Source: an uncultured Nitrososphaerota archaeon
GTDB taxonomy: Archaea; Thermoproteota; Nitrososphaeria; Nitrososphaerales; Gagatemarchaeaceae
Direction of reading: 5' to 3'
DNA: 64,000 nt
Assembly: GCA_963718895.1 (NCBI GenBank)
Contig: CAVRAG010000008.1
Coordinates: forward strand, 192,001 to 256,000
Shown here in pieces: positions 1-64,000 of the stretch. Both the position numbers and the translations under genes were made by a program. The notes beneath the pieces are model-generated. The model did not search any database and was not told the origin of the DNA. It was given only the letters and a program-made list of their open reading frames with translations. Numbering within the stretch: the stretch's first letter is position 1; the number at the start of each line of letters is the position of its first letter.

Positions 1-50
1 ACTATCTTCCCGTCGACCTCTTCCTTCCTGAAGAGCTTTGGAGCGGACAA
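1..50 (-). CDS. 5' end of an unidentified gene running off the window edge (MSAPKLFRKEEVDGKI...)
   Basis: TTG at 50, open frame to base 1 with genome-typical codons; AT-rich TATA-like tract at about 75-85. Confidence 0.35.
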   Translation of the reverse strand, partial: MSAPKLFRKEEVDGKI

Positions 51-237
51 CAGGGCAGTTTTTCCGTCACATGTTATTTATTGTTTTAGCGCGGGCGAAC
101 ATTAGGTCCAACTTGATGTTCAGCCGTCTGTGGCACCGACCAACTCCCTGACGAGCGGGGGACCCTCTGTACCGAAGCGAGCGAGAGTACGAAGAACCTG
201 CCAACCATATAAGAGGAGTCTGACCAGATGTAAGCCG

Positions 238-1278
238 TTGAGCACCTTTGGAAAGAGACGGCACAGACTGCTCTCGGCAGCCTCAGGTTTCGACTCGGTC
301 GTGGTCACGAATCCCAAGAACCTCTTCTATCTCACGGACTTCTGGGGAGGGGGCATAGGCATAGTCCGCGACGATGCGACGGTGCTCGTGACGTCGGTCA
401 TGGAGCAGAGGAGGGCGACGGAGACCGGCAAGGAGGTCGAGGTAGTCCCGACGGTCGGGAGACAGAAGCAGTATGAGGAGGCGCTCAAGAGACTGAGAGG
501 GAAGGTCCTGAGCGACGAGGTCGACGCGGCCCTGGGAAAGACCAGCGCCGGCGGGGACCTGTTCGTCAGAGTCAGGAGGAAGAAGGACCAAGAAGAGATC
601 GCGAGGATAGTGAAGGCGAGCGAGAAGATAGACAAAATCTACAAGATGCTCGAGACCTCCATAACCGCAGGGAGGTCCGAGCGGCAGGTGGCCGCGGACG
701 TGATGAAGCTCGCCACCGAGGAGAAACTGTCCCCTCTCCCCGCAGAGGGAGCCCTTAGCCCTGTGATCATCGGCTCAGGAGAGAACGCGGCGTACCCGCA
801 CGCCGATCTCACCGACCGGAAGCTGAGGTCGGGGGACATGGTGGTCGCGGACATCTTCTTCCGGTACCAAGGGTACTGCTCCGACTGCACGAGGACCTAC
901 GCGGTCGGACGCGTCTCGCAGGAAAGGAAGGAAACATACCAAGCGGTGCTCGAGGCCCAGCTCCGAGGGATAGATATGGCGAAGAAGGGCGCGAGCGGGA
1001 AAGCGATCCACGAGGGCGTGAACGCGGTCCTGAAGGAAAGTGACCTCGACGCGTACTTCACACACGGGACTGGCCATGGGGTCGGCATCGACATTCACGA
1101 GTCTCCGTCCATAGGTCGGACCAGTCTGGACAGGCTCCGGGCCGGCGACGTCGTGACGATAGAGCCAGGCGTTTATCTGCCCGGGAAGTACGGCGTAAGA
1201 ATCGAGGACACTCTTACCATCGGGGACCACACTCGGGTCCTCTTCGACTACCCGAAAGAACTGCTCGTGCTGGGCTAG
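238..1278 (+). CDS. Xaa-Pro aminopeptidase / M24 family peptidase
   Basis: Creatinase-like N-terminus (VVTNPKNLFYLT) and M24 metal motifs (YCSDCTRT, HGTGHGVGIDIHE, TIEPGVY, GVRIED); TTG start at 238 preferred over 130. Confidence 0.9.
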   Translation: MSTFGKRRHRLLSAASGFDSVVVTNPKNLFYLTDFWGGGIGIVRDDATVLVTSVMEQRRATETGKEVEVVPTVGRQKQYEEALKRLRGKVLSDEVDAALGKTSAGGDLFVRVRRKKDQEEIARIVKASEKIDKIYKMLETSITAGRSERQVAADVMKLATEEKLSPLPAEGALSPVIIGSGENAAYPHADLTDRKLRSGDMVVADIFFRYQGYCSDCTRTYAVGRVSQERKETYQAVLEAQLRGIDMAKKGASGKAIHEGVNAVLKESDLDAYFTHGTGHGVGIDIHESPSIGRTSLDRLRAGDVVTIEPGVYLPGKYGVRIEDTLTIGDHTRVLFDYPKELLVLG

Positions 1279-1287
1279 GCCTCGCGG

Positions 1288-2220
1288 TCACTCAAGCGTC
1301 ACCGCAGGCCCGGTCGCGAGGCTGTAAACCCCGATCTCCGGCGAGAGGTCGTCTGAAGCCAGCGCCCGGACTACGCGATCGACGTCACTCTCCCAGACGA
1401 TCGCGTGGACGGCATGCCCCACCATGTTCTGGCTCGCCCCCAGCGCTCCTGCGGACTTCGCGGACTTGATGAGACGAACCACCTGCGCCGACTCTATGCC
1501 GAGGCCGCCCGAGAAGACCTCACCGGCCCTGATCAGGCTCCCCAGGGTGAGGTCTGACGCGACTTGAATGGCTTCCGCGCCGAGCCTGTTCACCCTCGCA
1601 GTCATTTCAGGTGACGAAAGAATGAGACCCTTCTCGTAGGGAGCCAGGGACGCGGTCACGATACGCACTCTGTGTGGCACCTCCACCTCCAGGACCTCGG
1701 CGACCCCAGGGGCGCCCGCCTTCACAATCACTCCCGCCCCGCCGTACCTGTAGATTACGGAGACCGTGCCGAGCCCGGTCCTGCAGAGGATATCCGCTGC
1801 ATGTGCGAAGTAGGCGACCCTTTCTGGGCTGAGGTCCAGCGACAGGGCCGAAGCTACGGCCATGACGGCTGAGAGAGCAGACGCCGCGCTCGCCCCGAAC
1901 CCGTGGCCGATTGGGACGCCGACGCTCTGCTCGAGCTCGACGCTGCAGTCTCTCTCGGAGGCCGCGTTGAGCAGGAGCCCCACAGCCATCCTGGTGGTCG
2001 TGGCATCGTAGCTTGGATCGCGGTTCATCACGACCCTTAGAGTCGGGGTCCTGGCTCCCCTGACCACACTGGCAGAGCTGAGCACCCCGCTCGACAGCAT
2101 GTAGCCCCCGCCGGTCGCGCCGGAGTTCTGCAGGTCCGAAGCGGACTCTCCGGCGTAGTGGATCGCAAAGAAGTTCGAGATTGCAGAAGGCGCAAAGGCC
2201 CTGCCGGTGAGCAGGCCCAA
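1288..2220 (-). CDS. Pantoate kinase (GHMP kinase family)
   Basis: AFAPSAISNFF N-terminus, PIGHGFGASAASA ATP motif, TGLGTV and ASQNMVG motifs typical of archaeal PoK. Confidence 0.8.
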   Translation of the reverse strand: MGLLTGRAFAPSAISNFFAIHYAGESASDLQNSGATGGGYMLSSGVLSSASVVRGARTPTLRVVMNRDPSYDATTTRMAVGLLLNAASERDCSVELEQSVGVPIGHGFGASAASALSAVMAVASALSLDLSPERVAYFAHAADILCRTGLGTVSVIYRYGGAGVIVKAGAPGVAEVLEVEVPHRVRIVTASLAPYEKGLILSSPEMTARVNRLGAEAIQVASDLTLGSLIRAGEVFSGGLGIESAQVVRLIKSAKSAGALGASQNMVGHAVHAIVWESDVDRVVRALASDDLSPEIGVYSLATGPAVTLE

Positions 2221-2222
2221 TC

Positions 2223-3002
2223 TCAGCTCGCCGGCTTGGGCTTGGTCCCGACGACTATTGTGGCGATGGGGGCAAAGACTATGACCGCCGCCGCGGCAAT
2301 CGTGTAGTAAGTGGTCAGGCCGGGCCACTTGGCGATCGTGCTCGGAGGGGCGGCTATGAAGAAGACCACTCCGAGGGCGAGGAAGAGCACTCCGAAGATG
2401 ACGGCTATGCTAGTCTGCCTTCCTCGGTCTGACATCCTCCAGTCCGGGTTGTTGACGAGGATTCCGGACCTTCCGAAGATGGGCTGGGTCGCGCGTATCA
2501 GTATCGGCACCGCGATTATTATAGCGGGGATCGAGGTTGTGTTCCAGAATACGGTGAACCCGAGAATCAGGGAGGTCGGGAGGGAGAGGAAGAGCACGAG
2601 ATTCGTCGCGGCGATCAGGTTGCCGAGCGTCACGAAGGAGACCGTCGCCGCTATGAAGGCGGGCCAGGACCGATAGCGCTTCACGAACCATCCGAAGAGT
2701 AGGAAGGCCACGAAGTTGGCGGGGACGCCGGCTACCAGGCTGTAGACGGGGGTGGTCAGTCCAAGAGGAGCGAGAAGCAAGGAGTCCCCGATGAACGTCC
2801 CGAGGCCAGCCCCGATCGCCACGGACAGGGTGTCCGACGTTACCGCGAAGAACGCAGGGATGAATATCCCGATGAGGAGCTGCCCGACTCCCCAGGGCGA
2901 GGGGACGAAAGCTGTAAGGCCCTTCCCGACGGCGTAGAGGACAGCCGTAATCGCGATTATCGCTACCTTTGACGCGACCGTCGAGACTGGTGCTTTTGTC
3001 AA
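2223..3002 (-). CDS. ECF-type transporter S-component-like membrane protein (possibly pantothenate/vitamin uptake)
   Basis: Multi-TM protein with AITAVLYA and AIGAGLGTFIGD patterns; translationally coupled to pantoate kinase. Confidence 0.6.
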   Translation of the reverse strand: MTKAPVSTVASKVAIIAITAVLYAVGKGLTAFVPSPWGVGQLLIGIFIPAFFAVTSDTLSVAIGAGLGTFIGDSLLLAPLGLTTPVYSLVAGVPANFVAFLLFGWFVKRYRSWPAFIAATVSFVTLGNLIAATNLVLFLSLPTSLILGFTVFWNTTSIPAIIIAVPILIRATQPIFGRSGILVNNPDWRMSDRGRQTSIAVIFGVLFLALGVVFFIAAPPSTIAKWPGLTTYYTIAAAAVIVFAPIATIVVGTKPKPAS

Positions 3003-3078
3003 ATCGGTCGTAGAGGCTGCCGTGCTCGGAGAGAATATATCAAGATAATCTATAAATAATATAGAGAGCTCTATAGAT

Positions 3079-4122
3079 TTGATGGACGCAAGGAAGGTTC
3101 TCGAGATGGGCGGAGGGACCGTCCTCATCTCTCTGCCAAAGTCGTGGGCGAGGAGGAACGGGATAGTGAAGGGAGGGTCGGTCCTGGTCGAGGAGATCTC
3201 GCCGAACAGGCTCATGGTGAGCCCGATGGGGAGAGAGCAAGAAAGGAAGACCGCCGTGATCGCCTACCCAAGCGAGAACCTCTCCCACGTCATCAACGAC
3301 ATCACGGGCGCTTACCTGATCGGGAACAACGTGATCAAGATCGAGGGAAGCCAGACCATCTCCAGGGAGGACCGTGAGAAGGTAAAGGCGGTCATCCACC
3401 GCCTGGTTGGGCTTGAGATCATGGATGAGGATTCCAAGAGCCTCACGCTCCAGTTCCTGCCGGAGCCCTCCACCCTGGACCCCGAGAAGATAGTCCGGAG
3501 GATGGGGAGCCTGACCAGAGGGATGCTGAGGGATGCAAGAGAAGCCCTCGTCGGCGAGGACCGCAAGATGATGTCTCTCATAGCCGAGAGGGACGACGAG
3601 GTGGACAGGCTCTACTTCCTGCTCGTGAGGGCGATCAGGACGGCCACCATCGACACCGAGGTAGCGAGAAGATACGATCTGACACCGGTGGAGTGCCTCG
3701 ACTACAGGGTGCTCGCCAGCTTCATCGAGGGCCTCGCGGACACCATCGCGGAGTTCTCGGGGCGGGCCGCAGAGGAGTTGCCGGGGTCAAGAGCAGCGAG
3801 CCAGATAGCCAGGGTCGTGAGAACTTTGGAGGAGATGGAGGAGACCTCGCTTAGCACCTTCCTAGGACGGAAGAGCGGCCAGAGCAGGAAGGGCTACCTC
3901 CAGATCGACGCGATGCACCAGGATGTCACGGCCGAGCTTAGAAGGATAGCGCAGGAGGGGAGGATCTCGACGAGGACGGTGGTGGACCTGCTCAGCCTGC
4001 TCGAGAGGATCTCGAAGGCGTTCGTGGACATCTGCGATCTCTCGCTCCCGACGTACCAGTTTGAAGACTCACCCCCTCCTCCGCGTAGGAAGGGGGGCGG
4101 GCAGGAAATCGTCGGAAGGTGA
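3079..4122 (+). CDS. phoU: AbrB-PhoU phosphate uptake regulator
   Basis: RKVLEMGGGTVLISLPKSWA AbrB domain plus DDEVDRLYFLLVR and LERI PhoU repeats. Confidence 0.88.
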   Translation: MMDARKVLEMGGGTVLISLPKSWARRNGIVKGGSVLVEEISPNRLMVSPMGREQERKTAVIAYPSENLSHVINDITGAYLIGNNVIKIEGSQTISREDREKVKAVIHRLVGLEIMDEDSKSLTLQFLPEPSTLDPEKIVRRMGSLTRGMLRDAREALVGEDRKMMSLIAERDDEVDRLYFLLVRAIRTATIDTEVARRYDLTPVECLDYRVLASFIEGLADTIAEFSGRAAEELPGSRAASQIARVVRTLEEMEETSLSTFLGRKSGQSRKGYLQIDAMHQDVTAELRRIAQEGRISTRTVVDLLSLLERISKAFVDICDLSLPTYQFEDSPPPPRRKGGGQEIVGR

Positions 4123-4170
4123 CAAGAGGGTGCTGATGGACTGGACGGCCCTGACGATGGGCCGCTGAGC

Positions 4171-4311
4171 CTACCTTCTGTATCTTCTTCGGGTTCCTGC
4201 GGACTGGGCGCACACAGGGCACTCAAAGTGACCTGGGGCGACCTCGACCAGCCTTATTGCATGACGATTGCAGAGCGCACGCGTTTTAATCGTAGATTCG
4301 TTGCTAGACAC
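4171..4311 (-). CDS. Candidate zinc-finger microprotein (46 aa)
   Basis: GTG start; CNRH-x13-CPVC motif followed by basic tail RRRYRR. Confidence 0.45.
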   Translation of the reverse strand: MSSNESTIKTRALCNRHAIRLVEVAPGHFECPVCAQSAGTRRRYRR

Positions 4312-4435
4312 GTGAAGGCCGCGAAAAGCATGCCTATTACGTGTTCCTATGCTCACGGGGCAGCCGCGACAACAGCTTTAATACCGATGATAATCGGGTC
4401 AGTATTAGTGTCGTACACTAGGAGATGAAAGAAGA

Positions 4436-4708
4436 ACGAGTTACGGACAAGGTGGAGGAGGCGGTTACGGGCGATCTCGCTTTGGCAGCGGTCCATCCAA
4501 CAACGGACCCAAGCCAGTAGAAGTCGGAAAGGAGTACGAAGTCACCATTACCGAGACGAGCAGAAGGGGCGATGGAGTGACCAAGATCGACGGGTTTGTC
4601 ATCTTTGTGGCGGGAGGTAAGCAGGGTGAGAAGACCAAGATCAAGATCACGCAAGTCGGCCCACGGTTCGCCAGCGCCACTAAGGTAGAAGGAACAGCAA
4701 CAATGTAG
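4436..4708 (+). CDS. Stand-alone TRAM-domain RNA chaperone (cold-shock-like), apparent ACG start; missing from the ORF track
   Basis: Translates (T/M)SYGQGGGGGYGRSRFG...KPVEVGKEYEVTITETSRRGDGVTKIDGFVIFVAGGKQGEKTKIKITQVGPRFA; SD-like GGAGATGA 7 nt upstream; in-frame TAG at 4406. Confidence 0.88.
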   Translation, partial: TSYGQGGGGGYGRSRFGSGPSNNGPKPVEVGKEYEVTITETSRRGDGVTKIDGFVIFVAGGKQGEKTKIKITQVGPRFASATKVEGTATM

Positions 4709-4791
4709 ACCGAGACGGTCGGTCTGCTGAACATGAGACGGGACCTAGGTTCCGTCTGCCCTTTCGTTTTGTTAATAATCAGGTGTATACT

Positions 4792-5673
4792 CTAGACTTC
4801 GCTTGTCTGAGCGTCACGCTTGACAGACTTCAACCTCCAATTTGCCACCCTCACGAACAGATACGCGGCAAACGCGATGGCGGTTATGAAGAAGCTCACT
4901 GGGAACGAGGTGAAGAAGCCGACGAAGAGGCCCACCCAAGTGGCGATGAGCGCTATCGCCACGGAGATTACTATCGCGTACATGGGCTTCTTCGACAGGT
5001 ACTGGGCAGTCGCCGCGGGAGTCACCATAAGGGAGAAGATCAGCAGAACCCCTGTCACCTGGACTGCAAAGGACACGGCCACAGCGATGACGAGCAGGAA
5101 AGCCGTCCCCAAGAAGAGCATAGGCATGCCCTTAGCCTCTGCCACATCCTCATCAAGTGAGGCAAAAAGGAGTGGGCGATAGAGGAAACCCACAGCCAGA
5201 AGAATCCCGGCCCCTGCGAGGGATGTGATCTCAACTTGGCCGAAACTTATCCCGACGATATCCCCGAATAATATGGAAATCGCCGCCGTGGCAAAAGCAT
5301 GGTAGAGGTTGATGAAGAGTAGACCCAGTCCCAGAGAGAACGCTAGAACTATGCCAATCTGGGTGTCCCGGTTGGTGACTCTCCTCCCGAGCGCGGCTAT
5401 GGTCGCTCCGCCGATGATGGAGCCGAGGAGGAGGCCTCCTATGGGGGGTATCCCAAGGAGTATGGCGCCGGAGGCTCCTGCGAACCCAATCTCAGAGAAG
5501 GCGTGCGCGGTGAACGCGGAACGCCGGAGGACCACAAAGTAGCCCGTGACACCTGCCACCACCGCTATCATTGTCCCAGTAACGATTGCGTACTTCATGA
5601 AGTCGAAGCACCAGATGTTCGAGAGGTCTGCGAAGATGTTGGGACTGAACGCGGGGATGGGGCAGAACGTCAG
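4792..5673 (-). CDS. Zn/Mn ABC transporter permease (ZnuB/MntB family)
   Basis: AFTAHAFSEIGFAG, ILFGDI and VTPAATA motifs; frame stays open upstream of ATG 5598 to a CTG overlapping the ATPase stop. Confidence 0.88.
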   Translation of the reverse strand: MTFCPIPAFSPNIFADLSNIWCFDFMKYAIVTGTMIAVVAGVTGYFVVLRRSAFTAHAFSEIGFAGASGAILLGIPPIGGLLLGSIIGGATIAALGRRVTNRDTQIGIVLAFSLGLGLLFINLYHAFATAAISILFGDIVGISFGQVEITSLAGAGILLAVGFLYRPLLFASLDEDVAEAKGMPMLFLGTAFLLVIAVAVSFAVQVTGVLLIFSLMVTPAATAQYLSKKPMYAIVISVAIALIATWVGLFVGFFTSFPVSFFITAIAFAAYLFVRVANWRLKSVKRDAQTSEV

Positions 5674-6491
5674 ACCATATCACCATGGTGTTCTTCGACG
5701 CCGATTATTGCGACGTTCCCGTGGGGGTCGCGCAAGACCTCGACCTGGACCCCATAGAGAGCCGTCAGGCTCTCGGACGTCAGGACCTGGCTCGGCTTGC
5801 CAGTGGCGACCTTGCCGTTCGCGACGTACATCACCTTGTTGAGGTGCGGGAGGAGAGGGTTGATGTTATGGGCGATGAGAATGGCCGTCACCCCGCGAGA
5901 GCGTACCACGTTGTTCACAAGGTGCAGGAGTTCGGTCTCCCGCCTAAGGTCGAGGTTGGAGAGAGGTTCGTCGAGCAGGAGTATGTCAGGATTGCTCACC
6001 AACGCTTCGGCAAGGAACACCCTCTGCAGTTCCCCTCCGGATAACACGCCGAGCGGGCGGTGGGCAAGCTCAGAGGCGTCGACCGCCCGTAGAGCCTCCA
6101 TCGCAGCCTCGCTATCCTTGTGGGAGAAAGGGTTGAAACCCCATCGTTTTCCGGACAGCCCCAGTCGGACGAGCTCGAGGCATTCGACGCTTGTCTCACT
6201 GTCTATGATGTGTCGCTGGGGCACGTAACCGATCCGCGGGTTCCCGCGAGTCGGAGGGCCGCCGAATATGGTGAGGGAGCCCGCGATGGGCTGTTGCAGC
6301 CCAAGGATCAGCCGAAACAGCGTCGTCTTGCCCGCTCCGTTGGGACCGATGACCGCGATGAACTCCCCCCGGTCGAACTCGAAGTTGGCGTTGCGCCAGA
6401 CCGTCTTCTCCCGGTACCCTGCCGCTAGATTCTGGGCGACGATGAGGCTCGGTTGCACCGGACTCGCAAGCTCTTGTGTAGCCCTAATCAA
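5670..6491 (-). CDS. Zn/Mn ABC transporter ATP-binding subunit
   Basis: GPNGAGKTT, IGYVPQ, LSGGELQR and LLLDEP motifs. Confidence 0.92.
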   Translation of the reverse strand: MIRATQELASPVQPSLIVAQNLAAGYREKTVWRNANFEFDRGEFIAVIGPNGAGKTTLFRLILGLQQPIAGSLTIFGGPPTRGNPRIGYVPQRHIIDSETSVECLELVRLGLSGKRWGFNPFSHKDSEAAMEALRAVDASELAHRPLGVLSGGELQRVFLAEALVSNPDILLLDEPLSNLDLRRETELLHLVNNVVRSRGVTAILIAHNINPLLPHLNKVMYVANGKVATGKPSQVLTSESLTALYGVQVEVLRDPHGNVAIIGVEEHHGDMV

Positions 6492-6509
6492 TCTTGTCCG
6501 CCATGGAGG

Positions 6510-7472
6510 TCACTTGCCAAGCTGGTCCGCGTTCAGCGCATTCGTGAGTACGCCCACTTCTCCTTGCATCCACGCTTGGAACGAGTAACTTGTCGGCTGG
6601 ATGGTCTCGGTGACCCCGACGATAGGTATCTCATTCTGCGTTGCAAGCTGTTTGATGCTCTGAGTGAGCGGTGTGACCGTCTGCTCGTTGTAAACGAGCA
6701 CGCGAACGGTCGAGTTGCCACCCTGCAGAAGAGTCTGGAACTGGGCCACACTCTGCGCGGGCGGCTCGTTCCCTTCGGCAACGGCGTCCATGAACGCCGG
6801 AGGGGAGACGACGTTGAGGCCCGTCGCGTTCGCCATGTAGACGAAGATGCTCTCGGTCGAGGCGACAGGCACCCCAGAGAAGCTCGACTTGATCAGAACC
6901 TCCTGCTTCATGTAGGACTGCCAGAGCGAAGCGTTGAGGGTGGCATACTGCTGGTGGAAGTAGGAGGCATCGGCCGGGTCGATCTTGACGAGGTCCTTGT
7001 ACATCGCCGCCACGGTGTCGTTCACGTAGTAGGGGCTGTACCAGAAGTGGGGATTGGTGACTACTGGCTGCTTGATCAGCTCCTGCACGTTCAGGACCGC
7101 CTGGGTCGGATTGTTCTCGGCAGAAATGATGCCCAGCGCCCACGTGTCATATCCCGCCCCATTGACGATCACGAACTGGGCGTTGTTTATCGCCACGGCG
7201 TTCGCAGGGTTGCTCTCGTACTCGTGCGGGTCTGTGTTGGGATCCGAGACGATGCTGGTCACGTTAACGCGAGAACCGCCGAGTTGTGAGACGAGACTCC
7301 CCCAGAAGTTCTCTGCCGCCACCACCTGGATGGGAGTGCCCGACCCCTGACTGCTGGTCGCGCTCGAGGTGCCTCCTCCGGACCCGCGGTTCGAGAGATA
7401 GTAGCCCGCCGCAATTCCGCCCACGACCAGTATGACAACGACCACCGCGACGATGGCGATTCTCTGCTGCAT
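6510..7472 (-). CDS. Zn/Mn ABC transporter substrate-binding protein (ZnuA family), membrane-anchored
   Basis: N-terminal TM helix; VVAAENFWGS, DPHEYE and NPHFWY motifs. Confidence 0.92.
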   Translation of the reverse strand: MQQRIAIVAVVVVILVVGGIAAGYYLSNRGSGGGTSSATSSQGSGTPIQVVAAENFWGSLVSQLGGSRVNVTSIVSDPNTDPHEYESNPANAVAINNAQFVIVNGAGYDTWALGIISAENNPTQAVLNVQELIKQPVVTNPHFWYSPYYVNDTVAAMYKDLVKIDPADASYFHQQYATLNASLWQSYMKQEVLIKSSFSGVPVASTESIFVYMANATGLNVVSPPAFMDAVAEGNEPPAQSVAQFQTLLQGGNSTVRVLVYNEQTVTPLTQSIKQLATQNEIPIVGVTETIQPTSYSFQAWMQGEVGVLTNALNADQLGK

Positions 7473-7494
7473 AGGGTTCGGTAAGACCGTGCCC

Positions 7495-7528
7495 GTTATT
7501 AAGTATTATTCATTACTTATTAATAATC
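7495..7528. promoter_or_regulatory. AT-rich promoter/operator of the metal ABC operon
   Basis: gttattaagtattattcattacttattaataat with imperfect inverted repeats (ATTATT...AATAAT) just upstream of the ATG at 7472. Confidence 0.5.
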
Positions 7529-7677
7529 TGAGGTATGCCCTGAGTTTACTATTATCCTGTCAACGACCAATGATCAGAAGTTCATACCCGAGCCTTGATG
7601 GATGGTGCAGTCGAAAGGACGAGGGAATTCACGAATTCAACAACAAACTCAATATACATCTTCATCGGGGCGGCTAC

Positions 7678-9315
7678 GTGCCGAAGTACATTTTCGTCAC
7701 CGGCGGAGTCATGTCAGGCCTCGGCAAGGGCATAACGACGTCTTCTCTCGCGAAGCTGCTCCAGCTCTCTGGCCTCAGGGCGACCTGCCTGAAGATAGAC
7801 CCGTACCTCAACTTCGACGCAGGGACGATGAACCCGATAGCGCACGGTGAGGTGTTCGTCACCGACGATGGGGGCGAGGCGGACATGGATATCGGGAACT
7901 ATGAGAGATTCCTCAACGTCGACCTGAGCAAGGAGAACAACATAACGACTGGGCAAGTCTACAGGAAGGTAATAGAAGACGAGAGGAAGGGAAAGTACCT
8001 CGGCAAGTGCGTCCAGATCATACCTCACATAACCGACGAGATCAAGAGGAGGATCAGGGAGGTGGCTGCCAAGAGCGCGGCTCAGGTGGTCGTCGTCGAG
8101 TGCGGAGGTACGGTCGGAGACATCGAAAGCCAGCCGTTCATAGAGGCCTTCAGGCAGATGAGGCTCGAGGACGGGCTCAGGAACACCTACTTCATCCACG
8201 TGACCCTGGCGCCCCAGATAGACGTCGTCGGCGAGATGAAGACGAAGCCGACGCAGCACAGCGTGCAGGAACTCAGACGCATCGGAATCCAGCCGGACCT
8301 GATCATCGTGAGGGGCACAAAGGTCCTGCCGAAGGAGGCAAGGGAGAAGATAGCCCTGTTTACCAGCGTCCCACTTGAGAGCGTGATATCGAACCCCGAC
8401 GTCGCGTCGATCTACCAGGTACCCCAGGTCCTCTACGACGAGGGTGTGTTCAAGCCAATGGCGAGTCATCTTGGCATTAGGGCGAGGAAGACAGACCTCA
8501 CGGCCTGGAAGGCGATCTCCTCAAGGTTCGTCGACTTCGATGACACCCTCAGGGTGGCCATGGTGGGCAAGTACGTGACGCTCATGGACAGCTACGTCAG
8601 CGTCAACCAGGCGCTGCACCACGCCGCAGCCGCAAGGAACGTGGGTGTGGACATCCGCTGGATAGAATCGGAGGAATTCGAAGGAGACCCCGCTAGCCTC
8701 AAGGTCCTCGAGTCGGTCGACGGCATAGTTCTCCCGCAGGGATACGGGAAAAGGGGGACCGAGGGCAAGATAGCGGCCGCAAACTTCGCCAGGGAAAGGG
8801 GCATACCCCTGTTGGGTCTCTGCTTTGGATTCCAGCTTTCAATTGTCTCGTTTGCCAGGCATGTGCTGGGCCTCGCGGGCGCCAACTCGACCGAGATCGA
8901 CCCCCAGACCCCCGATCCTGTAATTGACCTGCTCCCCGAACAGAGAAAGATATCTGACCTCGGAGGCACGATGAGACTCGGCGGCCACGACATCACTCTT
9001 CTCAGGCCCAGTCTCGCGTACGAGGTCTACAGCAAGAAGACCATAAGAGGGAGGCACCGGCACCGCTTCGAGCTGAACCAGAGCTACTCCCAGAGGTTCG
9101 AAGAAGCCGGCCTGCACTTCTCTGCTTTCAGCGACGGTGGAAGGAGAGCCGAGATACTGGAGCTCAAGGACCACCCATTCTACATGGGGACCCAGTTCCA
9201 TCCCGAGTACGTGAGCAGGCCCGAGGTCCCGGAGCCGATATTCGTGGCTTTCATGAAGGCGGCGCGGACGAGAGCCGAGGGCAGCGCCAGAGAAAAGCTC
9301 AGGATTACGGCCTAG
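7678..9315 (+). CDS. pyrG: CTP synthase
   Basis: KYIFVTGGVMSGLGKG, KTKPTQHSV, glutaminase LGLCFGFQ and QFHPE motifs; GTG start at 7678. Confidence 0.97.
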   Translation: MPKYIFVTGGVMSGLGKGITTSSLAKLLQLSGLRATCLKIDPYLNFDAGTMNPIAHGEVFVTDDGGEADMDIGNYERFLNVDLSKENNITTGQVYRKVIEDERKGKYLGKCVQIIPHITDEIKRRIREVAAKSAAQVVVVECGGTVGDIESQPFIEAFRQMRLEDGLRNTYFIHVTLAPQIDVVGEMKTKPTQHSVQELRRIGIQPDLIIVRGTKVLPKEAREKIALFTSVPLESVISNPDVASIYQVPQVLYDEGVFKPMASHLGIRARKTDLTAWKAISSRFVDFDDTLRVAMVGKYVTLMDSYVSVNQALHHAAAARNVGVDIRWIESEEFEGDPASLKVLESVDGIVLPQGYGKRGTEGKIAAANFARERGIPLLGLCFGFQLSIVSFARHVLGLAGANSTEIDPQTPDPVIDLLPEQRKISDLGGTMRLGGHDITLLRPSLAYEVYSKKTIRGRHRHRFELNQSYSQRFEEAGLHFSAFSDGGRRAEILELKDHPFYMGTQFHPEYVSRPEVPEPIFVAFMKAARTRAEGSAREKLRITA

Positions 9316-9583
9316 CGAATCTAAGAACTAGTCGACTTCCCTTTTCGTCACACTGTCTGTCCTCGTATCCCCTATCCGCAAGCGCCGCCTCAACTGTTTG
9401 ACAACATGGTCTCTGCGCCGTTCCCTTGGACAACGCGAATCGCAAGACACTTCAAGCAATGACTCGAGAGACCACACGGCAAGCAAGCTGAGCGCGTCGG
9501 ATTTTCGCTTTGGAGTAGGGAAGTGCTGTCCCGCTTCGACTACTCCGAGGCGATCCGCCCGTGAGCGTTTCCCGCCGACGGCA

Positions 9584-11536
9584 CTACGGACCAGGGTGCG
9601 CAGTGATCATGTTCAACACCGCTGGTTGGCCGTTCTTGACCGCAGCGAGTCCCCTCTGCAGCGCCGGGACCACCTGAGCCGGATCGGTCACCTTCTCGCC
9701 GTAACCTCCCATGGCCTGACACACCATCTCGTATGAAGGCGCGACGTGCGAGGTCTTGGAGAGCGAGAGGTTGCTGCCCAGGTCCGACAGCCCGTTCGTG
9801 ACGGCGTAGCCCTTGGGATAGGCGCCTGTAAGAGCCGACTTCACGGCGCCCCAAGAGGTGTTGGCGTCAATCACGGTTAGGAACGGCAGGCTGTGTCTGG
9901 TTGCAGCGAAGAAGACCGCGCTCGGCACTCCGTACATGTACGCCCCATCGCCACAACCAGCGATGACGGTCTTGTTCGGTGCGGCGAGCTTGGCTCCGAG
10001 GGCCATTCCACCCCACTGGCCGAGTGTCGAGGAAGGCGCAGTACCAAGGTAGCTCCCCGGTTGCGTGACCGCCCAGGTTGCCGATGACGGGCCTATCTCG
10101 TTCACCAAGATGGTGTTGTTGTCGATCACTTGTCCCATGCAGTAGCCCACCCAGCTGGCGTTGATCGGAGTGTCGTTGGCGTGGCTCTGTGCGCTGGCGA
10201 TGGCGGCCTGCCACGTCGTGTTGTGGCTTGCCGCTATCGTGGCTCGACGATTGCTTATCGTGCCCTGCAGCGAGCTGTTCATGCCCACGATCTCGCTCGT
10301 CTGCTCCAAGATGGCGCTCAGAGCAAGGTCGGTGCGCGCGGTTATGCGCACGTCAGCCGGGAAGAAGGCGTCGAACGGGTATGGGTTGACGAAGAGCGGG
10401 TCGCTCGCTATCGTGATGTAGCTCGCGCTCGAGTTAGGGACTATGCCCGACGACTTCGTGTTCCACGGGCCTGCCGTGTCGATGGAGACTATGACGTCGG
10501 CTTGACTCAGGGGTATCGTCGCCGACATCGGGTCGGTGGTCGGGTAGTTGAGGAAGCTTCCAAGAGCGGAGCTCACAGGTATGGCAAGCTGGTTCGCAAG
10601 CATGACGAGAGGCGGGACCGCAAGCGGGTTCTTTCCGACGCCTGGACCCGTCGTGCTACCGCCCGTCAGTATCACAGGGTTCTTGGCGTTGGCGAGCAGC
10701 TGGGCAGCCTGCACCACCGCATCAGGGTCGGGTGCGGCCGGAGCCGATGGGGTGAACAGTTCCTGGGGCTGAATGGTCACGCTCGTGGCTGTGTCCGCGC
10801 CGAGGTCGCAGGGCAGCATCAGATAGACCGGTCCCTTCGGATCCGTCATCGCTATCTGCAACGCCCTGGCCACCACTCCAGGTATCTGGTCGATCGTCTT
10901 GAACTCGTAGTCGTATTTCACGTACTGCCTGATCAGGCCGCCCTGGTCGTAGCTCTCCTGGCCTTGTGGACCTTGGTCCGATAGCAGGTTGCCGGTCTCA
11001 GTCCAGGACCTCTTTCCACCGATGATTATGGCGGGTATCTGCTCCGTGAACAGGTTTGCGAGGTGCGCTTCGCTGTTGGACGGGCCTACGATGACGTGGT
11101 ACCCGAGAATCGCCGGGGTTCCGCTGATAGCGGCGTACCCCGCTGCCATCTCAGTGGCGGCGTTCTCGTGAGGAACCTCGAGTACTTGGGGGAACGGTTG
11201 CCCAGCTACTTGCCTCTTGGCGAAGGCGTCGATCAGCGCTGGCCAGTCTGTCCCGGGATTGAGCAGCCAGTAATTCAGCCCCAACGCGGTCGTCGCCTCT
11301 ACGAGCGCCTGCGCGCCGTTCTCAACCTGGATGACCTGTGGCTGCGTCCTGGGGAGCATGGCCTTCGCCTTTCTCGACGGTTGCTTTCTCTCTGCGCGGG
11401 GATCCGCGTGAACGGGGTGTCCCATGGATAAGGCCGCGGCCCCCACGCCTACAGCCCCCACGCCCATCGCTGCGGACTTCACGAATCCTCGCCTTGTGAT
11501 CTTGTTTGTCACTTTTTCCTCGAGAGTCTGAGTCAT
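9584..11536 (-). CDS. Thiamine-diphosphate-dependent enzyme (acetolactate synthase-like superfamily) with an N-terminal twin-arginine signal peptide
   Basis: NPGTD and PHENAA Pyr domain; GDGAYMY...ANTSWGAV ThDP motif; N-terminus TRRGFVKS + hydrophobic stretch + VHA. Confidence 0.85.
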   Translation of the reverse strand: MTQTLEEKVTNKITRRGFVKSAAMGVGAVGVGAAALSMGHPVHADPRAERKQPSRKAKAMLPRTQPQVIQVENGAQALVEATTALGLNYWLLNPGTDWPALIDAFAKRQVAGQPFPQVLEVPHENAATEMAAGYAAISGTPAILGYHVIVGPSNSEAHLANLFTEQIPAIIIGGKRSWTETGNLLSDQGPQGQESYDQGGLIRQYVKYDYEFKTIDQIPGVVARALQIAMTDPKGPVYLMLPCDLGADTATSVTIQPQELFTPSAPAAPDPDAVVQAAQLLANAKNPVILTGGSTTGPGVGKNPLAVPPLVMLANQLAIPVSSALGSFLNYPTTDPMSATIPLSQADVIVSIDTAGPWNTKSSGIVPNSSASYITIASDPLFVNPYPFDAFFPADVRITARTDLALSAILEQTSEIVGMNSSLQGTISNRRATIAASHNTTWQAAIASAQSHANDTPINASWVGYCMGQVIDNNTILVNEIGPSSATWAVTQPGSYLGTAPSSTLGQWGGMALGAKLAAPNKTVIAGCGDGAYMYGVPSAVFFAATRHSLPFLTVIDANTSWGAVKSALTGAYPKGYAVTNGLSDLGSNLSLSKTSHVAPSYEMVCQAMGGYGEKVTDPAQVVPALQRGLAAVKNGQPAVLNMITAHPGP

Positions 11537-11540
11537 TTGC

Positions 11541-11570
11541 TTACAAATGTTTACAAGTGCAAACAAGTGT
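11541..11570. repeat. Three phased 10-bp direct repeats (ACAARTG core)
   Basis: ttacaaatgt / ttacaagtgc / aaacaagtgt, immediately upstream of the ThDP enzyme start. Confidence 0.6.
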
Positions 11571-11801
11571 ATACGGCTTGTCCCGAACCAGTTAGGGGTG
11601 CCTCATGAACAGGCTCGATGGCAACTCCGGATGGATTAGCGACCGGTCGTCGGGATCGCTCCAGATTCCAGATGAGGGGGAATCAGAACAAGAGGTTGCA
11701 GATCTCGCCACTTCCCGTCGTTGCGCTACCGCCCTGCTCGATGTCGACTGTGTTGTTGCCGTAGCCTTATTTACATACCCTACCCCCACGACAACCCAAC
11801 A

Positions 11802-12428
11802 TTGGCGAGAACCAGTATCGCGGTCGATAAAGCGATTGCTGATTCCCTAGCCCAGGAAGCAGATAAGCAGAACAAGACGCTCTACGGGCTGGCTAACGAG
11901 TCTCTCGGGGATGTCTTGAAAATCTGGGAAGAAGGAGGGTCAAGCAAGGAGATATTCCCATCTTGGGACTTCGGCCGAATCCTAAAGGATACTGATTCGC
12001 TGCCGGTTCCAGGGGTTCTGATAGAGAAGATGGTGAAGAGAATGTATTCGGTAGACAGCAAGTGGTTGCTAAAGGCCATGTTCGATGAGGGTGTGAAGAT
12101 CGGCTCCTATCTCAAGATGCGCTTCCCTGATTTCGAAGACTTGATTCCGAGATTGTTTCAGCTTCAGGAGTTTCTCCCGGTTAAGAGGATCGAGTTTGAG
12201 CAGGTCGGCACAAGTACCGATAAAATGAAAATAGCCATTCGTATCCTAGGAATGGGTCCTTCTCTTGAGGCGACAGAGTGTACGAATCAATTCATCAAAG
12301 GTCTGTTGTCAAGGTATCCCTACAAAATAACTTACACCAGAATTACCGAAGGCATCATCGAGACCACGGTCACGAAGGAGGAGACCAAGAGGAAGACTCG
12401 AGCCGCTGCGCAGAAGTCGGTTGATTGA
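11802..12428 (+). CDS. Putative transcriptional regulator (RHH-like N-terminus, V4R-like C-terminus)
   Basis: MARTSIAVDKAIADSL...KTLYGLANESL resembles a ribbon-helix-helix; lower-GC codon usage. Confidence 0.5.
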   Translation: MARTSIAVDKAIADSLAQEADKQNKTLYGLANESLGDVLKIWEEGGSSKEIFPSWDFGRILKDTDSLPVPGVLIEKMVKRMYSVDSKWLLKAMFDEGVKIGSYLKMRFPDFEDLIPRLFQLQEFLPVKRIEFEQVGTSTDKMKIAIRILGMGPSLEATECTNQFIKGLLSRYPYKITYTRITEGIIETTVTKEETKRKTRAAAQKSVD

Positions 12429-12601
12429 ACAAAAAGGCATGTCGTTCTGCATACCACCCTCCTCGAAAGAAACCTTGCGCGTCTCACATCAGGCGGGATC
12501 GAAATCCGCGATGCTCCGAGCCGGTGGTCCCATTGGTCCAGAAAAGCGGTCGGCTTACGAGAGGGCGGAAGATGTAATGTTGTGGGTGCGCTGGCACAGC
12601 C

Positions 12602-13534
12602 CTAGTGCTCCGCGAAGTAGGCGCTGGCGACCTTCAGGGCCAATCTGACCACGTCAACCGCATCGTGCGCGAAGAGATAGAGGCCCGGCTCAAGCCCTGG
12701 AGCCCCTGGATCGATGACCGCTTCTATGGGGCGGGTCGCCCGTCTTAGAGCTACGGTGAGGGAGCGAATCATCTCCGTGTCGTTTTTCACATTAGCCTCC
12801 TCGAGCACAATCGGACTCATCTTCATTTCGCGCAAAGCTCGCCGCATCTTCTGATCATACCTCACGTTCATCGAGGCCCTCATGGATCTATCGTGGGACA
12901 TCATCGCGAGCAGCACGTTCGCAACATGAGTGGACGCGCCGTATTCCGGCCTCATGAAAGATCGGGCCCTGCCCCCGACCTTTACGATTCTCCCTGGGAC
13001 AGCCACGATCTCCTGCACGGAGGAGGCTCCCTCCGAAGCGTACGCGATGTTGACGGAGACTTCCGGCATGATTCCCACGAACTGGTGAGAGCCCTCGACC
13101 ATCCGGACAGCCTCTGCCACGTGCTCTATCGCATCCCCGGAGCGGGTCTCGCTACCACCGAAGGCTTTGATGCAAACGTCGCACTGTGCTAGCTGTGGGT
13201 AGAGTGAGCGGTGCGGTCCGCACATGGAGCCCCTCCCCAGGATGTCTGACCAGAGAGAGTAGAGGGTATTGACGGCATAGACGGGGTTCTTCTTCAGGTC
13301 CTCTGCAAGCAGAGAGGCGTAGAGTCGGCCCTCCTCGTCAGAGATCCCCAGACCACGAAGGAGCTCGGCCGACCTTACCTCTGACCTTAGGTACAGGCTA
13401 ACCGAGGCTTGGGTCACGCCCATGAGGCCGGCTATCCTTCCCTGGGACAACCCCTCCTCGGAGAGGCGCTTGGCTACGGCCTGCCTCATCGCGGGCAGAA
13501 AGGAGTCCACCATCATCTCGCATGGCGGGTGCAC
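12602..13534 (-). CDS. thiR: ThiR-type regulator (HTH + ThiN/thiamine-phosphate-sensing domain)
   Basis: PPCE...GLSQGRIAGLMGVTQASVSLYL HTH; MPEVSVNIAYA, AVPGRI and YGASTHVA ThiN motifs. Confidence 0.8.
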   Translation of the reverse strand: MHPPCEMMVDSFLPAMRQAVAKRLSEEGLSQGRIAGLMGVTQASVSLYLRSEVRSAELLRGLGISDEEGRLYASLLAEDLKKNPVYAVNTLYSLWSDILGRGSMCGPHRSLYPQLAQCDVCIKAFGGSETRSGDAIEHVAEAVRMVEGSHQFVGIMPEVSVNIAYASEGASSVQEIVAVPGRIVKVGGRARSFMRPEYGASTHVANVLLAMMSHDRSMRASMNVRYDQKMRRALREMKMSPIVLEEANVKNDTEMIRSLTVALRRATRPIEAVIDPGAPGLEPGLYLFAHDAVDVVRLALKVASAYFAEH

Positions 13535-13539
13535 GCTAC

Positions 13540-13560
13540 AAGTCACTTGTCAAGTGATTT
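13540..13560. promoter_or_regulatory. Palindromic operator, probably bound by ThiR
   Basis: AAGTCACTTG-T-CAAGTGATTT (core TCACTTG-N-CAAGTGA is perfect) abutting TTTATAAA; an extra half-site TCACTTG at about 13586. Confidence 0.7.
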
Positions 13561-13589
13561 ATAAACGGGATGCCGACCTACCCGATCAC

Positions 13590-14171
13590 TTGACTTTCTC
13601 AGGTCCGCGCAGGAGCCTGAAGCTTGCGGTGACGGCGGTCTTCGCGTCCCTGATTGCGCTTGGAACGTTCTTCTCCATCCCCGCGCCCATGCCCCTCTAC
13701 GAAATCACGTGGTCTCCGGCCATCTACCTGGCCCTGTCTGTTCTCGTTGACAGCGGGACCGCCTTCTCGGCGACCGCGATCGGTGGGTTCATAGGCGAAC
13801 TGATAAACATCACTTACAAAGGCGGATCTCCCATCTACCCGTTCGGCATGATCTGGGCCCGCGGCCCCGAGGTGCTGATAGTCATCTGGGGGGCCAGGAA
13901 GGGGACGAAGTGGCTAGCCGTCTCCATGGTGATAGCTACGGTTTTCGAGACCCTCGCCTTCTTCTTCCCTGACTGGTTGTTCTACAACTATGCGCTCTTT
14001 CAGTATCAGGTTCCGAGCGGCTCGACCGCGCTGGGGTTGGCAGCCTTCGATTTCGGGACACTAGTCGACGTCGCGTGGATCCCCGTGGCTTTCGGCATCA
14101 TCTATGCGGCAGGCCCTGCCTTCAAGAGGCTAGGATTCAAGTCAAACCTTCAAGAACCCAACAAGCCCTAG
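13590..14171 (+). CDS. ECF transporter S component (likely thiamine or precursor)
   Basis: LAVTAVFASL and AIGGFIGELI S-component pattern; divergent from thiR. Confidence 0.7.
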   Translation: MTFSGPRRSLKLAVTAVFASLIALGTFFSIPAPMPLYEITWSPAIYLALSVLVDSGTAFSATAIGGFIGELINITYKGGSPIYPFGMIWARGPEVLIVIWGARKGTKWLAVSMVIATVFETLAFFFPDWLFYNYALFQYQVPSGSTALGLAAFDFGTLVDVAWIPVAFGIIYAAGPAFKRLGFKSNLQEPNKP

Positions 14172-14190
14172 GAGGGAGCGTTGATCTCGA

Positions 14191-15114
14191 CTGTCGACCG
14201 TTGACGTCGCCGCGAGTCTCATCAAGCAGCTGAAGGACGAAGAATGGCAGGCGCTCAAGGGCCTCGAGAAGTGCATGCTCGGCGGGAGGAACACCAACTT
14301 CGATGCTGTGGTGAGGATGAGTGGCCAGCCACCGCAAAGGGTCAGGTTCGCGCTCGACGAGCTGAGCGAGCGGAACCTGATAGGTTCCGCGGGCGAGAAC
14401 TACCTGGTCTACACCACAGCGCTGGACCTCCTCGCCCTGAAACACTACGCGGACAAAGACCACGCCATGGCCCTGGGGAAGCTCATCGCAAAGGGAAAGG
14501 AGTCTGACGTCTACGAGGTCCTTTCTCCCAGGAGTGAGCTTTTCGCCCTCAAATTCTTCAGGCTCGGCAGGACAAGTTTCAGGGACGTCAAGCGAAAAAG
14601 GTCGACGAGCAGCTTCGACGCGATAAGCTGGGTCACCAGCAACTACAAGGCGGCCAGGCACGAGTTCGCGGCTCTCCAGAGGCTCCGGAAGCTGACCGAG
14701 AACGTGCCGACAGCGGTAGATAGAGACAGGCACACGGTCCTACTGCATGAGCTTCCAGGGGTCAGGCTCTCACAGCGTCCGGAGCTCGAGGACCCTGAGG
14801 CCATGCTCTCGATGATCCTCCAGACAGCGAGAGAGGCGTACACGGTCTCTGGGATGATTAACGGCGACCTGAGCGAGTACAACATCCTGACCGACGGGCG
14901 GAGGGCCTGGCTCATCGACTGGCCACAGTGGGTCGGGCCTACCCACCCCAACGCCAACGAACTGCTTCGGCGCGACGTCTTCACTGTGCTGCGTTTCTTC
15001 GTCAGAGCATACGGCGTGAAGCTCGACGACGAGCGCGCGCTACGGTACGTCAGAGGCGAGGTGGATTCCCCGAAGCTCAGAAGAGGACGATCTTCGACTC
15101 GAGAATCAGGTTAG
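14191..15114 (+). CDS. rio2: RIO2-type Ser/Thr kinase (apparent CTG start)
   Basis: GKESDVY, ALKFFRLGRTSFR, INGDLSEYNIL and LIDWPQ motifs; the winged-helix N-terminus extends upstream of ATG 14275. Confidence 0.9.
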   Translation: MSTVDVAASLIKQLKDEEWQALKGLEKCMLGGRNTNFDAVVRMSGQPPQRVRFALDELSERNLIGSAGENYLVYTTALDLLALKHYADKDHAMALGKLIAKGKESDVYEVLSPRSELFALKFFRLGRTSFRDVKRKRSTSSFDAISWVTSNYKAARHEFAALQRLRKLTENVPTAVDRDRHTVLLHELPGVRLSQRPELEDPEAMLSMILQTAREAYTVSGMINGDLSEYNILTDGRRAWLIDWPQWVGPTHPNANELLRRDVFTVLRFFVRAYGVKLDDERALRYVRGEVDSPKLRRGRSSTRESG

Positions 15115-16285
15115 TGACGTCTCGTATGTCTTCGAGGGATTGGTCGAGGATCGCCTGGGCCTCGGGCCTGGCCTGTGAGAAGGACGTTCCCTTGGCGAGA
15201 GCGATGGCAGCGCTCGCGATCAGCGGCTGGTCGATGGGGTTCCCTATCCTGCTGAGGATCCTGACGTAGGCCTCCCTCACGCCCTTCACCTCCTTTGATA
15301 TCCTGTCAGCGGCCAGAATCGCGACCGCGTTGTAGAGCTTGCCGGTGTGGTTGACTGGGTTCTTCCCGGCCGTGGCTTCCATGGAGTACTGACGCATTGG
15401 GGAGATCAGTCCGTTCACCCTGTTCCCCCTCCCGGTGTTCCCGTCGTCGCCCTGCTCAGCGGAGGTGCCGGTGACCGTAAGGTAGTAGCTTCCCCTCCTT
15501 GGGTCGTCCCCGCTGTTCAACCTGAGATTCGCGTCGAGAGACCCCTTCGCGAGAAGGTTCTCCACCTCGTTCCTCACGTCCCCCATGACGCTCTTATAGT
15601 GGGCCGCGTCTGCGATCTTGCCGCTCACCATCGCCGCGGCGACCGTGACCGTCAACTTCTTCTTGACCCTGAGGCCCATCACCTTGACGTCCTCGCCCAC
15701 CTCGGGGTACTTCTTCTTGAACCTGCCCGAGTTGAGGAGCTGCTCTATCTCGAAGACCGTCCTCTCCGTTGGGGAGAGCGGCGCGAACCCGACGCCCACT
15801 GACGTGTCGTTCGCGACCGGCATCGCCTTCTTTCGCAGGAAGACCGAGATCAGGTCGGGCGACCCCGGCCTTATCATCGTCTCCAGGCGCAGGTGCTTCT
15901 TGGGGTCGAGGAAGCGCATGGTGCCCTTGACGTAGTCGGCCACCGCCTTCTTCGAGATCTCTTCCACCGGCACCTTGACCTGCTTGCCGTTGAACGGGAC
16001 AGAGTCGGTGGCCCTTCCCGCCACGAGGATGTAGATAGGGTCGACCACCCTGCCTCCCCCGAAGACGGCGTTGGACGTTCCACCTACCAGGAGCCCCTTG
16101 TCGACGTTGTGGTGGAAGATCACGCCGAACTTTTCGAGGTAATACTTCGAGAGCGCTATCGAGACTGCTTCGCATGCCCCGTCGATAATGCTGTCGGGAT
16201 GTCCGATCCCCTTGCGTTCGACGATCTCGACCTCGAGGTCCGAGACACACTGTGGGATGGACTCGACGTGTAGGTTTCTGGCCAA
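15077..16285 (-). CDS. mat: Archaeal S-adenosylmethionine synthetase
   Basis: EIVERKGIGHPD, ANDTSVGVG, GEDVKVMG and GKNPVNHTGK motifs. Confidence 0.96.
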   Translation of the reverse strand: MARNLHVESIPQCVSDLEVEIVERKGIGHPDSIIDGACEAVSIALSKYYLEKFGVIFHHNVDKGLLVGGTSNAVFGGGRVVDPIYILVAGRATDSVPFNGKQVKVPVEEISKKAVADYVKGTMRFLDPKKHLRLETMIRPGSPDLISVFLRKKAMPVANDTSVGVGFAPLSPTERTVFEIEQLLNSGRFKKKYPEVGEDVKVMGLRVKKKLTVTVAAAMVSGKIADAAHYKSVMGDVRNEVENLLAKGSLDANLRLNSGDDPRRGSYYLTVTGTSAEQGDDGNTGRGNRVNGLISPMRQYSMEATAGKNPVNHTGKLYNAVAILAADRISKEVKGVREAYVRILSRIGNPIDQPLIASAAIALAKGTSFSQARPEAQAILDQSLEDIRDVTNLILESKIVLF

Positions 16286-16297
16286 AGCCCTTCTCCT

Positions 16298-16549
16298 TCA
16301 GAGGGGCGCTTCGAGCTTGATGTAGAGCACGTTGTTGCCCCTGATGACGACCTTGCCGTAGTTCGCCGACAGCTTGCCGTCCTCGTACTCTTCGGCGTCC
16401 GTTAGTATTACGTTCATGTAGGGGTCGACGTTCGAGACTTTTCCTCTGTACTCTATCTCGTTCTTCAAGCGGACCGAGGCCGACTTGCTGATCGACTTTT
16501 GGAGAACGCTCAAAGGCTTCTTGGAAGGCTGCGGTGTCGAGGAGTTCAC
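16298..16549 (-). CDS. Sm-like (Lsm/SmAP) protein
   Basis: Sm1 (VRLKNEIEYRGKVSNVDPYMNVIL) and Sm2 (VVIRGNNVLYI) motifs. Confidence 0.93.
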   Translation of the reverse strand: MNSSTPQPSKKPLSVLQKSISKSASVRLKNEIEYRGKVSNVDPYMNVILTDAEEYEDGKLSANYGKVVIRGNNVLYIKLEAPL

Positions 16550-16709
16550 TTGACGACTTTTCCGACCGTTTCCACGCGGGATAAAAATGTATCCTTGCGG
16601 ATTATGACGCACTAGTGAAGAATAGTAGCCTCAGGAATCTGGGGCGCGTGGTCGGGGCGGACGAACGTTTAATGGAAGGTCTCATCGGTGTGCGACGAGC
16701 ACGCGGCAC

Positions 16710-17453
16710 TTGGGAGACGAGGCGAGGGTGAGACCCGGGGCGATGAGCCTCAGGGAGGCGAGGGACCTTGACGGCACAAGACTTACCTTCTCTTCGGGCT
16801 CGGAGTCGTTCGACAGAGTCCTGGGGTCGGGTCTCCGGACCGGGCAGATGGTCGAGGTCTTCGGTGCCAGCGGAACCGGGAAGACTCAGCTGGCCATCCA
16901 GTGCGCGCTATCCGTTGCCTCGGCGGGCTTCAGCTGCGCCTACGTCGATGCCGAAGGGCAGTTCCGGCCGGAGCGCCTCGCGTCGATCTGTGAGAGCAGG
17001 GGTTTCGAGCCCGCGAAGGTTCTGTCTCGAGTGTACTGCGTTAGGGTTGAGAACACGCGTCAGCAGCTGGGAGCCATCTCGATGATAAACGAGAACGAGA
17101 ACCTGAGGGACTGCAGATTCGTGGCCGTCGACACTGTCACGAAGAACTTCACGCTCGAGTTCGGGGGAAGCAGAGCAGTGGTGAGCCGCCAGACCGCCCT
17201 CGGGGCTTACCTGAACCGGCTGGCCCGCGACGCGTACCGGCGCGACCGCGCAGTCCTGCTGCTGAACCGCGTCGCCTCGGTGGGGCTGGATGGAGAGGCC
17301 AGAGAGGTCGGCATCGGCGGCGACACGCTGAGGCATTTTGTCCAGCGGTCGGTGCGTCTGCTGCGGCGCGGCGAGGGCATCTACGCATCGCCCGCCGACG
17401 AGCCTGGCTCCAGAGAGGTAAGGATGAAGATCACGGCCAGGGGTCTTGAGTAG
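16710..17453 (+). CDS. RadA/Rad51 paralog lacking the N-terminal domain (RadB-like)
   Basis: Walker A GASGTGKT, YVDAEGQFRPERL, Walker B VAVD. Confidence 0.82.
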   Translation: MGDEARVRPGAMSLREARDLDGTRLTFSSGSESFDRVLGSGLRTGQMVEVFGASGTGKTQLAIQCALSVASAGFSCAYVDAEGQFRPERLASICESRGFEPAKVLSRVYCVRVENTRQQLGAISMINENENLRDCRFVAVDTVTKNFTLEFGGSRAVVSRQTALGAYLNRLARDAYRRDRAVLLLNRVASVGLDGEAREVGIGGDTLRHFVQRSVRLLRRGEGIYASPADEPGSREVRMKITARGLE

Positions 17454-17550
17454 TCCGGGGCGAGGTGGTCCCGGACGAGAACGGTCGGCCCGGGACGCGC
17501 CCGACCGCTCCTTTCGACCTCGCGACTCCCGAAAACGGGTCTGGAGGTCC
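17453..17550 (-). ncRNA. Candidate structured non-coding RNA (three hairpins, possible pseudoknot)
   Basis: Stems GACCUC/GAGGUC, GGAGCGGUCGG/CCGACCGUUCU (G-U pairs work only on the minus strand) and GUCCGGG/CCCGGAC. Confidence 0.35.
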
Positions 17551-17600
17551 TTTATCGCGTGTTAAGCATTTAAACTTCGATTGTACATGCTAGTGTCGTT

Positions 17601-17945
17601 ATGCTTTCCACTAGCATGCTGAAGGAGGAAATCGACCTTATCGTCGACCTCGTCACCCAGAAGAAGACCGAGGACGCCAGGCAGAGACTCAATCATCTCG
17701 TCCCCGAGGTCTCCTCCGAATACGGACGGGGCGCAATCCTGGCGCTGAACGGCATACTCAACGTTCTGGACAGCAAGAACACCGAGAAGATGTCCGACTA
17801 CGAGAAGATCCTCCGCGCAGCCGAGCGGATACCGCGGCTTCAGACCATCGACGACATGGACAGAGGATACCTGCAGACCATGACGAAATGGGCCAAGAAG
17901 AGCCGCGCGCCCGTCAAAGACTCAAGTAGTGTACGCCAAGAGTAA
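17601..17945 (+). CDS. Hypothetical protein
   Basis: 114-aa ORF with typical codon usage; TTTAAA about 27 nt upstream (leaderless). Confidence 0.7.
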   Translation: MLSTSMLKEEIDLIVDLVTQKKTEDARQRLNHLVPEVSSEYGRGAILALNGILNVLDSKNTEKMSDYEKILRAAERIPRLQTIDDMDRGYLQTMTKWAKKSRAPVKDSSSVRQE

Positions 17946-18204
17946 ACAACAGGATGTACAGGAAGATGAAGAGCAGGACGTAGCTCCCTATCCCTGCAGT
18001 GTACATCTTGGTCATCTCATCGGCCTTGAACTGGGGGCCCCATATCCTTCTCACGAGGTAGTAAGACCCAAGATAGACCACTATGGCGAACAGGACGGAG
18101 GTCTGATAGTCGGATGAGAAGAGGAGCGCCGCCAGGACCCCGACGAGGCCCCCTAGCCCAGCCCGGAGCCAGAATATCTTGTCGGTCTTGCTAATCGCCA
18201 TCAT
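17914..18204 (-). CDS. EMC6/Rab5-interacting-protein-like 3-TM membrane protein
   Basis: FWLRAGLGGLVGVLAALL and MYTAGIGSYVLLFIFLYILL resemble EMC6 TM1 and TM3. Confidence 0.6.
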   Translation of the reverse strand: MMAISKTDKIFWLRAGLGGLVGVLAALLFSSDYQTSVLFAIVVYLGSYYLVRRIWGPQFKADEMTKMYTAGIGSYVLLFIFLYILLFTLGVHYLSL

Positions 18205-18320
18205 CTAGACCTCACTGGACCCCCGCCGCTTCAACGAGTTTGCCACCAATCTGGATGGGCTACTAAAGGCTTCCATAGGACGGGGAGATAGGTTATAATT
18301 CTCTCGGGCTCCGGGCCGTA

Positions 18321-20222
18321 ATGGAGAAGATCGTGATGGAGAAAGTCCCAGGGAAGGGCTCGCTCTCCGGCCTCGAGGTAAGGGTGCTCGTGAAGGAGCT
18401 GGGAGGCTTGAGCGGAGGCTACGTCTCGAACATCCATTCTCTCGGCGAGACTCAGATCTTCAGGATCAAGCAGGCAGGCGGCGACGACGTCAGCCTCGTG
18501 CTGTCTCCGAAGTACGGAGCTTGGATAACCGACAGGCCCGCCCAGACCGTCACCGACGAGTTCACGACCGCCCTCCGACAGACGCTGCTAAGATTGAAGC
18601 TCGAGTCCGTCTCCCAGTACGACCTCGACAGGGTCGTCTTCTTCCGTTTCTTGGGCAACGAGGAAGAGGTCCAGCTGGTCCTCGAGCTCATGCCCCCCGG
18701 TAACATCATCCTCACGGACGCCGAGGGGAGAATCACGCTCTCACTCAGGGAGTCGAAGGGGATCCAGAGGAGCATAGTGAGAGGGAGGCTCTACTCGCCC
18801 CCGCCTCAGAGCAGGGGGTCTCCGGAGAAGGCCGACGAGACCTCCCTGACAGAATCGTTCGGGAGGGAGAAGACCGTCGGAAGGGCGCTGGGCCGAGGCC
18901 TCTCCCTGCCAAGGAAATACGTCGACGAGATTCTTGCGAGGGCCTCCCTTCGCCAAGAAGACCCGACTCCCCTCCCGCCTGAGAAGGTCCGAGAGATCAT
19001 TGAGGTGGTTAGGGACCTCCTCGCGAGCCTGGATTCGCCGAGTCCCAGCCTCGTCAAGGTCGGAGACGTCCTGGAACTAATGGCCGTTACCCCGGCGAAG
19101 GCCAAGGTGACAGAGACCGCACCGACGATGAGTCTGCTCGCCGACCGGGTATTCTCCTCACTGCTCCTAGAGGAAGAGAGCGAGCCGGAGAGAGAGGACA
19201 ACCAGCGTGCCAGGGAGTTCGAGGTGACTATCCAGCGGCTCGAGGAACAGGTCGCAGACCTCACGACTCGGGCCGCGGGCCTGAGGGAGGCGGCCCTGGC
19301 CGCCCGTGCATCGTCCTCGCCGGAGGGGATCGCGAAGGCGCTTGAGAGCCCAGCCGTCCTGGCGTCGCTGCGCGCAAGGCTGCGCCCGGAGATGTCTCCG
19401 GCAACCGTCTCCTCAGTGCTCTTCGACGAGGCCAAGGGTGCCGAGGCCGAGATCAGGCGGATCAAGGAGGTGCAAGCGACCCTCGCACCCCGGCTCCAGC
19501 GAGCCATGAGACTTACCCCGAAGGCCAAGGTGCGGCTAGTCACACGGCAGAGCAAGGAATGGTACGAAAAGTTCCGATGGTTCTTCACGACGGAGGGGAA
19601 ACTCGCGGTGGGAGGAAGGGATGCCCAGTCTAACACCATCCTCGTGAAGAAGCATCTTGTCGAGGGGGACGTGGCGTACCACGCGGACCTCTTTGGCTCG
19701 CCCTTCTTTATCCTAAAGGGCGGCGAGCATCAGACTCCCGACGAGACGCGGCAGGTCGCGCAGGCGACGGTGGCGTTCAGCAGCGCGTGGAAGACGGGCC
19801 TCGTCGCGGCAGACGCGTTCTGGGTTCTACCAGATCAGGTCAGCAGCAGCGCGCCGAGTGGGGAATTCCTCGCGCGAGGATCCTTCGCCATCAGGGGGAA
19901 GAAGAACTTCGCGACCAAGAATCCCGTCGAGGTGGCCGTCGGCCTGGACTCGAAGGGCAGGGTAATGGCCGGGCCCGAGGAGGCGCTAATCAAGCTCTCA
20001 CGGGCGCACCTGACCCTGGTCCCGAGCAGGGAGAAGACCTCAGACACCGCGAAGAAGGTGCTCTTCGAGCTGAAGAAGCTGTACGGGGACGAGACGGTAA
20101 CATCAGGGCTCGATGACGTCATGAGGGTCCTCCCCACGGGCGGAGGGAAGATAGTGAGGAGGCGCGAGAACAGGAAGGGAGAGGACGCCGCGGGGAGACA
20201 GGAAGGGGAACCTCATCCCTAG
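18321..20222 (+). CDS. rqcH: Rqc2/NEMF (NFACT) ribosome quality-control protein
   Basis: LVLELMPPGNIIL, EWYEKFRWF, VGGRDAQSN, HADLFGSP and GSFAIRGKKN motifs. Confidence 0.92.
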   Translation: MEKIVMEKVPGKGSLSGLEVRVLVKELGGLSGGYVSNIHSLGETQIFRIKQAGGDDVSLVLSPKYGAWITDRPAQTVTDEFTTALRQTLLRLKLESVSQYDLDRVVFFRFLGNEEEVQLVLELMPPGNIILTDAEGRITLSLRESKGIQRSIVRGRLYSPPPQSRGSPEKADETSLTESFGREKTVGRALGRGLSLPRKYVDEILARASLRQEDPTPLPPEKVREIIEVVRDLLASLDSPSPSLVKVGDVLELMAVTPAKAKVTETAPTMSLLADRVFSSLLLEEESEPEREDNQRAREFEVTIQRLEEQVADLTTRAAGLREAALAARASSSPEGIAKALESPAVLASLRARLRPEMSPATVSSVLFDEAKGAEAEIRRIKEVQATLAPRLQRAMRLTPKAKVRLVTRQSKEWYEKFRWFFTTEGKLAVGGRDAQSNTILVKKHLVEGDVAYHADLFGSPFFILKGGEHQTPDETRQVAQATVAFSSAWKTGLVAADAFWVLPDQVSSSAPSGEFLARGSFAIRGKKNFATKNPVEVAVGLDSKGRVMAGPEEALIKLSRAHLTLVPSREKTSDTAKKVLFELKKLYGDETVTSGLDDVMRVLPTGGGKIVRRRENRKGEDAAGRQEGEPHP

Positions 20223-20290
20223 GGTCTGCGGTGCCCGTCGCTCTCTTCGGAAGAACCTATTAACGGGCCCGGCCGGTCGGGCCTAGACCG

Positions 20291-22299
20291 ATGGCCGACC
20301 CCATCCGTGCGAGCTACCTGTTCCTGCCCTGGTACGCTCCCGTGGTCGTCTACGCGACGTTCTTCGTCTGTGGGGCGGTGATGATCTACGGCCTCTACCG
20401 GCACCTCGCAAGATACGGCTTGGGACCGAGGCAGTTCTTTGCGCTGGCATCGAAGGACGCGGGCGCCAAAATCAGGAGGTTCGTAGACTTCGGACTGGAA
20501 CAGAGAAGGGTCCTCGCAGGGGGCGAGGGGGGCGTCATGCACGGCGCGATCTTCTTCGGTTTCCTGATGCTCCTAGCTTACACCACTCTGATTTTCGTGC
20601 AGAGCGACGTGCTCCCCCTCTTCACCAACGTGCTGTTCCTCCAGGGCGGGTTCTACCTGACGCTCGAGTTCCTGGGCGACGCCCTCGGCACGGCCTTCGT
20701 GGTCGGACTCGTCATCGCCCTCTACAGGAGGTTCGTGCAGAGGCCCGACAAGCTCAGGACCGGCTGGGACGACTACCTGGTCCTAGGGACGCTCGTCTGG
20801 ATCGGGGCGTCCGGGTTCCTCCTGGAGTCGCTCAGGCTCGCGACGCACCCAAGCCAGTTCGCATCCTACTCGCCGGTGGGCGACGCCCTCTCGGTCCTGG
20901 TGTCCACCCTGTTCTCGGGCGGCCAGATGACTGTCATCTATCAGGGAGTCTGGTACGCCCACATGTTCTCGGTCTTCGGCCTCCTGGCGCTCGTCCCTTA
21001 CACGAAGCTCATCCACGTCTTCACTTCGGGCGCCAACGTGGCCGTGGCAGAGCAGAGGCCCATGGGGCGGCTCAGCACGCCCTTCAGCCTCTCGGCGATG
21101 CTCGAATCGGGCAGCGTCGAGGCACCCCCAAACGTGACCTCGAGCTCGGACTTCAAACCCCTCCAACTCCTCGCGCTCAGACGCGTGCACAAACTGCGGC
21201 AGGTGCCAGGACGTCTGCCCCGCCTACGCCGCGGGTAGAGACCTATCACCCCGCGTCGTCGTCAGGGACCTGGGGTCCGGGATGAAACAGGTTGCTGCCG
21301 ACGCGCTCTCGAGCGGGCTCATAAGGGAGCAGGAGCTCTGGTCCTGCACCACGTGCAACGCCTGCGTGAACGTCTGCCCTGTCTTCATAAACCAAGTCGA
21401 CTACATCGTCGAGTTCAGGCGGACGCTCGTCGCCGAGAACAGACTCGACCCGATGAAGCGGGCCTTCCTCGAGAACATCGCACGGTCCAACAATCCCTTC
21501 GGCCTCCCCCAGAGCGACCGACAGACCTGGCTGGCGAGATCTGGGAGTGCCCACGGTCAAGGAGAACCCGGGAGCCGAATATCTCTACTGGGTAGGCTGC
21601 CAGGGCAGCTACGATCCCCGGGCCCGGAAGATAACCGAGTCCGTAGTCCAGATACTCAAAGCTGCCGAGGTCGACTTCGCGGTCCTTGGGAACGAGGAGG
21701 TCTGCACGGGCGAGCCCGTCCGGAGGATGGGCGAAGAGGCAAGGTTCCAGGAGCTCGCGCTCCGCAACATCGAGACTCTGAACTCGGCGGGGGCGAAGAA
21801 AGTGGTTGTGCACTGCGCGCACTGCTTCAACACCTTCCTCAACGAATACCCGGAGTTTGGGGGGAACTTCCAGGTGATCCACCATTCGCAGCTGATATGG
21901 GAGCTCATCAAGGTGGGGAGGCTGAAGCCCCGAGGCGCTTCAGGGAAGGTGACCTTCCACGACCCCTGCAACCTAGGAAGGATCAACGGCATCTTCGACG
22001 AGCCGCGCGAGGTGCTCGGCTCGCAGGAGGGACTGGAGCTGGTCGAGATGAAGAGGAACAGGTCCAACAGCTTCTGCTGCGGAGGGGGCGGGGCCAACGT
22101 CTGGTACGAGGTCCCGGAGAAGAAGAAGGTGGGCGTGATAAGGGTCGAGGAGGCGATTCAAGCTGGCGCGGAGACCATTGCGGTCGGGTGTCCCTTCTGC
22201 GTCACGATGTTCGAGGACGCGGCGAAGAGCCTCGGCAACGAGAAGCTGGAGGTCAAGGACGTCGCCGAGATCGTTGCGGAGAACCTCCCCAAGGCCTAG
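20291..22299 (+). CDS. Membrane Fe-S oxidoreductase (NarI-like TM + 4Fe-4S + CCG domains; FadF/HdrD-like), two frameshifts
   Basis: TM domain with His ligands; CTNCGRCQDVCP and CTTCNACVNVCP in alternate frames; HDPCNLGR and FCCGGGG; shifts near 21180 and 21540. Confidence 0.82.
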
Positions 22300-23216
22300 G
22301 GGCCGAGGGCTGCGATGAGCGCTGGGACCACCTGGTAGAGGTCGCCGACAATCCCGTAGTCGGCCACCTGGAATATAGGGGCCTGCTTGTCCTTGTTGAT
22401 GGCCACGATGACCTTGGAGTCCTTGATTCCTGCCACGTGCTGCAGCTGCCCTGAGATTCCAACCGCGACGTAGAGTTTCGGCCTGACGTAGATGCCCGTC
22501 AGCCCGATGTGGTGTTCCTCGCTCAACCAGCCGAGGTCCGAGGAGAGGGGCCTCGAGGAGCCCAGCGCGCCTCCCAGCGCCTTCGCGAGATCCTCGGCCA
22601 GGGCGAGGTCTTCCTTCTTCTTGAAGCCTCTGCCCGCCGAGACGATGATCTCCGCAGTCCTGAGGTCGACCGACCCTCGCGACCGGGGCCTCGTCTCTAT
22701 GTACCTCACTCTCGATGAGAGCCCGGTGAGCGTCATTTCCTCGACCGTCTGCGCGCCGCCCTGGTCCGCCTGGTAACAGCCCGAAGGGACGAGCGCGATG
22801 CACGGCAGCCCGGAGACCACGGTCGCGTTGAATCGGCCGGCGTAGACCCCTCGGACGCCCTTCAGCTCGGCCCCATCGAACTTCAGATCCCTGACATCGC
22901 TCAGCACGCCCATCCCCGCCATCACGGCCAGCTTGGCCGCGATCTGCCTCCCCAGTTTGGTGGCGCCGATGAGAACGATGGACGAGTTGTTTGCCTTGGC
23001 GGCTGCGGCCAGGGCCTCGGCGATGAGCTCGTAGTCCCCGGGGAGGCGTCGGTCCGACCTCAGCAGGAGCACGTGCCCCGAGAGGCCGGCTTCGTCAAGC
23101 GCGTCGACAACGACGGTGGAGGAGGTCCCTCCAGCCGTCGCTGCGATCATGGATGCTCCCCTGGAGAGCTCCAGGGCCAGTCCGCGGTCATCCGAGTACG
23201 AGAGGACGCCGATCAT
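22296..23216 (-). CDS. etfA: Electron transfer flavoprotein alpha subunit
   Basis: [28 protein letters not shown] and [11 protein letters not shown] motifs. Confidence 0.95.
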
Positions 23217-23974
23217 ATCACTCCCTCCTTTCTTAGGGCTTCCACAAGCTTCCTGGAACTATCTTCGGCCGTCCCCTCGAAGACCACCCTCTTCCTGCTC
23301 AGGGCCTGCACGTGGACGTCCGCCACCGTGACCCTGACAGGGGGGAGACCCTCGTCCTTCAGCGAGTCGAGCGTGACTTCCTCCATCGGCTTCTTCGACG
23401 CCTGCATTATCTGCAGCAGCGTGGGATACCTTGGCTCGTTGATCTCACTCACGACGGACACGACCGCGGGGAGGCTGGCCTCGGCCACTTCTTCGTGCTC
23501 CTCGAGGGCCAGCTCGCATCGCACCGAGCCGTCGCCGACTTCGAGCCTACGGACGTAGCCCATGAACGGCATCCCTAGCCACTCGGCGGCCATGGGACCG
23601 ACGAGACCGTGATAGGTGTCTGAGGCACCCTCGGAGAAGATCGCCAGGTCGACAGGTCCGGCGCGCTTGATTGCGCGCGAGATGTAGTAGGAGGTGGATG
23701 CCGCGTCGAGTTGCTGGGATGAGTTCACCGCCAGGGCCCTGTCAGAGCCCATCGCGAGCGCCTCCTTGAGGCTCTTCTTCCAGTCGCCGCTCCCTAGGCT
23801 CACGACCGTCACGGTCCCGCCCTTCTTCTCCTTGATCCTCACGGCCTCCTCGACGGCGTTCCGGTCGAAGGTGCTCATCTTGGATAGGGCACCCTGGAGC
23901 TGGGGCTTCCCTGACGGGTCCGCCCTCAGCTCGGATTCGTCGACGGCGTGCTTCACGCAGACCACGATGTTCAT
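23213..23974 (-). CDS. etfB: Electron transfer flavoprotein beta subunit
   Basis: MNIVVCVK, AVEEAVRIKE, ALAMGSD and INEPRYP motifs; own SD GGAGGTGA. Confidence 0.93.
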   Translation of the reverse strand: MNIVVCVKHAVDESELRADPSGKPQLQGALSKMSTFDRNAVEEAVRIKEKKGGTVTVVSLGSGDWKKSLKEALAMGSDRALAVNSSQQLDAASTSYYISRAIKRAGPVDLAIFSEGASDTYHGLVGPMAAEWLGMPFMGYVRRLEVGDGSVRCELALEEHEEVAEASLPAVVSVVSEINEPRYPTLLQIMQASKKPMEEVTLDSLKDEGLPPVRVTVADVHVQALSRKRVVFEGTAEDSSRKLVEALRKEGVI

Positions 23975-25138
23975 CGCGAACCTGTCACCTCCTTTCCAGC
24001 CACCAGCATCCTGAGCGACCTCTGAGGCCCCCTCGCCTATTGCGAGCAGACGCGCGTCCCTCCAGTGGCGGTGCACTTCGCCGTTCGTGTAACCGTAGCC
24101 ACCGAATACCTGTATGACCTGGTCGCAGACGCGTGCCGCCATCTCGCTCGAGAGTATCTTGGCCTGCGCGGCCTCCGAAGCGTAGTCGAGGCCCATCTCT
24201 CTCAGCCGCGAGGCGTAGAGGCAGAGCAGGCGCCCGGCGGTAATCTCGGTCCTCATGTTCGCGATCTTCTCCCGGGTCATCTGCAGGTCGGAGAGCTTCT
24301 GTCCGAAGAGCTCCCTCTGCTTGCTGTAGGCCAACGCCTTCCCGTAGGCCGTGCGCGCGATCCCGACACATATCGACCCCATGATTATCCGGCTACCGTT
24401 CAGCATCGCCTTGGCGTACTCGAACGCCTTCCCCTCCTGACCAAGGAGGCTCTCGGCGGGGACCTCACAGTCCTGGAACCTGACTTCGCCGGTCCTGGAG
24501 CCCCTCATCCCCAGCTTCGGGATGTCGTCCCCGGTGGTCAGGCCCGGCGTTGAGCGGTCGACCAGAAAGGCGGAGTGGCCCGTCGCCGTCTTAGCGAAGA
24601 CGAGGTACACGTCAGCGTCGCCGGCGTTGGTGATGAAGGTCTTCGTTCCGTTGATCACATAATCCGAACCGGCGCGGGTCGCCTCCGTGGACATCGACCT
24701 CGCATCGGATCCTGAGGAGGGCTCCGTCAGCGAGAAGGCCGCGAGCTTCCTGCCGGATATGAGATCGGCGACCACCGAGTCCCCTTGGGAGGCGGTCCCG
24801 AAGCGAAGGACGCCCTCGGCGACCATGTTGTGGACCCCCATGCTCATGGCGGTCGGGGCGTCAGCCGATCCGACGAGCTCCATGGCTAGGGCGTAGACTC
24901 CGAAAGGAAGGGAGATTCCCCCGTGGGACTCGAAGGGAATCCTGCACAGTCCCTGGTCGAACAGCGCCTTGCGGACCCCGGCGATCCCTCCACTCTCAGC
25001 GTCGAAGCCGGGTGACTTGGGGGCGACCTCCGCCTCCAGAAAGTCCGCCAGCGACTCGAGCACGCTGCTGTAGCTGCCGTGGTCGGGCCCGTAGAAGCTC
25101 CCCAGGACGTTTTCGTGCTCTGGTTGGAAGAGGCCCAT
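23971..25138 (-). CDS. Acyl-CoA dehydrogenase (1-nt frameshift near the 3' end)
   Basis: AFSLTEPSSGSDA, KLGMRGSRT, QVFGGYGY and IGEGASEV motifs. Confidence 0.92.
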
Positions 25139-25210
25139 CTGGGAACGTGGGCCGTCCGTGGAGAGGCGGATTAAAGGATTCCAGGCGCGGGCCGGAGCGT
25201 TCCAGGGGGA

Positions 25211-25843
25211 CTATCGTATCGGAAGAAGAATGAAGATCACCACGTCCCAGACGAAGTGGCTGGTGACGCAGGAGGTCAGGTCCTTGGAGTAGTGGTAGGT
25301 CAGGCCCCAGACCGAGTCTGCGATGAACGTGGTGACGACCCAGAGTGGGTTGAGGGTCACCGTGTGCAAGAGGGCGTCGAGGAGCGCCACAAGGAAGACA
25401 GACCCGACGCCGGTGCTCGGCTCTAGGCGGGTCTGTAGCACGCCCCTGAAGAATGACTCGTAGCCTCCGGCGTCGAAGGCGAGGACCCCGACCTGGAGGA
25501 ACAGGGGGTTCGAGGGCGAGGCGATCAGGGAGTAGATCGAGTTCTCGCTCGCCGAGCTCATCCCGAACGGGTGGAGGGCGGTCAAACCGAGATTGCCGAG
25601 GTAGAAGACAAGGTAGAGCGCCGCCGCGGTCACCACACCAAAGGCTATCGTGGCTGCTCTCGGGCGGAAGAGTCCTCGGTACCGGGTCAGGAGATAGGTG
25701 ACGGCCATCATGCAGGTCATCGAGGCGAAGGTGGCAGCGATGAAGTACCCGGAGGGAACCAGGAACAGCACAGCCATCGAGGCCACGATGACGACGAGTC
25801 CGGCGACGAGAGGTACGCCGCTGCCCTTGCGAGGTCTCTCCAT
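25211..25843 (-). CDS. CPBP/Abi family intramembrane metalloprotease-like protein
   Basis: YESFFRGVLQ, LLH and SHFVWD motifs. Confidence 0.75.
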   Translation of the reverse strand: MERPRKGSGVPLVAGLVVIVASMAVLFLVPSGYFIAATFASMTCMMAVTYLLTRYRGLFRPRAATIAFGVVTAAALYLVFYLGNLGLTALHPFGMSSASENSIYSLIASPSNPLFLQVGVLAFDAGGYESFFRGVLQTRLEPSTGVGSVFLVALLDALLHTVTLNPLWVVTTFIADSVWGLTYHYSKDLTSCVTSHFVWDVVIFILLPIR

Positions 25844-25863
25844 CGAGGAATCTCCGCCGGCGC

Positions 25864-26787
25864 CTAGAGAAGGAGCCCCGCCGCGAGGAGCACGGAGAAA
25901 GCTATGGAGTGCAGGAAGACGCGCATCGTCATCCTTGCGTACTCGGGAACCGGCCTCTCGACCCGCGAGGGCAGCCCCTTCAGGAGAAGGACCGGCAGAG
26001 CGAGGAGGACGAGCAGGGTGGAGAGGGGTATCTCCCCAATCGCTATCAGCACAAGCGTGACTGCATAGGCAACGCCCGACAACCCGAGCGTCAATCGCTC
26101 GGTGCTCACCCGACCGAGGACGACGGTAAGGGAGCGCTTCCCGGCGGCCTTGTAAGAGTCGTAGAAGATCATGTCGTGGGTCAGGACTATGTTCGTCGTC
26201 AGGATCCCAGGCGGAATCGAGACGAGCAGGGGGAGCAGCCTCAGGCCACCAGTGAGGATGTAGAACGTGCCGAGAACCGGGATCATCCCGAAGCTCAGAA
26301 ATATCGCGATCTCGCCGAGGGCGAACCCCCTGTAGTCGAGCTTGAGCGGGGGCGCGGCATAGAAGTAGCCCAGGAGGATGCCGGGGATTGCTATGGCCAG
26401 CGCGATCCAGCCCACGGTCGCCGAGAGGTATAGCGCCACGGCGATGCTCAGGAGATAGAAGGTTCCCGAGATGGTGAGACCCTGGCCGACCGACATCAGT
26501 CCCCTGGGTATTGGTTTCCAGCCTGGAAACTCCTTCGGAAACATCTTCTCAGAGACCTGGTCTACCCCGTTGACGAAATCATAGACGTCGTCGATCGAAT
26601 TGGAAGCTATCAGGAGAGAGGCGCTCCCCATAAAGAGCAGGCCTAGGAGCAACGGATTGAGGGACCGGGAGACGTACCAAGCTGCGGCGGTCCCCACCAG
26701 CAGCGGGGCAAGTATCACGGGGAGGAATTGGACCCTCGCAAACCGGATGAACAATCCAAGACTCTCACCCAGAGACCGACTGGGCAT
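25864..26787 (-). CDS. menA: 1,4-dihydroxy-2-naphthoate prenyltransferase (MenA-like, UbiA family)
   Basis: NSIDDVYDFVNGVD, YAAPPLKLDYRGFALGE and AGKRSL motifs. Confidence 0.78.
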   Translation of the reverse strand: MPSRSLGESLGLFIRFARVQFLPVILAPLLVGTAAAWYVSRSLNPLLLGLLFMGSASLLIASNSIDDVYDFVNGVDQVSEKMFPKEFPGWKPIPRGLMSVGQGLTISGTFYLLSIAVALYLSATVGWIALAIAIPGILLGYFYAAPPLKLDYRGFALGEIAIFLSFGMIPVLGTFYILTGGLRLLPLLVSIPPGILTTNIVLTHDMIFYDSYKAAGKRSLTVVLGRVSTERLTLGLSGVAYAVTLVLIAIGEIPLSTLLVLLALPVLLLKGLPSRVERPVPEYARMTMRVFLHSIAFSVLLAAGLLL

Positions 26788-26789
26788 GC

Positions 26790-27797
26790 TTAGCTTGGAG
26801 CGAGGGTTTCCATCGCATAATTAACGTTTCCAATGGGCATCAGGATGGGAAGGTCGACCCCCGCCTTCTGATACTCCTCGATCCGGGAGCGGGCCTCCTT
26901 CGGCGTCCCCGCGATGGTCAGGGCGTCTATTGCCCTGTCGGGCACGAGGCTGCGGGCAGCAGGGTCGCCGCGCCTCCACGCCCCCCTGAAGAGCTCTATC
27001 TCTGGGAGGCTGACGCCGTACTCCTCGAGGGTCTCGGGTTTGATCACCTCGCCCAGCTGGTAGAGGAAGAAGTAGAAGTTCCTGACGACGTCCCTTGCCT
27101 TCTTGCCGTCCTCGTCGACCGAGGTAAGCACATAGGACGCCTTGTCGGCGGTCCTCCCCGCCTTCGTCTCACCTGCGCGGACGTGCCCCACCATGGTCGC
27201 GGTCGTCCCGGTCGTGGCTACCGAAGGGGAGAGTATCACGCCGTCGGCCTCCGCACCGGCGAACGCCTGCGTCAGCTCGGAGAGGGAGGCTATGTAGACC
27301 GGGACCTTGAAGGCGAGCTTTATGTCCGATTGCATCTTCTCGGCGGTGTAGAACTCGCCCTTGAACGCCAGCTTCTCGCCGGCCCAGAAGCTACGGGAGA
27401 CAGCGACGTACTCCCTAATCCTCTGGAGGGGCCTGGTCTCGGAGACCGGGAAGATCTTGAACCCGATGTTGGGCACGGTGGGAAAGGACCCGAGCCCCAC
27501 GCCCATGATCGCGCGGCCCTCCGAGAGCTCGCTGAGGGAAGCGAAGGCCGCTGCAGCCGCGAGCGGGTGCCTCGTGAAGGTGTTTATCGCCCCGGACCCA
27601 ACCCGGATCCGCGTCGTGGAGAGCAGCACCGACGATATGTAGGAGAGAGCGTCTCGCTGGAAGAGGCTTTCATGGAACCAGATCGACTCGTACCCTAGGG
27701 ACTCCGCTTTCCTGCCGAGCATGACGGCGTCCTTCACGGGGAGGACCGGGTTGAAACCGACGGCCAGACGATGGGTCAACATGCGTCTCTCGTTCAC
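26790..27797 (-). CDS. LLM-class (luciferase-like, F420/flavin-dependent) oxidoreductase
   Basis: AESLGYESIWFHE, RHP, LSELSEGRAIMGVGLG and IAGTP motifs. Confidence 0.87.
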   Translation of the reverse strand: MNERRMLTHRLAVGFNPVLPVKDAVMLGRKAESLGYESIWFHESLFQRDALSYISSVLLSTTRIRVGSGAINTFTRHPLAAAAAFASLSELSEGRAIMGVGLGSFPTVPNIGFKIFPVSETRPLQRIREYVAVSRSFWAGEKLAFKGEFYTAEKMQSDIKLAFKVPVYIASLSELTQAFAGAEADGVILSPSVATTGTTATMVGHVRAGETKAGRTADKASYVLTSVDEDGKKARDVVRNFYFFLYQLGEVIKPETLEEYGVSLPEIELFRGAWRRGDPAARSLVPDRAIDALTIAGTPKEARSRIEEYQKAGVDLPILMPIGNVNYAMETLAPS

Positions 27798-27871
27798 CTC
27801 TCCATTTAAGCAATCGAGGGCAACCTAGGAACCCTTATTGGCTCGATGAATCAAAACGCCCCTCCAGGGCA

Positions 27872-29003
27872 ATGCAGAATCGAGTCGGTATCATCGGAGT
27901 CGGGTCCGAGGGATTCAGGCCGGTGGTCTCGGACCTCTCGACGAGGGAGATGATGTATGAGGCTGCTGCTCGCGCCTACGCCGACGCAGCGATCGACCCC
28001 CGGAGGGACGTGGGCTCGTTCATCTGCTGCACCGAGGACTTCTGGGAGGGCTGGAGCATCGCGGACGAGATGGTCCCCGACCAGATCGGCGGCGCGGGGA
28101 GGCCTGTCTGCACCATCCCGGGCGACGCCCTGACCGGACTCGGGAACGCGGTAATGCAGATCCTCTCGGGCGTGGCCGAGGTGGTGACGCTTGAGGCTCA
28201 CTCCAAGGCGGCGGACGTCATAGACAAGGAGGCGGTAGAGAGGATGGCGCAGGAACCTTCGATGGTCCGGCCGGTCGGGGCCGGTGGAGACGCGCTCGCC
28301 GCGCTCGAGATGGACGCTTTCATGAGGGAAGGGCGCCACCCACGAGCCAAACTCGACGACCTGCTGGTCAGAATGAAGACGCAGGCCATCCGCAACCCCC
28401 GGGCGAGTTACGGCGCCGAGCTCACCAAAAGGGACCTGGAGGGCTCGGAGGTGCTCTCGTCCCCACTCAGGCGGATCGACAAGGCGCCCTACGCGGACGC
28501 CGGGGTAGTCCTGATTCTCGCTTCACAACGCTGGATACGGAAGAATAGGAGGCAGGCAGTCTACGTCGATGGGGTCGCCTGGGAGTCGTCGCTGCCCTGG
28601 TACGACGGGGGCGACGTCCGGACGGCCCGATATGCGAGCGGCTCGTACGCGAGGGCGCGTCTCCCAGGCCGGACTGGGAAAGGACCTCGGTAACTTCGAC
28701 CTGATCGAGCTCGACGACACCTACTCGTACAAGCTGCTGCAGCACCTCCGTTCCCTCGCGAAGAGCAGGGCAGAGGAGGAGAGGGTTCTCTCTGGGTCAG
28801 GGCCGGCCCTCAACCCGAGCGGGGGCTCCCTCGGGGTCGGGAATCTACTCGAGGCATCCGCAATGCACCGTCTCCTCGAGTGCGTGCTCCAGCTCCGAGG
28901 CGAGGCAGGACCCATCCAGGTTGAGGGTGCGAAGCGCGCCCTCGTCCAGTCTTGGAGAGGAGTCCCGACAGCCACCGGAGGGGTGGCGGTCCTTTCAAGG
29001 TGA
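27872..29003 (+). CDS. SCP-x/thiolase-like protein, subunit A (one frameshift near 28665)
   Basis: RVGIIGVG, EAHSK, ELDDTYSYK and NPSGGSLGVGN motifs. Confidence 0.8.
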
Positions 29004-29008
29004 TGTGC

Positions 29009-30177
29009 ATGATCAAGAGAAGGGTAGCCGTCATCGGGGCCGGCATGACACTCTTCAGAAGGAGGCTCCTGGAGACTGGAAGGGAGCTCTCCTACGAGGC
29101 TTCCGACATGGCCCTGACCTCCGCCGGGATGACAATGAAGGACGATCGACTCGGTGGTGGTCGGCAGCGCGCCCGACGCCTTCGACGGGGTGCACATGAA
29201 GGGCGAGTATCTGCTCGAGGGGTCGGGAGGGATAGGCAGGCCGAACACCAGGGTCTACGTCGGAGGAGGGACGGGCGTATTCACGCCGATCGGCGGCGTG
29301 GTGGCACGTGGCCTCGGGTCTCTTCGACACCTGCCTGGCCGTCGCCGAGGAGAAGATGTCCCCTCTCCACCCGCATCCGCAAGCCGCCTTCTGGTCCATC
29401 TTCGACCACACGACCGAGAGGCCGCTCGGAGTGACCCTCCTCTGGATCTTCGCCCTCGAGATGAGGAGGTACATGCACGCCTACAATGTGAAGGAGGAGG
29501 AGATCGCGCTGGTCGCCGTCAAGAACAAGATGAACGCGCTCGACCACCCGTGCGCGCAGCTCGGGGCGAAGATCACGGTCGAGGACGTGATGAGGAGCGA
29601 GAAGATCGTCTCGCCCGTGAAGAGATACGACGTCTCGCCGCCCTCGGACGGCGCGTGCCGCGGTGATCCTCGCCTCCGAGGACGTGGCGAGGAGGTACAC
29701 CAAGGACCCGGTCTGGGTCGACGGCGTCGGATGGAACGTCGACTCGCAGTACTGGACGAACAGGGAGCTGTGCTATCCCGACCTACGTGGAGAGTGCGGC
29801 GAGGATGGCCTACAAGATGGCCAAGATAGAGAACCCGCGGAAGAGCCTCGACTTCGCGGAGGTCTACGACCCGTTCGACTACAAGGAGCTCCACCACATG
29901 GAGGGGCTGATGCTCGCGAAGAAGGGCGAGGCCCCGAAGCTGACCAAGGAGGGGGTGACCCAGCGCGGACGGGGAGTTCCCGGTCAACCCCTCGGGCGGG
30001 CTCCTAGGGGTGGGGAACCCCATAGCGGCCGCAGGGTTGATGAAGGTCTGCGAGGTCTACTGGCAGCTCAAGGGCGAGGCCGGGAAGAGGCAGATCAAGA
30101 AGAAGGCCGAACGGGGCCTCGCCCAGGCATGGGGCGACCTCGTCCAGTGCGGGACTGTCATCACGATGAAGAGGTAG
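29009..30177 (+). CDS. SCP-x/thiolase-like protein, subunit B (several frameshifts)
   Basis: RRVAVIGAGMT, GSAPDAFDG, AEEKMS, SPPSDGA, AEVYDPF, NPSGGLLGVGNP and QAWGD spread across frames. Confidence 0.8.
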
Positions 30178-30186
30178 AGGGAGCCT

Positions 30187-32182
30187 TTGAGCAGGGTACT
30201 CTGGGAGCCTTCCGATGAGGTCGTCGAGAGGGCCAACATCACCGCCTACGCGCGGTGGCTGGAGAAAGAGGAGGGGGTGCGCGCACGACGGGTACCCCGA
30301 GCTCTGGTCGTGGTCGGTCCGAGGAGCTCGAGCGCTTTCAGGAGTAGGTCTGGAAGTATTTCGGGATGGAGTCGTCGCAGCCCTACTCGAATGTCCTCGA
30401 AAGCAGGACGATGCCCGGGGCGAAGTGGTTCACGGGGGCCGCGCTCAACTACGCCCAGCACATCTTCCGGGGCAGGGACGCGAAGACGGCGATCTCTGAC
30501 CAAGACCGAGCAGGGGGCGGTAGGCGCAGCGTCTCCTGGGGGGAGCTCGAGAGGAGGACGTCTGCGTTCGCAAGCTCGTTGAGGGAGCATGGGCGTCGGC
30601 AGCGGCGACCGGGTCGCGGCCTATCTCCCGAACGCACCGGAGGCAGTGATGGCTCTCCTCGCCTGCGCCAGCGTCGGGGCGGTCTGGTCGAGCTGCGCGC
30701 CGGACTTTGGGGCCCAGAGCGCCGTCGACCGGTTCAAGCAGATAGAGCCCAAGGTGCTGATCGCCGCCTACGGATACAGCTACAGGGGGAAGTGGAACTC
30801 AAAGGCCGAGACAGTGGAGCGGATCAGGGGAGCGATACCGAGCATAGAGAGGATGGTCATGGTCGGACCGGAGCCCTCGCCCGTCGAAGGGGCTGACCAC
30901 TGGGACGACCTGACGAGTTCGGGCGCGAGGCTCGGAGTTCGCGCAGGTTCCCTTCGACCACCCGCTCTGGATGCTCTACTCCTCGGGGACGACGGGCCTC
31001 CCGAAGCCCATCGTCCACGGCCACGGCGGGATTCTCCTGGAGCACTTCAAGACTCTGGCGCTCCACAACGACCTCAGGGCCGGCGACAGGATGTTCTGGT
31101 ACACCTCGACGGGATGGATGATGTGGAACTACCTCGTCGGCGCGCTGCTCCTCGACTCGACCATCGTCCTCTACGAGGGCGACCCCTTCTTCCCGGACGG
31201 GCACGCGCTCTGGGACCTCGCAGACGAGACTGGGTTGACCTTTCTCGGCGCCAGCGCGGCGTTCGTGGGCGCCTCGATGAGGGGTGGAATCGACCCTGCT
31301 TCCTCGCACTCCCTGGGTACGCTGAGGGGATTCGGCTCCACGGGGTCCGCGCTGACGGCCGAGGGTTTCGAATGGGTCTACTCACACGTGAAGGACGACG
31401 TCTGGCTGGCCTCGATCAGCGGGGGCACCGACCTCTGCACAGCCTTCGTCGGCGGATGCCCGATACTCCCGGTCCGCTCGGGGGAGATACAGTGCAGGAA
31501 CCTCGGAGCGGACATCGCGGCGTTCGATGAGCTTGGGCGCGAGGTAGTCGGAGAGATGGGAGAGCTGGTCATCAGGAAGCCGATGCCCTCGATGCCCCTC
31601 TACCTCTGGGGCGACGCGACCGGGGAGAGGTACAGGGAGAGCTACTTCAGCCTCTTCCCCGGCGTCTGGCGACACGGGGACTGGGTCACGATCTGCGAGG
31701 ACGGCGGCTGCGTGATCTACGGCAGGTCGGACGCGACCCTGAAGAGGATGGGCGTCAGGATGGGAACGAGCGAGGTATACCGCGTGGTCGAGTCGGTCCC
31801 CAGGGTCGCCGACAGCCTCGTCGTCGACATGGAGTTCCTTGGGGGGCGCTCGTACATGCCGCTCTTCGTGGTGCTTCGCGAGGGCGCTGTCCTCGACGAG
31901 TCGCTCGCAGCCCGATATCACCGGAAAGATCAGGAAGGAGCTCTCACCGAAGATGGTCCCCGACGACGATATTCGCGGTCGAGGACGTCCCGAGGACCCT
32001 GAACGGGAAGAAGGTCGAGGTCCCGGTCAAGAGGATTCTTCTGGGCTCGGACCCGGCGAAGGTCGTACAACCCCGGCTCACTGAGGAATCCCGAGTCCAT
32101 GGCGTTCTTCATTGAGTTCGCCAGGCGCCTGGGTCGTGACGAAACGCATATGGCCGAGAGGGCCGGTGGAGGCGCGGCTTGA
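30187..32182 (+). CDS. Acetoacetate--CoA ligase (several frameshifts)
   Basis: WFTGAALNYA, WSSCAPDFG, YSSGTTGLPKPIVH, SISGGTD, WRHGDW and GRSDATL motifs. Confidence 0.85.
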
Positions 32183-32700
32183 GCTCAAGGGTGTCGCACT
32201 ACCCAGGGGTCGAGATAACCCCCGAGGACGTCAGGAGCGGAAGGTACCTTCTGACAAAGTACGAGACCGAGCTGAAGTACTCCTGGAGCGCAGGCGTCGC
32301 GACGTCGCGGTTCCTCAGAGGGCTCAGGAGGAAGGAGAGCTCTGGGGGCGGGAATGCGACGGCTGCCGAAGGGTGCTGGTCCCGCCCAGGATGTACTGCG
32401 AGAGGTGCTACAGGCCCACGGACCGGTGGGTCAGGCTGAGGGACTCTGGGAAGGTCGTCACGTACTCGATCGCCTACGTGAACTCTGACGCGAGCAGGCG
32501 GAGCGAGCCGATCGTCGTCGCCGTGATCGAGATCGACGGGGCCTCCCCGCTGATGGGGATTCTGCACCTCCTGGGCGAGGTCGCGCCCGAGAAGGTCAGG
32601 ATAGGGATGCGGGTCGAAGCGGTCTGGAGGCCCGACGACGAGCGGTACGGCTCCATAACCGATATCAAGTACTTCAGGCCGGCGACTGAGGAGAGGCTAG
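32179..32700 (+). CDS. DUF35 Zn-ribbon/OB-fold protein 1 (frameshifted)
   Basis: YSWSAG, CDGC-x9-YCERC, GKVVTYS and IGMRVEAVW motifs; 3' end uncertain. Confidence 0.8.
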
Positions 32701-32703
32701 ACC

Positions 32704-33151
32704 ACGCCAATCGAGGAGAGGCTCGAGTCCGTCGCGGACGTGATGCAGTGGACCGACGGCATCCCCCTCCACTACGAGTACACGGCGGGGGTAGCCGGCG
32801 AGAGGTTCCTGCGCGGTCTCAAGGTCGGAAAGATCCTGAGCGGGATACTGCCCGAGCTGCAGGGAGTCGTCGCTCCCTGCAAGGATCTACTGCGTGAAGT
32901 GCTACGGCAAGATAACAAGATACGTCAAAGTCGGTCCCGTAGGCAGGGTGGCGGCAATCTCCAGTGCGGGGGACGACGAGGCGGGAGAGCAGACGTTCGC
33001 CTACATCACGTTCACCGGCGTCCGCGGAGGGATGATCCACCGTATCCTCGGCAAAGCGCGGGCGGGGAGCGAGGTGGTGCCCCGGTTCAGGCCCAGAAGC
33101 GAGAGGAAGGGCTCGGTCCTCGACATTCAGGGCTTCGAGTCCAAGAGATGA
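32704..33151 (+). CDS. DUF35 Zn-ribbon/OB-fold protein 2 (frameshifted; apparent ACG start)
   Basis: YEYTAGVAGERFLRGL, CxxC...YCVKC and RKGSVLDI motifs. Confidence 0.78.
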
Positions 33152-33729
33152 GGACGGCCCGAGGCGACCCCCATCTGCCTCCTGAGGACCGAACGGATCG
33201 CGCCGTAGAGGAGTGGCGCAACGACGGCGAAGAAGACGAAGTCGCTGACCTCGTGGGCGACCATGAAGGGGGCACCGGGCACAAGGAGGAATAGAGCCTG
33301 CGGGGGCGACAAGCCTGCGAGCAGCCCCGGCACCACATTAGTGATCAGGTCATAGACGAACGCGCCTATCAGACCAAGCGAACCCCACAGCAGGCTCCTA
33401 GCCGGGAGCGCGGTCCTGTCATCGCAGAGGGTCCTCCTCACCAGGAAGCCCAGGACGGCGTAGACGGTCTCGGATCCGACGAGCACGATCAGGAGGAGCC
33501 CTCCGTCCGGACCGAGCGGGTTGATCTCGCCGTAGACGAGCCAAGTCAGCGCGCCGACCGAGACGCCGACCTCGAGCCCGAAGGCGAGTGCAGAGACGAA
33601 GACGATCGAATCCATCATCTTCACGTTCGCCAGGGGGAGCATCGCGTAGTCGGTCACGACGGCCAGGGCCGTGAACATCGAGATTGCGGCGACCTTCCTG
33701 CTGCCGGCCACGCGAAGAGCGTCCATCAC
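33127..33729 (-). CDS. ECF S-component-like membrane protein
   Basis: RKVAAISMFTALAV, ANVK and GAPFMVAHEVS motifs. Confidence 0.65.
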   Translation of the reverse strand: MMDALRVAGSRKVAAISMFTALAVVTDYAMLPLANVKMMDSIVFVSALAFGLEVGVSVGALTWLVYGEINPLGPDGGLLLIVLVGSETVYAVLGFLVRRTLCDDRTALPARSLLWGSLGLIGAFVYDLITNVVPGLLAGLSPPQALFLLVPGAPFMVAHEVSDFVFFAVVAPLLYGAIRSVLRRQMGVASGRPHLLDSKP

Positions 33730-33827
33730 CTGGATGGTTCATCCAGCCATCTAATAAGTAGTCGTCGAATGACGGTGAGAAACGGCGGCGTTATTAGTGG
33801 GTGGGGGGCGGGGCCCATTCGTAGACC

Positions 33828-35010
33828 ATGGCAAAACCGGTTATCCTCTCTGCCTGCAGGACACCCATAGGGAAGTTCGGTAAGAGCCTAGTGCGGGTCT
33901 CGGCCGCCAGGCTCGGCGAGACCGTCGTCAGGGAGGCCATCAAGCGCAGCAGCCTGAAGGGCGGAGACGTCGAGGAGGTCATCCTGGGGAACGTCATCTC
34001 GGCTGGACTGGGACAGAACCTCGCGAGACAGGCCGCGATATACGCAGGCGTGCCCGTGACCGTGGGCTCGTTCACACTCAACAAGGTCTGCGGCTCCGGT
34101 CTGAAGGCGGTCATGCTGGCTTCTCAGGCGATCAAGGCGGGGGACGCGGAGGATCCTCGTCGCCGCAGGCTCGGAGAGCATGAGCAACGCGCCATACCTG
34201 GTCAGGGACATGCGCTGGGGGACGAAGTACGGCGACACGCGCCTCGTCGATTCGATGATAAGCGACGGGCTCTGGGACGTCTACAACGACTACCACATGG
34301 GCATGACGGGGGAGAGGATAGCCGAGAAGTTCCACGTCTCCAGGGAGGAGGCGGACCAGTTCGCCTGCGCCAGTCAGATTAAGGCAGCGACCGCCCAGAA
34401 GGAGGGAAGTTTCAAGGACGAGATGGTGGGCGTCCAGGTCGTGGGAGAGTCCGGGCAGTCGGTGGTCTTCGACCAGGACGAGTGCATCCGCGGAGACACG
34501 ACGGTCGAGCGGCTGGCGAAGCTGAAACCGGCTTTCAAACCGGGCGGCGTCTGTACCGCTGGGAACTCATCGCAGCTCAGCGACGGCGCCTCGGCGCTCG
34601 TGGTCGCCTCCGACGAGAGGGCGGAGAGTCTGGGGGTGACGCCGCTCGCCCGTGTAATCGGATACCACACAGGGGGCACCGAGCCGGCCGACATCATGGA
34701 AGCGCCGATCCCCACCGTCAGGGCGCTGTTCCTGAAGACGGGGCTGGGCGTGGACGACATTGACCTATTCGAGCACAACGAAGCATACTCCACGGCATCC
34801 ATAGTCGTCAGGGACGAGCTGGGCATCCCCGAGGAGAGGTTCAACGTTAACGGGGGGTCCGTCGCCCTCGGCCATCCCATCGGGGCGAGCGGCGCGAGGG
34901 TCCTGACGACTCTTATCTACGCTCTCAAGAAGAGGGGGAAGAAGACGGGGCTGGCGACCCTCTGCCTCGGCGGCGGAAACGCCGTGGCGATGATCATCCG
35001 GGTGGACTAG
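33828..35010 (+). CDS. Acetyl-CoA C-acetyltransferase (classical thiolase; one frameshift near 34150)
   Basis: NKVCGSG, HNEAY, GHPIGASG and CLGGG motifs. Confidence 0.93.
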
Positions 35011-36697
35011 CCGTATCCTTCTGCCAGTCGCTCCTGTCGCGAAGCTTCCTGCGCAGCACCTTGCCGACGAGCGTCTTCGGCAGCTCGTCGACGAAGGCCA
35101 CCGAGCGCGGTGCCTTGTAGCTCGAGATTCGCTCCCGGCAGAAGCCGATGATCTCCTTCTCCGAGACCTTTCCCTTGGTCTCCGGCCTCAGCACGACGAA
35201 GGCCTTGACCGACTCTCCCCTGTAATCGTCGGGCACTCCCACGACGGCGGCCTCTCTCACGGCAGGGTGGGTGAAGAGCACCTCCTCCACCTCGCGGGGC
35301 CACACCTTGAGACCGGCCACGTCGATCATGTCCTTCTTCCTGTCAACTATGAAGAAGAACCCCTGCTCATCCATCCTCGCGATGTCCCCCGTGAGCAGCC
35401 AGCCGTCCTTCATCACGAAATCTGTCTCGTCCCTCCTGTTCCAGTAGCCGAGCATGACCTGGGGGCCCCTGACCGCGAGCTCCCCCTCCTCGCCCACGCC
35501 AAGGAACTTCGACGGGTCTTCCATCGACACGATCGCGGCGTCCGTGTCCGAGACCGGGATTCCGATCGAACCGTCTTTCACGATCGCTCCTGCCCCGACC
35601 GGATTGACATGGGTGACCGGGCTCGCCTCGGAGAGCCCGTACCCCTCGACCAGTGCACTCCCTGTGAGCTCAATGAAGCGCTTCCTGACGGCCACGGGGA
35701 GCGGAGCACCGCCGGAGATGCACGACCTCACCGAGCGGAGGTTGAACTGCGAGACCTTGGGATGGTTGATGACCGCGATGTACATCGTGGGGACCCCGCA
35801 GAAGCTCGTAACCTTCTCCTTCTCGATCGTTGCCATCACCTGTTCGACCTCGAACCTTGGCACGACCACCACGGAGCACCCCACGCTGAACGGTGCGTTC
35901 ATGGCAGTGGTCATCCCATAGATGTGGAAGAACGGAAGGGCAGCGAGCGCGATGTCGCTCTCCACCAGAGGCAGGACCGCTGCGGTCTGGAAGGCGTTGA
36001 GGTAGAGGTTGGCGTGAGAGAGCATGGCTCCCTTCGACACCCCGGTCGTGCCGCCGGTGTACTGGAGAACGGCGACGTCCCTGGCGGGATCGACGGCGAC
36101 CGACTGCCTAAGCGGCGGGCTTTGGCCGATGAGGTCTGTGAACGTCACTGTCCCACGCCTCTTGACGTTCTTCACGCCCCTTAGGCCGGCGAACGGCCTC
36201 TTGAGACCCGGAAGGAAGTCGGTCACGCTCGCGGCTATCACGGCCTTGAGCTGGAGGCGGTCCCTGCACTTCTCCAAGCTGGCGAAGAGGTCGTTGTCGC
36301 CCACGACGTCGTTCGCCGCGACGATGAGCGCGGAGCCCGAGTCGCGGAGCTGGTACTCTAGCTCCTTCTCCTTGTAGAGCGGACTGCACGGGACCACTAT
36401 GCCTCCGGCCTTCAGCGTCCCGAAGTAGCAGACGACGAACTGGGGAATATTCGGCAGGAGCAGGGCCACGCGGTCCCCCCTCTGGAAGCCAAGCGAGGAC
36501 AGACCCGACGCGAACCGCGATGCGAGCTCATCGACCTGGCCGTAGGTAAGGGAGCGCCCCTGGTACATGAGACAGATCTTCCGAGGAGTGCGGGCTGCGG
36601 TGTTCTCGAGCAGCTTGTAGAGTGGCTGCGCCTCGACACCTACTTGGCGGGGGAGGTCCTTCGGCCAGGATCCGAACCAGGGCCGCGAGACTTGCAT
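34994..36697 (-). CDS. fadD: Long-chain fatty acid--CoA ligase
   Basis: YTGGTTGVSKG, EGYGLSE, TGDIA and LPKTLVGK motifs. Confidence 0.9.
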   Translation of the reverse strand: MQVSRPWFGSWPKDLPRQVGVEAQPLYKLLENTAARTPRKICLMYQGRSLTYGQVDELASRFASGLSSLGFQRGDRVALLLPNIPQFVVCYFGTLKAGGIVVPCSPLYKEKELEYQLRDSGSALIVAANDVVGDNDLFASLEKCRDRLQLKAVIAASVTDFLPGLKRPFAGLRGVKNVKRRGTVTFTDLIGQSPPLRQSVAVDPARDVAVLQYTGGTTGVSKGAMLSHANLYLNAFQTAAVLPLVESDIALAALPFFHIYGMTTAMNAPFSVGCSVVVVPRFEVEQVMATIEKEKVTSFCGVPTMYIAVINHPKVSQFNLRSVRSCISGGAPLPVAVRKRFIELTGSALVEGYGLSEASPVTHVNPVGAGAIVKDGSIGIPVSDTDAAIVSMEDPSKFLGVGEEGELAVRGPQVMLGYWNRRDETDFVMKDGWLLTGDIARMDEQGFFFIVDRKKDMIDVAGLKVWPREVEEVLFTHPAVREAAVVGVPDDYRGESVKAFVVLRPETKGKVSEKEIIGFCRERISSYKAPRSVAFVDELPKTLVGKVLRRKLRDRSDWQKDTASPPG

Positions 36698-36817
36698 TTG
36701 CCTTTTACGGTCGGGAGGCGAACCCTCTTATGTGTGTTGCTCGGAGTCCTTTTTGTCGAAGTCGTGCGGGCTGCGGAGTAGCGCTTAAGTATGGAGTCAG
36801 GGCAAACCGCGAATCAG

Positions 36818-37958
36818 ATGTCGGCTCAGGGGGACAGGCTTCTCATACTCGCGGTCGACAGAGATGGAGACCTAGAGAGCAAGACGAGGGTCCGGTCCCC
36901 GGTCTTCGGTAGGGAGGGCGTGCTCAGCGCGGCGACCCAGCTAGCGATCTCTGACCCCGAGGAAGCCGACGCCAACTCGTTCTTCGCTGCGATAAAGGAA
37001 TACGACAGGCTCCAATCGATGAGCGAAGGTTGCGAGATAGCGGTCGTCTGCGGGATAGCCGACAGCGGCGTCGACGCCGACAGGAAGATAAAGCGCGAGA
37101 TAGAGAACATCCTCAGCAAATCCCAGTTCTCGGCGATAGTACTGGTCACCGACGGGGCGGAGGACGAGCAGATACTCCCGATACTCCAGTCGATGAAGCC
37201 GGTCGCGTCCGTCGTCCGGATAGTCGTCAAGCACAGCCGGACGGTCGAGGAGACCTACATGGTCCTCGGGAGATATCTCAGGATGCTGGTCTTCGATCAG
37301 CGCTACTCGAAGTGGGTGATCGGAGTTCCGGGGGTCATCTTCCTCTTTGCGGGAGTGCTCGTGCTCTTCGGCCGCGCCTACGAGGCTGGGATCGCCATCC
37401 TGCTGATCCTGGGTTCCGCTTTCTTCGTCAGGGGTTTCGGCGTGGACAGGTCGGTCGCGTCCATGCTGAGCCAGCGTCCATACGGTTACCTCAGAATCTT
37501 CTCCGCCGTGGCGAGCCTGCTGATATTCCTCGTTGGGCTTTCGAGCGGCTTCACCAACCTCCAGACGGCCATACCCGACATCATGCTGAAGGTCAATGCG
37601 AACCCCGGCCTCTTCCTCACCTACGGGTCCGAGATCGATCGGGACCTATCTTGAGGGCGCCCTGCCCCTGGTCTGGGCCGCCCTCGCCATCTACCTCATC
37701 GGTGCGCTGCTCGCACACCTTGCCAGGGGGAGCAGGAGGGTCTGGAGGGACGCGGTCCTGATTGTCCTCCTCGGCCTCCTGTATCTGCCGACGGACCAGT
37801 TCGCGGTCTACCTCACAGCGCCGACCGCGGAGAACAGCTCGGTCCTTCTCGTGTCCTACGTGCTGGTGGGACTCGCGGTCACCTTCGCCGTCGTCACGGC
37901 GCTCTATGGACGGATACGCAGCCGGAACCCCTTGTCAAGTAGTGACGCAAGTGCTTGA
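36818..37958 (+). CDS. DUF373 family membrane protein (frameshift near 37635)
   Basis: LILAVDRDGD, DPEEADAN and VTDGAEDE motifs; located upstream of uppS. Confidence 0.82.
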
Positions 37959-38733
37959 CTCTTTACTCCGGGCCACGGGAGCCTACAGGTTCTACGAGAA
38001 CAGGCTGAGCTGGCAGGTCGAGGACGGACCCATTCCGAGTCACATCGGGATCATCCTCGACGGAAACAGGAGGTGGGCCCAGGACCGGAGGTATGCAGTG
38101 GACGTGGGCCATGCCCAGGGCGCCGACGTCGTCGAGAAGCTCCTCGACTGGTGCCACGACCTCGGGATCAAGTCGATAACGCTCTACGTCCTCTCGACGG
38201 AGAACCTGCACAGGACCGTCGAGGAGGTTCAGGAGCTCTTCAGGCTCATCGAGCAGAGGCTGACCAACCTCCTCGAGGACGACCGGATCTACAGCTACCG
38301 GGTCAGGGTGAAGGGGATAGGGAAGTTCGACCTGCTCCCGCAGTCCCTGCTCAGCATCCTACGCGAGGTTGAGGAGAAGACGGCGGCGTACGACGGCCAC
38401 TTCCTCAACATAGCGATAGCCTACGGAGGCAGGGCCGAGATCACGGACGTCGTGAAGTCGATCGCAGAGGACGTGAAGAACGGGACCCTTGCCCCCGAGG
38501 CCATCAGCGAAGAGACTATAGCGGGGAGGCTGTACACCTCACACCTCCCCAACCCCGAACCCGAGCTGATCATAAGGACCTCGGGCGAGGAGAGGATGAG
38601 CGGCTTCCTTCTGTGGCAGGGCGCCTACAGCGAGCTGATCTTCATGGACGTCTATTGGCCCGCGTTTAGAAAAATTGATTTGTTGCGCGCAATACGTACG
38701 TACCAAAAGCGGAAACGAAGGCTAGGTAGATAA
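37942..38733 (+). CDS. uppS: Polyprenyl diphosphate synthase (cis-prenyltransferase) with a recoded 3' end
   Basis: HIGIILDGNRRWA, STEN, YGGRAEI and RTSGEERMSGFLLWQ motifs; codon usage changes abruptly after about 38653. Confidence 0.95.
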   Translation: MTQVLDSLLRATGAYRFYENRLSWQVEDGPIPSHIGIILDGNRRWAQDRRYAVDVGHAQGADVVEKLLDWCHDLGIKSITLYVLSTENLHRTVEEVQELFRLIEQRLTNLLEDDRIYSYRVRVKGIGKFDLLPQSLLSILREVEEKTAAYDGHFLNIAIAYGGRAEITDVVKSIAEDVKNGTLAPEAISEETIAGRLYTSHLPNPEPELIIRTSGEERMSGFLLWQGAYSELIFMDVYWPAFRKIDLLRAIRTYQKRKRRLGR

Positions 38734-39145
38734 TCAACGCCTGAACAACCTCTGATGTACTCGTCAACTATCCCCCTGTTAACAGGGGGGCCATTCGAGA
38801 TGACAAAATCAGACTCGGCGCCTCTTATCCCGGGCATGAATCCTCTCATCAATCGAAGATAGCCGATGACAGGTTGCCCTCCCTAACTACGAGCCAGGAG
38901 CCCCGAGGTGTTCGCATTGGTTTTTCCAACAGGATAACTCCAGCCAGCTTGATCATGCCTTCATCATACATTTCTATTCTCAGTCGGGGGTACCAATGAT
39001 TGCCCGGTCCCAGTAACGGATGCTCGCGGCCACCAGAAAGATAGACACGCCCTCTGTTGTAACCTATGGTCCCCTCTCCAGCGACAAGTGCGCCAATCCA
39101 AGCGCGTTCCCATTGAGAAAGGTCCTTCACTGCTCGCTTGGCCAA
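38652..39145 (-). mobile_element. Free-standing single-motif LAGLIDADG homing endonuclease (HE1; 1-nt frameshift near 38872)
   Basis: ERAWIGALVAGEGTI motif and YPRLRIEMYD strand; the frame-corrected continuation YLRLMRGFMPGIRGAESDFVI fits the C-terminal helices; lower GC than flanks. Confidence 0.75.
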
Positions 39146-39194
39146 AGCTTCTATCTCAAGAGATTTCCATTCCTAGGTCTTATGAACACCCACG

Positions 39195-39289
39195 TTCATT
39201 GGATCTCTACTCGAGCCTCTTTCCGCAAGATAGATCTCCTCCGCGCCCTAAGGACCTACCAGAAGAGGAAGCGCAGGATGGGAAGGTGG
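39195..39289 (+). pseudogene. Displaced, decaying second copy of the uppS 3' end (probably the original)
   Basis: Encodes FRKIDLLRALRTYQKRKRRMGR with GC-rich codons; degenerate FMDxYWP-like sequence upstream; TGG where the stop is expected. Confidence 0.85.
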
Positions 39290-39295
39290 CGCGGC

Positions 39296-40046
39296 CTAGA
39301 TCAGGTTCACGAGGAAGCCCACCAGGAAGCCGAGGAAGATGCCGATGTAAGTTACTCTCTGCATGGCGTGGTCCGAGTCCCTGAACATGGACTTGAACAT
39401 GGGAAGTATGGCGTAGAGAATCGCTCCTATCGCCAGTCCGTCGAAGAGCACCGTGAACGCGCCCGAGCTATAGAAGTACCCGACGGCGCCGCCGAGGATC
39501 GTCGGCACGCCGCCGACCAAGAAGAAGGTTGCCATCTCCCAACCGTTCCTGTCCGACCGGCCGAGGAAGGGCGACGCGATCGGAAACCCCTCCGTGATGT
39601 TCTGCATCACGAAACCCACGAGCACCACCAGCGCCGCGCCCGAGAACCCGATGCTCACCGCCAGCGCGCCGAAGACTAGACCCTCTGTGAGGTTCTGGAA
39701 TCCTATTCCCGATGCGATGATAAGGGAGGTCTGAGAGGGACCAAGACCGGTCTTCTTCCTGTGCTCGCTGTAGTAGAGTCCCAGGAATCCAATCCCCAGG
39801 GCCGCGGTGAAGATGCCGTCGTAGTAGGGTGAGGACCCGAGCCCATAGAGGGAGCCGTTGTACATTATGGTCGCCGCATTCCCCCAGACGTCCCCTAGGA
39901 GGAAGATCGAGTATCCCAATCGCGACAGCGAGCAGCGCCTTGTTGGCCATGTCGCTAGTGCGCTTGCGGAGGACTATCGGGAGCGAGATGAGGATCGAGA
40001 GGCCCATCACCGCCGAGAGCAGGATGGTCTCGAGGAAGCTCACCAT
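39296..40046 (-). CDS. ZIP family metal transporter (frameshift near 39912)
   Basis: GIGFQNLTEG and MQNITEG TM4/TM5 motifs. Confidence 0.85.
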
Positions 40047-40057
40047 AAGCCATGCCC

Positions 40058-40113
40058 ATAACATATGTTATATTTAATATGAACGATGTTAACGATAACA
40101 ACTAACAGTGTTA
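40058..40113. promoter_or_regulatory. Two TAACA/TGTTA palindromes in a divergent promoter
   Basis: ATAACATATGTTAT (perfect, 40058-40071) and TAACA-G-TGTTA (40103-40113). Confidence 0.65.
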
Positions 40114-40153
40114 TTAACAGGGGACACGGATTGATTGCGGGGAAGCTGGCGTA

Positions 40154-40927
40154 ATGGCGATGAATCAGGCCGGGATCAAGAGCGAAGAGAGGCTCATACC
40201 GATAATCAGGGCGGCGCTTGCGAAGAGATTGGCTTCGGAGGGGTTCAAGGTGAAGGAGATCGCTGGAGCCCTTAACGTGACCCCCGCCGCCGTGACCCAG
40301 TACGTCAAGAGCAGGCGAGGAACGAACATAATGTCCGTTGGGAAGGTCGATCAGATCGTAGACCCGCTCGCCGACAAGGTCGCCAAGCGCATCCGTTCAG
40401 GCTCGGGCGGGATAAAGACCGTGGAGCTGCTCGAGACGGCGCGCCAGGTCATGGTCATGAACGCCGGCAAGGAGATAGTCGCCAAAGGTCCGGAGGGCCC
40501 TGAAAAGCATCGCTCGCTCGAGCTACTTAGGGCGCGGCTCCAGCTCGAGCTGGGGGCGGCGGAGAACTACCTCGAACTGGCCAACAAAACCGGTGACGAC
40601 CACACCAAGCTCCTTCTCAGGATGATAGCCTCGGACAGCATCAGGCATGCGGACGTCGTCTCGCAGGTGATCTCCTGGCTGGAGGCGGAGAGCGGGCCCG
40701 GGTTCGAGCTCCCTGGGGAGGAGCTGCTGAAGAGCATGCTGGCCCTCGAGGACTCGGCGAACGAGGTCAACCTGCGCGAGAGCATCAAGGTCGGTCACCC
40801 TGTGGCTCGCCTCCTCCTTGAGTGGATAGACATGGACGAGGCGAAGCACGGCAAGATGGTGCTGGGGATGCTCGGTCTGAACAACGCGCGCCCAGCCGGG
40901 CGCGGCGCCCGACCTAGGCGTGGCTAG
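40154..40927 (+). CDS. HTH + ferritin/rubrerythrin-like domain regulator
   Basis: KVKEIAGALNVTPAAVTQYV HTH; paired helices ending in DSIRH and DEAKH. Confidence 0.75.
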   Translation: MAMNQAGIKSEERLIPIIRAALAKRLASEGFKVKEIAGALNVTPAAVTQYVKSRRGTNIMSVGKVDQIVDPLADKVAKRIRSGSGGIKTVELLETARQVMVMNAGKEIVAKGPEGPEKHRSLELLRARLQLELGAAENYLELANKTGDDHTKLLLRMIASDSIRHADVVSQVISWLEAESGPGFELPGEELLKSMLALEDSANEVNLRESIKVGHPVARLLLEWIDMDEAKHGKMVLGMLGLNNARPAGRGARPRRG

Positions 40928-40986
40928 CGCTGCCCGACTCGGCCAAGACAAACCATTATAATCTCTCAGCTGAAGAGGTCGATGAA

Positions 40987-41514
40987 ATGAAGATAATCCT
41001 GGGCACCTTCAAGGACAACGCCGACGAACTGGCCGAGTTCCTTGAGCCGAGAGTGGGCGCCAAACCGCAGGTGAGTGGAGCGGAACTTACCGTCGAGGAC
41101 GATTCGTTGAAGAAGACCGTGAAGGTACGGCACGTCAAGACGTACGTAAAGCGGTTCCTCTGGAAGAAGGGAGAGAGGAAGAACTACAGGGTCCTGGTCC
41201 AGGGCAAGGAGCTGAGACTGATAGAGCTCGAACCGTCCGAGGCCGAGGAGGAGGAGAGGAAGAAGCTGGAGGAGAAGGAGAAGGAACGGGCAAAGAAGGA
41301 GGAATCCGTCAAGGAGGAGGAGCCCGTCGTGAAGCAGCAGGAACCTGAGACGAAGAAGGAGGAAGTCCCGCAGCCGGAGGAGGCGAAGCCCGAGCCTGCC
41401 GCCTTGGAGGAAGAAGAGAAGCCCGCCGCCCCGAAGGAGACTAGGAAGAGGGCGAAGAAGTCGACGAAGAAGAGCGCCGAGAAAGCGCAGCCTGCCGCTT
41501 CTCCCTCGACCTGA
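40987..41514 (+). CDS. eL22-like ribosomal protein with a long E/K/P-rich tail
   Basis: ELAEFLEPRV...RHVKTYVKRFLWKKGERKNYRVL parallels eL22 FEQFLQERI...RYLKYLTKKYLKK...LRVV. Confidence 0.65.
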   Translation: MKIILGTFKDNADELAEFLEPRVGAKPQVSGAELTVEDDSLKKTVKVRHVKTYVKRFLWKKGERKNYRVLVQGKELRLIELEPSEAEEEERKKLEEKEKERAKKEESVKEEEPVVKQQEPETKKEEVPQPEEAKPEPAALEEEEKPAAPKETRKRAKKSTKKSAEKAQPAASPST

Positions 41515-41866
41515 CGCGTCCCAGCTCCGCGAGGTAAGCCCGCAGGGAAGTCCTCGCCCCCCGCAACGACTCGAGCCCTTCAGCCGTCTTCCGTGACTGA
41601 ACCAAGACGCCTGCTCGCCTCATCTGCTCGAGGGCGGTTTCGAGGAACTCCTCAGGCCGCTTGGACCTAGGCAGCTCCGTGAAGGCGCCGGGCCTCTCTG
41701 TGCCGAGCCTCAGCTTCAGTTTGGCCACAGCCCTCTCGGTCCTGGCGTAGATGACCCAGATGTCATTCTCCGCCGGCGAACCTCCGACTGCGCTGCCGAG
41801 CGAATCGGTGAGAGCGGCAATCTCGACCTTCAGGTCGTCCGATTGCAACCGGGCTCTTCGCCGCAT
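41441..41866 (-). CDS. Hypothetical protein
   Basis: 141-aa helical ORF filling the gap between genes. Confidence 0.55.
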   Translation of the reverse strand: MRRRARLQSDDLKVEIAALTDSLGSAVGGSPAENDIWVIYARTERAVAKLKLRLGTERPGAFTELPRSKRPEEFLETALEQMRRAGVLVQSRKTAEGLESLRGARTSLRAYLAELGRVRSREKRQAALSRRSSSSTSSPSS

Positions 41867-41948
41867 GTTGTAGTCGTGCCGGAGACCCCGGCTATTTTGA
41901 TTTTCCAGTCAGAACCTTATTAAATCCCAGAACCGACGGGCGGCCAAG

Positions 41949-42632
41949 TTGCCCCCCAGGAAGGAAGCTCGCAGGATAATCGGAGGGTGTTTTGTTAAGC
42001 TTGGCGGGCTGATGGAACTAGGGCGTCTGGCCTGTGCCCTTGAGCGGGCGCAACTTCCGATCTTCATGTCGAAGGTAGGCCAGAAGACGAGGCTATCGGT
42101 CCAGAACGACCTGTTCATGGGGGTGCCGATCTTCTACTATGCAGAAGCAGACAAGGGAGGGGAGTTCCTTGCATACAGGAACGCGGGCGAGATAGAGGAG
42201 GTGCAGCTCGTCGAGTCTGCGTCGACCCCGTCCTACATCTACTCGCCGATCATCCACGTACTGAAGATGCCCAGCATCCTCGAGCACAAGCGGGAGTTCC
42301 ACCAAAAGTTCCTGGCCGCAGAGGTCGCAGACCTCGCTTCCCTCGTGAAGCTGGCCACCTACAAGATGCTCTACGAGGAGCCGCCCCTTCCGCTGTACTC
42401 CTTCAAGAACGGGACGAGCTGGATAGTGGGTTCATTCGCCCGTCTGGACGACTTCGAGGAGGCGTCGCTGTTCTTCTACACGAGGATGAAGGAGGAGCCC
42501 TCCATGGGGTTCGTGAAGTACTCGCCGGCGAACATAGGCGACACGAGCTTCAGCAAGAGGACAGACGAGCACGGCTTCTACTACGTCAAGGTCATCAAGC
42601 TGGCGGAGAAACACCCGCTGGTGGAGTTCTAG
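41949..42632 (+). CDS. Hypothetical protein, translationally coupled to pyrF
   Basis: Strong coding-type codon bias; stop overlaps the pyrF start. Confidence 0.75.
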   Translation: MPPRKEARRIIGGCFVKLGGLMELGRLACALERAQLPIFMSKVGQKTRLSVQNDLFMGVPIFYYAEADKGGEFLAYRNAGEIEEVQLVESASTPSYIYSPIIHVLKMPSILEHKREFHQKFLAAEVADLASLVKLATYKMLYEEPPLPLYSFKNGTSWIVGSFARLDDFEEASLFFYTRMKEEPSMGFVKYSPANIGDTSFSKRTDEHGFYYVKVIKLAEKHPLVEF

Positions 42633-43366
42633 TGCGGTTCGGGGACAGGCTGAGAGACTCCTCGAAGAAACACGGAAGCAGGATCATCCTTGCCCTGGAC
42701 GTCACGGGACCCCAGGCCACGAGGGCGGCCAGGGCCGAGTCGCTGCTCCGCGAGCTCGGCGACTCCCTGGCTGGCGTCAAGGTCAACTTCCAGCTCCTCC
42801 TCCCTCAGGGACTGCAGGGTCTGGCGGGGGTGGTCAAGGTCTGCTCCGAGAAGGGGATTCCCCTGATCGCGGACATCAAGCTCAACGACATCGAGTCGAC
42901 GAACCTCGAGACGGTAGAGATGCTGTTCGGCGGCGGATTCGATGCGGTGATCGCCAACCCGTTCACCGGCCACAACGAGGGGCTCTCCAAGGTGATAGCG
43001 AGGGCCAAGGCGCTCGATAAGGGCGTGATACTCCTGGTGTACATGAGCCATGCCGGCGCCGAGGAGGGGTACGGGCTCAAGGTCGGCGAGGAGCCGATGT
43101 ACATGCTCTTCGCAAGGAAGGTGCGGGACTGGGAGGCAGACGGCGCCATCGTCTCGGCGAAGTCGCTCGACATAATCAGGGAGGTGAGGAGGACCCTCGA
43201 CCCCTGGCAGGTCATCCTGAGCCCAGGCATCGGCTTTCAGGGTGGCGAGGCGGATCGGGCGGTCAAGGCAGGGACCGACTTCGCCATCGTCGGCCGTTCG
43301 ATAATAGACGCCAAGACCCCCCGGGCGATGCTCCGGGAGCTCAACCTCTCGGTCACCGATTCCTGA
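42632..43366 (+). CDS. pyrF: Orotidine 5'-phosphate decarboxylase
   Basis: ILALD, ADIKLNDI, SPGIGFQGG and IVGRSI motifs. Confidence 0.93.
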   Translation: MRFGDRLRDSSKKHGSRIILALDVTGPQATRAARAESLLRELGDSLAGVKVNFQLLLPQGLQGLAGVVKVCSEKGIPLIADIKLNDIESTNLETVEMLFGGGFDAVIANPFTGHNEGLSKVIARAKALDKGVILLVYMSHAGAEEGYGLKVGEEPMYMLFARKVRDWEADGAIVSAKSLDIIREVRRTLDPWQVILSPGIGFQGGEADRAVKAGTDFAIVGRSIIDAKTPRAMLRELNLSVTDS

Positions 43367-43775
43367 GCGAGTCTTCGGCTGCGCGGAGGAGCATCGTCGA
43401 GTTCGCGTAGGTGACCACCTTGAGCGCCTCCTCGTGGCCGAGCCAGGTGTAGTCCCTGTGCTCGAACGAGAGGACGACCTTGTCCTCCTTCGACTCTGCC
43501 AGGAAGAAGGTTACTTCCTTGTGGACCGTCCTCCCGTCCCGCTTGTAGTAGTACTCGATGACCTTCCTGAACCCTGCGACGGGGACGATGTTAACCAGTC
43601 CGGTCTCCTCGCGCACCTCGCGGAGCATGGTCTGCTCGGGAGTTTCGCCTTCCTCGATGTTCCCCTTCGGGAAGTCCCAGTGTCCGGCGGGATACTTCAA
43701 GAGGAGGTAGCGTCTGCCCGCCGGCGTCTCGTGGAAGACGAGGGCCCCGGCCGAGCGCTCCTCGGGGTGGCTCAA
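43353..43775 (-). CDS. Nudix hydrolase (Ap4A hydrolase-like)
   Basis: WDFPKGNIEEGETPEQTMLREVREETG Nudix box; LSFEH. Confidence 0.9.
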   Translation of the reverse strand: MSHPEERSAGALVFHETPAGRRYLLLKYPAGHWDFPKGNIEEGETPEQTMLREVREETGLVNIVPVAGFRKVIEYYYKRDGRTVHKEVTFFLAESKEDKVVLSFEHRDYTWLGHEEALKVVTYANSTMLLRAAEDSLRNR

Positions 43776-43815
43776 GGGCTCCGCCCTGATCCGGCCGCGC
43801 GGGCGCCCACGGGGG

Positions 43816-46518
43816 TCAAGCCTGGACGGCAGGATTGATTCTCCGCCTCATGTAGACGAGTCCGGCGAAGGCGATGAGAACCGCGATCACTATGGGGATG
43901 GTGTACCTCGTGGTTACATCGACCCCTACAGTGACGGACTGCTTCGGGGCCACCCCGTTGAGGGAGAACCCCTGGTAGTGGAAGCTGAGCTGGGACGAGC
44001 TGGTCTCGAATGTTAGGCCCGTCGAGGTCACGAGGGTGACCTGGACGGTCTGGTTGGCGTCGGGCCCCAGTGAGGGCAGCGATACGGTCACGGTCCGCCC
44101 TGAGACCTGTGCCCCCGAGACCACGGTCAGCCCGGACGGGAGCGTGAACGTGTAGGTCAGGTCCGAGACGGGGACGCTCGCCGTGTTCGCCAGGGTTATC
44201 GAGAGCGTGAAGTCATGTTCCTCTTCGGGGGTCGGCGGGCTGGTCGAGACGGTGGCTGTGACCGGCTTGAAGACCTCCATGTACGCAGTGGAGGAAGTGA
44301 GCGTGGCCGTCAGTCCGCCGTACACGAGGGAGACGGTGGCCGGGGACGCTGATGAGTTACCGGAAGCAAGGCTGGTCAGCGCGACTGTGTAGTTGAAACT
44401 CTCGGATTGCTTCGGGGCCAGTGTCGCGTAGGTCTTGACGGTTGTTGAGCCGCCTGGGATGGAGTCGAAAATGTCCTGAGTCGAGCTGAGGGTTGCGTTG
44501 AAGACGGGGCCCGACCCCAGGTTGGTCATGCCCAGAGACACAGAGGAGGTCATCCCAGGGAAGCCCTCGCCCAGCCCGAACGACTTGGTGAGGACCATCC
44601 CGGCCGGAATCACGAATGCCCCCCCGAAGGTGTGGAGCGTCGCGCCCTCGAACGTGGTAGCGACCGATCCTGGCGGGATGACGAAGTTGTCCTGGCTGAA
44701 CCTCAATTGCAGCGTGTTGAGCTGCGCGTTCTGCGTGGTGAGGCTGGCGACGGTCATCGTGTACGTGCTCCCGGAGCAGCTGCCCGTGGAGTTTCCCTTG
44801 ATGACCGTACAGGAGACGCCTGACGGTAGCACGTCGGTCCCGGTGACCGACCCCGAGGTCGCCGAACCCTTGTTCGAGAAGGTGTAGGTCACGTCGAGGA
44901 GTCGCGATTGGATCGAGCCTGCGGTTAGGGTTTCATTCGTCGCCAGCTGGATGAAGGGGATGACCATCGCCGAATGGGAGAACAGGAGAGAGACCGAGTT
45001 CGAGGTTATGTTCACAGTCTGCTGGGCGGAATTCGTGAACACGACCGGAAAGGTCTGAGTGAAGTTCGTCCGTGCGAGATTGGTCAACGTGACTGGAATG
45101 TTCACGGTCTGAGAGCCTCCCGCCGGCAGGCTCTGGATCGAGGTGCCCCCGACCCGCACGTTGATCGCAGGCGAGTTTCCGCTGTTTGTCAGCGTCACTG
45201 TGTAGTTTCCGGCCGTCCCGAGCGGTGCGCCCGAGGAGATCGAGGGCCGGGCTGTCACGACTAAAGCCGGACCCACGTTGTTGATCTGCAGGACGGCCTG
45301 GTTGAGCGTCACCCCGCTGCGATAGCTGGACCCTGAGAGCGTATACAGAAAACTGGCCCTCGACGCAGGGACGGTGACCTGTGTGCTTGAACCGGACACG
45401 ACCTGGAGAAAGTACGACTTTGTGACGTTCTGCCCAGCGCTGACAAGGGGAATCGTGAAGCTGTAGTTTCCGCTCACGAACTTGAAGACGCTCGAGTACG
45501 ACTGCCACCAGTTGTCGTTGACGGTGACGTTCTGGATTGAGCCGGTCGCGGCCGTGTCCTTGATGACTATCGTCACGGCGAGGGACTGATTCGCCGTCAG
45601 GGTTCCACGGTCGAACTCGCGGTACGCGATCGCCGTCGGCGCCAGGGAGGTCACGGTGGCGTTGGGCCTAACGACAGCCCCCGGACTCACGCTCAGCGTG
45701 TAGGTGCCGCTGAAGGCGGAGGCCACGTTGGCGACGGTCGCCTTGGAGTCGCTCGACTGGATCACCCCGTCGAGGGAGTGGATGACTACCTCGCTGGATG
45801 ACGAGGACGTCGATGTGGTGAGGTTGCCACCGGAGTTTGAGAGGATCCCAGGCAGATTGATCGCACCGCTCGAAGTGATGATGCTCGATGACGCGGCGCC
45901 GATCGTTATCGAGTGACTGAAACCAGTCCCGTTGTTGGAACCCGAGAGCGAGATGGAGGGCATCGCCAGTCCTGTGAGCGTCGCCTCGGTTACGAAGGTC
46001 GAGAATCCTTTCATCGCGGTCGGGAGGAGCCTGAAGAGCACCGGCGCCGCGACCCCGACGAAGTTGACTGGTGCGAAGTAGACGTAAGACCCGGACCCGG
46101 ACGAGACGAGCGTAAAGCCGGTGGCGAACCGACTGGCGAAGTAGGAGACCAGCGGCGAAGCTGCGGAGGCGCTGGAGGCGTTCACCGTGAGGAAGAGGCC
46201 CTGGGCGGGCATCGACGGGACCTTGAGCACGTTGTATCCGTCGAGACCGAAGACCTGGAAGTCCGAGACCGCCGACTGGGTGCTCATCGCGAGGAGCCGG
46301 TAGGAGCTAAGCCCCGCCGAGGCCTCGGCTGCGGTCAGGTTCGCCGGCGCTGAGCTCAGCCGGTCCATGGTCATGAACCAGTAGGCGCTCGAGCCCGCTG
46401 TATAGACATCGACCTTCTCCGAGTACTGACTCTGGGCGCTGACAGGGGCCAAGACGAGGACCGGAGCCAGAGCGAGAGAGAGGACTAACGCCAGCACAAT
46501 TGTCTCTCCGGCTTTCAT
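43816..46518 (-). CDS. Large secreted S/T-rich multi-Ig-like (DUF11/CARDB-type) surface protein
   Basis: Signal peptide, repeated TxTLTNSG beta-sandwich units, many N-x-S/T sites, C-terminal TM followed by RRR. Confidence 0.75.
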   Translation of the reverse strand: MKAGETIVLALVLSLALAPVLVLAPVSAQSQYSEKVDVYTAGSSAYWFMTMDRLSSAPANLTAAEASAGLSSYRLLAMSTQSAVSDFQVFGLDGYNVLKVPSMPAQGLFLTVNASSASAASPLVSYFASRFATGFTLVSSGSGSYVYFAPVNFVGVAAPVLFRLLPTAMKGFSTFVTEATLTGLAMPSISLSGSNNGTGFSHSITIGAASSSIITSSGAINLPGILSNSGGNLTTSTSSSSSEVVIHSLDGVIQSSDSKATVANVASAFSGTYTLSVSPGAVVRPNATVTSLAPTAIAYREFDRGTLTANQSLAVTIVIKDTAATGSIQNVTVNDNWWQSYSSVFKFVSGNYSFTIPLVSAGQNVTKSYFLQVVSGSSTQVTVPASRASFLYTLSGSSYRSGVTLNQAVLQINNVGPALVVTARPSISSGAPLGTAGNYTVTLTNSGNSPAINVRVGGTSIQSLPAGGSQTVNIPVTLTNLARTNFTQTFPVVFTNSAQQTVNITSNSVSLLFSHSAMVIPFIQLATNETLTAGSIQSRLLDVTYTFSNKGSATSGSVTGTDVLPSGVSCTVIKGNSTGSCSGSTYTMTVASLTTQNAQLNTLQLRFSQDNFVIPPGSVATTFEGATLHTFGGAFVIPAGMVLTKSFGLGEGFPGMTSSVSLGMTNLGSGPVFNATLSSTQDIFDSIPGGSTTVKTYATLAPKQSESFNYTVALTSLASGNSSASPATVSLVYGGLTATLTSSTAYMEVFKPVTATVSTSPPTPEEEHDFTLSITLANTASVPVSDLTYTFTLPSGLTVVSGAQVSGRTVTVSLPSLGPDANQTVQVTLVTSTGLTFETSSSQLSFHYQGFSLNGVAPKQSVTVGVDVTTRYTIPIVIAVLIAFAGLVYMRRRINPAVQA

Positions 46519-46568
46519 GAAGGGTCTCGCCGCCCAAAGCACGATATTAAACCGTTACCCGAAGATGG

Positions 46569-47582
46569 TTACTTCCTCTTGGAAGTCTCTTCCGAGGGGT
46601 CGTCGATGCCCCTCTCGTTCAGCATGAAGACGGCGTCCCGCTCCGGGTGGTACGGGCTGTCGATCATCCTGGCGATCCGGTTCTTGCCTGCCTTCCTCAG
46701 GTAGATCCTGTAGGTGCTGGTGTGCGCGACCACGTGACCCCCGGTCGCCCTCGTCGGGTCCCCGAAGAAGCTGTCCGGCGCGGACTGCACCTGGTTGGTC
46801 ATGACGACGGCGATGTTGTAGACCTCGGCCGTGCGGAGGAGGTTGTGCATGAAGCGGTTCAGCCTCTGCTGCCTCTCTGCCAGTGTGCCCCGGCCGAGGA
46901 ACTCGGCGCGGTAGTGGGCGACCGCGCTGTCGACTATCACGAGTTTCACCTTGTGCTTCTCTATCATCCTCCCGAGGTCCTTCACGATGAGCTCCTGGTG
47001 CGCGCTGTTGTAGGCACGCGCGACCATGATCCTCGAGAGGATGTCCTCGGGATTGAACCCGCGGTTCTGGGCGATCTCCATGATCCTCTCCGGGCGGAAC
47101 GTCCCCTCGGTGTCGATGTAGACGACACCGCCGTCCAGGCCTCCTTCGGGTATGGGCTGCTGCACGGTGCAGCACAGGGTGTGGCAGATCTGCGTCTTCC
47201 CCGCGCCGAACTCCCCGTAGAACTCCGTGATCGCCCAGGTCTCGATGCCACCGCCCAGGAGGTCGTCGATGTTCTTGGACCCCGTGCTTATCCTGGTTAT
47301 GTTCCTTCTCCGGGTGAGAAGGTCCGTAGCGCTGACGAAGTCGGGCTCCAGCCGGCCCAGCTCGACGAGCCTCTTCCTCGCCTTGTTGTTGACCTCGACA
47401 GATTTCGTGATGTCCCAGTCTGTCGCGTCGGCAATCTCCGCGGGCCCGGAGGTCGCGAGATCGAGAATCGTGAATATCCCAGCTTCGTTCAGCTTCTGCT
47501 TGGTCACAGCGCCGACCCCGGCAATCGTGGTCACGTCCAGCTCTTCGTCGACCGCGTCTTCAGCCTTCTCTTCCTCTACCAT
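46569..47582 (-). CDS. radA: DNA repair and recombination protein RadA
   Basis: [32 protein letters not shown] and GGHVVAH motifs. Confidence 0.97.
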
Positions 47583-47633
47583 TTCGTTTTTTCTGCCCGG
47601 GTGAGCGTAAATAAGCGTGGCGGTGATCAGGGC

Positions 47634-48936
47634 CTAGGGGGAGACACGGGTCGTCGTACGTGGAAACAGGCTCGCCCCCCGAATGTGCTTGAGCCCCGCG
47701 AGCCAGCGGGTCACCCTCTCGACGCCCATCCCGAACCCCGCGTGGTCTGGCATCCCGTACTTCCTGAGGTCAAGGTACCACCCGAACGCTTCGGTGGGCA
47801 GGTCCTGGCTCTTGATCCTCTCCATGAGCACCTCGTAGCTCGCGATGCGCTGCCCGCCGGTAGCGAGCTCCCCGAACCCTTCGGGGGCTATCAGGTCCGC
47901 GGACTTCGTCACCTTCGGCCTATCGGGATATGTCATGTGGTAGAAGCTTCTTGCCGAGAGCGGGTAGTCGGTTATGAAGAACGGGCGCTCCCGCGAGAGG
48001 GAGACCAGCCTCTCCACCTCTGTCGGCACGTCCTCCCCCCACTCGAAAGGCAGCCCCTTCTTCTCGGCGAAGTCTCGCACCTCGTCGTAGGGGACCCTCT
48101 CGAACGGGAGCGGAGGTTCCGAGATGACCCGTCCGAGCAGCTTCAGCTCGTCCGAACGGTTCTGGATGACCCTCCTCGTGATGGAGGAGAGGAGGCCCTC
48201 CTGGAGGGACATGTTGTCGGACTGGTCTGCGAAGGCCTGCTCCGCCTCGATCATCCAGAACTCCGTAAGGTGCTTGGGGGTCCTCGACTTCTCGGCCCGG
48301 AACGCGGGCTGGTAGATCCAGACCTTCTCGAGCGCCGCCAGGGCCGCCTCCTCGTAGAACTGGGCGCTCTGGCTGAGGAAGACCTTCTTCCCGAAGTAGT
48401 CGACGCCGAAGAGCGTCGAGCCGCCCTCGACCGCCGCCTGGACGAAGCTGGGCGCGCTGATGAGTGTGAACCCGTTTTCCCTGAAATAGTCGAAGGTAGC
48501 GCAGACGACCTCGTTCCGGATCTTCATGGTCGCGGCGACCTTCCTGCTCCTGATGCTCAGATGGCGGATGTCGTACAGGTAGGACGCGGACTTTGCGGCT
48601 GTCTTGGTAATCGGCCAGGTCTCCGCCTTCGAGAGGACAGAGAAGCCGCGGACTGAGATCTCCTTTCCACCGGGAGCGCGCGCCGTCAACCCGGACCACC
48701 CCATCCACGGAGACCGCCGACTCCTTCGTCGCGGACTTTATCGCGTCCATCGAATCGGGGGGAGTGACCCCTCCCTTTGCAGAGACCTGGATGTACCCTG
48801 TCCCGTCCCTCACGACCGCGAAGACCAGCCCTCCGATGGCGTTCTTCGTGGCTATCCAGCCGTTGATCTCGACCCTCTCGCCGGCCTCGGATCCGAAGAC
48901 CTGCCGGATCCGCAGACGCCTCGCCTGGCTCTCCAC
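47634..48936 (-). CDS. asnS: Asparaginyl-tRNA synthetase (1-nt frameshift near 48685)
   Basis: OB domain VRDGTGYIQV; LSQSAQ, FRAEKSRT..HLTEFW and HAGFGMGVER motifs. Confidence 0.85.
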
Positions 48937-49001
48937 TTGCGTCGCTCCGGTGGACGGGACGGTAATCCGCTTAAAAACGTCGTGCACGCGCAGGTGCCGT
49001 C

Positions 49002-49997
49002 TTGAAACCTGCGGCCATAGTCGGGTGGACCGGGAACGGCTCGCTGGACGATCTCGCGAGGACCGCCCTCGGCAAGCTCCCAGGTAGCGGTGCCGGCGTG
49101 ACGAAGGAAGCCGGATCGCTCATGATCAGCGGGGAAGACCCAATCGTCGTCGCGAGGAGGTTGGCGCACCTTCCCGGAGTCGCCTGGGTCGCTGTCGGCT
49201 TCGAGTTCGACAATTCCGCCGGGCTCCTCTCGAGGCTCGGGACGCTTGCAGTGAGATACCTCGAGCCGGGGGCGAGCTTCAAGGTGAGCGTAGAGGCCGA
49301 GGCGAGCGGGAGGGAGGAGGGGGACGTTCTGATGGAGGCGACCTCTGCCCTCCTCAAGGCAGCGAAGGGGGCCCGCGTCGACGAGAGGAACCCCAGCGTG
49401 TGGTTCCGTCTGATGATGGCAAAGGACGGCGGTGCGTGCGGGGTTCAGCTCAGAGAAGGCGTCGGAGGCGTCCCGACGGCGCGGGCGATGAAGGCGGCGT
49501 GCCTAGTCTCCGGCGGGTATCACAGCGCGGTCACGGCCTGGATGGCCGCTCTCTCAGGATACTCGCTTACGCTCGTCCACGCCAGGGACGACGACGAGTC
49601 GCTGAGACAGGTGGCGAGGCTCTACGCAGAACTCTCTACCAGGATGGACTCCTCTTCTCTCGCCCTCGAGGTTCTTGAGGGTCAAGGCCCAGCCGGTGAC
49701 AGGGTCGCCACCTGGCTCGGGGCTTTCAGAGGTGAGGCCTTCACCGGAGTCCACCCTGAGTGCAGAGGCATGGCCGGGTTGAGGCTCCTCCGTCCATACC
49801 AGTCCGCGCTCTTCCCCATGCTGCTCCTGCAGGAAGGGGAGGTCAGGACGAGGTTTGACGAGCTCGGGCTGCGGGGGAAGCCGACGGACCGGGTAGCGCG
49901 GCTCAAGTTCTCCCGCAGGAAGGCGAGCTATAGGGTCAAGAGGTTCTCCGGAAGGGAGGCAGACCAGAACGCGGTTCTCGACTCGATCTCGGCCTAG
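49002..49997 (+). CDS. THUMP-domain ThiI-like protein with a degenerate PP-loop
   Basis: LAHLPGVAW, FKV, GVGGVP and CLVSGGYHS (canonical SGGxDS). Confidence 0.6.
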   Translation: MKPAAIVGWTGNGSLDDLARTALGKLPGSGAGVTKEAGSLMISGEDPIVVARRLAHLPGVAWVAVGFEFDNSAGLLSRLGTLAVRYLEPGASFKVSVEAEASGREEGDVLMEATSALLKAAKGARVDERNPSVWFRLMMAKDGGACGVQLREGVGGVPTARAMKAACLVSGGYHSAVTAWMAALSGYSLTLVHARDDDESLRQVARLYAELSTRMDSSSLALEVLEGQGPAGDRVATWLGAFRGEAFTGVHPECRGMAGLRLLRPYQSALFPMLLLQEGEVRTRFDELGLRGKPTDRVARLKFSRRKASYRVKRFSGREADQNAVLDSISA

Positions 49998-50119
49998 TCA
50001 GCTCTTGAGCGCCTTGACGACGGCTCGGGCAGCCTCAGACTAGCTGGGCCAAGCTGTGAGGGCAGCGGACCTTGCGCCTCTTGTCACCCGAGGGGGAGAC
50101 CGGCGTCAACTCTCTCCGT

Positions 50120-50722
50120 CTATTCCTGTTCTCTCTTGACCTTCCCTCTGGGGGAGGTCTCGGAGAAGACCTCGGCCTGGAACCTCTGGACCGATACCTT
50201 GTCCTTCATCCAGGCGTCTGCGGGGAGGCCTGCCTTGAGACAGGTCTGGGTGAGGAAGTCCCTCGACGAGAGCCTGTACTCCGTCGCGACCTGCGGAAGG
50301 AGCAGCCCGCTCCTGCCCGAAGAGGAGATTATCAACCCGTCCACGCCTACCCGAATGTGCTTCTGGAGCTCCTCGGCCGAAGCGTACTCGACCTTCTCGG
50401 GCTTCGTCAACGCGCTCACCTCCACTAGGAGCCCGTCGAGCTCGCGTGGCTCGACCTTGGGGAAGCGCGGGTCGTACGCCGCCGCGCTCATGGCGGCTTC
50501 CATCACGGCCTCGCCGAGCTGCTTGACCGGATAGGGGAATCCGATGCATCCCCTGAGCTCGCCGTCTAGTCTCTTCAGCGTCACGAAGGTGCCTCGCGTC
50601 TCGCGCAGGAAGGGCTCGTTCCAGTACTCCGGATTCGCGATATCGTCTCCCCTTACGAAGGCATCGACGGTCGTCCGTGCGAGTCTGACAAGTTCTTGGC
50701 CTTGCTCCTTCGTCAGAGCCAT
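50120..50722 (-). CDS. AMMECR1 family protein
   Basis: GTFVTL, LRGCIG, DPRF and GLLLPQV motifs. Confidence 0.92.
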   Translation of the reverse strand: MALTKEQGQELVRLARTTVDAFVRGDDIANPEYWNEPFLRETRGTFVTLKRLDGELRGCIGFPYPVKQLGEAVMEAAMSAAAYDPRFPKVEPRELDGLLVEVSALTKPEKVEYASAEELQKHIRVGVDGLIISSSGRSGLLLPQVATEYRLSSRDFLTQTCLKAGLPADAWMKDKVSVQRFQAEVFSETSPRGKVKREQE

Positions 50723-50752
50723 GGTGAGAGAAGCCGTTCAGAGGTTAAATTG

Positions 50753-51232
50753 CTATCGATGCCTGACGAGAGGAGACAGTTTCCCCAGCCTCGACCAGTG
50801 GCCCCCTCGCCAGTAGAGCTTCAAGCAAACAGGGCACCTGTAGTAGAGGCGGTGGCGATTTGCGATCGACTCGGGGAGCGAAATGGTCGCGAGGTCCCTC
50901 CCTACCCGGACGAGCTCGGAGTTGCAGATCGCGCACCTGGGAGAGCCGGGACTGACGGCCAGAGAGGCCGAGCGCGCCTGGGCGACCAGCGACTCGAGCC
51001 TCGCGCGGTCGCTCTCGCCGCCAACCTCGAGCGCGGTAACCCCGTGCCGGTTCGAATGCCGGGCAAGCCCTCTGTCCGAGGTGACTATCACCCGGTCGTC
51101 GTCCCTGGCGACCCGCTCGAGGTCCGAGTCAGACCCTTCCCGGAAGTAAAGTGTGTCGAAGCCGAAGATCCGCAGCTTCCTCGCGAGGCTTCCGAGCATG
51201 GCGTCGACGACGAACCTCGGCCGTCCGGGCAT
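50753..51232 (-). CDS. Mut7-C RNase-domain protein
   Basis: FVVDAMLGSLARKLRIFGFDT, RCAICN and CPVCLKLYWRGGHW motifs. Confidence 0.9.
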   Translation of the reverse strand: MPGRPRFVVDAMLGSLARKLRIFGFDTLYFREGSDSDLERVARDDDRVIVTSDRGLARHSNRHGVTALEVGGESDRARLESLVAQARSASLAVSPGSPRCAICNSELVRVGRDLATISLPESIANRHRLYYRCPVCLKLYWRGGHWSRLGKLSPLVRHR

Positions 51233-51269
51233 GGGCTGGTCGGAGGATTCCCGGCCTTTTTGCTCTTTC

Positions 51270-51749
51270 CTAGGACGACTTCTTCTCTCGGATGTGCATG
51301 TACGTCCCGGCGACGACCATGACGGCGAAGAGGGCCGTCGCGTTGGCGAGGTGGAGCGCCGTGACGGCGGCGTTCAGGTCCGAGTTGACCACCACATCCC
51401 CGAGCCCCACCTGGACGATGAGCATAGCCAGCGCCAGGAGCAGGGCCCTGGAGGGCTCGGTCGGGCGCGGCTTCATCCTCCAGACTACGATCGTCGTCAC
51501 GAGGAGGAAGACGGATGTTATGACGCTGAGCGTCCTGTGGATGTACTCGACCAGCGCCCCGTAGTTCACCGCCGGGTTCGGTATCGCAAGGCTTCCGTTG
51601 CAGTACGGCCAGTCGCTGGACACCAGGGACCCGCCCGTGGTCGTCCCACACGCGCCGCCCCAGTTGCCTGCGGTGAGGTAGGCGCCCCAGACGATCAGCA
51701 CGAACGTCGAGAGGATGGTCGCATATACGAGATACTTCCCCAGGGACAT
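51270..51749 (-). CDS. ctaA: Heme A synthase (short COX15/CtaA form)
   Basis: GACG...DWPYC, EYIHR, QVGLG and ALHL motifs. Confidence 0.85.
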   Translation of the reverse strand: MSLGKYLVYATILSTFVLIVWGAYLTAGNWGGACGTTTGGSLVSSDWPYCNGSLAIPNPAVNYGALVEYIHRTLSVITSVFLLVTTIVVWRMKPRPTEPSRALLLALAMLIVQVGLGDVVVNSDLNAAVTALHLANATALFAVMVVAGTYMHIREKKSS

Positions 51750-51795
51750 GCTTTCGTTCGGCCGCGGACTCGGAAGATTAGTTAAGACTTTTGCG

Positions 51796-52657
51796 CTAGA
51801 GGAGCACGGCTACGCACCCGAGCACGAATACGACAGCGAGGTACGGGCTGGAGAACTTGAAGGCGAGGAAGGCGTTGGCCTTGGTGGGCGCTCGGAGCAG
51901 CTTGATGTTCGTCGCGAGCAGCCCCGCGTCGAACGCGACCGCTCCCACGAGGTAGACCAGCCCTCCTGCGCCGCTCAGGTAGAAGTAGAAGAGGAGGCTG
52001 ATCGGAATCAGGAGCAACGTGTTCGTGACTATGAACTGCGCCGCCCTCTCCTTGCCGACGACCGAGGGGAGCATGGGTATGCCCGCCGCCGCATAGTCCG
52101 ACTCCGTTATGACGGCGAGGCTCCAGAAGTGGCTCGGAGTCCAGACGAAGACGAGGGCCGCGAGCACCCACGCCGTCGCGGGGTCCGAGAGCGTGACCGC
52201 GTACCAGCCTGCGAGGACGGCACAGCTGCCGGCGAACCCGCCCAGCACGATGTTCCACGTAGTGCGCGGCTTCAGCCAGATGGTGTAGATCTCGATGTAG
52301 ATCGAGCGCGCCAAGGCCGATGAAGAACGTGGCGTAGATGTTCAGGGTGAGGAACGCGACGAGCATCCCCATAGCCAGGAGCCCAACGGCGAACGCGAGC
52401 GCGTGCGACTTTGGTATCTGGTTAGTGGGCAGCGGCCTCCCTTTGGTGCGCTTCATCATGGAATCGACGCCGATTTCGAGGTAGCTGTTCGTGGCGAGGG
52501 CGCCGGCCGAGGCGAGGGTGCCCCCAGCCAGAAGGCCGGCGAGGGTGAGCGCCGAGGGTATCGCTCTGGCCGCTATTATCGCGGATGCGAGGGCCACGAG
52601 GACCAAGAGCGGGATGATTCTGGGCTTGACCAGCCGCACATAATCCCTTAGAGTCAA
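51796..52657 (-). CDS. cyoE: Heme O synthase (frameshift near 52305)
   Basis: LVKPRI, MKRTKGRPLP, NIVLGGFAG, WTPSHFWSL and DYAAAGIPMLP motifs. Confidence 0.9.
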
Positions 52658-52712
52658 TAGCCTATCGTGTCCCTAGACCTCGCCGACGGCCGCTGGGTGA
52701 TGATTTAAACAA

Positions 52713-53573
52713 TTATCCGGTGCGGACCTTGGCTGACCCCACCCCCTGCGGCACCCTGCACGAGGCCTCGTAGGACCGCTTTACGGACAGCGCGGTGAAC
52801 AGGGGGCCCAGGAGGAGCACCGGTATGGTGATGGCGACGAAGAGAAGCTGGTAGGGCGCGAGCGCGATCGCGAGGGTGGTGCCCACCCCGCCCAGCGAGC
52901 TGGCCAGGAACAGCCCCGCGCAGGTCGGGCAGGCCGTGAAGAGGCCGACCACGGCCCCGGAGCTCAGGAGCCAGCGACCGCCCATTGGGAACGACGACTG
53001 CCTGAAGGCGTAGTAGCTGAGTGCGACGTTGAACCCCACGAGAATCGGGACGACGAACAGGAACAACAGGCTGAGAGGGACGAGGACCATTCCCAGGTGG
53101 AGCGCCGGAGACAGGTAGACTATGAGCTTCGGTACCGTCCCGGTGTCCCCGCAGCAGGTGAGGTAGGTCCAGCTGGGCTGCGACACCCCGTAGACCTGCG
53201 CGAAGTTCACGGTCGGCTGGTAGGTGATGATGCTCGAGACGAAGGCGTAGACGAGCCCGTAGGCGATGGCTATCGCTGCGCCCAGCTTGAACGCCGTCCT
53301 CGAGCCGAGGGCCTCGCCGAGCACGGAAGGGATCGTCCGGCTCCCCTCTCCCCGCCACGTGAGGAGGACCTTGTAGACGAGATACAGGCCGAGGACGACC
53401 AGGACCGTCGAGAGGCCCTGGGCCAGATAGAACCCGAGCACGAGCGAGCCCGGGTCCTTCGAGGAGTACCCTATCAGCTCCTGGGTGTCGGACCAGCGGA
53501 ACATGTTGAAGAACGCAATCGCGGCGCCGACGACCAGAGAGACCAGACCTGTCAGCAGGGCCTTCGAAGCCAT
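52713..53573 (-). CDS. Hypothetical membrane protein with CC and CPTC motifs
   Basis: Several TM segments; TCCGD and ACPTCAG; upstream of cyoE/ctaA. Confidence 0.7.
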   Translation of the reverse strand: MASKALLTGLVSLVVGAAIAFFNMFRWSDTQELIGYSSKDPGSLVLGFYLAQGLSTVLVVLGLYLVYKVLLTWRGEGSRTIPSVLGEALGSRTAFKLGAAIAIAYGLVYAFVSSIITYQPTVNFAQVYGVSQPSWTYLTCCGDTGTVPKLIVYLSPALHLGMVLVPLSLLFLFVVPILVGFNVALSYYAFRQSSFPMGGRWLLSSGAVVGLFTACPTCAGLFLASSLGGVGTTLAIALAPYQLLFVAITIPVLLLGPLFTALSVKRSYEASCRVPQGVGSAKVRTG

Positions 53574-53635
53574 CGATGACCTCGTTGCGAAGCGTCCGAG
53601 CAGGGCTTAAATCCGTTCCGACGGGTTCGCCTCAA

Positions 53636-54931
53636 TCACGGGGGACCTTCGGCAAGGGGCACGGGCTGCTGCTTCAGCTTGATGACAGGTCCGAGTACGA
53701 TCCAGACACCGGCCAGAGCCGCTATGATTCCACCCAAGACCATGGTGCTGACCACTCCAAAGGAGGGCAGGGATGCGAGGGTGCCGCCGATTATGGCCCC
53801 TACGGGGATTGTCCCCCAGACGATCACCCGCATGGTCGCGTTCATCCGGCCCTGAAGTCGGTCCGGAGTGATCGCCTGCCTGAGGCTGACCTGGCTGATA
53901 TTGTAGATCGGCGAGCTCGTGCCAATGACGAAGGCCACGACGGCCGGCAGCAAGAACGGAGAACCGTAGCTCGCGAGGGGGTAGAGGACGGCGAGACCCG
54001 CCATGCTGACCGAGACCGCGAGACCCCGGCCGAACCCCAGCGCGGTCGTGAACCTCTTTGCGACAAGCGCTCCGACAAGGAACCCTGCTGCCCCGATGGT
54101 CCCGAGAAGACCCCACTCGAAGTAGGAGTAATGAAGACGTCCGAAGACGAACGCGAGGATTGCCGGCCCCACTATGTATGAGCCAAGATTGCTGGTGGCA
54201 GTGCATCCCGCTATTCTTGTCAGAAGGGGGTTTCCGAGCACGATGTGTATCCCTTCCCTCATCTCTCCGAAGAAGTCGGGTTGCGGATCTCCGGGCCTTG
54301 GCACCTTCCTGGGCTCTGGAGTCCGGATGTCGAGCAGAGCAACGGCGGCAGCGAGATAGCCGACGGCATCGGCGGCGCAGGTCAGTGCGGCACCGACTAT
54401 CTTCGGGGATATGACATCGGTCAGCGCCTGAAACGCCCCTCCAGCGATGCTGGGACCGACCACAGTAGCGCCCGAGGCGCTGAGCTGCAGTTTCTGGTTC
54501 CCCTCGATGAGGTCCTTCCTTTCGATCAGAATCGGAAGGTACGCCTGGTAGGAGATGTCGAAGAAGACCGAGAACACCCCGTTCACCAGTGCGATCACGT
54601 AGAGCTGGTCGAGGGCGAGCACCCCGAAGACGGCAGCGAGGGGGATCGTCATGAGGGAAGCCATCCTCCCCAAATTGCAGATGACCATGATCTTCTTCTT
54701 CCGGAACCTGTCGACCCAGACGCCCACGAAGAGCCCTAGTAGCGGATAAGGTAGAATCGCCAAAGCGGTAAGGAGGCCGACGCCGAAAGCCCCGGCGTTC
54801 AGCAGAGAATAGGCCAACACAGGAAGGGCGTACGTGCTGAAGTTGCTCCCGAATGAGCTGACGGTCTCGGAGAACCAGAGCCTCGTGAAGTCCCTGTGGC
54901 GCCAGAGGTTCCCGCCGAGGCTGAGCTTCAA
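53636..54931 (-). CDS. MFS transporter
   Basis: GVWVDRFRKK motif A, QAITPDRLQGR, about 12 TMs. Confidence 0.9.
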   Translation of the reverse strand: MKLSLGGNLWRHRDFTRLWFSETVSSFGSNFSTYALPVLAYSLLNAGAFGVGLLTALAILPYPLLGLFVGVWVDRFRKKKIMVICNLGRMASLMTIPLAAVFGVLALDQLYVIALVNGVFSVFFDISYQAYLPILIERKDLIEGNQKLQLSASGATVVGPSIAGGAFQALTDVISPKIVGAALTCAADAVGYLAAAVALLDIRTPEPRKVPRPGDPQPDFFGEMREGIHIVLGNPLLTRIAGCTATSNLGSYIVGPAILAFVFGRLHYSYFEWGLLGTIGAAGFLVGALVAKRFTTALGFGRGLAVSVSMAGLAVLYPLASYGSPFLLPAVVAFVIGTSSPIYNISQVSLRQAITPDRLQGRMNATMRVIVWGTIPVGAIIGGTLASLPSFGVVSTMVLGGIIAALAGVWIVLGPVIKLKQQPVPLAEGPP

Positions 54932-55062
54932 CGAGGCCGGGCTCTTTGGCTATGGCTATTATTCTTGCGAGCCGGGCTGGATTCTGGCGGAGTCAGGGCG
55001 AGTCCGGCCGAGGGCTCTGTCGAGAGGAGGGGTGCCTATATGCGGACTTGGAGATATTAGTC

Positions 55063-56007
55063 ATGGGACCTCCGAGACACTACAGGCACAGGACGCTCGA
55101 GGAGCGATTGAAGATTCACGCTGAGGTGGCGACGCTTCGCGGTTCGGGCATGACCGTGAAGGAGGTCGCCGACGCGCTTGGAATCAGCAGGCGTGACGTC
55201 AGTTACTGGACGAGGATGAACAAGCCGTCTCGCACCGTCTACAATCCGGACCTCACACCGAGACCTGAGCTCGCGTACCTCGTGGGAGCCTATCTCGGGG
55301 ATGGAAGGACTGCCGGACCGAAGGACAAGAAAGTGAGGTTCAACCTCGCCGACCAGGAGTTCGCGGATCAGCTTAACGAGCTAGTTGCCAAGGTCATCGG
55401 CGCCAGACTGAAGACGGTCCCCGTGGAGGAGGGGTTCCACTCTGTGAGCTACGACTGCGCGGTCCTCTACGATTTTCTCCAACAACCCCTTTCCGCCCAG
55501 ATACCTCTCGCCGAGTCATTCCCGGCAGAGTTTCTTCGCGGATTCTTCGATGCTGAGGGATACGCGTCTCAGACTATCTGGCCAGGGTCGAATGCCCTGA
55601 CAGCCATATGTGTAGGAGCAGCTAACTGCAACCTTGACTACCTCGACCTTGCCCGTCGATTGCTAGCGACCCTCGGGATACCTTCTGAAATCAGGATGAC
55701 GAACAAGGCAGGACAACCCATGGAGATACGCGGCCGAACCTACATCCGCAAGAGGAATGTGTTTCATGTGCGGATCAATGAGGCGGACTACGTCGAGAAG
55801 TTTCGCGATCGAGTGGGTTTCTCCGTTCCCGAGAAGAAGCAGAAACTCGCGGACCTCGTTGCAATAGTGTCCATTCCCGACGAATGGGATCGATACGACC
55901 GCTTCACTGACTTGTATGAGAAGAAGAAGCGCAAATGGATGCGACGAGGCGACGCGAGCAGCAGCAACCATTCTAGCGCTAGCGCTGAAAATAATTCTGC
56001 GCGGTAA
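55063..56007 (+). mobile_element. Free-standing HTH + double-motif LAGLIDADG homing endonuclease (HE2)
   Basis: MTVKEVADALGISRRDVSYW HTH; LAYLVGAYLGDG and FLRGFFDAEG motifs; no intein splice motifs. Confidence 0.85.
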
Positions 56008-56027
56008 ATTATTCCGATAGGAATAAG

Positions 56028-56170
56028 TCCCGCGGGTCGGATTCGAGCCGACGACACTCCGGTTTCTGTGGCCTGAGTAGGCTGGACGGGTCAGCCGATG
56101 GCCGACCACTACAGCCGGAAGCTCTTGGTTCCGCCTTTTTAGGGGACCTACCAGGCTGAGCTACCGCGGG
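56028..56170 (-). tRNA. tRNA-Tyr(GUA) with two introns (24 nt in the D-loop, 56125-56148; 45 nt at 37/38, 56064-56108)
   Basis: Acceptor CCCGCGG/CCGCGGG-A with C1-G72; anticodon stem TCCGG/CCGGA; BHB CTGT/ACAG at the canonical intron; 74-nt exon total. Confidence 0.92.
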
Positions 56171-56196
56171 ACGTGACCACGCCCGGCACGCATATC

Positions 56197-57243
56197 TTAA
56201 GCGTTTCCGGCGAGATGCGACTCGGATGAGTTTCGGCCCATGGAGATTGGCAGTCCAAGCGCCAGAGCGACGCGCCTGGCGTCGTCCGGCGACGATGCGC
56301 CCTTCACGAGCATCCCTCCGGACCTGAAAAGCGACACCTCGAGGTCCCCGACCCTCGTCATCAGTATCGAGTCGCCCATGCGCTTGGTCCCGTCAACAAG
56401 GCGCCTCGAGAGGCGGTCGAAGGACCGGGGAGGGAACGCGCCGCTCACGTAGAGCTCGTTGCCGCCGCAGAGCTCGACGACCCTGCTGCCGCGGCGGGGA
56501 TGCCGGCCAGACCCGCAGGCCCCGCAGTCGGGACGCCGCTCGAACCGGACCGTGTGCGACTCCATCCTCCGTCCGTCGAAGACGAGCATCGCACCCAGCA
56601 GCCCCGACTCCATCCCCGAGAGGATCTTCACCGCCTCGATCGCCCCGACCGACCCTATGTAGGAGGTGAGCGCGCCCAGCACGCCCACGACCTCGCAGGC
56701 GGGATAGTCCTCGTCCCTCGCCCCCGGGAAGACGCATTCGAAGCAGGCGGTCCTCGGGGACCAGAAGACCCCGGCCGAGGCCTCCCAGCCCAGTCCGCCG
56801 GTGTGGAGCAGCGGTATCCCCCGCGCGACGCAGGCCGCGTTGAGCGCGTACCTCCCCGCGAAGTTGTCGAGGCAGTCGACCGCTATGTCGGCATCGCGAA
56901 TCAGGCGCGGGGCGTTCCCGGTCCCGAGGCTCGCGGCGTGATAGTCCACCACAAGCCCCGGCACCCGCTCCCTCAGGTACCTGGAGACGACCTCTGCCTT
57001 GGACATCCCGACGTCGGCAAGCGTGTAGGTCGGCTGTCTGTGGAGGTTCTCGGCGGAGACGACGTCACGGTCGACGAGGGTCAGCCTCCCGACCCCGGCG
57101 ATGGCGAGGTTGACCGCCACGGAGGACCCGGTGCCTCCGAGGCCAACCACCACCGCGTGGGACCCGGCGAGGCGCCCCTGCCCCTCCCCTCCGAACCCTT
57201 CCAGGGCGATCTGCCTCGAGAAATACAGGCGGTCGTAGGACAA
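56197..57243 (-). CDS. MoeB/ThiF/UbaA family E1-like adenylyltransferase
   Basis: YFSRQ, VVGLGGTG, DRDVVSAENLHRQ, CFEC and CGAC motifs. Confidence 0.9.
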   Translation of the reverse strand: MSYDRLYFSRQIALEGFGGEGQGRLAGSHAVVVGLGGTGSSVAVNLAIAGVGRLTLVDRDVVSAENLHRQPTYTLADVGMSKAEVVSRYLRERVPGLVVDYHAASLGTGNAPRLIRDADIAVDCLDNFAGRYALNAACVARGIPLLHTGGLGWEASAGVFWSPRTACFECVFPGARDEDYPACEVVGVLGALTSYIGSVGAIEAVKILSGMESGLLGAMLVFDGRRMESHTVRFERRPDCGACGSGRHPRRGSRVVELCGGNELYVSGAFPPRSFDRLSRRLVDGTKRMGDSILMTRVGDLEVSLFRSGGMLVKGASSPDDARRVALALGLPISMGRNSSESHLAGNA

Positions 57244-57301
57244 CTGGGAAAAAAGCGAATGGAACTGCTTTTAAAGTCCGCGGGCCGGGCGTGACAAGAA
57301 C

Positions 57302-57739
57302 ATGAGCGAGAAGGCGGTCAAGAAGGTCCCTGCCAAGAAGAAGGCTGTCAGGAAGGCTCCGGCCAAGAAGAGAGCGGCCGCGGCCAAGAAGGAGGAGGCG
57401 AAGGAAGGGGCCGCGAAGGAGATCATTGAGCTAACCCCCGCGCCATCGCCGGTCGTCATGGTGAGGCACGAGTACGGCATGCAGGAGAGGGCCGCGCGGG
57501 GATACTCGCTCGGCGAGCTCGCGTCGGCTGGAATAACGTTCGTCGTTGCCAAGGGCATAGGGGTCCCGCTGGACCTCAGGAGGAGGAGCGCGCTGGACGG
57601 CAACGTCGCGCTGCTGAAGGGGTGGTACGTGCCCGCCCCGAAGAAGGCGAAGGTCGCGGCCGCGGAGAAGGAGGAGAAGCCGGCGAAGAAGGCGGCCAAG
57701 AAGCCCAAAAGAGCCGCCAAGGCGAAGAAGGAAGAGTAG
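57302..57739 (+). CDS. rpl13e: Ribosomal protein eL13 with K/A-rich N- and C-terminal extensions
   Basis: RAARGYSLGELASAGI...GVPLDLRRRS...NV core. Confidence 0.85.
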   Translation: MSEKAVKKVPAKKKAVRKAPAKKRAAAAKKEEAKEGAAKEIIELTPAPSPVVMVRHEYGMQERAARGYSLGELASAGITFVVAKGIGVPLDLRRRSALDGNVALLKGWYVPAPKKAKVAAAEKEEKPAKKAAKKPKRAAKAKKEE

Positions 57740-57746
57740 CCGTCGG

Positions 57747-58670
57747 TCAGTCCTTCGTCCTTTCGTTGTGAAACAGATACTGCTGGGCGTAGCCAGCGAA
57801 CTCACCGAAGTAAGCGCGGGCGCTCGCCGAGAGGCGGTCGTAGGTCGCCAGCGAGAGGCTCGTCCGGCCCGAGACGTTTGAAGCAAGCCTCTCTCTGAGG
57901 TCCTCGGCGAAGAGGTGCGGGTAGTAGTCCCCCAGGACCCTCGCTACCCAGACGTCTATGGGGAACGCCGAGTCCTTGTCGCAGGAGAAGAGCAGGACGC
58001 AGTCGGCGACCTTGGGCCCGATGCCCATCAGCGTCTTCCTCTCAGGGAGCTCCTCGATCAGCAGGTCCCTGGCCCTGGGGTAGTCGAAGAGGCGCAGCTC
58101 GTCCAGGTTCACCCTGCCCAGATAGACGGACTCGGCTATGGACTTCACGAACTTCGCCCTGTACCCGAGGCCGCATGCGACCAGGTCTGGGAGCTCGGCC
58201 TCGGCGAGCCTCTCGGGGCTGGGGAAGAGCGAGTAGGTCTCTCCCTCGAAGGCGACGGGCTCGCCAAGCCGCTTGCAGACGTTCGAGACCATCCCCCTAA
58301 TCCGGGGGATGTTGGAGTTCGTGGCTATGGCGAAGGAGATGAGGCACTCCCAGACCTCCTGCTTCAGCAGGCGGAGCCCGTAGAACTTCTGGACCGCTTC
58401 GGTGATCCTCTCGTCCTTCATTATCGAGGCGAGGATCCGCTCGAGGTCCACTCCTAGCCCCAGGTAGTTGTAGACGGTGCGGCTGTTGAGGGCGTCCGAG
58501 GACGAGACGCAGACGAGGGCCGCGCCCTCCTGCTTGAGCTTGACGACGCCTGGGCCAAGGACCCCGTACCACCACTCGCCCCTCTCGTTCCAGCGGAAGG
58601 ACTGGCCGGACTCCAGCGTGTAGCGGAGGTTGAAGGGGAGGCCCTCGGTGTTGATGGTGAACTCGCCCAT
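57747..58670 (-). CDS. OGG1-type 8-oxoguanine DNA glycosylase
   Basis: TLESGQSFRW, ECLISF, GLGYRA, GIGPKVADC, FPIDVW and GYAQQYLF motifs. Confidence 0.9.
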   Translation of the reverse strand: MGEFTINTEGLPFNLRYTLESGQSFRWNERGEWWYGVLGPGVVKLKQEGAALVCVSSSDALNSRTVYNYLGLGVDLERILASIMKDERITEAVQKFYGLRLLKQEVWECLISFAIATNSNIPRIRGMVSNVCKRLGEPVAFEGETYSLFPSPERLAEAELPDLVACGLGYRAKFVKSIAESVYLGRVNLDELRLFDYPRARDLLIEELPERKTLMGIGPKVADCVLLFSCDKDSAFPIDVWVARVLGDYYPHLFAEDLRERLASNVSGRTSLSLATYDRLSASARAYFGEFAGYAQQYLFHNERTKD

Positions 58671-58807
58671 CCGCCCTTCTCGAGGGTGGACTCTCTATAA
58701 AAGAATCCAAGCATGGCTCGAGAAGGCTCAGCCCAGACAGTCGTGATGTGGATTGGCGCTTAAATGCGGTGCGAAGTTCGAGTCCGACGACTCTTGGAGG
58801 GACTGGC

Positions 58808-59926
58808 CTGACGGAGGCATCCGACGCTACACCAAGCGGCAAGGAAGGAGCACAGCAGACCTCGACGGACTTCACCGAGGATGAAAGGGAAGTCCTGGAT
58901 TTTCTGGCGAACTCGAAGAGGGTCGACCTCAGGTGGCTGAACGAGGACAGGAAAACGAAGATCAAGACGGTAATCGACGGGCTGCACAACGGCAAGAAGC
59001 TCTCGCTCCTGCAGATCTCGAAAGAGGTCGGGAGGTCCTACATGGCGATCTGGGGCCTGTGCCGAGCGCTGGAGATTCGGACGAGGAGCGTGGCCGAGGC
59101 CCAGAGCAACTCCGCCGAGTCCAGGTCGAAGCACAAGCGGAGGCCGTTCGGCGGGACCGAGGAGGATCGAGCGTACATGCTCGGGTTCAAGAACGGCGAC
59201 CTGACGGCGTGGCAGGTGAGCGGGACAGCGGTGATGGTAACGTCGACAACAACGCACCCCGCGTTCGCGGAGCTCTTCCGCGAGCTCTTCCGAGAATATG
59301 GGCACGTCTACGAGTACCCGATGTACGAGGAGGGGAAGGGATACAAATGGAAGCTCGCGGTGAGGCTCGACAACAGCTTCAGGTTCCTTCTAAAACCGGC
59401 CGTCGAAGCGGTCCAGGAGCTCTCGGCAGAGAGGTCGACGTACCTCAGTTGGCTCGCGGGTCTAGTCGATAGCGACGGGAACATATACGTTTCAGGAGGT
59501 CGCGGCTCTCCAAGGATACGCGTTGGCATTTACAACAGTGATGTGCCTCTCCTGAAGTCAATCATCACGGAGAGCAGAAAGATCCAATATGATTTCGACG
59601 GACCGTACCTCTTGAAGGAGAAAGGTACCGTTACTCCGTTCGGCATTAGGTACACTAGGGATCTCTGGCATATCGATGTCCAGCAGACCTGGTCGGCGCA
59701 GCGATTACTCCTTGAGCTCCCGATCAGACACGCTGAGAAACTTCGCCGCAAGTCGCTAGGGTTGCAGGTAGGCCGCCGACCTTGGAGCGAGATTGAAGCG
59801 GAGTTCCTGGAACTCAGAAAGGCGATACGGAGAGAAGTTGACGAGTTCCTTGCCGAGGCCGAGGAGCGCTACAGGAACAATCACGGATTTCCGGGCGACA
59901 GCACAAGTACTGAAGATCGCACCTAG
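58808..59926 (+). mobile_element. Free-standing HTH + double-motif LAGLIDADG homing endonuclease (HE3); start uncertain (CTG 58808 or GTG 58748)
   Basis: LSLLQISKEVGRS HTH; AYMLGFKNGDL and SWLAGLVDSDG motifs; LPIRHAEK. Confidence 0.85.
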
Positions 59927-59959
59927 ACCTCAGCGGAAGATAGGAAGTGAGGAGTGGAG

Positions 59960-60571
59960 CTACTTCGATGCCTTCTGGAAGCGCTTCCCCACGTCTTCCC
60001 AGTTGACGACGTTCCACCAGGCCTCTACGTACTTGCCCCTGTCGTTCAGGTACTGGAGATAATATGCATGTTCCCAGACGTCACACCCGAGCAGTATCGG
60101 CAGCTCCGGCAGGTGCATGAAGTTCTGCTTCTCGACCTGGGTCAGGACGAGGGAGTCGATCTCGTGGTCGTAGAGCAGGAGCGCCCACCCAGAACCCTCG
60201 ACCGCCTTCGCGGCGTCGCTGAACTGGGCCTTGAACTTGTCGAAGGACCCGAAGTCCTGGGTGATCTTGTCGGCGAGCTTCCCGGTCGGCGCGCCGCCTC
60301 CTCCCTTCCCCGCGGCGGCCATGTTCATCCAGAAGATAGAGTGCAGCTTGTGTCCGCCGACGTTGAAGGAGAGGTCCCTGAGGGTCCCCTTGATGTCGAT
60401 CTGGAGGGTCCCTGCACGGGCCTTCTCGAGCTTGTCGAGGGCCGCGTTCGCACCCGTCACGTAGGCGTTGTGGTGCTTGTCGTGGTGCAGCGTCATGATC
60501 TGCTTCGAGATATACGGCTCGAGCGCTTCATAGGGATATGGTAACGGTGGCAGCGTGTAGGTCTTTGCCAT
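59960..60571 (-). CDS. sod: Fe/Mn superoxide dismutase
   Basis: LHHDKHH, GHKLHSIFW, GSGW and DVWEHAYY motifs. Confidence 0.97.
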   Translation of the reverse strand: MAKTYTLPPLPYPYEALEPYISKQIMTLHHDKHHNAYVTGANAALDKLEKARAGTLQIDIKGTLRDLSFNVGGHKLHSIFWMNMAAAGKGGGGAPTGKLADKITQDFGSFDKFKAQFSDAAKAVEGSGWALLLYDHEIDSLVLTQVEKQNFMHLPELPILLGCDVWEHAYYLQYLNDRGKYVEAWWNVVNWEDVGKRFQKASK

Positions 60572-60664
60572 GGAACGATAGGGATGACCAGGCGTTAAAA
60601 ACTTTGCATAGAATCATCCATCAGCTCATCGCACAATCGTCTTCACGTGCGAGAGAGGGGTTGA

Positions 60665-61330
60665 TCAGACCGTGAGCGACGGCTTCTCCTTCTTGGACCT
60701 GTTCCAGTCGTCGAGGAACTTCTTCAAGCCCGCGTCTGTGAGCGGGTGCATCATCATCTTCTCCATGACTTCCGGGGGCATCGTCGCTATCCCCGCGCCG
60801 AGCTTCGCGGCCTCGAGGACGTGCTGCGGGCCCCTGATGCTCGCCACGAGCACCTCGGCCTTCAGGGAGTAGTTCTGCTTGATCGCGACCAGGTCCTCGA
60901 TGACGGCCATCCCCCTCTGGCCTATGTCGTCGAGCCTACCGATGAACGGGCTGATGTAGGAGGCGCCCGCCTTGGCGGCCAGGAGGCCCTGGTTGGCGGA
61001 GAAGATCAGCGTGACGTTGACGGGTATCCCCATCGAGCTCACGGTCTTTGTGGCCCGGAGCCCCTCCGGTATCATGGGGATCTTGACGACGACGTTGGGC
61101 GCGACCTTCGAGAGGTGCTTCGCTTCGCTCACGATCCCGTCGTGGTCGGTCGAGACGACCTCGGCGCTGACGGGTCCGTTGACCTCCTTGCAGATCGCTG
61201 CGACTATCTCCTCGAAGACGCCCGGCTCCTTCGCGACAAGGGAAGGGTTGGTGGTCACGCCGTCCACTAGGCCCATCTGGTTGTACTTCCTTATCGCTGC
61301 CAGGTTGGCGGTGTCGAGGTAGAACTTCAT
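60665..61330 (-). CDS. tal: Transaldolase (FSA/TalC family)
   Basis: FYLDTAN, GVTTNPSL, VVKIP and SPFIGRLDD motifs. Confidence 0.93.
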   Translation of the reverse strand: MKFYLDTANLAAIRKYNQMGLVDGVTTNPSLVAKEPGVFEEIVAAICKEVNGPVSAEVVSTDHDGIVSEAKHLSKVAPNVVVKIPMIPEGLRATKTVSSMGIPVNVTLIFSANQGLLAAKAGASYISPFIGRLDDIGQRGMAVIEDLVAIKQNYSLKAEVLVASIRGPQHVLEAAKLGAGIATMPPEVMEKMMMHPLTDAGLKKFLDDWNRSKKEKPSLTV

Positions 61331-61420
61331 CGTTCTCCGCGAGGGCCGATTTTTCTATTTAAGTGCTAGCCAAGGCCGCCGATGGACCTTATCTACCGCG
61401 AGGGCCGCATCCCGCGCTGC

Positions 61421-61990
61421 ATGAACAAGGTCATCGAGGCCATCGCTTCGCGGAGGACGGTCAAGAGGATGGACGCCGACAGGGCGCCGTCGCGCGCCGA
61501 CGTCGAGGCCGTCATCGAGGCGGCGACCTGGGCCCCGAACCACCACATGACCGAGCCCTGGAGGTTCGTCGTGCTCGAGGACGGCGCCCGGATGAGGCTG
61601 GGGCAGGCGCTCGCCGCGGCCCTGGCCGCCTCGTCCGCCGAGCCGATCCTGGAGGAGCGGCTCCGGAAGGAGAGGGAGAAGCCTCTCTCGTCGCCCGTGA
61701 TCATCGCGCTGATAGGGGTGCCCGGGAGGGGGGAGAACATCGTCGCCCAGGAGGAGGTAGTCGCCGCGGGCGCCGCTCTGCAGAACATGCTGCTCGCAGC
61801 CCACTCGCTCGGGCTGGCGACCTCGGTGAGGACCGGCGCGCACTCCTATTCGGAAGGGATCAGGACCTTCTTCGAGATGAGCGAAGGCGAGAGTCTCATC
61901 GCGATGGTCCACGTCGGGTACGGGTACGGGGCGGTCCCCCCCGGGAGGCGCACGCCCTTTCGTGAGAAGGTCACCTGGGTCACTGGCTGA
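61421..61990 (+). CDS. Nitroreductase family protein
   Basis: IASRRTVK, APNHHMTEPWRF and QNMLLAAHSLGL motifs. Confidence 0.9.
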   Translation: MNKVIEAIASRRTVKRMDADRAPSRADVEAVIEAATWAPNHHMTEPWRFVVLEDGARMRLGQALAAALAASSAEPILEERLRKEREKPLSSPVIIALIGVPGRGENIVAQEEVVAAGAALQNMLLAAHSLGLATSVRTGAHSYSEGIRTFFEMSEGESLIAMVHVGYGYGAVPPGRRTPFREKVTWVTG

Positions 61991-62000
61991 AGGTCGCGCC

Positions 62001-64000
62001 TCAGTTCTCTGCTTCGGGGTCTTCGGGGACAGTCTTCCGCTGGCTCAGTTTCGACGGCCACCAGTTGAACCTCTCCGCTATGCCCATGAGCGCGGGGACG
62101 AAGAACAGTATGACGACCCCCACGTCTATCACCACGGCGGCCGCGACCACGAAGCCGATCTCGCCAGCAGGGCGATGTCGGTGGCTACGAACGAGGAGAA
62201 GACCGTGGCGAGCACGAGTCCCAAGCCCGAAGATGGTGACCCAGGTCTTCTGGAGCGCCGTCTTTATGGCGTCGTCGTCGGTCTTCCCCTTCAGAGCCTC
62301 CTCCCTTATCCTGGTGACGAAGAAGATGTCGTAGTCGATGCCCACCCCGAGCATGGTCACGACGACGAAGAGCGGCGCGAAGTCGAGTATCGGGAGGCCC
62401 TGGACGTAGAAGAAGACCAGGGCTAGCAGGGCGGACGAGAAGACCACGCTGCAGAGGATCGTGAGGACCAGCCGCACCGGAGTGAAGGCAGACCTCAGCT
62501 GGATGAAGAGTATCACGTAGATCGCCGCAGCGAGGACGACCACGACCTCGGGCAGTATCCCGTTCAGGAAGGACTGGTTGTCGTAGGTGGACTGCGTGGT
62601 CCCGCCGTAGTAGACGGTGACGCCCCCGACCATCGACAGCCTCCCGATCGACGACTCTACCTTGAGGAGGGTGTCTGATCGCCGCCTGGCTCTGCGCGTC
62701 GCTCTGCAGGCCTACCTGGTATCTGTGCAGTCTCGTTGTTCAGCGCCGATGTCGGAGAGCATCCCGGCAAGGTACTGCGACTGCTCAGGCTGGGGGAGCT
62801 GCAGGACCCCCGTGTAGTTGAACGGCGAGCCGTAGGGCCGCGTCGGCCCGGTGACCGAGACGACCCCGCCCGACCGAGGCCGCTGCCGAGCTGATCGCGT
62901 CCAGCTGCTTCATCAGCGTCTGGTTGAACTGGCCGCATCCGGAGAGGATCGGAGTCGTGGTCGTGACCACGATTATCGCTGGGTCGGTCGTCGAGCTGCC
63001 CAGGTTGTCGGTGAGGACGGTCAGTCCGTGGTTGCTCGGGAAGTCGGGGAAGAGCTTGAGGATGTCGGCCCCGCTCGGCGTGCTCAGAGTGACGTAGAAG
63101 GCGCCGACCGCGAGCGCGGATCACGACCACGACGACCGCGAACTTCCGCCTCAAGGTCCGCTCGCCCATCCTCCTCAGCCTGCTGTACCTCCGGCTGCTC
63201 GCCCTCTTCTTCTGGATCTTCAGTCCGGGCCAGAACAGCCGGTCCTTGAGCGCGAGCTCAAGCGAGGGGAGAAGCGTGAGCGCCGCTGCGATGAGTATCG
63301 AGACGGCTATGGCTATCGCCGTCCCGACGCCGCTGAAGAGCGGGACGTTCGCGACGGCCATCACGACGTAGGCGACGACGACCGTGACACCCGCGGTGAG
63401 GACCGCCTGGCCCGCCCAGCGCATGGATATGGCGACGCTCTCCTCGGTCGAGGCGCCCTTGATCCTCTCCTCCCTGGTCCTTCGGAGCTGGAGCACAGAG
63501 TAGTCGACCGCCAGGCCCAGCACGAGGAGAACCGTCAGCGATGGGGTGAGGAAGGTCAGCGTCCCGTGACCGACGTCGACGACACCGTAGTAGATCACCG
63601 GAAGCCCGATAGCTATCGCTATCCCCCCGACCAGGACCGGGATGATCGCGGCGAGGGGGGCGAGGAGCAGCAGCCCGACGATGGCGAGTGAGGCCAGAAC
63701 GCCCGGGACTATGGTCACCCCGATCACCGGCCCGAAGACCTTCGTGATGTCCGAGGTGAGCACGGCGCCTCCGGTGACGTAGTACGTCCCGAGCGAGGGG
63801 ACGCTCGAGCCCGAGATGTCGGCCCTGAAGGCGGCGATCATCTTGTCGGTGGGCGGGACCGCGAAGTTGTACACCACGATCATCGTCCCGTTGTCTGGGC
63901 TGACGAGACTCCTCGTGATCGAGCGGGACAGGATCAGGGGATACTGGGGATAGCTCTCTCCGGTGACGACCTTGTCGATCCCCGCCCTGACCTGCGACGG
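62001..64000 (-). CDS. MMPL/RND family transporter (5'-truncated by the window edge, several frameshifts)
   Basis: YYVTGG, GLAVDYS, GQAVLTAG and GVGIDYDIF motifs across frames. Confidence 0.85.

Follow-up and report, generated by a model that had tools for sequence, protein, structure and literature searches.

A LAGLIDADG endonuclease-like gene behind the superoxide dismutase gene of Nitrososphaerales-type archaea, and a codon patch in sod as its candidate target

Genes and features of the locus

We analysed a stretch of 64,000 nucleotides, here called the window, from an uncultured Nitrososphaerota archaeon of soil. The following genes and features form the locus of interest.

57747..58670, minus strand: ogg, encoding 8-oxoguanine DNA glycosylase, which borders the HE3 insertion on the side away from sod and comes directly after sod in HE-free genomes of the genus (Pfam OGG_N, HhH-GPD)
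58748..59926, plus strand: HE3, a free-standing LAGLIDADG homing-endonuclease-like gene, 392 aa (ORF, Pfam, structural model, Foldseek, profile)
59927..59959, no strand: spacer of 33 bp between the convergent stops of HE3 and sod (ORF ends)
59960..60571, minus strand: sod, Fe/Mn superoxide dismutase, 203 aa (Pfam Sod_Fe_N, E 6e-33; Sod_Fe_C, E 3e-37)

HE3 is a separate ORF between sod and ogg, outside any intron or intein, with spacers of 33 bp and 77 bp. Its product consists of an N-terminal helical, HTH-like part followed by two LAGLIDADG domains. The position of the start codon is uncertain, residues 1-36 showing no conservation and being modelled with low pLDDT. Three parts of the protein are referred to below.

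58877..59125, plus strand: N-terminal helical region, residues 44-126 (helices 44-55, 66-82, 87-94, 98-107 and 115-126 in the model)
59174..59200, plus strand: LAGLIDADG motif 1, Y-M-L-G-F-K-N-G-D, residues 143-151, ending in Asp151 (homologue conservation, model)
59453..59479, plus strand: LAGLIDADG motif 2, L-A-G-L-V-D-S-D-G, residues 236-244, ending in Asp243-Gly244 (homologue conservation, profile)

The Pfam match of HE3 to LAGLIDADG_3 (PF14528) is below the cut-off of 22.5 bits (E 0.003, 18.2 bits), and a precomputed PF14528 hit is present in some homologues. The AlphaFold2 model (pLDDT 88.5) contains helices 138-151 and 229-243, each followed by a pair of strands. A Foldseek comparison of this model with the PDB produced 130 matches at E <= 0.001, and the best of those listed were all LAGLIDADG enzymes or maturases (probability 1.00, E 3e-7 to 6e-5). 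When the family profile was run against PDB sequences, it matched I-CreI-derived, I-AniI and I-HjeMI chains (E 3.5e-7 to 6e-6). Motif 1 caps the C-terminal end of helix 138-151, with a strand next to it, and its residues G146, G150 and D151 are invariant across 38 homologues. Motif 2 aligns to the I-CreI-type LAGFVD(G/S)DG motif; in the same homologues A237, G238 and G244 are invariant, and D241 and D243 are at least 90% conserved. We take the positions of D151 and D243 to be catalytic, following the I-CreI literature.

The fold match and the acidic residue ending each motif place HE3 in the LAGLIDADG structural family. Together with the profile matches and the conservation of both Asp residues, they bear out the description of HE3 in an earlier note on this DNA as a LAGLIDADG endonuclease. 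HE3 is probably a single-chain, two-domain LAGLIDADG homing endonuclease gene, with predicted nuclease activity. The N-terminal region, for which weak profile matches to the Lrp and XylR HTH chains were found (E 0.26-0.29), is probably an extra DNA-binding module, putatively HTH-like.

Distribution of HE3

HE3 was found convergent to sod at its 3' end in 15 of the 79 sod genes of the family, and also in G021, where sod is in two pieces. Twelve orthologous metagenome contigs were found, and in all ten that reach far enough HE3 is at the sod 3' end. Altogether it stands beside sod in six genera and in metagenomes. The 16 sod-adjacent orthologues form one clade (support 98/97), separate from the paralogues at other loci, and each paralogue group is linked to one housekeeping neighbour: sod, ferredoxin or nuoD.

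At this fixed locus, the sod 3' flank, HE3 is polymorphic for presence and absence. Nine genomes of the same genus without HE3 have an empty sod-ogg site, with a gap of 70-250 bp. Placing the HE3 label on the sod tree requires at least nine changes, seven of them forced by well-supported branches. Broken copies, frameshifted or split, were found in G021 and G002. A search for remnants in HE-free genomes with variant sod motifs (see below) revealed one behind sod in G061 (E 1.5e-5) and none behind sod in G007, G013, G004 and G015. In G030, G079, G082 and G069 the place at the sod 3' end is taken by a second LAGLIDADG family, of which G029 has a pseudogene there. The HE3 lineage is specialised on the gap behind sod, between sod and ogg, in this Nitrososphaerales-type family. 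Among the titles and abstracts listed for the literature on archaeal or free-standing LAGLIDADG genes and on intronless homing, none mentions a LAGLIDADG gene docked beside sod.

The HE and sod trees are broadly parallel across genera. This agreement may speak for vertical persistence over long times, with losses, no less than for repeated invasion. One possibility is that HE3 has become a domesticated DNA-binding protein of the WhiA type, an HTH part joined to a LAGLIDADG scaffold, with a host function near sod and no relation to the codon patch described in the next section. The parallel trees and the long residence beside sod over six genera would fit, as would the intact reading frames of most copies, the added N-terminal helical domain and the binding of each paralogue group to one housekeeping neighbour. 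WhiA, too, is the product of a chromosomal gene that joins a LAGLIDADG scaffold to a helix-turn-helix-like module. However, WhiA is not known to have the catalytic acidic residues and carries its HTH at the C-terminus, whereas HE3 retains both Asp residues, carries its extra domain N-terminally and is patchily distributed. The loss of catalytic acidic residues expected of a domesticated regulator is not seen, as both are conserved over the 38 homologues. The changes on the sod tree, the empty sites, the broken copies and the remnant also speak against domestication, and the C-terminal domain is 34-55% identical among close relatives, unlike that of a conserved regulator. We consider domestication very unlikely.

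A/T-ending codons in the sod metal-ligand motif

The sod product has both Pfam domains and the C-terminal D-x-W-E-H motif of Fe/Mn superoxide dismutases. Codons 163-171 are TGT GAC GTC TGG GAA CAT GCA TAT TAT, encoding C-D-V-W-E-H-A-Y-Y; D164 and H168, presumably metal ligands, fall within this stretch. Its end forms the patch of codons that the earlier note had described.

60059..60073, minus strand: five consecutive A/T-ending codons GAA CAT GCA TAT TAT, E167-Y171 (codon read-out)

The read-out confirmed these codons and their coordinates, and the distance from the run to where the HE3 stop codon ends (59926), previously given as about 135 bp, is 133 bp. In the whole of sod, 27 of 204 codons end in A or T, the stop counted. 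The rest of the gene had been said to use mostly gag, cac, gcc and tac. This is correct for Glu (7 GAG, 3 GAA), His (8 CAC and a single CAT, that of the run) and Ala (17 GCC or GCG, 4 GCA), and incorrect for Tyr, with five TAT and five TAC; the remaining three TAT are inside a second A/T-ending cluster at codons 8-20. As E, H, Y and Y have two-fold codons in a GC3-saturated gene, a synonymous change at any of them must end in A or T.

Within sod the run is improbable. The probability of a run of at least five anywhere in the gene is 0.005 if A/T-ending labels are shuffled and 0.011 if synonymous codons are shuffled among identical residues; that of all five codons at E-H-A-Y-Y ending in A or T is 0.0015. 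At the scale of the window it is not rare, as a mechanical count yields ten runs of at least five in 57 high-GC3 ORFs (17,649 codons). Given this search space, the run by itself is unremarkable and proves nothing, and its length was rejected as stand-alone evidence despite the low within-gene probabilities. Several of the ten window runs, including one upstream of CTP synthase, fall in N-terminal extensions that are doubtful or non-coding.

In public sequencing runs, among which the best share of sampled words was 0.15 and none reached half, a 315-nt contig of one run spans 59925-60239 with one difference, and therefore the patch is not peculiar to one assembly; this run is possibly the assembly's own source. 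A 106-nt contig from a relative has CTC, GAG and TAC at three codons of the patch region. None of the short public-read contigs bridges an HE-less sod-ogg junction.

The motif codons were compared in sods with and without an adjacent HE. The nearest HE-free relatives, G004 and G015, have GAG CAC GCC TAC TAC. The codons GCA TAT TAT are common to the HE-bearing sisters G001 and G011 and the metagenome loci L148 and L149. GAA and CAT alone are specific to the window's genome among the sisters, and both recur in G002, which bears an HE, and in G013, which is HE-free. Thus the expected association of these codons with HE3 stands for the sisters and the nearest relatives and fails in part elsewhere: HE-free G007 has GAA CAC GCA TAT TAC, HE-free G013 has GAA CAT GCA TTT TAC, and in genus g9, too, many HE-free sods depart from the consensus motif and share some of these codons, which goes part of the way to what the earlier note had named as refuting its inference. 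The term synonymous recoding is also partly right. It is accurate for L149, where the consensus protein motif GLDVWEHAYYLQYWND is kept and A-Y-Y-L is encoded by GCA TAT TAT TTG. In general the recoding around the motif is not purely synonymous, and adjacent residues differ too.

The HE-free consensus DNA is absent beside HE3. Within six mismatches of the 48-nt consensus are none of the 26 HE3-adjacent sods and 12 of the 54 HE-free ones, the other 42 HE-free sods having at least seven mismatches. The exact 15-mer GAGCACGCCTACTAC occurs in eight of the 54 HE-free sods, in none of the 26 adjacent to HE3 and in none of the five adjacent to the second family.

Substitutions in the motif region

Within-clade parsimony steps single out one region of sod.

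60032..60091, minus strand: sod codons 161-180, faster-evolving in HE-bearing clades, candidate HE3 recognition region (within-clade parsimony steps)

Codons from about 161 to 180, a region picked after inspection of the data, have about double the rate of change of the rest of sod in three of the four HE-bearing clades, and a lower rate than the rest in eight of the 11 HE-free clades. In the 78-sod set the region/rest ratios of the HE-bearing groups are 2.15, 2.12, 0.91 and 2.19; the group without acceleration (0.91) consists of G118, G080, G086, G030 and G079. Those of the HE-free groups are 0.67, 0.42, 0.57, 0.75, 0.31, 0.87, 1.21, 0.54, 0, 2.02 and 1.79 (median 0.67), three of the 11 exceeding 1.2. 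The ratio of steps in HE-bearing to those in HE-free clades peaks at 3.3x at codons 165-174 in the 30-genome set and at 1.5x in the 78-sod set. The two sets of region/rest ratios differ by the Mann-Whitney test (P 0.005, 78-sod set), and Fisher's test of within-clade steps in the 30-genome set gives P 0.003 for codons 163-171 of the earlier note and P 1e-5 for codons 162-177, both tests counting related lineages or steps as independent. On the 78-sod tree there are eight phylogenetically independent pairs of HE-bearing and HE-free lineages, for which the values lean towards an immunised target (3.6 vs 1.4 and 3.1 vs 0.3) and the difference is not significant (median sign-test P 0.63 and 0.25).

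The excess does not extend beyond the motif. In the 30-genome set, HE-bearing clades have no excess of steps at codons 179-190 or 191-203, nearer HE3, and none at the N-terminal ligand motif of sod, which is built of the same two-fold codon types (ratio 0.75). Between groups, differentiation at codons 192-203 exceeds even that at the motif.

These data bear on a possible, though somewhat unlikely, alternative in which HE3 homes to the sod flank with its site elsewhere, at the sod stop or sod-ogg junction or within the C-terminal tail of sod, which is variable, and the run is inherited drift, three changes having fallen on a single ancestral branch and two having followed later, with no role in immunity. 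The differentiation at codons 192-203 is in its favour, and so are the non-significant independent pairs, the ten comparable runs within the window and the frequent variant motifs of HE-free sods. The codons GCA TAT TAT are a shared derived state of one clade and hence may reflect a single event. Moreover, a divergent block between HE alleles (see below) stops at the last sod codons, about 59975, and not at the motif. However, a site elsewhere does not account for an acceleration in HE-bearing clades that peaks at codons 161-180 and is absent at 179-203, with three of the four groups of the larger set in agreement. It likewise leaves aside the lack of consensus motif DNA in all HE3-adjacent sods, the recoding of L149 with the protein unchanged, and the N-terminal ligand motif, which has like codon types and shows no effect.

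Allele mosaics and recombination tracts

The HE alleles are mosaic: in some pairs the HTH part is 82-92% identical and the C-terminal domain 37% identical. The C-terminal domain is variable throughout, with identities of 25-48% in helices and 33-46% in strands. Since helices vary as much as strands, this variability, which swapped alleles or relaxed constraint would explain just as well, was rejected as a specific sign of selection on DNA contacts.

The sod gene of the window is mosaic as well.

60497..60571, minus strand: sod codons 1-25, a short tract matching the G002 allele (gene-conversion mosaic; nucleotide differences)

This tract differs from G002 at three of 75 nt, compared with 11-14 differences from G011, G001 and G004, and holds the other A/T-ending cluster of the gene. 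Closer to HE3, G001 and G011 are separated by a strongly divergent block from the middle of HE3 to the last sod codons, about 59230-59975. As it halts about 85 bp short of the motif, no continuous co-conversion tract joins the motif with HE3 in this comparison.

Alternatively, the motif could vary independently of HE3, through evolution of the enzyme and ordinary recombination among sod alleles: sod types, differing for instance in metal preference, would swap short tracts, and the patch would be a by-product. The motif indeed falls into discrete classes that differ in protein, such as CSDLWEHAFYAQ, GIDLWEHAWVHD and GLDAWEHAYLYDVGPD, many of them without an adjacent HE. Genus g9 sods split deeply into three clades, and two sods are present in G114. 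The G002-like tract at codons 1-25 is distant from HE3, and GAA CAT in the motif equals the state of G002 and G013. On the other hand, neither the purely synonymous recoding (L149, and GCA TAT TAT in four further HE-bearing sods), nor the presence of two LAGLIDADG families at one sod 3' end, nor the absence of canonical DNA beside HE3 is explained in this way. Variation independent of HE3 is, in our opinion, unlikely.

A possible homing mechanism

Judging from sequence comparisons, it is plausible, and we tentatively propose, that the sod motif is the cutting site of HE3, kept uncuttable in carriers. HE3 would persist through intronless homing. It would cut HE-less alleles within the conserved 3' part of sod, around the D-x-W-E-H-A-Y-Y stretch, about 85-135 bp from HE3, and repair off the HE-bearing copy would pull the HE gene into the cut allele. 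Carriers would then need a version of the motif resistant to their own enzyme, and GAA CAT GCA TAT TAT would be this carrier state. Three of its changes, GCA TAT TAT, would date from the ancestor of the HE-bearing clade; the other two, GAA CAT, would be more recent, having arisen by mutation or been copied from a G002-like allele in a micro-conversion. On this reading the changes of the run end in A or T because, in the two-fold codons of a GC3-saturated gene, this is the sole synonymous outcome. What the analysis shows is the fold, the conserved Asp residues, the locus specificity, the patchy presence with empty sites and decayed copies, the mosaic HE alleles and the hot spot on the motif in HE-bearing clades; that HE3 acts as a nuclease, where it would cut and that the carrier sequence would resist it are what we infer.

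The earlier note had called the patch the immunised target of HE3. The LAGLIDADG fold, the specificity for the sod 3' locus and the hot spot on the motif in HE-bearing clades argue for this claim; the variant motifs of HE-free sods, the non-significant result for the eight pairs and the recombinant block ending at the sod stop argue against it.

A further candidate role of the patch is that of an internal promoter. The A/T-rich GCATATTAT(T)TG on the sod sense strand would be a TATA-like box, and the transcript, antisense into HE3, would damp its expression. The changes do make a local A/T-rich 9-12-mer in a genome of 62% G+C; the box is common to the HE-bearing sisters and faces HE3, encoded on the opposite strand 133 bp downstream. 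However, HE-bearing sods of genus g9 are without such a box, and the base composition adds no information, as an A/T ending is the only synonymous option. The public runs listed include no RNA run. A promoter seems to us extremely unlikely.

Comparison with known systems

Homing endonucleases have been studied mostly within introns and inteins or as free-standing phage genes. LAGLIDADG homing endonucleases have alpha-beta-beta-alpha-beta-beta-alpha domains with their LAGLIDADG helices packed together, and cut both DNA strands at a specific site to give 4-nt 3' overhangs. Single-chain LAGLIDADG enzymes recognise about 18-22 bp, often in sequences coding for conserved motifs, and tolerate wobble changes. 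The best fold matches of HE3, namely I-DmoI, I-Tsp061I, I-AniI, the I-OnuI family and PI-SceI, resemble it in having two LAGLIDADG domains per chain and acidic helix ends. In contrast to the LAGLIDADG enzymes of introns and inteins, HE3 is outside any such element, carries about 90 additional residues that form a helical domain at the N-terminus, and has a candidate target apart from its insertion point; sequence similarity to them is low.

Goddard and Burt reportedly described a cyclical model of gain, decay and loss of homing endonucleases. As in such a cycle, intact copies coexist here with frameshifted or split ones (G021 and G002, and G029 of the second family), with the remnant in G061 and with empty sites. 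The broad agreement of HE and sod trees across genera differs from this model.

A close parallel to the proposed homing is in phages. Free-standing phage endonucleases are described as cutting hundreds of base pairs from their own gene, inside a neighbouring conserved gene, after which the recipient acquires the endonuclease gene, along with flanking markers, by repair (PMC2988022). As far as that account goes, SegF, SegG and MobE of T-even phages, which stand for intronless homing and marker exclusion, resemble HE3: each is a lone gene between conserved genes, present or absent at one place among relatives, and the candidate site of HE3, 85-135 bp off, would similarly be within the neighbouring conserved gene. 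These phage enzymes differ in being of the GIY-YIG or HNH type and in acting in co-infection, whereas HE3 has a LAGLIDADG fold and is on an archaeal chromosome. Unlike phage co-conversion, the one clear recombinant block at the HE3 locus stops at the sod stop.

If the proposed homing is real, a LAGLIDADG enzyme would be carrying out intronless homing on the chromosomes of archaea, and its alleles, together with the target variants that match them, would make up a natural series. Such a series would give insight into how selfish nucleases persist in cellular genomes and how codon usage and protein sequence are distorted at conserved motifs, and its related specificities could be used in meganuclease engineering. 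Local clusters of 'wrong' codons in genes under strong conservation would acquire a concrete cause.

Other 3' flanks

Even without cleavage, locus-specific LAGLIDADG lineages behind sod, ferredoxin and nuoD are hereby described in Nitrososphaerales-type archaea. A broader reading, which we think rather unlikely, is that endonuclease lineages tied to these three 3' ends are in running conflict with the DNA coding for the catalytic motif of the neighbouring gene. Alleles with a swapped C-terminal recognition domain would re-invade genomes with sites that had escaped, forcing synonymous recoding again and again, and even amino-acid replacements, in the SOD ligand motif. On this reading a core enzyme encoded on cellular chromosomes would have its active-site sequence moulded by a selfish nuclease.

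The ferredoxin flank served as a replicate, with 30 loci: 12 with an intact HE, three with fragments and 15 without an HE. No HE-specific signal was found in this paralogue group, and the replicate speaks neither for nor against an immunised target. The protein sequence of the C-terminal Fe-S motif of ferredoxin is identical with and without an HE, and the last 13 or so ferredoxin codons are dense in synonymous differences in HE-bearing and HE-free pairs alike.

The sod locus and the HE3 protein

In the window (G000:C8:192001-256000, within the archaeon's own assembly G000 of 3.1 Mb in 11 contigs), the LAGLIDADG homing-endonuclease-like gene HE3 and the superoxide dismutase gene sod are convergent, with a stop-to-stop spacing of 33 bp. 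The locus is arranged as follows.

57747-58670, minus strand: ogg, downstream of sod on the same strand
58748-59926, plus strand: HE3, an open reading frame of 392 aa
59960-60571, minus strand: sod, Fe/Mn superoxide dismutase of 203 aa, with both Fe/Mn SOD Pfam domains (E 6e-33 and 3e-37)
upstream of sod: transaldolase gene

HE3 scores 18.2 bits against Pfam LAGLIDADG_3, under the cut-off of 22.5. An AlphaFold2 model based on an alignment of 38 homologues has a mean pLDDT of 88.5, with residues 1-36 disordered. The PDB structures that it matches best in fold, namely I-HjeMI, the bI3 maturase, I-Tsp061I, I-AniI and I-DmoI (E 3e-7 to 6e-5), all belong to the LAGLIDADG proteins. The sequence profile matches I-CreI-derived and I-AniI chains across the second motif, WLAGLVDSDG. 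Among the 38 homologues, G146, G150 and D151 of motif 1 and A237, G238 and G244 of motif 2 are invariant, and conservation of D241 and D243 is 90% or more. Taken together, the fold, profile and motif matches identify HE3 as a predicted single-chain, two-domain LAGLIDADG protein retaining both catalytic-position aspartates, and by structure it groups with the single-chain enzymes. Residues 44-126 form an added N-terminal helical module. Close homologues are attributed by their sources to Thaumarchaeota or Nitrososphaerales metagenome-assembled genomes.

Distribution of the HE3 family

As a free-standing LAGLIDADG gene HE3 is genuine and locus-specific, and it shows signs of mobility. A search over 61 genomes at own, genus, family and order level found matches in the window's family alone: four members in G000 and matches in 28 of 36 other family members, versus none of 24 genomes of other families. 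Of 30 sod loci, 11 have an orthologue in convergent orientation at the 3' end of sod. In nine same-genus genomes without HE3, sod is directly followed by ogg after 70-250 bp; these empty sites indicate that HE3 is an insertion of about 1.2 kb with little beyond its own ORF.

The family-wide survey covered 97 genomes, with sod in 84 and 83 loci examined; four loci with sod in two pieces were left out. HE3 adjoins sod in 15 of the remaining 79. A second LAGLIDADG family adjoins it as an intact gene in four (G030, G079, G082, G069) and as frameshifted pieces in one (G029). Neither family is present in 55, and the downstream DNA is too short to score in four. The split sods (L114 in G020, L115 in G010, L116 in G031, L030 in G021) show a frameshift or truncation, and may reflect assembly error or real decay; in G010 the adjoining ogg is split as well. 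The window contains a second-family gene of its own (54946-56007, plus strand; PF14528, E 3.6e-15; N-terminal HTH; GC3 0.67), convergent with a ThiF/MoeB-like gene (56197-57243, minus strand).

Twelve further HE3 orthologues were found on metagenome contigs, and sod is convergent beside the endonuclease gene in all ten contigs that reach far enough. In the protein tree the 16 orthologues beside sod fall into a single clade (support 98/97). Separate from it is a ferredoxin-linked group (L046, L047, L049, L051, L053), convergent with a 2x[4Fe-4S] ferredoxin gene in 5/5 loci checked. G000 has three other HE3-family genes, L002 (G000:C8:657586-661365), L003 (G000:C8:1598498-1602289) and L004 (G000:C1:57914-61681). 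Its paralogues in the tree also lie outside the clade: one is convergent with nuoD across a gap of 70 bp, and another sits between alba and the gene of a dinB-like Y-family polymerase. The third gene is interrupted by stop codons.

Mapping HE3 presence on the 78-row sod tree requires at least nine changes, seven of them forced by well-supported branches. The G021 copy of HE3 is broken and that of G002 is split. In G061 (L082), otherwise scored as HE-free, about 150 bp beside the sod stop encode an HE3 C-terminal remnant of 46-55 aa that shares 45% identity with the G023 orthologue (E 1.5e-5); it is a decayed HE3 copy.

The codon patch and the sod motif

An earlier note proposed that five A/T-ending codons in the metal-ligand motif of sod are an immunised target of HE3. 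Codons 163-171 indeed read TGT GAC GTC TGG GAA CAT GCA TAT TAT, and the five (codons 167-171, 60059-60073) end 133 bp from the HE3 stop, close to the 135 bp estimated. Only 27 of 204 sod codons end in A or T, and histidine is encoded by one CAT versus eight CAC. Within the gene the run is improbable (run of at least five, P=0.005 by label shuffling and 0.011 by synonymous shuffling; at exactly E-H-A-Y-Y, P=0.0015). However, a mechanical count over 57 high-GC3 ORFs (17,649 codons) gave 10 such runs in the window, some inside spurious N-terminal extensions of ORFs, and thus the run by itself has little weight. As E, H, Y and Y have two-fold codons, synonymous change in a GC3-rich gene has to end in A or T. 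Contigs from public runs, which covered small shares of the window, included one of 315 nt with the patch and no HE-less junction.

Almost all HE-free sods of the 30-sod set carry GGG CTC GAC GTC TGG GAG CAC GCC TAC TAC CTC CAG TAC TGG AAC GAC. In HE-adjacent sods the codons differ, as the claim of recoding implied, but the recoding is not purely synonymous, since residues change too (GL to GC/SI/SA/CN; V to C/Q/E/L/A; W to F; Y to F; W to L/F). When the mismatch density of codons 162-177 is divided by that of the remaining gene, all 11 HE3-adjacent sods give more than 1.15 and 14 of the 19 others less than 1; two of the five exceptions (G030, G029) carry the second LAGLIDADG family.

Parsimony steps were counted solely inside clades uniform for HE state, against between-clade confounding. 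The HE+/HE- step ratio rises to 3.3x in one sharp peak, at codons 165-174. The HE+ excess is significant at codons 163-171 (Fisher P 0.003) and 162-177 (P 1e-5), both with related steps treated as independent. No excess was observed in the 30 sods at codons 179-190 and 191-203, which are nearer HE3, or at the N-terminal ligand motif HHDKHH with the same two-fold codon types (ratio 0.75).

Larger sample and a second flank

With 78 sods the peak drops to 1.5x. The ratios of region 161-180 to the rest are 2.15, 2.12, 0.91 and 2.19 in HE-bearing groups versus 0.67, 0.42, 0.57, 0.75, 0.31, 0.87, 1.21, 0.54, 0, 2.02 and 1.79 in HE-free groups. The difference (Mann-Whitney P 0.005, Fisher P 0.004) takes related groups and steps as independent, and the 161-180 region was set after the first profile had been seen, only 163-171, the codons named in the earlier note, being a priori. 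At most six mismatches to the 48-nt consensus are found in 0/26 HE3-adjacent versus 12/54 HE-free sods, and the exact 15-mer GAGCACGCCTACTAC in 0/26 HE3-adjacent, 0/5 second-family-adjacent and 8/54 HE-free sods. Eight strictly independent HE+/HE- pairs favour the hypothesis in direction (A/T excess 3.6 vs 1.4; mismatch 3.1 vs 0.3), with median sign-test P of 0.63 and 0.25, respectively.

Many HE-free sods of genus g9 belong to other motif classes, and no endonuclease gene or detectable remnant was found behind sod in G007 and G013, both with variant motifs. The g9 sods form three deep clades on the sod tree, suggesting that sod has been transferred or is anciently paralogous inside the family; one g9 genome, G114, has two sods of different motif classes (L078, L099).

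The ferredoxin flank served as a replicate (30 loci, L117-L146; 12 with an endonuclease gene, three with fragments, 15 without; ferredoxin of 145-156 aa). No HE-specific contrast was observed in these 30 loci: the C-terminal motif is identical at the protein level with and without the endonuclease, and the last 13 or so ferredoxin codons are unusually rich in synonymous differences in every kind of pair.

Mosaic alleles and the history of the patch

The N-terminal part of HE3 is 82% identical in G011/G001 and 92% in G003/G021, whereas the C-terminal LAGLIDADG domain is 37% identical in both pairs. Within the genus, domain 1 is 58-84% identical; in almost every pair domain 2 is at 34-55%, roughly the low level seen between genera. 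The divergent domain spans residues of about 218-392 (59400-59926), against 58-92% identity for the N-terminal part and domain 1, and its variability is equal in helices and strands. This division shows that HE3 alleles are modular and mosaic. In G001 the endonuclease pairs with that of G005, and the sod with those of G011 and G000.

A sliding comparison was made of the loci in G000, G001 and G011. Between G001 and G011, identity is 82-100% across ogg and the HE3 N-terminus, 35-65% over about 59230-59975 (late domain 1, domain 2, tail, spacer, last sod codons), and again 83-97% within sod. At 60036-60095 each of the three pairs has a separate small dip (82, 72 and 87%). The sod motif is thus a hot spot set apart, rather than the point where a continuous conversion tract ends, and such isolation suits selection on a recognition sequence. 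On the other hand, the divergent block between HE alleles is bounded at the sod stop, and this boundary could equally reflect a true cut there. It favours the main rival explanation, in our view rather unlikely, in which the HE3 cut lies at another place and inherited drift accounts for the patch.

GCA TAT TAT, mostly followed by TTG, is common to HE-bearing sisters G001 and G011 and metagenome loci L148 and L149; in L149 the codons are recoded with the consensus protein motif unchanged. The earlier note's expectation that HE-free relatives lack the recoded codons was borne out by the sister pair G004/G015 (GCC TAC TAC CTG), but not by GAA and CAT, which within the clade occur only in G000 and are shared with HE-bearing G002 and HE-free G013. 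Codons 1-25 of the G000 sod (60497-60571), which contain the second A/T-ending cluster of the gene, have 3/75 nt differences to G002 versus 11-14 to the sisters, showing that this sod is a recombination mosaic.

The best single explanation, which we put forward tentatively, is that the patch may be a resistant form of the HE3 target. Its support consists of comparative signals, which became weaker when the sample was enlarged and did not pass the strict independence test. Among the titles and abstracts listed in a literature search, none described a LAGLIDADG gene docked at sod or such genes in Nitrososphaerales chromosomes. The closest known behaviour is that of free-standing phage endonucleases in intronless homing: they cut inside neighbouring conserved genes, away from their own gene (PMC2988022).
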